This document shows positions 1 through 32,000 of a stretch of DNA of 32,000 bases, one piece after another. The stretch is from Candidatus Heimdallarchaeota archaeon (GTDB lineage: Archaea; Asgardarchaeota; Heimdallarchaeia; Heimdallarchaeales; Heimdallarchaeaceae): positions 28,330 through 60,329 of the forward strand of contig DAOVER010000018.1 of the NCBI GenBank assembly GCA_030668875.1. The letters are read 5' to 3'. A model generated the notes under the pieces. That model made no database searches. It saw nothing but the letters and a program-made list of their open reading frames with translations, and was not told where the DNA came from. The position numbers were made by a program, and so were the translations under genes. Each line of letters opens with the position of its first letter. Within the stretch, counting starts at the first letter, position 1.

Positions 1-1
1 C

Positions 2-202
2 AATATAGTATCTATTTCTGTGTTTGAAGTAGAACCGCCAGAAGTAGAACAAACAGGTTTATTTCAAACTTTTAAACTTGGAGAAATTCTTATACTAGCT
101 GGTATCTTAGGTGCGTTTCAATTAGTACTTGCTATAATTGTTGTCGTTCTATTCAAAACTGTTCCATCACAAACAGAAAAGAAGGGAAGCAAGAAAAAAT
201 AG
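2..202 (+). CDS. 3' end of a membrane-anchored surface protein (partial, 5' end outside window)
   Basis: Frame is open from position 2 (NIVSISVFEVEPPEV...). It ends in a hydrophobic helix plus KKGSKKK tail that resembles the anchors of 19453-21234 and 21405-23186. Confidence 0.75.
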   Translation, partial: NIVSISVFEVEPPEVEQTGLFQTFKLGEILILAGILGAFQLVLAIIVVVLFKTVPSQTEKKGSKKK

Positions 203-232
203 ATTCTTCTCCTTCTCTTATTTTTTTCATTT
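203..232 (+). terminator. Pyrimidine/U-rich putative archaeal intrinsic terminator
   Basis: attcttctccttctcttatttttttcat directly follows the stop codon. Similar tracts follow 21234, 23186 and 30382. Confidence 0.4.
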
Positions 233-297
233 AATATGCAATTTTGATGTTAATAATCTTTTAGTCTAAAAATCCCTCCGTTTTATAATTAAGTTCT

Positions 298-920
298 CTA
301 AAACTTTTTTGCTACAATAAAATAATTCGTTTGTTTTTGTTGTAGATCTTCAGTTTCAATAATTTGGAATTTTCTTTCTGTTAGCAAATCTTCTAATTCA
401 GAGAATTTCAAAGAATTCATGTATGGAATTAATCTAAATTTACTTAGGATGAAAAGAAAAGCACCTAATACTGACTTTTTCTCTCCCAAACAAGGTGTTT
501 CAGAAATAAATAATCCTCCTGGCTTTAGTAATTCATTTATCCTTTCAATAACCTCTTTTGAATCTTCTAATAAATGAAGAATATTAAAAGCTGTAATCAC
601 ATTAAATGATTCCCTTTCATATCTATCATCAAATATGGTTGTTTTTGCGAAATTCATATTCTCAATTTTGCGTTCATCTGCTATTCTTTGTGCAACATCA
701 ATCATTTTAAATGAGATACCAATACCATGAATCTCTTTCACATAGTCAGCAATTTGTACAGTTATTACTCCTGCCCACAAGCGTAGTCTAGAACAACATC
801 ACTACTATTAAGATGTTTTTTAGTGTTTTCAACAGCTTTGTTGTAAATCTTTTCCCAATTTATTTTTTTATTTTCATATTCTTTTGCACTTCTGTCCCAA
901 AACTTCTCTGACTTATTCAT
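298..920 (-). pseudogene. Class I SAM-dependent methyltransferase with a 1-nt frameshift
   Basis: ATG at 920 gives MNKSEKFWDRSAKEY...VVLDYACG, then Q-E-stop. Adding one base between 774 and 773 restores motif I (LDYACGTG) and joins the 298-780 ORF (GVITVQIAD...AFNILHLLED...LLKPGG). A sequencing error cannot be excluded. Confidence 0.8.
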
Positions 921-984
921 TCTTAGCATCCTCATAGATTAAGGCATAAGGACAAAGTTAAACTTCTTTATTACATTATGTTTG

Positions 985-1923
985 TCAGTTTTTATTATTC
1001 TGCACTACAGTTATGACCACATTTCCCTTTTTGTGCCCTTTTTCGACATACACATGAGCCTCAGCAGTTTGTTCTAATGGGAATCGTTTATCTATGACCG
1101 CTTTGAATTTACCTGCCTCGCAGAGCTCTTTGATGAAGGTTAGATGTTCAATAACCTCAGATGGTTTACCCATACCTCCGGCATCTTTATGAACGTCAAG
1201 AAAGATTCCTGTGGTCTTTGAAGACTTTTTGGCACTTTTCTCCATCTTACCAACTGCATCAAAAATAACATCGTAGGTCTCACCATTTTGGGTAAAGTCC
1301 TCCTTGGTGTAGTCAATGACCTTATCAGCTCCGAATGACTTTACCATTTCTAAATTGCTTGTACTACAGACTCCGGTAACCTCAGCTCCAAAGGATTTGG
1401 CAATTTGTACTGCAGTAATTCCAGTACTTCCAGATGCACCATAAATTAGCACTTTTTGTCCGCTCTGGATATTTGCTTTGCGAAGAATCTTTAAAACAGT
1501 AATCCCAGAATTAGGAATAGTAGCAGCTTCCTCATAAGTCATATTGCTGGGTTTAATGGCTAGAACTTTGTCCTCAGGCATACAGTTGTACTCTGCATAT
1601 CCACCAAACTTCGACCACAAAGTAGAAGCAAAAACCTGATCACCTTTCTTGAACAGTTTCACGTCTTTACCAACTTCTTCAATTTCTCCAGCTAGCTCCA
1701 TTCCTAGAATACTTCTCTTTGGTTTTCTAATACCTAGAAATATTCTAGCTAAGAGCCATTCCTTGCGAGGAACTGTGAAACTTCGCATTCTCACATCCCC
1801 TGCATGTACTGTTGTTGCATATACTTTTATCAGTACTTCATTGTCCTTTGGTGTAGGTTTTTCTACCTCTTTTAATTTAAGCACCTCAGGTTCCCCGTAT
1901 CTTTCATATACAATCGCTTTCAT
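985..1923 (-). CDS. MDR-family NAD(P)-dependent oxidoreductase (quinone oxidoreductase-like, probably Zn-independent)
   Basis: [15 protein letters not shown] start, [25 protein letters not shown] nucleotide-binding loop and [13 protein letters not shown] end. Catalytic Zn Cys/His ligands are absent. Confidence 0.9.
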
Positions 1924-2034
1924 AAGCCTGCATCCATGAAATATACTTAAAAATGTATTCTTCGACCAATCTATTTTATTTCGATTATCTTAGTTAACAC
2001 GTTATCCATCAGTCATACTATCATCATTCAATCT

Positions 2035-2832
2035 TTATTTCAGTCTCCTAACAATAAAGCGATACTCTTCGGATCCACTATCTTCAGCAGAAATGAGTTC
2101 CTGACCTGTGACATGCGCCCATGCTGGAATGTCAGTTTTACTCCCTAGATCAGTGGTTAGAATTTCTAACACTTGACCAATTTTTAATTTTTCCAAAGCT
2201 TTTTTGGATTTTAAGACAGGTATTGGACAGCTAAAGTTGCGTACATCTAGGGTTTTGTGAACTTCACTCTTGGATTCTTCAACTGATGATTGCTTTACTT
2301 CGTTTAATTTAGCTCTGCTTGTTAGAGACCTAGTTTTACTATCTTCAAGAGGGTAATTAATATCTTCAACTGTAGTGGTTGTGTATCCTTTCTTAACCCA
2401 CAAATCCATACCCCCCTTTAAGCTCTTAACATCATCAAAACCTGCTTTAACCATACTTTCAGCGGCAATCAAAGACATTCCCCCTCCGGGACAAATTGTT
2501 ACTATTTCCTTTTCTTTAAAGGAAGAAAGAGTCTTTAAATTAACTGATAAATCAAGAATGGGGATTGACTTAGCATTTAGAATATGTCCATAATTACTAA
2601 GTGAACCTTCAGCTCCATAAAATTCTCTTCTGTCTCTAAGATCAATTATTATGGGGGACTGATTAGAATTTATTTTATCATTTAATTCATCAACAGTTAT
2701 TTCAGATACACCCGGTAGATACCACTTCCTTCTTATGAATTTAAAAAAAAACATCTTCATGATTTTAAGGACCATCCTAAACGTACTAATTTTAGTCTCT
2801 TTGATTTCATCTTTATTTTCCATTTTATTCAC
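2035..2832 (-). CDS. Rhodanese domain-TusA/SirA domain fusion (sulfur carrier)
   Basis: N-terminal rhodanese (IIDLRDRREF, GHILNA, active loop ICPGGGMS, SLKGGMDLW), a low-complexity linker, then a TusA domain (LDVRNFSCPIPVL...LEILTTD..S..DIPAWA). Confidence 0.88.
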   Translation of the reverse strand: MNKMENKDEIKETKISTFRMVLKIMKMFFFKFIRRKWYLPGVSEITVDELNDKINSNQSPIIIDLRDRREFYGAEGSLSNYGHILNAKSIPILDLSVNLKTLSSFKEKEIVTICPGGGMSLIAAESMVKAGFDDVKSLKGGMDLWVKKGYTTTTVEDINYPLEDSKTRSLTSRAKLNEVKQSSVEESKSEVHKTLDVRNFSCPIPVLKSKKALEKLKIGQVLEILTTDLGSKTDIPAWAHVTGQELISAEDSGSEEYRFIVRRLK

Positions 2833-3043
2833 ATTACTTTTCTAAACACCACTGAATTCAAATTTAATTTAAATTGGTTTCATTGAGTATTCTTCTATAA
2901 AATATGCTTATATGTCTATTCTTCTTCCTGATGTTGCTTTATTTTCAAGACTATTTATTAATTTAAATTAGCATTGAATCCAAATTCGATGTAAAGTTTA
3001 AAAACCAGTACACTCTGATTAGATAAAATGATATGGTGATTAT

Positions 3044-3577
3044 TTGGCAAGTCGACGAGTACATCTTTTTGGTGGAACACTTTTTTGGGTATTTTTCTTA
3101 GGAATATTCTATTTTCTTGATATGAATAATTGGATTGATTTGGGTCTAACGGGAGGTTTGGAAGACTTAGAATTTCATGGTATTTGGATTGTACTTTCTT
3201 TTATGGTAACTCATTTTGGTGCGCAGCTTCCTGATTATGATCTGATTTGGGAGAAACTTCTTCCCCATAGGAATATCATTACTCATTCTGTTTTCCTTCC
3301 TTTACTTATTTGTATACCTCTTTACTTTGTTTCAGCTGCTACTAAGTTTCTTGTACCTATCTATGCCTTCTATCTTATCGGACATGCTTCCCATCTTTTC
3401 CTGGATTTACGTCCTAAGAGTTGGAAAGGAGCAGCATTAATTCATCTCTTTTGGGTAAATGATGATGGAAGAAAAACTTTTACTGCAAAAGCTTCCAAAC
3501 TGTTCTTACTTATCAATGGAATAATAGTTTTGGTTGCTGGAATCATATTACTATACTTCTTTCAAGCATGGATCTAA
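3044..3577 (+). CDS. Membrane metal-dependent hydrolase (YdjM/DUF457-like)
   Basis: Motifs H..GG, GAQLPDYD, HRNIITHS and GHASHLFLD in a multi-TM protein. Confidence 0.8.
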   Translation: MASRRVHLFGGTLFWVFFLGIFYFLDMNNWIDLGLTGGLEDLEFHGIWIVLSFMVTHFGAQLPDYDLIWEKLLPHRNIITHSVFLPLLICIPLYFVSAATKFLVPIYAFYLIGHASHLFLDLRPKSWKGAALIHLFWVNDDGRKTFTAKASKLFLLINGIIVLVAGIILLYFFQAWI

Positions 3578-3652
3578 CAAAAAGAATTAACATTCTTTTT
3601 ATTTTTCTTTCTCATTGGTACAATTTGATTTTGTAAAACTTCCTTGAAAGAT

Positions 3653-4150
3653 TCAGTGATCGTTTTGTTTAGGTTGCGCTCTATTTGCTATGAAAACGAC
3701 TAGGAGTATTATGATTAATTCTAAAATTACTGTAGCTAAATATGCATCAATGAAATAAACATACCATCTTTCAATGTTTCCACACCCTTGACGTTGATAT
3801 TGGATAAAACCTACTCTTGTAAATATTCCAAGTATAAAAAGGAAACTTCTGTTAATCACACATATTAAAAAGGTCTTTTTTGTTACATGTCTTTCTTTAA
3901 TGATAAGAATTACTATAATTGAAGATGAGATCAAAGATAGAGCAAATAATATAGCTGTTCCTGGATAAAATGGATAAATGACACACTCCATAGATGGTTG
4001 ATAGAATAAGAAGTAAGATCCCAGGAAACAAATTGCTGATATAAATGTGAATATTTCATGGATTAGCTTTGTTTCTTCAATAAACTGAAAGAAATGTGTG
4101 AAATTTACTTTCTTCATCCAGCTACATTCTGCTTTTACTAATTTAAACAT
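3653..4150 (-). CDS. Hypothetical 4-TM protein with two loop cysteines (paralogue of 18368-18886)
   Basis: Four hydrophobic segments. CxxYxxxPG and RxxxxxYxxxxCGxxxxWYxxxxD motifs are shared with 18368-18886. Start codon uncertain. Confidence 0.65.
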   Translation of the reverse strand: MFKLVKAECSWMKKVNFTHFFQFIEETKLIHEIFTFISAICFLGSYFLFYQPSMECVIYPFYPGTAILFALSLISSSIIVILIIKERHVTKKTFLICVINRSFLFILGIFTRVGFIQYQRQGCGNIERWYVYFIDAYLATVILELIIILLVVFIANRAQPKQNDH

Positions 4151-4241
4151 AACTAATTGAAGGCAGTTGAATCACTCTATAGTGGAAAAGTAACAACGAT
4201 AATGTTGTTGTAAGAAATAATACGTTTTTTAGTGGATAATA

Positions 4242-4856
4242 TTAATTCAGATGGTACATATAGTTAACAAGTTCAACACGGAACATATCTTCTTTTTCTT
4301 TATCGTAACTGATAACGTTTATACAGCAGTTTCCTTGAGATAGTACCTTAAGAAAAGGTGAACTAAATATTTCAGAGAAAATAGTACGAGTTACTCCTCC
4401 ATGAGTTACAATCAAGATGTTACCCTCTTCCTCATTTTCATTCACAATCTCAAGAAATTTATTCCATATTCGTTCTGTGAATACATCCCAACGTTCCCCT
4501 CCTGATTGTAGAACCATCTTATTGAAATCCCCGACACTCTTCAGCTTATCCAGAAATACTTTGATTGCTACACCATCAAGTTTCCCTGAAGTATGTTCCA
4601 TGAGTTCATCATATTCAATAACTGGTAAATCCAATTCTGATGCAATAATTTGAGCAGTTTCACTAGCTCTACTCAAACTTGAAGCGAAAATCTTTACAAT
4701 GTTTCTTCCTTTAAGAAAATTAGCTGTAGCTTGTGCTTCCTTTTTACCAGTCTCATTTAGAGGAATATCGATATGTCCTGTAGTAAAATGTTTCTTTCCG
4801 TAATCTGTTTCACCATGTCTAACAAGGAAGATGCTCATGAACGAGAATTCAATCAA
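4242..4856 (-). CDS. Histidine phosphatase family protein (PGM/CobC-like); likely start ATG 4838
   Basis: LVRHGET, SSLSRASETA, acidic residue in LMEH, and IVTHGG. Confidence 0.92.
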   Translation of the reverse strand: MIEFSFMSIFLVRHGETDYGKKHFTTGHIDIPLNETGKKEAQATANFLKGRNIVKIFASSLSRASETAQIIASELDLPVIEYDELMEHTSGKLDGVAIKVFLDKLKSVGDFNKMVLQSGGERWDVFTERIWNKFLEIVNENEEEGNILIVTHGGVTRTIFSEIFSSPFLKVLSQGNCCINVISYDKEKEDMFRVELVNYMYHLN

Positions 4857-4959
4857 AGCAAATAAAAAGGTTGGGAAACCAATTACACAAGAGAGGAATT
4901 AATATCCTTTTTTAAGGTAACATTTTTGCTGTTAACTTTGTTTGTAGTTGATCATGAGG

Positions 4960-5739
4960 TTAAACTAGTAATATTAGGACTATTAGAATCTCCCCTACTC
5001 CTGCAAGAAACGGATTGTCCCAAGAGTGGGGAGCAAAAGCTTCAGCTAAAGTCATCAAAATGGGTATCGTTATCACTGCTACAATAAATTGAATCGAGCT
5101 AAAAGATGCAAAATGTACCAAAATCACAATTATGGATACGATAAAGACACAAGCACTCCCTTCTAGACTTCTTTTATATTTTTTCTTTGTAAATAGTGCA
5201 TAAGTCTTGTATTTGTGTTTACCAAATCGAATTCCTATTGGTTCTGCTAAACCATCCCCAAATCCGTTTATTAACATAACAATAAAAACAAGTTCCATTC
5301 TGTCTATCATCATTAAATATGTGGTGAATGGTATCATTACTAGAAAACTAGCTGCAGATTGTGTCGTTATCCATAATAGTGTGTGAGGTCTGTCCTCTGG
5401 TCTATCTATACTTTGAAAGGCAACACCTAGCATTTTTATGCGTGATCGAATTGGTTTAAGAAAAAGTAATAGATATAATAACCCTAATCCAAGTCCAAGT
5501 GCCGAATACAATATACTTTCTTCTAAACTTTCATTCCCACCTGAAGTATTTGTTCCCTTTAATATGAAGTCTAGAATAAATGGGATGAATAGAAGAGAAA
5601 AATGATTTATCTTTCTTGTATAATTAACTTTTACTCCTTTCTTTGTTACTAACAATCCACTAAGATGCCAAATTGCGAAATATAAGGTGAATTTTATAAC
5701 TTGAGTTATGGTAAAATCAAGCAAAACTTTAATTGTCAT
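4960..5739 (-). CDS. CTP-dependent polyprenol kinase (phytol/dolichol kinase, cytidylyltransferase-like family)
   Basis: YTRKINH, GFGDGLAEPIGIRFGKHKY, KRSLEGS, AE...P..WDN in a multi-TM protein. The start overlaps the upstream stop (ATGA at 5736-5739). Confidence 0.8.
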   Translation of the reverse strand: MTIKVLLDFTITQVIKFTLYFAIWHLSGLLVTKKGVKVNYTRKINHFSLLFIPFILDFILKGTNTSGGNESLEESILYSALGLGLGLLYLLLFLKPIRSRIKMLGVAFQSIDRPEDRPHTLLWITTQSAASFLVMIPFTTYLMMIDRMELVFIVMLINGFGDGLAEPIGIRFGKHKYKTYALFTKKKYKRSLEGSACVFIVSIIVILVHFASFSSIQFIVAVITIPILMTLAEAFAPHSWDNPFLAGVGEILIVLILLV

Positions 5740-6392
5740 GCTCCCTCACCTTTGGAAACTCTCTTGGCCTCAATACGTTTCTGTATTTGTCTCAAAAGGA
5801 TATTAATTTCTTCTTTGCTTAGTGTTTTTTGCTTAACAATTGCTGTAAGTAGCTTATCTAATTCCTTGATAATTCTATTTAGTATATCTAGATTGTTTTC
5901 TTGCCTTAAAACATCTCTTCTAACATTCTGGATGAAACCCTTTACAAATACTACTGCATCTCCCTTTGTCTCTAACTCCTGAACATGACTAATCAATTTT
6001 TCAAAATCCCTCTCGTGTTTAAATGGATCTGCTAATCTATCCAATGGTGCAAGTTCTGTCATTTCTGCAAATCTCCCGTCCCATGTTTCTTTTAGATGTT
6101 CTAGATGTTCTTTGCCAATCTTAGTAAGTTTATACAACACCTGTGTTCGACCTAATTCTTCAGTAGTACTCGCAAAGACTTGGTCTAATTCAATCAATCT
6201 CTCGATTAATCTATTTGCGCTGGTTCTTGGAAATTTATATTTGACATTCAATTGATATCCTGTAATTCCTTTATCTTGATTATCTGAAAGAATCATAAGT
6301 AGAAAAAACAACTTGAATTCCTGCATTGTTTCAGGATCTAGCGGAAACGGCAACGGTCTCTGATTTTTGTCAACTTGCTTTCGATTTAACAT
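5736..6392 (-). CDS. PadR-like winged-helix transcriptional regulator with helical C-terminal domain
   Basis: KLFFLLMIL...GITGYQL...ANRLIERL....GRTQVLYKLTKIGKEHL...W wHTH pattern, followed by an amphipathic/coiled C-terminal region. Confidence 0.7.
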   Translation of the reverse strand: MLNRKQVDKNQRPLPFPLDPETMQEFKLFFLLMILSDNQDKGITGYQLNVKYKFPRTSANRLIERLIELDQVFASTTEELGRTQVLYKLTKIGKEHLEHLKETWDGRFAEMTELAPLDRLADPFKHERDFEKLISHVQELETKGDAVVFVKGFIQNVRRDVLRQENNLDILNRIIKELDKLLTAIVKQKTLSKEEINILLRQIQKRIEAKRVSKGEGA

Positions 6393-6413
6393 TATTTTAC
6401 AACTCAGCTCTAA

Positions 6414-6429
6414 CTGTCCAAATGGACAT
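6414..6429. promoter_or_regulatory. Putative PadR-type operator
   Basis: TGTCCA-AA-TGGACA palindrome at 6415-6428. On the minus strand it reads ATGT-N8-ACAG, one mismatch from the ATGT-N8-ACAT PadR box. It lies 22-37 bp upstream of the start and ~25 bp downstream of a TATATAT box (6451-6457, minus). Confidence 0.6.
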
Positions 6430-6557
6430 ATGTTACTGTGGCTATATCTAATATATACTTGTTTTGATAGTCTTACCCAATATACTCTTCACTGGTTAAT
6501 GTGGGGATGATTTGACTGATTCGCAGCTTTCAGAAAAAAATAGTTTTGAAAAAGATC

Positions 6558-6986
6558 CTATTCAGAAGCCTTTTTCCTTAATTTTTTCAAATTGAAATCA
6601 TTTTTCAGAGCAATAATTGAAAAATATATTATCAATATTCCTTGAATGATTGGAAATATTGGGTACCACCAAATTCCATTGATATCGGGATGAGCTAATA
6701 TTACATGAACTAAAATCCATTGAAGAGTTGCCCATACTGCTGGAATAAATCCAAGATATAACCCTAGTTTATATTTAAGTAGAACGAGGATGATACTAAT
6801 CACCAAAATGATTGCGCACACTGTTGTTGCAATCAACCCCATTAGAGACTTATCGCTTTCTAATGTTACTTGGGATCCTGGAATTTCACGCACAATTTTG
6901 TGGATTAAATTAATGATGTACATACCAATAACTGCTTGTATATAGATTGATACGTTTTTTTTCGATACATTTTCTTGTTGAGACAT
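6558..6986 (-). CDS. Hypothetical 4-TM membrane protein
   Basis: ORF with four hydrophobic segments, co-oriented downstream of 7075-7803. Confidence 0.65.
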   Translation of the reverse strand: MSQQENVSKKNVSIYIQAVIGMYIINLIHKIVREIPGSQVTLESDKSLMGLIATTVCAIILVISIILVLLKYKLGLYLGFIPAVWATLQWILVHVILAHPDINGIWWYPIFPIIQGILIIYFSIIALKNDFNLKKLRKKASE

Positions 6987-7074
6987 TTTCTATTCAGTTC
7001 CTTTAACTTTTTTTTCATTCGTGCAGAAGCAAAAATTTGGATTTCTCCATTCTGTTGAACATTTTTCATTAGAC

Positions 7075-7803
7075 CTATAAATCCTTAACTATCTTGAGTA
7101 TACTTTTAACCAGAAGATACGATCCGCACACGAGTAAAGCTACGTCTACATAAGCACCAAGCAGGATAATGCCGAAAAATCCAAAATAAACTGTCAAACC
7201 TCCTACAAATGTTGTTAGCATGAGTGGTTTTGGTTTCTTTGCAAGTATCAATACAGCTGTTATCATGACCAATGTAGGACAATTTACCCCTCCTAAAGGA
7301 GAGTAAAGAAGAGCATTCAAAGCTATTGGCGCATCAACCCAATGTAGGTACCAGAAACCAATGATTAATCCAATGCTAGAAAATATCCAATCAATAATCT
7401 TAGCATTCTCTAAATCAACTTTTAATTTCTTTGATACAAATGCAATAAGGATTAGAGTTGTTATGACCCCAAAGAAGAGGATATTTGGTATCACTACATA
7501 AACACTTGAAACAATTGTGCTAGATAGTGAAAGAATAAGGACTATTGCAAAAAAGATCTGATCCCTGTATCTTTTCCATACAATTCCTGTTACAAGAAGA
7601 AGAAATATTGCTATGTGCATTGCAAGAAAATAGTACTTCAATTGACTACTGATTGTCGTAAGAGTGCTTGTTATTTGTTCAGGAGTCCTCATAAATGTCA
7701 TAATTACTACTAACAACAAAGCTAATCCCAGTAAGCTCCACGCAAGTATACTTCTCCAATTAGACTTCACTTCGTTTTTATTTTTCAAATCTACCGTAGT
7801 CAA
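7075..7803 (-). CDS. Multi-TM membrane protein (SPLGGVNCPT motif, loosely DUF6064-like); 5' end probably separated by the IS607 insertion
   Basis: About 8 hydrophobic segments, only a TTG start with no clear RBS. An orphan RBS plus ATG lies on the other side of the IS (10529). Confidence 0.65.
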   Translation of the reverse strand: MTTVDLKNKNEVKSNWRSILAWSLLGLALLLVVIMTFMRTPEQITSTLTTISSQLKYYFLAMHIAIFLLLVTGIVWKRYRDQIFFAIVLILSLSSTIVSSVYVVIPNILFFGVITTLILIAFVSKKLKVDLENAKIIDWIFSSIGLIIGFWYLHWVDAPIALNALLYSPLGGVNCPTLVMITAVLILAKKPKPLMLTTFVGGLTVYFGFFGIILLGAYVDVALLVCGSYLLVKSILKIVKDL

Positions 7804-7835
7804 CTGAAGAGTAAAAACTTACCCAATCTTGTTGT

Positions 7836-7869
7836 GAGGAAAAAGGGGAGGAAGAATTTAGAGGAAAAA
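7836..7869 (+). repeat. Three 9-bp direct repeats at the IS left end (putative TnpA binding sites)
   Basis: GAGGAAAAA (7836-7844), GAGGAAGAA (7848-7856), GAGGAAAAA (7861-7869). IS607-family ends are known to carry short direct repeats bound by the recombinase. Confidence 0.55.
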
Positions 7870-7884
7870 TAAGAAAGAGAGCAT

Positions 7885-8475
7885 ATGTTAGTGAGAATAG
7901 GGATAGCGGCAAAGTTACAAGGAGTGTCAGCTAGTACGTTAAGACGATGGGAAAAGGAAGAAAAGTTATTACCAGAGAGAAGAACAAGAGGAGGACATAG
8001 AAGATATATACTTGTGCAAGCGATGAATGGAGAAAAAGAGAAAGGAGAAGGAAGGCAAAAGAAAATAGTGCTTGGATATGCGAGAGTAAGTGCAGCGAAG
8101 CAAAGAAAAGAATTGCAGAACCAGAAAGAACAAATGCAAAAGTTTGTTGAACAACAAGGGTGGAAGATGGGAAAAATGTTTGCTGATATTGCTTCAGGGA
8201 TGAACGAACAACGAAAAGGTTTACAGAATCTATTGAATGAAGTGGCAACAACTAGCCCTTTTGCAGTCATCTGCACCTATGAAGATAGATTGGCAAGGTT
8301 TGGAACAAAAGTGATCAAACACTATTGCCAAACATTCTCAACAAACATCATTGCTATGCATAAGGAATTACAAACTACCAAGGAAGAAAAACTGATAGAA
8401 GATATGATCGCCTTGGTAACCTCCTTTGCAGGAAGATTACACAGGCAAAGGAGAGGGAAAACTCCTCCTAACTGA
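7885..8475 (+). CDS. tnpA: IS607-family serine transposase/recombinase
   Basis: N-terminal MerR-like HTH (AAKLQGVSASTLRRWEKE, RTRGGHRRY), then a serine recombinase core (GYARVS with catalytic Ser, DIASG, YEDRLARFG, EDMIALVTSFAGRLH). Confidence 0.96.
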   Translation: MLVRIGIAAKLQGVSASTLRRWEKEEKLLPERRTRGGHRRYILVQAMNGEKEKGEGRQKKIVLGYARVSAAKQRKELQNQKEQMQKFVEQQGWKMGKMFADIASGMNEQRKGLQNLLNEVATTSPFAVICTYEDRLARFGTKVIKHYCQTFSTNIIAMHKELQTTKEEKLIEDMIALVTSFAGRLHRQRRGKTPPN

Positions 8476-8514
8476 GTTTTCTTCGCGTTTATATACCATT
8501 CTGTGGATAAGTAG

Positions 8515-10431
8515 GTGAAGACAATGGTCTCACAAGTAATAAAGAAAGCACAAGTAGCTATCAACCCTCACTCAAAGACGGCGATGCGAAGCTACCAGGT
8601 GGCGTTAAAATGTGTAGACCAGCAACAACGGGAAGAGATCAACCGAAGGATAAGAAAACTAGAAGAACAACAACACCTCCTTCTTTCTCCGCAAATAGTA
8701 AAGAGGGCTGAAACGTTGTTCGGAACCAACCCTAAGGAAGGGTTCTTCACACGCCAACTATGCAAAGAAGTGGGGAAGAGTCCTAACATAGCAGAAAGTG
8801 CTTTCCATTGGTTGCATATAGCAATCAAAGGGAAAAGAGATAAGGAACAGAAAGTGCAAGGGTTGCTAAACTTTCTCCTTAAAAATCCTCAACAACTTGT
8901 AGAATGGATGATCTTTGGTAGATCACCTTATGCTGAAAGCAGTTTAGGGAACTATTGGAAACTTAAAAGAAGGTACGTTATCAACCTCTTAACCAGCACT
9001 AGACAACAAGCAGATGGATATTGGAGAAAGAAAAAGAAAGTAATTTATGGTTCCAACCATTTACAATTCAATTCTTTCCTCACCTCTACAACACAACAAG
9101 CTATAGTACAAGCGATAGATGATGTCTTGTTCTTTTACACTAATGCTTTTACTGCTATTCCCCAAATAACTACTAGACAACAAGCTTTTCTAGCCAAACT
9201 TAAACTATTAAAGAACGAACAAGCTGTCGTTGTTCCCTTTCTCACCTCGTGGATCAACAGCCCTCACCTTTCTCGTTGGAAAAGTCTCAAAATATTAGCA
9301 GAACAACTAGCAAAAACTCTTGGGAAGCCTTCCCGAAAACTCTTTTCAGCTGTAAGGCTGATAATTGTTTTCACACTCTTTGACCATTTCATGCAGAGTG
9401 CCCCTCAGTTAGCTAAAGGTCTCCCAGTAGCAAAAGTTGTTCCATTACCATTTAAACAGAAAAAGAAAGGAAGATTACCCATAAAATTGTTAATGAAAAA
9501 AGATTATGTTATCACCCGACAAGGGAATGCGAAAACACTAACAGCACAAATTAGAAAGCAAGGATGGACCGAACTAGGTTTTCCCCAAAAAGGGAAGAAG
9601 AAACTTGTTGCAAAAACACTTTTCCCCTCTAAAGTACGAGAGTATATCCATAATGGTGCAGAGATTAAACTTTTCCAAGTTAGCAGCGGTCAAGCACCTA
9701 ATTACAAACCTCGAGTGGATGTAGTGCTCGAGGGAGCAATGGACTGTTTCCACTCCTCTACCCTTCTCCACACCTATCTCCCGCTTATATCAGGTCAGAA
9801 GAAAGCTATTCTGGGTCTAGATATCAATCGCTTAGGAGTACATATGGTGGCATTCAATACTTCTGTTTCTCTCCCTCCAGACATCTTGCTTCTAGCAGAA
9901 CGTTATACTCATCTCAGCAACAAAGTTCTCCCTGAACTTCATCGGGGGTTGATGCGCAAACGTAAAGCGCGAGACAATCTTGGATTCTGTAAGTTGCAGG
10001 GAGAGCTCAATAGAGTTTATACTCGTCGCATGCGAATCATTCGCGAACTTACTCGTCTTCTCCCCCACCTTCTTGCTGCAGTCATGGTGAAGAAACAGTG
10101 TAAGACCTTGAAGATTGAGCAGTTAACTGTTGACCCTTCAGGTACTAAAGGGGCTTTAGCTAAAGCAATATACACCATGCCTGATAGTCTCTTTATTTAC
10201 CGGAAAGCTGTCTGGTTAGCTTCTCAAGAGTTAGGTTATCAAGTGCAATTAGAATCTGTTTCCCCCTATCATACCAGTACTGTTCATTATGGTTGTGGAG
10301 GAAAGCTTGTTCGCAACCAAAGTCAATATGATCTTGCCCCTTGCAGAAAATGCGGACAAAGAGTTAACACTCATACTAATGCTGCGCACAATATCGCTTC
10401 TCTGTCTGGTACGCTCCTTCCTTCTTTATAA
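8515..10431 (+). CDS. tnpB: Large TnpB-like RNA-guided RuvC protein (likely start ATG 8524 after GGTGA RBS)
   Basis: RuvC-I ILGLDIN (D436), RuvC-II LKIEQL (E535), SPYHTS, zinc finger HYGC...CRKC, RuvC-III NTHTNAAHNI (H620 at the usual Asp position). Lies directly downstream of IS607 tnpA. Confidence 0.88.
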   Translation: MKTMVSQVIKKAQVAINPHSKTAMRSYQVALKCVDQQQREEINRRIRKLEEQQHLLLSPQIVKRAETLFGTNPKEGFFTRQLCKEVGKSPNIAESAFHWLHIAIKGKRDKEQKVQGLLNFLLKNPQQLVEWMIFGRSPYAESSLGNYWKLKRRYVINLLTSTRQQADGYWRKKKKVIYGSNHLQFNSFLTSTTQQAIVQAIDDVLFFYTNAFTAIPQITTRQQAFLAKLKLLKNEQAVVVPFLTSWINSPHLSRWKSLKILAEQLAKTLGKPSRKLFSAVRLIIVFTLFDHFMQSAPQLAKGLPVAKVVPLPFKQKKKGRLPIKLLMKKDYVITRQGNAKTLTAQIRKQGWTELGFPQKGKKKLVAKTLFPSKVREYIHNGAEIKLFQVSSGQAPNYKPRVDVVLEGAMDCFHSSTLLHTYLPLISGQKKAILGLDINRLGVHMVAFNTSVSLPPDILLLAERYTHLSNKVLPELHRGLMRKRKARDNLGFCKLQGELNRVYTRRMRIIRELTRLLPHLLAAVMVKKQCKTLKIEQLTVDPSGTKGALAKAIYTMPDSLFIYRKAVWLASQELGYQVQLESVSPYHTSTVHYGCGGKLVRNQSQYDLAPCRKCGQRVNTHTNAAHNIASLSGTLLPSL

Positions 10432-10523
10432 TCCTCTTCCCCTCAACGCACGTGAGGGGACCCACTTAAACGACGGTTAGACCGCCTCTGGCAAGTTTGA
10501 CCAAGTTTCATAACGTGCGTGTT
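10432..10523 (+). ncRNA. Putative omegaRNA/reRNA scaffold (may begin within the tnpB 3' end); guide predicted from ~10524
   Basis: Perfect 8-bp stem TCCCCTCA/TGAGGGGA (10438-10460). Its loop ACGCACG is exactly complementary to CGTGCGT (10514-10520). Further stems: CGGT-TAG-ACCG (10474-10484) and TTAAAC/GTTTGA. Confidence 0.6.
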
Positions 10524-10540
10524 ATTCATATTATTCACCT
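10521..10540 (-). other. Orphan RBS + start codon, probable severed 5' end of the 7075-7803 gene
   Basis: Minus strand reads AGGTGAATAAT-ATG-AAT-AAC (ATG at 10529) and runs straight into the IS right end. Confidence 0.55.
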
Positions 10541-10564
10541 TTCAAATTCATTACTACTATAAGC

Positions 10565-10583
10565 GTATAAGTAATTACTTATA
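10565..10583. promoter_or_regulatory. Putative ArsR operator overlapping a TATA box
   Basis: Perfect 18-bp palindrome TATAAGTAATTACTTATA (10566-10583), with a 17/18 copy at 11023-11040. Confidence 0.75.
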
Positions 10584-10647
10584 TATGTATTTCTTAATCT
10601 GCATCCCATTTTGATTCATGTTTTCTTAATAACATTAAATTGATTTA

Positions 10648-11016
10648 CTAGCTGGAGACTTCCTCACAATCATCTCTAAATGGACATTCCTCACACTGTC
10701 CTCCTTGAGCACATCTCGTAAAAGCAAAATCATACATCTTATCTACAAGTTTTTTCTGTTTTCTGAACTCAACAAGATTCAGGAAATAGTATATCTTTGG
10801 TCTTTCTTTTTTTGAATAGAGGATATTAACATTCTTTAGAACTTTCAGGTGTTGTGAGATGGCGGGTTGTGATACACCTAATTTGGCTGCTAAATCAACT
10901 ACGCACAATTTTTCTTCCATGTTGGACGCAAGTAACCTTATCAATCTCAACCTTGTAGGATCCGCTAACGCTTTGAAAACCTCTGAAATCTCATGTATAT
11001 CCTTCTTCATTGACAT
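10648..11016 (-). CDS. ArsR/SmtB-family regulator with C-terminal CX5CX2CX5C motif
   Basis: VFKALADPTRLRLI, KLCVVDLA, VSQPAISQHLKVLK, IYYFL, then CAQGGQCEECPFRDDC. Confidence 0.93.
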   Translation of the reverse strand: MSMKKDIHEISEVFKALADPTRLRLIRLLASNMEEKLCVVDLAAKLGVSQPAISQHLKVLKNVNILYSKKERPKIYYFLNLVEFRKQKKLVDKMYDFAFTRCAQGGQCEECPFRDDCEEVSS

Positions 11017-11021
11017 TAAGA

Positions 11022-11040
11022 GTATAAGTGATTACTTATA
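11022..11040. promoter_or_regulatory. Putative ArsR autoregulatory operator
   Basis: GTATAAGTGATTACTTATA, 7-24 bp upstream of the arsR ATG and nearly identical to 10565-10583. Confidence 0.75.
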
Positions 11041-11143
11041 ATTAAATGTTGTCACTATATCTAGCTTTTAAATCTAATAGATATGTTTCGTGACTTCTTA
11101 ATAATGAACGTTTAAATAGCTGGGTTACTATTGTTAGAGTTAG

Positions 11144-11866
11144 GTGAATAAAAGATTGAAGAAACGTTTTCTAATCATTCTTATCCTATTTACTTTTTCA
11201 ACACTTATTCCTGTTCAAGCTAATTCCGAAGTAGATGTAGGAGATAAGTTCTTTTACAAGTCAACTGAAGAAATGACACTCAGCTATGATGGTGAAATTA
11301 CTCGGGAAAGAGCTGAATTTGAATATGTTTTGGAAGTGATGTATGTTGAGAATTATTCCATTGGTTGTAAAAAGCTTTCCAGTGGGAGTATTATGCATTC
11401 TAAGGAAGAAATATTGAATGTTGAATCATTGTTTTTTGTTTTTCAACATTTTCACTTTGTCAAATTGGATGAAATACAAACAGTTTATGATGCTTGGAAT
11501 GAACAACTTGAAAATCATTCAAGTGTAGAATCATATTCTGCTCAAGATAGAACATTCTTTGTTAAATTTATTAACGAAAATTATCCTATCTTTTTTTATT
11601 ACAATGGATCAGATTTTACTCAAAATATGGATTACGGTAATGGCTCATTAATTATCCAAGCTTCATATAATGAAGAGAGTGCTCTGACTGAATTTACTCT
11701 AGCGAATGTTGTTATTGGTGAATATGTCCAACAAAACTGGACTAAAGAAATTATACTTCTAAATACTATTCATGAAGCTAATCTGAGTATTATCCCTGTT
11801 GTGATGTCACTGATGATTTTTACCACGATTTTCATAATTCTTAGGAGAAGGAGATTAAACAAATGA
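11144..11866 (+). CDS. Hypothetical exported protein with C-terminal TM anchor
   Basis: Signal peptide ending in VQA, C-terminal hydrophobic helix plus RRRRLNK. Confidence 0.7.
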   Translation: MNKRLKKRFLIILILFTFSTLIPVQANSEVDVGDKFFYKSTEEMTLSYDGEITRERAEFEYVLEVMYVENYSIGCKKLSSGSIMHSKEEILNVESLFFVFQHFHFVKLDEIQTVYDAWNEQLENHSSVESYSAQDRTFFVKFINENYPIFFYYNGSDFTQNMDYGNGSLIIQASYNEESALTEFTLANVVIGEYVQQNWTKEIILLNTIHEANLSIIPVVMSLMIFTTIFIILRRRRLNK

Positions 11867-12639
11867 AAATTAGAAATATAATCTGCATTTCTTTCGTGTT
11901 TCTTATTCTATTGGGAGTTCCTAGTCAATTAATTCAAGCTGATATAACTTATGATGATGAGTATAAATTTATAGAAAGAACAGAAAATTGGCAAATGTAT
12001 GACGGTGAATATAACCAGAGTGGTATCTCAGAATTAACCATCATCTACAATATTCTAGACTATGAATCTGACGTATTAACTTATGAGGAAATAGTCACAC
12101 ATGTTGAAGTAGTTGAGACGAATCTCTCTGATATCTCTTTTCCATATAAAGCACGAATAGGACGAACATTCGTTCATCCTGAAAAATTTCAATATTATTA
12201 TGATGTATGGTTAGAGGATGGTTTATTTGGTTTTGTATATTCAGGATATCCTGCACTAGGAACTATACTATCTGGTGTAAAAACAGCTAGTAATTTTGTA
12301 TTTACTTATGATGTAAACTCTACGTTCTATGATGTAGTGATAGATGTTGTTTACCATGAATCAAATGATACTGTAACCTACATATATGGTGAAATGAATC
12401 GCACTTCATCTTTCTATGTCGAATACGCTCCTAATGGAGTCTTATTTATGCATAAAGTAACAAAAAAATCGAACAGTGATACATATCAATCGGAGTATAT
12501 CTATACTTTTAGTAGAGTAGAAGATTTTGAACTCACAGAACCTTTGATCAATGCAACAAGTCTATCTCTTTCAGTGCTTATAAGCGCATTTATTTCTACT
12601 GTTTATATTTTGAAGAGGAATAGAAAAAATAAGACTTAA
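11863..12639 (+). CDS. Hypothetical exported protein with C-terminal TM anchor (probable distant paralogue of 11144-11866)
   Basis: ATGA overlap, signal peptide ending in IQA, shared YDGE motif near the N-terminus, TM plus KRNRKNK tail. Confidence 0.7.
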   Translation: MKIRNIICISFVFLILLGVPSQLIQADITYDDEYKFIERTENWQMYDGEYNQSGISELTIIYNILDYESDVLTYEEIVTHVEVVETNLSDISFPYKARIGRTFVHPEKFQYYYDVWLEDGLFGFVYSGYPALGTILSGVKTASNFVFTYDVNSTFYDVVIDVVYHESNDTVTYIYGEMNRTSSFYVEYAPNGVLFMHKVTKKSNSDTYQSEYIYTFSRVEDFELTEPLINATSLSLSVLISAFISTVYILKRNRKNKT

Positions 12640-13154
12640 TGTCTCTCCTCCTCCTCCTCTTTTTTCTTTTTCTGCTGATATTTCAAGTAGTATTTTAAAC
12701 CTAAGATAAGAGTTCCAACTAAAAACATTATTCCTAGAATAAGATAAATAGCAAATGAGGAACTAAGATTATACAGGATTCCACTTGTTCTTGAAAATGG
12801 ATAAAAGAACATTATTTCGGTATAGAGTATAGCATCAAAAAAGATGTGAGAAAACAAACCTAAAATCCCTGAAAGAAGAGAGATATAAATGTTATATTTT
12901 GGAAGATATCTATCCAGTTTAAAATATTTGTAGCATAACCAACTCATGAATGATGTAGGAATAAAGAAGACTATAACCCCTAGAGTACTATGCATGATTC
13001 CATGCATTTGACCTATACCTGTGATTAAATAGAAAATAGGTTCAACATCAATTATTATTGTACCAATCAATAATGCAATAGGATCCACAAAAGGCAAAAT
13101 ACTAAAAATGAAAATTGCAAAACCAAGATGTACTGGCGTGAAAGGCATTATCAT
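12636..13154 (-). CDS. Membrane metal-dependent hydrolase (DUF4184-like)
   Basis: MPFTPVHLG, IIDVEP, HGIMHS and SHIFFDA. Confidence 0.75.
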   Translation of the reverse strand: MIMPFTPVHLGFAIFIFSILPFVDPIALLIGTIIIDVEPIFYLITGIGQMHGIMHSTLGVIVFFIPTSFMSWLCYKYFKLDRYLPKYNIYISLLSGILGLFSHIFFDAILYTEIMFFYPFSRTSGILYNLSSSFAIYLILGIMFLVGTLILGLKYYLKYQQKKKKEEEEERH

Positions 13155-13223
13155 TCGATAATTAATAATAACATATTTATCTTTTATGTAAAAATTAGTG
13201 ATATTTATGATTCATTAACGAAT

Positions 13224-15326
13224 CTATTCGAGAGGATTCACTAGCAAAGGATAAATGTCAAAGGCATTAGCAGAACCGTCGATAGAGTAAAATCCAGCTA
13301 TCCAATCATTCCAATAATTTCCTATCATTAAGGTTTCACTATACCAAGTATTATTTGCTGATGAATCAAAAGCTTGAGAAAATCCTGTAGGGTTGTTATT
13401 TATGAAAGCATTGTGATGTATAATATTATTGTTTGATTCTTCAACCATGTAAATACCATATAAACCATTATCTTGTAGAAGGTTATATAGAACAACACAC
13501 GAAGAAGCTTTATACATAAAAATCCCATCATCTCCATTATTTGTACAAGTATTATTGGTTAAAGTAGCATTACTGCCTTCATAGAAAATTCCAGTATCTC
13601 CATTATAGTTGCAGGTATTATTAGCAAGGATTGAATCTTCACCAAAACAATAAATCCCATCATCTCCATTGTTTGTACAAGTATTATTAGCAAGGATAGA
13701 ATTACTACCTAAGTGAAGGATGCCTGTATTTCCATTATAGTTACAGATATTATTAGTAAGATTAGAATCGCTGCTAAAACTGTGTATTCCACGATTATTG
13801 TTGTTACATGTGTTATTGACTAATGTAGAATTAGAGGATTCAACCAAAATGATACCAGTACCTTCATTGTTGGTACAAGTATTGTCAGCTATTGTAGAAT
13901 TACAGGAATTATCTAATACTATCCCATCTTCTCTATTGTTAATGCAAGTATTATTCAATATAATAGAATTCGAAGTATTAATTAGATAGATGCCTTTATC
14001 ATTGTCATAGAAAACATCATTAATAATTTTGGAATCTCTTGATTTTTCTAGAATAATCCCGAAAAAATTGTCGAAGAAGGTATTATTAACAATCAGAATA
14101 TTTGATGATAAGTAGGACCAGATCCCACTATTCGAGAATACACTGTTATCTACAGTTACATTATCGCATAAGCAGAAAGAAATTCCAGGAGAAGAATTTT
14201 CAACAATTATGTTACTTATTTTTATGTTCGAGCAGTTGACAAAGAGAGCTTGACCGTAATCGAAAGAAGAAAATGTTGTAAAAACAAGGTTTGTTAGAAA
14301 AACAAAAGGCTTACTGTTTACAAAGTTATTTTCAAAGGTATTAGTAAGATAATTTTCTATAGTAGACTCATATATTTGAAAATTGCAATTAAAGAGAGTG
14401 TTGGATCTAATTTGAGAACTGTTTGAGTTTGTTAAACTAATAATCGATTTCACATTTTCACCATAGTATGTATTATCTTCAATTGTAGACCCCTCTGATT
14501 CTTCAAGCAATATGAAAACGCGCATATCATATCCAGTATTATTAACAACAATAGTTTTTCCTGATTTTGATATAGATATGCCTTTTTGACCAATTCCCCA
14601 ATTTGATCCTCCATATAGAGTATTATCCTTTATAATGCAATTGTTTGATTTCTCTAAATCAATATTTCCTAAATATGAATTACCATCGAAATATGAATTG
14701 CCATATAGAAACGTGTTGTTTTTTATAATTGTATTACTTGAATACCGTATAAGTAAACGACAACTAGTAAACGTATTATTCTCGATCAAAGAATACCCGG
14801 AATTAGATAAACTGAAACGCGACTTGTTAGAAAAGCCAATATTGCCAATAACTGTAGAGTGTTCAGAGTTAAACAAGGAGATATCAAATACCTTATTGTC
14901 AACAATTATAGAACCAGGACAATTAACAACATGAATATTGAAATTAGAGCGTATATCTGTGAAAGTGTTTCCAATAATTGTTATTGTATTATTAGAAACA
15001 TCATTGATGTAAATCGAGTATACATATGAAGAATGAAAGAAGCAATTGCGAATAATGAAGTGTTTAGTAGTATTCCAAATGTTAATACAATATGAAAAAG
15101 AAGTTGTGATATTGTAATTTTCAATTATGTAAGGATTGTTTTCAGTACCTTTTCCAGGAAATTTGTATTGATTGATATCATCATCTTTCCAAATTAGTAT
15201 TGGATCATGTGAGGTTAATCCATCTTTGTTTTTTATGTGAATTACAATTGGTACAATAATAATAACTGTAGAAATAATTAATGCTCCAACGATTAATGGA
15301 ATCAGATTTTTTTTAGTGAATTTCAT
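13224..15326 (-). CDS. NosD/right-handed parallel beta-helix surface protein, N-terminally anchored
   Basis: N-terminal TM, GKGTENNPYIIENYNI, many 22-aa Asn-rich coils (NNTCxNNGxxGI), cap HHNAFINN...GNYWNDW...DIYPL. Confidence 0.85.
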   Translation of the reverse strand: MKFTKKNLIPLIVGALIISTVIIIVPIVIHIKNKDGLTSHDPILIWKDDDINQYKFPGKGTENNPYIIENYNITTSFSYCINIWNTTKHFIIRNCFFHSSYVYSIYINDVSNNTITIIGNTFTDIRSNFNIHVVNCPGSIIVDNKVFDISLFNSEHSTVIGNIGFSNKSRFSLSNSGYSLIENNTFTSCRLLIRYSSNTIIKNNTFLYGNSYFDGNSYLGNIDLEKSNNCIIKDNTLYGGSNWGIGQKGISISKSGKTIVVNNTGYDMRVFILLEESEGSTIEDNTYYGENVKSIISLTNSNSSQIRSNTLFNCNFQIYESTIENYLTNTFENNFVNSKPFVFLTNLVFTTFSSFDYGQALFVNCSNIKISNIIVENSSPGISFCLCDNVTVDNSVFSNSGIWSYLSSNILIVNNTFFDNFFGIILEKSRDSKIINDVFYDNDKGIYLINTSNSIILNNTCINNREDGIVLDNSCNSTIADNTCTNNEGTGIILVESSNSTLVNNTCNNNNRGIHSFSSDSNLTNNICNYNGNTGILHLGSNSILANNTCTNNGDDGIYCFGEDSILANNTCNYNGDTGIFYEGSNATLTNNTCTNNGDDGIFMYKASSCVVLYNLLQDNGLYGIYMVEESNNNIIHHNAFINNNPTGFSQAFDSSANNTWYSETLMIGNYWNDWIAGFYSIDGSANAFDIYPLLVNPLE
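13521..13688. repeat. 132-bp-period internal duplication in the beta-helix gene
   Basis: 36-nt blocks at 13521-13556 and 13653-13688 are 35/36 identical. Confidence 0.8.
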
Positions 15327-15416
15327 TTTACCACCTACACATACATAAGAAGTTATTATTATTGATAATTTGGTAAGAACCTTTTTTCAACATAGACGGA
15401 ACTTCAATGCAACTGT

Positions 15417-16484
15417 TCATTCAACCACCTTCCAACCAGTTTTAGTTAGTTTAATAGAATAGTTTCTCCCCCATTTTTCTCTTTGGATAAGACCTTTTTT
15501 CTCCAGAGAAACAAGAGTTCTAGATATTCTAGACTTTATAAAACCTGTCTGAGAACAGAGTTCTTTTTGAAGCATTTTTCCACCATTCTCAGAAATCAAA
15601 TTAATAAGCATTTTCTGTGTATTATTAAGAAAAGTATTACCCAAACTTCTTACTATTCTTCTCCCTTTTCTTCGCATAAATATCACTGTTCCGCTGATTC
15701 CAATACTCATGCCAACAATTGGACTAATTATAAATATCCATACCGGAGGATTTCCAACAGGTTTGTCAAACCGAACAAAGCAAAAAGGATTTTGAAAAGG
15801 TTTGAGTAAGTAAAATGACCATGATATATAGACTGTTGGATCTAGGATTATTGTTGCATTTTCAGGATGAAACGATCTTAACTCTCCTTCCTCATGAATT
15901 GAGCTCTTTGGTGGTATTTTTATGGCTATTTCATGAAATTCAGTGAAATATGTAATAGACGATTCAAATTCGAAAACATAGAAAGAACCGCTATTTTCTG
16001 AAATGGGAAGTTTGTTCAGTTTGTATATTAAGTAAAAATAGGTTGTTTGATTCTTTTCTAGTTGGTTTCTAAAATCAACAGAAACTAGATTCGATGAATT
16101 TGTTACTTCATTATTAGTGAAATTTAACGTACCCTTGCCATCAAATATTCTGAGTGCTTGAAGAGAATGGTTCAACCAAAAATCCAATGAAGATAAAGAA
16201 AAATCGTGTTCTTGTTTAACATAAAAACTCTCAGTAATATATATCTCATCTATACTTATGATATCAATTTTTATGTGATGAGATTCGATGACTTGAGAGT
16301 TTTGCAACATAATTGAACAACTATCAAAATCTGAATTTGGTTTATTACAAGAACACATTTGCAATGGAAACATTAATGTCATAAATAAAACCAAGAAAAT
16401 GAATTTTCTGTAATTATTCATAGGTTGCAACAAGTTTACATCTTTTTTATCCCATAAAAAAAAGTTTCTAGTAATATAACTCAC
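15417..16484 (-). CDS. Membrane-tethered winged-helix protein (extracellular domain - TM - MarR-like HTH; COG2512-like)
   Basis: N-terminal hydrophobic segment, beta-rich ectodomain, TM (WIFIISPIVGMSIGISGTVIFM-RRK), C-terminal GGKMLQKELCSQTGF.KSRISRTL..LEKKGLI.REKWGRN. Start probably downstream of 16484. Confidence 0.75.
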   Translation of the reverse strand: MSYITRNFFLWDKKDVNLLQPMNNYRKFIFLVLFMTLMFPLQMCSCNKPNSDFDSCSIMLQNSQVIESHHIKIDIISIDEIYITESFYVKQEHDFSLSSLDFWLNHSLQALRIFDGKGTLNFTNNEVTNSSNLVSVDFRNQLEKNQTTYFYLIYKLNKLPISENSGSFYVFEFESSITYFTEFHEIAIKIPPKSSIHEEGELRSFHPENATIILDPTVYISWSFYLLKPFQNPFCFVRFDKPVGNPPVWIFIISPIVGMSIGISGTVIFMRRKGRRIVRSLGNTFLNNTQKMLINLISENGGKMLQKELCSQTGFIKSRISRTLVSLEKKGLIQREKWGRNYSIKLTKTGWKVVE

Positions 16485-16616
16485 AAATAAATTATCAACA
16501 AGCTATTATTGAATAGTTGTAAGCAACCAAAAAGCAACTGTTTTTTCTATGTTTCCTCTAGGTTCAATATGAAAAAATGATAATTATGCTTAAATTCCAA
16601 TAAATTGGGTAGGTCT

Positions 16617-17258
16617 TTACATGTCTCTAAGCATTTTTCGAATATATTCTAATGCAAATTGATGATATTCTTCGATATTGCCATATTCTGGAATTTTTTC
16701 TTGATCTCCAAAAAATTCTGTTTGAATAACACTCACAGTTCCATGAACAATTCCCCATATGAAAAAGGACAATTTGCCAACATCTTTCTCTTCTATTTCT
16801 CCTGCATCTACTGCTTTTTGGACGACTTCGCTTAAATAATAGATCGACTTAGAATCATATTGTTGTTCGAGTATTCCTGTTCTTTCTGCTTGAGGAGCTT
16901 GGATTTGAAACATCATTCTGTAGCGTTTCTCATCCTCTCTTGCAAACTCGAGGTAAAACTGAGCAATCTTTTCTAGAACTTCTTTGTAACTACCCTTATG
17001 AGCTTGCATAATTTCTGACATTCCGAGTTCAAATTTACTAAAATCATTTCTTAGAATAGCGAACCATAACTCTCTTTTACTAGAAATGTATGTGTATAGA
17101 CTTGCTTGACCCATGTTCAGCTTCTTTGCTAATTTGCGCATAGACACCCCCTCGGGGCCATGTTTAAGAAAAAGTTCACGACCTGTTTTGATTATTCGCT
17201 GAAATTGTTTATCCTTCGCTTCTACTGATCTCGCTCTTGTCTTCTTTTTCCCGCTCAT
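16617..17258 (-). CDS. TetR/AcrR-family regulator with WHG-type C-terminal domain
   Basis: GRELFLKHGPEGVSMRKLAKKLNMGQASLYTYISSKRELW, and FIWGIVHG. Confidence 0.93.
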   Translation of the reverse strand: MSGKKKTRARSVEAKDKQFQRIIKTGRELFLKHGPEGVSMRKLAKKLNMGQASLYTYISSKRELWFAILRNDFSKFELGMSEIMQAHKGSYKEVLEKIAQFYLEFAREDEKRYRMMFQIQAPQAERTGILEQQYDSKSIYYLSEVVQKAVDAGEIEEKDVGKLSFFIWGIVHGTVSVIQTEFFGDQEKIPEYGNIEEYHQFALEYIRKMLRDM

Positions 17259-17295
17259 AATTGTTCATTATTGTACACTCTAATAAAGTTTACTT

Positions 17296-17314
17296 AACCG
17301 AACAGTGTTCGTTT
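17296..17314. promoter_or_regulatory. Putative TetR operator 1
   Basis: AAC-CGAACAGTGTTCG-TTT inverted repeat in the divergent intergenic region. Confidence 0.7.
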
Positions 17315-17347
17315 AGAAACAGTTAAATATATCGCAGAGAAAAGATA

Positions 17348-17364
17348 ATCGAACAACGTTCGGT
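17348..17364. promoter_or_regulatory. Putative TetR operator 2
   Basis: AT-CGAACAACGTTCG-GT, the same CGAAC-N3-GTTCG core, just upstream of the AAGGTG RBS of the SDR gene. Confidence 0.7.
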
Positions 17365-17376
17365 AAGGTGTAATAA

Positions 17377-18345
17377 ATGAGTAAAGCAAACAAAAAGAAG
17401 ATTGATGGGAAAGCTGTTGTATTAGGAGCAACAGGAGGTATTGGATCAGCAGTTGTTTTTGAATTAGCGAAGAGAGAAAGGTCTGTAATTGTTGTAGCAA
17501 GAAGCACAAAAAAAGCAAAGAAACTATTTCAAGATATTAATGTTGGAATTAGATGTGCTGATTTAATGGATCAAGAAGAAACCATAAACGCAGTTCAAGG
17601 TGCAGACGTAGTTTATCACTGCGTTGGCATTAATTATACAAAGTGGTTAAAAGAATTCCCGATTATCAATGATAACATTCTATCAGCTGTTAACGAAGTT
17701 GGAGCTAATCTGGTTTTTGCAGATAATTTGTACATGTATGGAAAAATGCAAGGAGATAAGATATCTGAGGAACATCCACTTAATGCTAAAGGTAAGAAAG
17801 GAAAACTTCGCATGCGTTTAGCAAAACAGATACTTGATTCTCATTCTAAAGGTGAAATCAATGCAGTTATCGTACGTTTTGGTGATTTTTATGGTCCCAA
17901 TGTTGCTAATGGATTTACTAAACCACTACTAGAAAATCCAGTCAAGGGTAAAGCAGCAACATGGTTAGTAGATTTAGATAAGAAACATTCAATGATCTAT
18001 ATACGTGATGCAGCAAAAGGAATGGTAAATCTATCAGAAGATCTAAATTCTTATGGACAAATTTTTCATGTCGAAGGAGCCGAACCTGTCACAGGTCGAG
18101 AATTCATCACTATGATCTTTCAAGAACTAAATCAAGAACCAAAAATGAAAGTACTAAGTGAAGGTACAATTAATATTCTGTCAGTATTCTTACCTATTGT
18201 AAAGGAACTTAAAGAATTAAACTATGAGTGGAAATACCCATTTATAATTGATGGAACAAAATATGCTTCAACATTTAATACAAAGGAACATACAGCTCAT
18301 AACGTAGCTATCAAAGAGACATTGAATTGGTTTAAACAGAACTGA
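17377..18345 (+). CDS. NAD-dependent epimerase/dehydratase family (atypical SDR)
   Basis: GATGGIG, VYHCVG, DNLYMYG, GKKGKLR, RFGDFYGP. Confidence 0.88.
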   Translation: MSKANKKKIDGKAVVLGATGGIGSAVVFELAKRERSVIVVARSTKKAKKLFQDINVGIRCADLMDQEETINAVQGADVVYHCVGINYTKWLKEFPIINDNILSAVNEVGANLVFADNLYMYGKMQGDKISEEHPLNAKGKKGKLRMRLAKQILDSHSKGEINAVIVRFGDFYGPNVANGFTKPLLENPVKGKAATWLVDLDKKHSMIYIRDAAKGMVNLSEDLNSYGQIFHVEGAEPVTGREFITMIFQELNQEPKMKVLSEGTINILSVFLPIVKELKELNYEWKYPFIIDGTKYASTFNTKEHTAHNVAIKETLNWFKQN

Positions 18346-18367
18346 AGAAGAAGTAATTTCTCTTCTC

Positions 18368-18886
18368 TTATTCTTTTTTTTCTATGGTTTTATATTTCGT
18401 TCTTATATGATAAAATATTGCATAACCATACTCAAATATCATTATTAGAATTAGAAGATCCCCTAAAAGATAGTACCAATAATTTACCCAACCACAGTAG
18501 TTGAGATGATATAGAGCTATTGTTATTCTTCTTACAACTGAATAAGTAATAGCTACTCCTCTTATTATCATGAAAGTTCGAAAAATAGATTTCTTTGCAA
18601 CTTCAGTTATAATATTCCCAAAATTAGCAAAAGAAAATAATAGAGTAAATAAGAGAAGAACAAGAAGACCTGGGTTAAGTCTATACTGTGTACAAATTAA
18701 ATTCCCATCAAGTCTTAATGTGAAGAGAAAACTTTCAAAAAATGCAATCACGAAATATAAAAAAGCTAACTCTGCAAATATTGGCATCTTGAAAATTTTC
18801 ATGAATCCTGACATGGAATATTTGGTTTCTTTCATTCTATCTGTATTATCATGGTGTTTATACTTATTAAGAATTAGTGAAAACAA
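18368..18886 (-). CDS. Hypothetical 4-TM protein with two loop cysteines (paralogue of 3653-4150)
   Basis: CTQYRLNPG and RITIALYHLNYCGWVNYWYYLLGD motifs align without gaps to 3653-4150. Confidence 0.65.
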   Translation of the reverse strand: MFSLILNKYKHHDNTDRMKETKYSMSGFMKIFKMPIFAELAFLYFVIAFFESFLFTLRLDGNLICTQYRLNPGLLVLLLFTLLFSFANFGNIITEVAKKSIFRTFMIIRGVAITYSVVRRITIALYHLNYCGWVNYWYYLLGDLLILIMIFEYGYAIFYHIRTKYKTIEKKE

Positions 18887-18895
18887 GGGAAAGTG

Positions 18896-19276
18896 TTATG
18901 ATTGAGTTCCATTATAGAATCTGAACTCACGCTCTTCCTTCAATCTTTTACCCTTAATTCCTTGGAATGAAATAAACGAACCAACAGCAATTCCAACGAT
19001 AGGTATCCAAATACAAATTGCGATTATCATCCAACCAGCATCCCATTGTAGATTGATATAAAGTAGGAAACCACCTTGGAGAATGAAGATACTTATTGCT
19101 ATAATGCCTACTATCATTTGTCTTTTCCATACTCCCATCATCATACATTCTTTAGAACAATACTTTCTCCCCCCAAAATTGGATTGATATATTCGTTCCC
19201 TTCCGTACTTGCTTCGTCTAGTTCCTTTAATCTTAGTGGATCCACAGATATAACAGTGTATACTTCGACCTATCAT
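18896..19276 (-). CDS. Treble-clef/TRASH-like zinc finger + 2 TM protein
   Basis: CYIC...YCSKEC followed by two hydrophobic helices and a basic tail; 9 bp upstream of 18368-18886. Confidence 0.65.
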   Translation of the reverse strand: MIGRSIHCYICGSTKIKGTRRSKYGRERIYQSNFGGRKYCSKECMMMGVWKRQMIVGIIAISIFILQGGFLLYINLQWDAGWMIIAICIWIPIVGIAVGSFISFQGIKGKRLKEEREFRFYNGTQS

Positions 19277-19452
19277 ATTTACACCAAAGAAATAATATTG
19301 TATAGTTGTTTCATTGGCTTTTTAAAAAGTTTCTTAGATATTAAAATCTCCAAGTTCCTCCAGGTTTCCTCTTTTATCCTTAGAATTTTATCTTCAAAGT
19401 TATGCAGAATACTTATAGATTATGAATTCAATTATTGTTTTGGTGAACTACA

Positions 19453-21234
19453 GTGAAAGTGAAAAGAATTGCCTTGATTTTTATGGTAATGTTGTTAATG
19501 ATAATTCCTATTTCTTCTATAACAAATTCAGAAATTCATGAAAATATGACAGAGCAATCTGTAATTGAAAAAGATCTGTCTTCGTGGTGGTGGGAACCTC
19601 TAGAACTTATTACTCCTGAGTTTGATGTAGCTAATTATATTTCAAATCTAGCAATAGATAAAGATAACAATATCCATACAATCACATATAGTTCAGATGA
19701 TATCCTATCAGCTGGAACTGATATAGACGTTTTCTATAAGAAGTATGATTACTCAACTAAAACCTGGGGGGAGATGGAGCTTGTTTCTACTGAAAGCACT
19801 GCTCATTCTCAACGTCCGTGTATAGCCGTTGATCATGAAAATACTGCTCATGTAGTTTGGTATGATACAACCAACATCCTTGGATCAGGTGTTGATGCTG
19901 ACATTTTCTATAAACAAAGAACTTCTTCGGGATGGGGAGCAGTTGAACTTGTTTCGACTGAAAGTAGTGGTAATTCATATATCCCGTGGATAGTTGTTGA
20001 TTCTAATGGCGTAGTCCATGTTTCATGGGAAGATTTGACAGATTATCTAAGTTGTGGTGGAGATAGTGACATCTTCTACAAATATAGATCCTTAAGTGAC
20101 GTTTGGTCTACCTCACAAGTTGTATCAGATTCTAGCACAGCCCAATCTACAGAAGCAGTTATTGCTCTAGGTGAACAAGGGTCTATAATCTTTGTTTGGG
20201 AAGATGATACAGACTATGCTGGGGCAGGTATTGACCAAGATATATTCTTCAGAAAATTGAAAAATGGCTTTATAACTTGGTATCCGGTAAGCGTAGTAAG
20301 TTCAGAATCTACATCTGATTCTTACACACCAGCTATATCAAATGAGGCAGGGGGATTATATCATGTTGTTTGGTACGATATAACAAACTATAATGGAGCA
20401 GGTGTTGATCAAGACATTTTTTACAAAAGCTGTAGTACAAGCTCAAATACTTGGAGTATGACTGAAGTTTTATCTCCTGAAAGCCCAGTAAATTCTTTTA
20501 ACAGTGATTTAGTTGTAGATGAAGAGTATGTATATGTCGTCTGGAGAGAATGCATGAGTATTGGTGGTGTGGGTGATTCTAATAACGTTTTCTTAAAGTA
20601 TCTTGATTTAGATACGAAAACTTGGTCACCATACACTGTTTTAACCTATGATCATGATAGTTATGGTGATCGCCCAAAAATAGATATAGATTCTTTGGGC
20701 CATCTGCATGTTATTTGGTTAGATACAACTGATCACTTGTTAGGTTCAGGTATAGATACAGATCTTTTCTACAAGAAATTTGTAGGAACCCCTATGCAAC
20801 CATTCTTAGCTGAAATAAACCCAAATCCTATCTCTGTTGGAAATATTTCTTTGAACTGGTTATCTGTTCAAGATGCAATAAGTTATGAAATATATAGAGA
20901 AACTTCATTCTTCTCCTCAGTTTCAGGATTGACGGCAATAGATACTTCTACAACTACAGCGTATACCGACACCGTTGAGACGACAGGATATTATTATTAC
21001 GCTGTTGTAGCTACAAACGAATATGGAGAAAGTCTTGTCTCAAATGTTGAGTTTGTTGAAGTCATAGAAGAAACTTCTACAGGTATCTTTTCTTCGCTCG
21101 AAATTGGTGAGTTACTAATCTTTGCTGGAATTGTTCTAGGCTTACAACTGATATTTTTCTTGCTAACTATCACTCTTATTAATAGTAAAATTCAATCTAC
21201 GTCCAAACCTAAAACAGGAAAGAAGAAAAAGTAA
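19453..21234 (+). CDS. Surface protein: 7-bladed beta-propeller + FN3-like domain + C-terminal TM anchor (copy 1)
   Basis: Signal peptide; seven ~58-aa repeats (W..E.VS.ES...S..P.I.VD...HVVW.D......D.DIFYK); FN3-like ISLNW...YEIYR...YYYAVVATNEYG; TM plus KKKK. Confidence 0.8.
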   Translation: MKVKRIALIFMVMLLMIIPISSITNSEIHENMTEQSVIEKDLSSWWWEPLELITPEFDVANYISNLAIDKDNNIHTITYSSDDILSAGTDIDVFYKKYDYSTKTWGEMELVSTESTAHSQRPCIAVDHENTAHVVWYDTTNILGSGVDADIFYKQRTSSGWGAVELVSTESSGNSYIPWIVVDSNGVVHVSWEDLTDYLSCGGDSDIFYKYRSLSDVWSTSQVVSDSSTAQSTEAVIALGEQGSIIFVWEDDTDYAGAGIDQDIFFRKLKNGFITWYPVSVVSSESTSDSYTPAISNEAGGLYHVVWYDITNYNGAGVDQDIFYKSCSTSSNTWSMTEVLSPESPVNSFNSDLVVDEEYVYVVWRECMSIGGVGDSNNVFLKYLDLDTKTWSPYTVLTYDHDSYGDRPKIDIDSLGHLHVIWLDTTDHLLGSGIDTDLFYKKFVGTPMQPFLAEINPNPISVGNISLNWLSVQDAISYEIYRETSFFSSVSGLTAIDTSTTTAYTDTVETTGYYYYAVVATNEYGESLVSNVEFVEVIEETSTGIFSSLEIGELLIFAGIVLGLQLIFFLLTITLINSKIQSTSKPKTGKKKK

Positions 21235-21404
21235 TTCTTCTTCTTTTCATTTTTCCTTTTGTTTTACAATATAAAATAATACTTTCAATCTAATCATTGA
21301 ATGGTTTTATTCTGATGTTTTGATTTTTTAATGGAATTTTATCCTTAAAGGTTAGCAGAATATTTATAGATTAAGAACATTACAGTTGTATTTGGTGAAC
21401 TTCA

Positions 21405-23186
21405 GTGAAATTGAAAAGAATTGCTAGTATTTTTATGATAATGTTGTTAATGATAATTCCAATATCTTCGTTAACAAACTCAATGATATATGAGAATATG
21501 ACAGAACAATCTGTAAATAACAAAGATCTATCTTCTTGGTGGTGGGAACCACTGGAACTAATTTCCACAGAATTTGATACACCTAATTCTTATTCTAGAA
21601 TCGCTGTTGATAACAGAAATGATATACACATAGTAACCTCCTCAGGTGAAGATATTCTGAGTGCAGGAACTGACTTAGACGTGTTTTATAAGAAATTTGA
21701 TTATGTAACTAAGAGCTGGTCTGAACTAGAACTTGTATCAACTGGTAGTTCAAGTTTTTCTGAAGCGTCTGAAATTGCTATTGATTCAGCAGGCTCAATA
21801 CATATAGTATGGCTTGAATCAGATGATATTTTGGGATCAGGTCCTGATAGAGATATCTGTTATAGGGGAAAAACTTCTTCTGGATGGGGCTCTATTGAAC
21901 TTGTTTCAGTAGAAAGTGACAGTACATCTACTTACGTATCGATAGTAGCTGATTCAAATGGTGTAACACATGTTGTTTGGGAGGATTTTGCAGATATCAT
22001 AATCGTTGATGGGGATCAAGATATTTATTACAAACATAGATCTGCAGTAGGGATTTGGTCCGCAGCTGAAATAGTTACGGATTTAAGTATACAATCTGCA
22101 TATAATCCAGAAATACAACTTGATTCACAAGAAAACGTAATAATAGCTTGGAATGATCTCTCAAATATTTTAGGATCTGGTGCCGACCAAGATGTATTTT
22201 ATCGACAACTGGACAAAGATCTCATTACTTGGTCTCCTTTAAAATTAATAAGTTCCGAAAGTGATAGCACATCTGCATCACCTAGTCTTTCTAAAGGAGT
22301 AGATGGTATGATTCACATTGTTTGGTACGACTATTCAGATTATGAAGGAGCAGGAACTGACGCTGATATTTTCTATAAGAGCTATGACTCCAGTCTTGAT
22401 TCATGGTCAATCTCAGACATTGCTTCAACAGAGAGTACAGGAACTTCTTTTCGTCCAGAAGTTGAAGTTGATGGTACAAATAGTATTTATGTTATTTGGG
22501 AAGATACCACAGATGTTGGTGGAGGAGGTACAGGTAATAATATCTTATTCAAGTATCTTGATTTAAATACACACACTTGGTCTTCTTTAGCTATTCTTAC
22601 TTATAACAACATAGCTAGTTCTTTCTACCCAGATTTAGTGGTTGATTCTTTAGGTCATGTGCATACGATTTTCCTCGATAATGATCCAAGTTTATTGGGT
22701 TCAAGTGCAGATAATGATATTTTCTACAAGAAATTTGTAGGAACTCCTATACAACCCATCTTAGAAAAAATAAATCCAAATCCTGCATCTATGGGAAACA
22801 TTTCATTGAGCTGGTCGTTAGTACAAGATGCTACTACTTATGAAATATATAAAGAACTTTCTCAATTTTCCTCAACTTCAGGATTGACAGCAATTGATAC
22901 TTCTACTACTGCATCTTATACTGATACTGTTAATGCAACCGGTTACTATTATTACGCCATTGTAGCTACAAATGAATATGGAAAAAGTCTTGTCTCAAAT
23001 GTTGAGTTTGTTGAAATTATAGAAGGAACTTCTACAGGAATCTTTGCTTCACTCGAAATTGGTGAATTACTGATCTTTGGTGGAATTGTTTTAGGAATGC
23101 AACTGATATTTTTCTTACTAACTATTACTCTTATTAGTAGTAAAATTCAATCTATAGCTAAACCTAAAACCAGGAAGAAGAAGTAA
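21405..23186 (+). CDS. Surface protein: 7-bladed beta-propeller + FN3-like domain + C-terminal TM anchor (copy 2, tandem paralogue)
   Basis: Same length (593 aa) and architecture as copy 1, and the upstream region is also duplicated. Confidence 0.8.
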   Translation: MKLKRIASIFMIMLLMIIPISSLTNSMIYENMTEQSVNNKDLSSWWWEPLELISTEFDTPNSYSRIAVDNRNDIHIVTSSGEDILSAGTDLDVFYKKFDYVTKSWSELELVSTGSSSFSEASEIAIDSAGSIHIVWLESDDILGSGPDRDICYRGKTSSGWGSIELVSVESDSTSTYVSIVADSNGVTHVVWEDFADIIIVDGDQDIYYKHRSAVGIWSAAEIVTDLSIQSAYNPEIQLDSQENVIIAWNDLSNILGSGADQDVFYRQLDKDLITWSPLKLISSESDSTSASPSLSKGVDGMIHIVWYDYSDYEGAGTDADIFYKSYDSSLDSWSISDIASTESTGTSFRPEVEVDGTNSIYVIWEDTTDVGGGGTGNNILFKYLDLNTHTWSSLAILTYNNIASSFYPDLVVDSLGHVHTIFLDNDPSLLGSSADNDIFYKKFVGTPIQPILEKINPNPASMGNISLSWSLVQDATTYEIYKELSQFSSTSGLTAIDTSTTASYTDTVNATGYYYYAIVATNEYGKSLVSNVEFVEIIEGTSTGIFASLEIGELLIFGGIVLGMQLIFFLLTITLISSKIQSIAKPKTRKKK

Positions 23187-23252
23187 TTCTTCCTTTTTTT
23201 CTTTAATTAATCCAAACGGAATTGATATATTGCATGATATGAATTATAATCT

Positions 23253-24593
23253 ATGTTCAATCCTTTGAGATTCCTGTGGAGAGTTAACAGTCGGTTTAAG
23301 AGCTGGGATGAAGAGGATATTAATAAATATCAAGGGAAACAAATCAAGAAATTGATAAAACACGCAAACAAGAAATCAAGGTTTTACTCTACTTTCTATA
23401 GTAGTTATAACATAGATGATTTCAGCAATTTGCCATTTATGAATAAACAGCTATTCATGGATAATTTTACCCAATTGAATACTGTAGGATTAACCAGAGA
23501 AGAATGCATTAATCACTGTCTAGAAAAAGAACAAAGTCGAGACTTTAGCGAATACTACAAAGGCTATTTAGTTGGTATGTCAACAGGTACAAGTGGTAAT
23601 AGAGGTCTCGAGTTTGTTTCTAAAATGGAAGCTTTCTTTATGCAATTGTTAGTTTTCTTTCGCTTTCCTTTCCCTAAAACTAAGAAAATTCACCTAGCTT
23701 TTATTCTACGTGTTTTTTCACCAGGTTTTGGGCATAATGGTAGGAAAATCCGCATAACTTACGTTAGCCCTCTAGATACAATAGAAGCTATAATTGAAAA
23801 ATTGAACACGCTTAATCCAAATTTAATCTCAGGACCACCTTCAGTTTTGCAGGTATTAGCAAGAGCAAGGAATGAAGGGTCACTGAAAGTTTCTCCCTTA
23901 TTGATTATCTCCTATGGAGAAGTACTTTCATCAAACGTGAAGAAAATCGTTGAGAAAGATTTCAATTGTTCTGTTGTGGATGTATACAAATCATCTGAGA
24001 GCTTTATTGCTCTCCCATGTAAGCATGGGAATTTGCATATTAATGAAGACACAACATTTATTGAAGTTCTAGATAAGAATAATAAACCTGTAGAACCTGG
24101 GAAACCCGGTTTTGTTGTTGTAACTGATTTTATTAAACGTAAGACTCCAATTATCAGATACAAGCTTAATGATTTGATAACTATAGACCCAAAACCTTGT
24201 TCTTGTGGTTCTAAATTCCGTGTAATCAAAGAGGTTCATGGTAGAGCAGATGACATCATCCTTGGTAAAAAAATCGGTAGTGATGAACTGCGATTTATCT
24301 TACCTGATTATATTCGTAGATCTATAATCAGTTCCTCAGAATATATTGAGGAATATAATGCGATACAAACTTCTCCCGAGAATCTGACTATCAAACTTCA
24401 GCTAGTTGCTAATGTGGAAAAACAGGCAAAGAAAGATATAGAACGAACCATTCAGCAAAGTTTGGAGAGTATATTTTCTAAACATGACAGTGAAGTACCT
24501 GAAATAGAATTTCTGTACATATCGATCAAACAAGATTTCGATAAAAAACTACGAAGAATACAAAGAAACTTCGAGGAAGATTTTTTAAATTAG
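23253..24593 (+). CDS. F390 synthetase/phenylacetate-CoA ligase-like adenylate-forming enzyme
   Basis: STGTSGNRG P-loop, GEVL, DVYKSSE, LHINED, IIRYKLND, V.GRADD. Confidence 0.8.
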   Translation: MFNPLRFLWRVNSRFKSWDEEDINKYQGKQIKKLIKHANKKSRFYSTFYSSYNIDDFSNLPFMNKQLFMDNFTQLNTVGLTREECINHCLEKEQSRDFSEYYKGYLVGMSTGTSGNRGLEFVSKMEAFFMQLLVFFRFPFPKTKKIHLAFILRVFSPGFGHNGRKIRITYVSPLDTIEAIIEKLNTLNPNLISGPPSVLQVLARARNEGSLKVSPLLIISYGEVLSSNVKKIVEKDFNCSVVDVYKSSESFIALPCKHGNLHINEDTTFIEVLDKNNKPVEPGKPGFVVVTDFIKRKTPIIRYKLNDLITIDPKPCSCGSKFRVIKEVHGRADDIILGKKIGSDELRFILPDYIRRSIISSSEYIEEYNAIQTSPENLTIKLQLVANVEKQAKKDIERTIQQSLESIFSKHDSEVPEIEFLYISIKQDFDKKLRRIQRNFEEDFLN

Positions 24594-24608
24594 CCAATCA
24601 TATTTTTA

Positions 24609-25958
24609 TTGTTTCACATGACATTAGAGCAGATTTCTACTACTTCTATCCCTATAGAGAGTGATTTGTCAGAACTTCCAGAAAGAAAATCTAAGCGATG
24701 GCTCGTTTTTGATTATGTCCGTGCGATAGGTATTATTCTTGTAATCTTCCTTCATGGATCAGTATACCATTACGGGCTGTTAACATCAATCAACTTGGAA
24801 GAATTGAGTGTTTTCTTAATGGTAATGTATATCATTTTAAATTGGGCAGGATTATTTGCTCTAATTTCAGCAGTAGTCAATACTTACTCAAGTTATCTAA
24901 GGTTAGAACAGAACTTTGAGAATGATGTAAAACATCCCGCGTGGAAGGCTTTTGGAAGAAGATGGTGCTTCTTAGGTGTCTTCTTTTTGCTCCTTAATTT
25001 TCTTTATACTTATCTAGTTAGCCCTCCAAACTTGAATATTGAAACACATTCTCTCAGTCATTCTTTCTTAGCCGGTGTTATTAGGACAGGGGGATTTTAT
25101 TCAGTCTCAGCTGAAAAAATGCTTCATGGTTCTGTATTCACCATGTTAGGTTGGAATCTGATAATAATGGGATTGGTATTCACACTCATCTTTAGAAAAG
25201 CTGAAAATTACAAGAAAAGGGATCGAAGAATTCTAGTGCTAATACTTGGAATAATAATTATATTGGTATCCTTCTTACGAATATATCTCTACGATGATTT
25301 CGATGGCGCAATTCAAAATGGAAATTACTTTGTTGCTTATCTGATTGATATTCTCGCAGGAAACTATTTTCCTATTTTACCTTATCTAGGATTTGGGTTT
25401 ATAGGTGCTTATTTTGGTATGGTTTTAGCTGATAATCCCACTAAAAAGAAAATAAGCAGATTGATTTGGATAGGTGTTGGATGGCTTCTTTCAGCAGCAA
25501 TCGCTTTCTTCATTCCTGACTCCATTTACAAAAATCTAGGCTTACTAAATGATATTTTCTTTGATTACATTATCGTAATGTTCGAAATTGGATTCTTTAT
25601 TGTGGTAGGATCAATATTAATGATAGGAATGTTTGATAAAAGAGTTGAAAAAAGCGATTTTATTGAGAGTGGTAGTAAGAAAAAGTTCTCAACTATTTTT
25701 CTCAGATTTAGTAGAAACTCACTAACATTTTTCTTGCTTGAACGACCAATATCTGAATTGGTTGCATTGTTACTAAATACGATAATACCTGGTTGGAATG
25801 ATTACATTTGGACAAGTATGCTTTTCGGATTATTCATGGTCTTATTCTGGTTTCTAATAGCATTTCTATGGAATATGGTTGATTTCAAAGGTTCATTCGA
25901 ATGGTTATTGTCTAAAATGTTCAAAATAACCAAGTATCAGACTGATAAGAGATACTAA
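24609..25958 (+). CDS. Multi-TM acyltransferase-like protein (HGSNAT/DUF1624-like); likely start ATG 24618
   Basis: R...FDYVRAIGIILVIFLH, YFPILPYLGF...G..FG, F.RFSRNSLTFF, GSFEW; 15 bp after the adenylating enzyme. Confidence 0.65.
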   Translation: MFHMTLEQISTTSIPIESDLSELPERKSKRWLVFDYVRAIGIILVIFLHGSVYHYGLLTSINLEELSVFLMVMYIILNWAGLFALISAVVNTYSSYLRLEQNFENDVKHPAWKAFGRRWCFLGVFFLLLNFLYTYLVSPPNLNIETHSLSHSFLAGVIRTGGFYSVSAEKMLHGSVFTMLGWNLIIMGLVFTLIFRKAENYKKRDRRILVLILGIIIILVSFLRIYLYDDFDGAIQNGNYFVAYLIDILAGNYFPILPYLGFGFIGAYFGMVLADNPTKKKISRLIWIGVGWLLSAAIAFFIPDSIYKNLGLLNDIFFDYIIVMFEIGFFIVVGSILMIGMFDKRVEKSDFIESGSKKKFSTIFLRFSRNSLTFFLLERPISELVALLLNTIIPGWNDYIWTSMLFGLFMVLFWFLIAFLWNMVDFKGSFEWLLSKMFKITKYQTDKRY

Positions 25959-26173
25959 ATAGATAATTTGTATGTGATTAGTTTACTATTCTATTTACTA
26001 AATTGTTTAGTTATTCTCTCTCTGAAGCTGCTTTTCCTCCTTAAGGTACCAAGTTGACAGAAGGAAATCAGAAACCCCTCTTCTTAATTCTAAGACTGTG
26101 TAACTACAATTCATAATACTTAAATAGAAACAATAAAACAATCGAAGTAGATATAATTCTGGGGATAAATAAT

Positions 26174-29100
26174 ATGAAGAAATTATCTGAATCCTTTAAA
26201 AGAGGATTTGCAATTTGTCTATTTTTGTGCTTAGTGATGAGTATAGTACTCAGTTTTAACTTGGTTAACACAAGAATACAAAATACTGTTTTTGATAATA
26301 ATGAAGAATACTCTAATGAAATATGTACACAAAATAGTCAAGACTATAAAATGGCTTATGTGGAACGTACAACCCCTATAAATATAGTAGGTGATGGTTC
26401 TTTAGCATCTTTTAGTACTTCAGGAGATGGAAGTGAAGGTGATCCATATATAATTAACAATTATAATGTTACAGCAACTACCTTCGAAGCAGCTATTTAC
26501 GTTTCGGGTACGACAATGCATTTTGTTATTCGTGACAACTATTTTGATGGAGTGAATTATGGAATACAGATCACATCTACTGTTGCTGATGGAACAGCAA
26601 GTATAATAAATAACACCTGTGTAAATAATGCTATTACTGGAATAGTAATAACTTCCAGTACGAATACCACAATAGAAGGGAATAATTGCACAAACAATGG
26701 GGATGGTATATATCTCTCTCATGGAGCATATTCTAATATAACAAGTAACACTTTTTCGGACAATACAGGTACTGGAATAATCTCTAGTAATAGTGCACTA
26801 GTGAACGTTGATAACAATACTTGTATAGATAATGCTCGCGGTATAGAAATTTCAGTTGGTAGTAATACAACTGTAACTAATAACAATTGCTCAGAGAATA
26901 CTGGGTATGGGATTTATCTTTATTTTTCTAGTTATCTTGAAGTAGTAAACAACACTTGTGAAAACAACAGTAACCATGGAATATATCTAACTTCTGCTTT
27001 TTCTCCATCTGTAATTAATAATACCTGTTCAGGAAATGACAATGGAATCTATGTTTACGATTCTGATTCTTCAATTATAACAAACAATACATGTTCAAAT
27101 AATGACAATGATGGAATATATGCAGAAGAATCTGCACCTACGACTGTAATTAATAACACTTGTGAGAACAATGGGAAAGATGGAATATACCTTAGGTATT
27201 CAAGTAATGTAGTAGCAAATAATACTTGTATAAATAACGACAACTCTGGAATATATTTACTAGGTCCTTATAATTCTATCATCACTAATAACACATGTAG
27301 TGAGAATAATGGATATGGACTATATACATTTTCAGCAAGCTATTCCAATATAACTAACAATATTTTTGTAAACAATTTTAATGAAGTATCGGAATATGGT
27401 TATGGATTATACTTAAGAGGTTACCACCCTAATATAATAGATCATAATATTTTCATAAACAACAGTATAGGGCAAGATTCACAAGCACACGGTGATACAG
27501 TAAATACTTGGTATGATGTAAATACAAATGAAGGAAACTACTGGTCAAACTGGAATGGAACAGGAAGTTATACAATAAGCGGTCCAGGAAATGGAGTAGA
27601 CCTCTACCCATTGAATGTAATAGATACCGATAGTGATGGGATAGATGATAGAGAAGAAAAGTATCTATATGGAACCGACCCTAACAACAATGACACAGAT
27701 AGCGATTCCATGCCCGATGGTTGGGAAGTCGATAACAGTCTCAATCCTCTAGTTGATGATTCTGCTTTAGATCCTGATGGAGATACTCTAACCAACCTCC
27801 AAGAATATACAAATAACACTGACCCCCATGACAACGATTCAGACGATGATGGACTTTTAGATAATGAAGAAATTGTAGCTGGAACCGATCCCAATGACAG
27901 TGACTCAGACGATGATTTGATGCCTGATGGTTGGGAAGTCGATAATGGTCTCGATCCACTAAATATTTCTGATGCTTCATCAGATCCAGATGGTGATAGT
28001 CTAACCAATTTAGGGGAATATACTAATGGTACTGACCCTAACAACAATGACACAGATAGCGATTCCATGCCTGATGGTTGGGAAGTCGATAACAGTCTCA
28101 ATCCTCTAGTTGATGATGCTTCCTTAGATTCCGACAGTGATGGCTTAACTAACCTTGAAGAATATACAAATAACACTGACCCCCATGACAACGACACCGA
28201 CAGTGATTCCATGCCTGATGGCTGGGAAGTGGACAATGGTCTTAACCCTCTCATTGATGATGCTTCTTTAGATCCCGATAGTGACGGTTTAACTAATCTT
28301 GAAGAATATACTCAAAATACTGACCCTCAAGATAATGACACAGACAACGATTCTATGCCCGATGGTTGGGAGGTTAACAACAGTCTTAACCCTCTAGTTG
28401 ATGACTCTAGTTTAGATCCTGATGGTGACACTCTAACTAATCTTGAAGAATATACTAATGGTACTGACCCTCAAGACAATGATTCAGATGATGACGGACT
28501 TTTGGATAATGAAGAGATTGTAGCTGGAACCGATCCCAATGACAGTGACTCAGACAACGATGGTATGCCTGACGGTTGGGAAGTTGATAATAGTCTCGAC
28601 CCTCTAGTTGATGACTCTAGTTTAGATCCTGATGGTGATACTCTGACCAATCTCGAAGAATATACTAATAACACTGACCCTCTTGATAATGACTCAGACG
28701 ATGATGGACTTTTAGATAATGAAGAGATTGTAGCTGGAACCGATCCTAATGACAGTGACTCAGATAACGATTCCATGCCTGACGGTTGGGAAGTCGATAA
28801 CAGTCTTAATCCTCTAGTTGATGATGCTTCCTTAGATCCCGATACAGACGGTTTAACCAACTTTGAAGAATATACAAATAACACTGATCCGAATAACAAC
28901 GACACTGACAGTGATTCCATGCCTGATGGCTGGGAAATCGACAATGGTCTTAACCCTCTCATTGATGATTCTTCTTTAGATCCTGATGGAGATACTCTAA
29001 CTAATCTTGAAGAATATACTAATGGTACTGACCCTCAAGACAATGATTCAGATGATGACGGACTTTTAGATAATGAAGAGATTGTAGCTGGAACCGATCC

Positions 29101-30382
29101 AAACGACAATGACTCAGATGATGATTTGATGCCTGATGGTTGGGAAGTCGATAACAGCCTTAATCCTCTAGTTGATGATGCTTCCTTAGATCCCGATAGT
29201 GATGATCTAACTAATCTTGAAGAATATACTTATGATACTTACCCTCAAGACAATGATTCAGATGATGATGGTTTCACCGATGGGTTAGAAGTTACACTTG
29301 GTACAGACCCTACTGACAACTCTGATTATCCCTCTTTTTACGATTTAGACAATGATGGAATGAACGATATCTGGGAAGATCAATATGGATTAAATACTGA
29401 GCTTGATGACTCTGCATTAGATCCTGATTCTGATGGGCTTTCAAACTTAGAAGAATATCTAAATAGTACTGATCCTACTGATTCTGATACTGACGATGAT
29501 GGTATGCCTGATGGTTGGGAAGTCGATAATGGTACAAACCCACTGGTTATGGATGCTTATTCTGACCTTGATAGTGATGGACTGGATAATTTAGGAGAAT
29601 ATACTAATGGAACTGATCCAACAGATTCCGATACTGATGCTGATGGTATTCCTGATGGCTGGGAAGTCGATAACAGCCTTAACCCTCTCGTTGATGATGC
29701 TTCATTTGACCCTGATAGTGATGATTTAACCAACCTTGAAGAATATACCAACAACACCGATCCCAATGACCGGGATACCGATAATGATGCGATACCAGAT
29801 GGTTGGGAAGTCGATAATGGTACAAACCCACTGGCTAATGATGGTATGGAAGATTACGATATGGATGGTTTAACTAACTACGTGGAATATATGAATACTA
29901 ATACAGATCCTCTCGACAGTGACACTGATGATGATGGAATGTCTGACGGTTGGGAATATGATAATGGTCTTAACCCACTTGATGCTTCTGATGCTTCTTT
30001 AGATCCCGATGGTGACGGTTTGACTAATCTCGAAGAATATTCTTACAATTCTAATCCAAATAGCACTGATTCTGACTACGATGGTATGCCTGACGGTTGG
30101 GAAGTCGATAATGGTCTTGATCCTTCAGTTAATGATGCAGGTTACGATCCTGATGGTGATAATTTAACTAATTTAGACGAGTACAATAACAACACTAATC
30201 CCAACAATTCTGATACTGATGGTGACGGTTGGAGTGATAGTGAAGAATTGTTTACTCATGGTACCGATCCTACTGACCCAGAAGATCATCCTGAGGATAC
30301 TAATGACTCAAGTATTTTTCTATTCGCTTCAGTTCTTACACTTCTAGCTCTAACTTTTACTTTAAGAAAAAGAAGAAACTAA
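26174..30382 (+). CDS. 1402-aa surface protein: NosD beta-helix + long Asp-rich thrombospondin type-3-like Ca-binding repeats + C-terminal TM anchor
   Basis: Signal peptide, GDGSEGDPYII, NNTCxxN coils, about 15 PDGWE-type units, TM plus RKRRN. Confidence 0.87.
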   Translation: MKKLSESFKRGFAICLFLCLVMSIVLSFNLVNTRIQNTVFDNNEEYSNEICTQNSQDYKMAYVERTTPINIVGDGSLASFSTSGDGSEGDPYIINNYNVTATTFEAAIYVSGTTMHFVIRDNYFDGVNYGIQITSTVADGTASIINNTCVNNAITGIVITSSTNTTIEGNNCTNNGDGIYLSHGAYSNITSNTFSDNTGTGIISSNSALVNVDNNTCIDNARGIEISVGSNTTVTNNNCSENTGYGIYLYFSSYLEVVNNTCENNSNHGIYLTSAFSPSVINNTCSGNDNGIYVYDSDSSIITNNTCSNNDNDGIYAEESAPTTVINNTCENNGKDGIYLRYSSNVVANNTCINNDNSGIYLLGPYNSIITNNTCSENNGYGLYTFSASYSNITNNIFVNNFNEVSEYGYGLYLRGYHPNIIDHNIFINNSIGQDSQAHGDTVNTWYDVNTNEGNYWSNWNGTGSYTISGPGNGVDLYPLNVIDTDSDGIDDREEKYLYGTDPNNNDTDSDSMPDGWEVDNSLNPLVDDSALDPDGDTLTNLQEYTNNTDPHDNDSDDDGLLDNEEIVAGTDPNDSDSDDDLMPDGWEVDNGLDPLNISDASSDPDGDSLTNLGEYTNGTDPNNNDTDSDSMPDGWEVDNSLNPLVDDASLDSDSDGLTNLEEYTNNTDPHDNDTDSDSMPDGWEVDNGLNPLIDDASLDPDSDGLTNLEEYTQNTDPQDNDTDNDSMPDGWEVNNSLNPLVDDSSLDPDGDTLTNLEEYTNGTDPQDNDSDDDGLLDNEEIVAGTDPNDSDSDNDGMPDGWEVDNSLDPLVDDSSLDPDGDTLTNLEEYTNNTDPLDNDSDDDGLLDNEEIVAGTDPNDSDSDNDSMPDGWEVDNSLNPLVDDASLDPDTDGLTNFEEYTNNTDPNNNDTDSDSMPDGWEIDNGLNPLIDDSSLDPDGDTLTNLEEYTNGTDPQDNDSDDDGLLDNEEIVAGTDPNDNDSDDDLMPDGWEVDNSLNPLVDDASLDPDSDDLTNLEEYTYDTYPQDNDSDDDGFTDGLEVTLGTDPTDNSDYPSFYDLDNDGMNDIWEDQYGLNTELDDSALDPDSDGLSNLEEYLNSTDPTDSDTDDDGMPDGWEVDNGTNPLVMDAYSDLDSDGLDNLGEYTNGTDPTDSDTDADGIPDGWEVDNSLNPLVDDASFDPDSDDLTNLEEYTNNTDPNDRDTDNDAIPDGWEVDNGTNPLANDGMEDYDMDGLTNYVEYMNTNTDPLDSDTDDDGMSDGWEYDNGLNPLDASDASLDPDGDGLTNLEEYSYNSNPNSTDSDYDGMPDGWEVDNGLDPSVNDAGYDPDGDNLTNLDEYNNNTNPNNSDTDGDGWSDSEELFTHGTDPTDPEDHPEDTNDSSIFLFASVLTLLALTFTLRKRRN
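27623..30300 (+). repeat. Coding tandem repeats: 144-bp (48-aa) core with an optional 66-bp (22-aa) module
   Basis: PDGWE spacing is 144 bp (units near 28070 and 28214) or 210 bp (28358 to 28568). The GLLDNEEIVAGTDP module occurs four times with near-identical DNA. Confidence 0.9.
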
Positions 30383-30634
30383 ACTTTATTCTTTCTTTTT
30401 TTCTCCCCCTTTTTATTTTGATTTTTTTTACAGGTTATTTCCTTACTTCCAAATTGTTAAAGAAAGAAGCATAAAAATAAATTTAATCTTTTTTATTCAT
30501 CTATAGCCATTTAAGAATTCAACTGTCTTTTCGGAATGTTTTATAACTATCTGTGCAACTCACGTGTGAAGACAAAATATATGGTCTATTTATTTAATTA
30601 AATAGCTATTTAGAATATTCAATGAATTAGAAAG

Positions 30635-32000
30635 GTGAGTGAAATAGTAGTAACATTAGCGAGTCAGATAATTATCTCATTATGCTTTTTCATTGTCATT
30701 TTCCTAATATTCTCTGACAAATTAAACAGAGCTGTGGCTTCACTGACATCTGCAGTAGTAACTTATTTTGTTTTAATATTAATAAATGGAGAAGAATTTT
30801 CTATTATTGTTGATCTATTATTTGGAACGAAACCATATTTTGTCAATCTTCATTCCTTAATACTAATTCTTGGAATGATGTTTATTGTACAAATTTCTGC
30901 TGAAGTGGGTCTATTTCAGTTTCTAGGTATTTTAGCAATAAAACTCTCTAAAGGTAAACCTATTGCTTTAATGTCTATTCTCTGTGTAATCTCAGTACTA
31001 TTTTCTGCTGTTATTAACAACATACTAACTGTCATGATACTGATTCCGCTAACGATAACTATCTCTCGTATTCTAAAAATAGATCCCACCCCCTATATTC
31101 TAACTGAAGCAATATTGGTGAATATTGGTGGAACGTTCTTCTCTATATCATCCATTCCAAACATACTCATTACTACAGCAACAGAAATTACTTTTGCTGA
31201 ATACTTTCTAAACGTTGGTTTGTTCTCACTTGCCATGGCTGGAATAACAATATTCTTCTTCATTTTCATGTACAAAAAGGATTTCAGCAAACCAGGTAGA
31301 AGGTTAGTTGATACTTTAGATGAATTTAATGTCTGGAACTTTGTGCAGAGTAAAAGACTACTGTATGCATCAATGGCTAGTATAGGTCTCTTAATGGTGG
31401 GGTTCGTACTCATTGGACCTGTAATCCCCGCAGATGCTGTCCCTCCAGACATTTTTGCCTTTACTGTTGCAATGATACTAACAATCTTTAGTGCAATTCT
31501 AGGCTTAAAACCAAAAGAAATCATAAAAAGTTTTGATCTAGAGCTGATACTCTATTTACTTGGGATATTCGTTCTAGCTGGAGCTTTGGAAACTGTTGGA
31601 ATTATTGAACTCTTAGGTAATCTGCTTAGCGGAATTAGTTCGGTTAATCCTACATTTCAAATAATAATGTTGGTGTGGATATCTGCATTTCTCAGTTCTT
31701 TGATAGATAATATACCGATAACCAAGGTCATGATACCTCTTGTAAATGCTATGAATACTAATGCAAGTGTCTTCTATGGACTTTCAATGGGTGCCAATTG
31801 GGGAGATAATTTGACTCCACTTGGTGACAATATCCTTGTTCTCAATCTTGCTGAACAACACAATCGTCCAATAAAAATGATAACCTTTTGGAAACTAGGA
31901 TTTACTACAACACTTCTTCAGTTATACTTAGGTACAGCTTATTTTACTTTCTTTTCAATAGATACATACTACATCGGTTTAATTATGATTTTCGCTGTTC
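30635..32000 (+). CDS. ArsB/NhaD/SLC13-type (P-protein-like) permease, partial (runs off window; absent from the ORF track)
   Basis: GTG at 30635 gives MSEIVVTLASQIIISLCFFIVIFLIFSDKLNRAVA..., LILGMM, SAVINNILT, NIGG...PN, SSLIDNIP, GANWGDNLTPLGDN. The frame at the window end is consistent with this start. Confidence 0.85.
   Translation, partial: MSEIVVTLASQIIISLCFFIVIFLIFSDKLNRAVASLTSAVVTYFVLILINGEEFSIIVDLLFGTKPYFVNLHSLILILGMMFIVQISAEVGLFQFLGILAIKLSKGKPIALMSILCVISVLFSAVINNILTVMILIPLTITISRILKIDPTPYILTEAILVNIGGTFFSISSIPNILITTATEITFAEYFLNVGLFSLAMAGITIFFFIFMYKKDFSKPGRRLVDTLDEFNVWNFVQSKRLLYASMASIGLLMVGFVLIGPVIPADAVPPDIFAFTVAMILTIFSAILGLKPKEIIKSFDLELILYLLGIFVLAGALETVGIIELLGNLLSGISSVNPTFQIIMLVWISAFLSSLIDNIPITKVMIPLVNAMNTNASVFYGLSMGANWGDNLTPLGDNILVLNLAEQHNRPIKMITFWKLGFTTTLLQLYLGTAYFTFFSIDTYYIGLIMIFAV

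Follow-up and report, generated by a model that had tools for sequence, protein, structure and literature searches.

TnpB proteins in which the RuvC-III aspartate is replaced by histidine have been described before: the major TnpB clade RIIIr-4 (Altae-Tran 2023) combines this Asp-to-His change with the lack of a C4 zinc finger and with archaeal members linked to MazE/RHH, clades conserving the change were judged likely to be active, and two archaeal branches, RIIIr-6 and Ser-6, were also named (PMC10691335). Typical IS607 elements end in and insert at GG and have the G-rich TAMs AGGAG/GAGGG, and the hallmark of Fanzors is a relocated RuvC-II glutamate, which sits six residues ahead of the zinc finger (PMC13565253). 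The TldRs are presented as domesticated nuclease-dead RNA-guided transcription factors (PMC10705468).

The locus analyzed here lies in Candidatus Heimdallarchaeota archaeon, an Asgard archaeon (GCA_030668875.1), within a 32-kb window (the whole stretch of DNA that was analyzed) covering positions 28,330-60,329 of the forward strand of contig DAOVER010000018.1. All coordinates below are those of the window, and the features given are on its + strand. Positions ~7796-10520 hold a complete, autonomous and recently mobile IS607-type insertion sequence of 2.7 kb, composed of an intact tnpA serine recombinase gene, tnpB and a 3' omega-RNA module between ends that are not inverted. A search of the whole 32-kb window revealed no CRISPR-like array or array-like tandem repeat; transposon ends flank tnpB instead. 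The array search and the Pfam and NF033518 matches bear out the preliminary description of this DNA, which had proposed an autonomous element with intact tnpA, without a CRISPR array and with a TnpB of a large lineage. Its proposal of an Asgard-like host also holds, since nearly all related loci belong to Heimdallarchaeota MAGs; a scan of viral contigs for relatives returned none.

The tnpA gene (7885-8475) encodes a 196-aa IS607-family serine recombinase with an N-terminal MerR-type HTH. The protein matches NF033518 with 163.8 bits (cut-off 110; E 3e-48) over model positions 3-185 of 187, matches PF00239 (Resolvase) and PF00376 (MerR) in Pfam, and contains the YARVS catalytic serine motif. 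Upstream of tnpA, the non-coding left end (7796-7884) consists of N5-ACTG followed by a conserved AAAACTTA..CAATCTT block; conservation begins at 7796 across 23 loci, and the copies in the same genome align from 7793. No terminal inverted repeat was found at the element ends. The left junction carries the motif ACCGT (7793-7797), which would comprise a candidate target motif/TAM (AC-Y) and a GT core dinucleotide common to the right end. Among 53 distinct left ends, ACCGT occurs 32 times, ACTGT six times and ACAGT once, with unbiased bases farther upstream, and these junction statistics alone suggest ACYGT as the candidate TAM. The right end reads ...GCGT, and the dinucleotide that it has in common with the ACYGT left junction is GT, not GG. 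In contrast with the GG ends of typical IS607 elements, this element thus ends in GT and has ACYGT as its junction motif.

Contigs from the same sediment study (two runs) join position 7794 to 10519 and provide an empty version of the site. Their flanks are identical to those of the window apart from one base at the joint (AC-A-GT), so that empty and occupied sites differ by the element and that base alone, with no target-site duplication; the population is polymorphic for the insertion. The one-base difference between the empty allele (ACA-GT) and the occupied allele (ACC-GT) is among the points that count against the homing reading proposed below. Crossover at an AC or a CG core was considered on the basis of the empty-site contig and rejected, as a GT core accounts for the junctions better than, or at least as well as, either of them. 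Each of the 17 genomes of the same genus that were searched matches the query, flanks included, at least 11 of them with long matches inside the element, and three congeners have orthologous empty sites whose divergence is too great to pinpoint the crossover base. Within its own genome, the element is represented by copies (on C48, C87, C37 and C12, plus fragments) and by about 18 miniature derivatives of ~400 bp, which are reduced to the element ends plus the tnpB promoter and guide-RNA module. Distant paralogues form a subfamily that has no tnpA, is located at fixed tRNA-adjacent loci (tRNA-Cys-linked) and looks immobilized.

The tnpB gene (8515-10431) has a 638-codon frame from a GTG. A TATA box, TTTATATA (8488-8495), is recognizable in the sequence and falls in a 40-nt promoter block that the miniature derivatives retain directly upstream of their guide-RNA region. 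This shared TATA box puts the start of tnpB/omega-RNA transcription at ~8518, which makes the ATG at 8524 the likelier and probably real start, giving 635 aa; a database copy of the protein (P0003) is also 635 aa long. Residue numbers counted from this ATG are 3 lower than those used here, which are counted from the GTG.

The right end of the element (10435-10520) coincides with a 3' omega-RNA scaffold module, recognized from the copies in the same genome and from alignment covariation. The module occurs in 26 copies in this genome, at 91-100% identity, and ends exactly at 10520, after which conservation across 49 loci is sharply lost. The predicted structure comprises a hairpin (10438-10445/10453-10460), helices at 10468-10471/10505-10508, 10475-10481/10496-10502 and 10485-10486/10490-10491, and a pseudoknot between 10447-10452 and 10514-10519. 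In the consensus, 96.7% of cells are paired, and two-sided pair changes number 10, compared to 3.2 in shuffled alignments (0/500); the pseudoknot shows 13 compensatory cells and no broken ones. The structure emerged from the alignment only, the single-sequence fold of 10300-10520 being no better than that of shuffles (z -0.79), and an Rfam search of 7700-10800 at permissive thresholds matched no family, including RAGATH-18. These data predict a structured guide RNA at the 3' end of tnpB that ends at the transposon right end. By analogy with the build of known TnpB omega-RNAs (PMC10278001), and from the scaffold/guide boundary, the ~20 nt immediately beyond the element (10521-10540, the length being approximate) would be transcribed as the guide. 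The arrangement resembles that of ISFba1 (PDB 8iaz; PMC11061315), which has a serine-recombinase tnpA upstream of tnpB, no inverted ends and a guide RNA whose sequence lies at the 3' end and stops at the right end.

The translation of the 638-aa ORF agrees with the earlier view of an oversized TnpB with ~430 aa preceding RuvC-I. In an AF2 model (pLDDT 87.8), the protein is laid out as a WED strand (22-32), an all-helical REC lobe (36-308), the remainder of WED (323-408), and RuvC with a zinc ribbon (432-638), and the model is consistent with the WED-REC-RuvC-zinc-ribbon fold of the Cas12f/TnpB type. Over residues 22-635 it matches AsCas12f (Z 13.4), ISFba1 TnpB (Z 13.1, 339 residues aligned) and ISDra2 TnpB (Z 12.1). 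The match to PF07282 is weak (residues 575-627, 24.8 bits, below the cut-off of 26.3). The best profile and structural matches are to Cas12f (AsCas12f, 8dzj; CnCas12f1, 8hr5; E 2e-7, Z 12.6-13.4), and the RuvC-III form N-x-[D/H]-x-N-A-A resembles the 'NADxN' type of Cas12f and derived TnpBs; unlike Cas12f, this TnpB is borne by a transposon with tnpA, has no CRISPR array and carries His for Asp. ISFba1 TnpB, in turn, has ~390 aa, a D-E-D site and a C4 finger, compared to which the REC lobe of this protein is ~170 aa larger. When the lobe was folded alone (33-322, pLDDT 92.8) and compared with 48,161 PDB representatives, the best match had a Z of 6.4, which is within noise for helical proteins; the REC expansion is thus matched to no solved fold.

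The preliminary description had also held the position of this protein relative to Fanzors to be worth testing; the comparison shows no special relation. Fanzor2 (ApmFz2, PDB 9b0l) is alike in its general TnpB fold and in having an IS607-type ancestor; its Z of 10.3 is lower than the 12-13.4 obtained for Cas12f and TnpB, and the matches of a PDB profile search at E <= 1 include Cas12f, TnpB, Cas12m and LaTranC, Fanzor being absent. The shift of the RuvC-II glutamate that marks Fanzors is absent as well: E535 precedes H591 by 56 residues, as is canonical, and residue 585 differs among homologues, which have Y, F, R, H, Q, A, K or W there. The element, moreover, resides in an archaeon. How Fanzors or the RNA-guided nucleases of eukaryotes arose is a question that the present finding does not touch.

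The RuvC site does not match the canonical Asp-Glu-Asp triad. Asp436 of RuvC-I (GLDINR; codon 9820-9822), at the end of strand 432-437, and Glu535 of RuvC-II (KIEQL; codon 10117-10119), at the end of strand 531-535, are each invariant in 64/64 aligned homologues. The third position, within NTHTNAAHNI (618-627), is His620 (codon CAT, 10372-10374), and it occupies the canonical Asp column because an alignment with PDB profiles pairs kvnTHaNAAkNIA of this family with kvnADyNAArNIA of Cas12f/TnpB. The zinc ribbon (10285-10353) has the form HxxC...CxxC, with HYGC at 591-594 and CRKC at 610-613; H591, C594, C610 and R600 are present in all 64 homologues and C613 in 63. Translation and profile alignment thus confirm the D-E-H triad, the HYGC first zinc pair and the histidine in the aspartate position, as originally read. 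His620 is predicted to be, most likely, the third metal ligand.

Histidine at the RuvC-III position is found in 62 of the 64 homologues, at 38-90% identity, and in nearly all of ~100 informative cluster representatives of the wider family, which range from 330 to 1784 aa; the D-E-H and HCCC pattern is kept in nearly all of these, and those that were looked up are Asgard. A sister set of the family has D-D-H with CCCC. A giant relative, P0178, bears in its source the name of an AbrB/PrlF-type antitoxin, which recalls the MazE link of RIIIr-4. The dN/dS of tnpB against seven homologues is 0.09-0.19, and the differences from a 91%-identical second copy (C87) number 42, 35 and 110 at codon positions 1, 2 and 3, in line with purifying selection on the protein sequence. 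These comparisons indicate that His620 is an ancestral, selected trait of a large Asgard-centred lineage. Nothing besides the non-canonical residue itself would favor reading the gene as a decaying pseudogene with a private inactivating mutation. That reading, already at odds with the intact 638-codon frame, the low dN/dS and the insertion polymorphism, is refuted by the conservation of the histidine in homologues and wider family, which was to be checked, and its probability is negligible.

The same trait places the protein near a published clade. Like RIIIr-4, this TnpB family shows a clade-wide Asp-to-His change at RuvC-III. Its first zinc ligand is His, which leaves no C4 motif, yet a four-ligand (HCCC) finger is kept; the text on RIIIr-4 does not state what takes the place of C4 in that clade. 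This subfamily has ~640 aa, is IS607-borne and mobile, and does not form a fixed, toxin-antitoxin-like pair. The assignment to RIIIr-4 follows described traits, not tree position, and RIIIr-6 or Ser-6 could be the true home. The preliminary description had named nesting within an already described large-TnpB clade with characterized activity as a ground for refutation; an Asp-to-His TnpB clade without C4 has been published and predicted to be active (PMC10691335). A literature search found no characterized activity for a D-to-H TnpB clade or lineage.

Taken together, we consider it probable that the TnpB of this element is a homing nuclease guided by RNA, with D-E-H as its RuvC site; its RNA binding, TAM and DNA cleavage we infer. 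TnpA would act at a short AC-Y-GT site, from which it excises and into which it inserts the element, with crossover apparently at GT. The promoter between tnpA and tnpB would drive tnpB, and the 3' part of the transcript would fold into an omega-RNA, with a scaffold of a hairpin, two nested helices and a pseudoknot right before the guide that stops at the last base of the element, so that the ~20 nt of flanking DNA that follow become the guide. The 635/638-aa TnpB would bind this RNA and most likely cut the vacated donor site, which carries the motif and the guide match, so that recombination may restore the element; this homing role is modelled on other TnpBs, for which it has been shown.

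An alternative, which we regard as unlikely, is that the protein is a nuclease-dead RNA-guided DNA binder that marks or protects the donor site or represses a neighboring gene, as TldR or Cas12m/Cas12k do. The third carboxylate is indeed missing, and the immobilized look of the tnpA-less, tRNA-adjacent paralogues suggests a lineage open to exaptation. TldRs, likewise TnpB derivatives with a non-canonical RuvC, are immobile and have fixed guides against promoters, and dead TnpB derivatives often lose their C-terminus too. In contrast, this tnpB is mobile and travels with tnpA in a multi-copy, polymorphic transposon, the setting of TnpB homing nucleases; Asp436, Glu535 and the whole C-terminus are kept, and the guide derives from the flank of each insertion, not from a fixed regulatory target. 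Inactivated TnpBs have been published (PMC10691335, PMC10705468), but the dead derivatives described so far have lost several catalytic residues, whereas here the catalytic D, E and H are nearly invariant, as are R600 and the zinc ligands. A dead binder would have no need for D, E, H and the TNB arginine, and the retention of all of them argues for an active nuclease. The genomic evidence leans towards an active nuclease over a dead binder.

How such a nuclease would act is qualified by the histidine itself. Histidine is a poorer Mg2+ ligand than aspartate, and those TnpB and Cas12 enzymes that were tested cannot do without the RuvC-III Asp, so that the activity might be weak, shifted to another metal or lost. 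The site might instead form a D-E-H nickase, a strongly Mn/Co-dependent enzyme or mainly an omega-RNA-trimming RNase, a reading that we hold to be improbable, and more so than the dead binder. Activity is known from RNase H-fold enzymes whose last position is His, Argonaute (DEDH) among them, which counts in its favor. So do the 'altered substrate specificities' suggested for rearranged RuvC sites (PMC10691335) and the maturation by TnpB of its own mRNA into omega-RNA via the RuvC site, as reported in PMC10278001. Against it, the sequence gives nothing to tell such an enzyme from one performing ordinary double-strand cleavage, and homing requires a break that stimulates recombination.

Since the clade-level trait has already been published, the value of this locus is that of a well-defined test case and not of the discovery of a kind. 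The window offers a good test substrate, in which the autonomous copy is intact, the scaffold/guide boundary is defined, a 5-nt TAM candidate is at hand and the empty site is exact. Engineering of TnpB, Cas12 and Cas9 treats the third RuvC carboxylate as indispensable; a large lineage in nature that keeps a histidine there under strong selection, and behaves as a transposon, would constitute a natural experiment on the variability of the RuvC metal center. We tentatively raise the possibility, still some way from a likely one, that the D-E-H and H-C-C-C center is a working nuclease with chemistry unlike that of characterized TnpB and Cas12 enzymes (in metal preference, pH or nicking), and that Asgard archaea keep it both in a mobile form, comprising the element and its ~400-bp guide-RNA-only parasites, and in a fixed form, linked to tRNA-Cys, which the host may have recruited for a function of its own.

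The tnpB reading frame (8515-10431, forward strand) comprises 638 codons from a GTG, and its translation contains GLDINR (D436), KIEQL (E535), a zinc ribbon reading HYGC...CRKC (H591, C594, C610, C613) and NTHTNAAHNI (618-627), bearing out the D-E-H triad and HxxC/CxxC zinc finger of the preliminary description. The codon for His620 is CAT (10372-10374, forward strand), and when the family profile is aligned to solved Cas12f and TnpB chains, this residue falls where they have their catalytic Asp ("THxNAA" vs "ADxNAA"). Because a TATA box at 8488-8495 (forward strand) puts the transcription start near 8518, the ATG at 8524 appears to be a likelier start than the GTG at 8515, in which case residue numbers would be 3 lower; the resulting 635-aa protein is identical to P0003, the database copy of this TnpB.

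A word-indexed search identified 121 relatives, nearly all of 620-650 aa, and every organism-identifying source name among them was Heimdallarchaeota or Heimdallarchaeaceae. An alignment of 64 of these relatives (38-90% identity) reveals that D436, E535, H591, C594, C610 and R600 are each invariant (64/64), while C613 is present in 63 and H620 in 62, with a scrambled tail in one of the two homologues lacking the His. Searching 1.84 billion cluster representatives with the family profile yielded 278 matches; once these were aligned to the profile, the D-E / H-C-C-C / N-T-H-x-N-A pattern was present in nearly all representatives covering the region (~330 to 1784 aa). The source-named representatives (six of the ten looked up) come from Heimdall, Hermod, Hodarchaeales, Odin and Hel archaea. 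The same profile alignment of the wider family shows Gln in a handful of representatives and a sister set with D-D / C-C-C-C / N-R-H-N-A (P0227, P0228, P0231, P0237, P0241, P0245, P0253, P0256 and P0264), combining a RuvC-II Asp for Glu and a normal C4 finger with a RuvC-III His. Giant relatives from Hodarchaeales and Odinarchaeota (P0146, P0158, P0178, P0186 and P0187; 1227-1784 aa) carry the same D-E-H/HCCC core at their C-terminus.

The dN/dS of tnpB against seven homologues is 0.09-0.19, and its differences from a second, 91%-identical copy in the same genome number 42, 35 and 110 by codon position. Given this conservation through the homologues and the wider family and the low dN/dS, sequence comparison indicates that His620 and the H-C-C-C finger are old traits under selection. 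The proposal that close homologues might all carry Asp, making the His a private defect, is thus rejected, and decay of the element, to which we assign virtually no chance, is refuted.

Pfam and NCBIfam models matched only the C-terminal TNB region of the protein, below their cut-offs. Its AF2 model (pLDDT 87.8) presents a TnpB/Cas12f layout, composed of a WED strand (residues 22-32), an all-helical REC lobe (36-308), a WED sheet (323-408) and a RuvC domain with D436 at the end of strand 432-437, E535 at the end of strand 531-535 and H620 at the start of the last helix, so that all three residues are predicted to occupy canonical topological positions. The best structural matches were AsCas12f (Z 13.4, 355 residues aligned) and ISFba1 TnpB (Z 13.1), followed by CnCas12f1 (Z 12.6) and ISDra2 TnpB (Z 12.1). 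The extra size of the protein corresponds to the REC lobe, of ~270-290 residues, for which the structure prediction proposed in the preliminary description gave a confident fold (pLDDT 92.8 when folded alone) but no solved structure above noise (best Z 6.4).

The suggested relation to Fanzors found no support: mimivirus Fanzor2 scores lower (Z 10.3) than the Cas12f and TnpB matches, this family lacks the Fanzor hallmark of a Glu positioned six residues ahead of the zinc finger (PMC13565253), and Fanzor2 has been attributed to a cyanobacterial IS607 lineage (PMC13565253). The family instead fits the published description of RIIIr-4, a likeness by description rather than by tree placement. In this major clade of Altae-Tran et al. 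2023, the RuvC-III Asp is replaced by His and the C4 finger is missing; it is predicted to be active and includes archaeal members linked to MazE/RHH (PMC10691335), a link echoed by the AbrB/PrlF-type antitoxin source name of one giant relative. The same work names the archaea-specific branches RIIIr-6 and Ser-6 and two Asgard Cas1-linked groups (PMC10691335). Our literature search turned up no experimental test of a His-type TnpB. The initial observation was real, and the interpretation given with it was right in part. This TnpB belongs, in well-preserved form, to an already described but biochemically untested His-variant lineage, and is carried on an active IS607-type element.

The element is autonomous, as first described, with an intact IS607-family serine recombinase gene, tnpA (7885-8475, forward strand; NF033518 163.8 bits, cut-off 110; MerR HTH and resolvase domains), and no CRISPR-like array in the 32-kb window. 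Copies in the same genome align from 7793 to 10520. Conservation begins on the left at A-C-[C/T]-G-T-N5-ACTG (23 loci) and stops abruptly after 10520 (49 related loci); among 53 distinct left ends, the 5-mer at this junction is ACCGT in 32, ACTGT in 6 and ACAGT in 1, with no bias further upstream, and no terminal inverted repeats were found in the element. The flanks are adjacent without the element in three congeneric genomes. Furthermore, Logan contigs from two runs (X1 and X3) of the marine-sediment study in which this sequence is best represented join 7794 to 10519 through a single A and show zero other mismatches over 495 + 275 nt (empty tctAC-A-GTgttattc vs occupied tctAC-C-GT[element]GTgttattc); they are an empty-site allele of the same population. 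In the simplest model, crossover occurs at the GT dinucleotide inside an AC-N-GT site, and the element thus measures ~2.72 kb. Since a GG end and G-rich TAMs are typical of IS607 elements (PMC13565253), this GT-ended element is a variant end type, and the contrast between its right end (TGCGT) and left junction (ACYGT) would be consistent with self-discrimination based on the TAM. The C (occupied) vs A (empty) at 7795, just 5' of the GT core and the sole difference in ~770 nt of flank, may reflect a SNP between strains, a variant target motif that escapes re-targeting, or a footprint. The insertion lies between a membrane-protein gene (7075-7803) and an ArsR-type HTH gene (10648-11016, reverse strand) that lies convergent with tnpB ~130 nt past the right end and encodes a Cys-rich tail at its C-terminus.

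Conservation within the element is highest in the 86 nt following the stop codon (10435-10520), present in 26 copies in the genome at 91-100% identity and at a metagenome depth ~100 times that of the flanks. A consensus structure built on 44 distinct sequences (alignment A2) comprises a hairpin and two nested helices that carry an apical stem; in addition, the hairpin loop (10447-10452) pairs as a pseudoknot with the last scaffold bases (10514-10519, both forward strand). In this alignment the consensus is 96.7% paired, 10 pairs are changed on both sides compared to 3.2 in shuffled controls (0/500 shuffles), and the signal is lost once the 3' partners are shifted along the alignment. The pseudoknot changes from CG to UA five times and from GC to AU eight times with zero broken cells, and the loop/tail pairing also covaries in subfamilies of 38-47% identity. 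No Rfam family matched this omega-RNA module. The hairpin read in frame yields "...FPSTHVRG", the apparent C-terminus of most homologues; because the window copy and its closest relatives have a stop before the hairpin (10416-10460 region) and carry it in another frame, this tail is conserved as RNA, not protein.

A large tnpB precedes just 4-6 of these 26 right-end copies, and 18 belong to miniature elements of 365-401 bp (e.g. contigs C83 ~33.6 kb, C29 ~51.9 kb, C13 ~24.2 kb and C95 ~100.7 kb). Each of these combines the left end (ACNGT-N5-ACTG...) with 40 nt that share the exact layout of 8477-8516, where the tnpB TATA box and start region lie, with ~190 nt of homology to the 3' region of tnpB, and with the 86-nt module. 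By their makeup they look like promoter-plus-guide-RNA parasites of the full element that would rely on TnpB and TnpA supplied in trans. Further derivatives have lost most of tnpA (joints 7898-8454 and 7902-8462) or the tnpB 3' end (joint 10239-10434), and at C15:30712-31483 tnpB is deleted, so that the module directly follows the left end and a complete tnpA (85% identical). Across related loci, tnpA is full, a C-terminal remnant or absent.

A tnpA-less paralogue (L102:2473-4413; C95:33990-35909 in the same genome, where it is single-copy) encodes 646 aa, 39% identical, with D-E-H kept. In Heimdall, Thor and "Promethearchaeati" MAGs (loci L102, L065, L067, L069, L070, L073 and L084) this paralogue is always convergent to a tRNA-Cys gene ~45-75 nt past its omega-RNA-like scaffold, and its semi-conserved "guide" position looks like antisense sequence to the D-arm region of tRNA-Cys (GCATnGCCnCTTTGCTAA). 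The paralogue may have become immobilised or exapted, or may stem from an old insertion in a tRNA gene. A second tnpA-less subgroup (L062, L064 and L074; match from ~3047 or 4001 onward) occurs in three different MAGs, each time with a tRNA-Asn gene ~90 nt upstream. With ~25 sites scoring above the PF07282 cut-off (e.g. C94:42529, C58:52751 and C59:3927), the His-type family coexists with a large population of ordinary-sized TnpB genes (~360-425 aa) in the genome that carries this window.

The analysis establishes the element with its ends and polymorphism, the structure of its RNA module, and the conservation of D, E and H together with the zinc ligands and TNB arginine. TnpB and its omega-RNA would cut a vacated site, made up of AC-Y-GT and a stretch matching the guide, thereby driving homing. 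We favor a putative active nuclease as the probable reading, since tnpB behaves as the partner of a thriving transposon and other nucleases of the RNase H fold, among them the DEDH Argonautes, accept His as their last ligand. A dead protein binding DNA under RNA guidance need not keep every catalytic-pocket residue invariant, and is unlikely; an enzyme with altered chemistry or a mainly RNA-processing activity is a decidedly improbable alternative to the active nuclease. Taken together, the element in this window provides a good test substrate for His-variant TnpB rather than a new kind of system.
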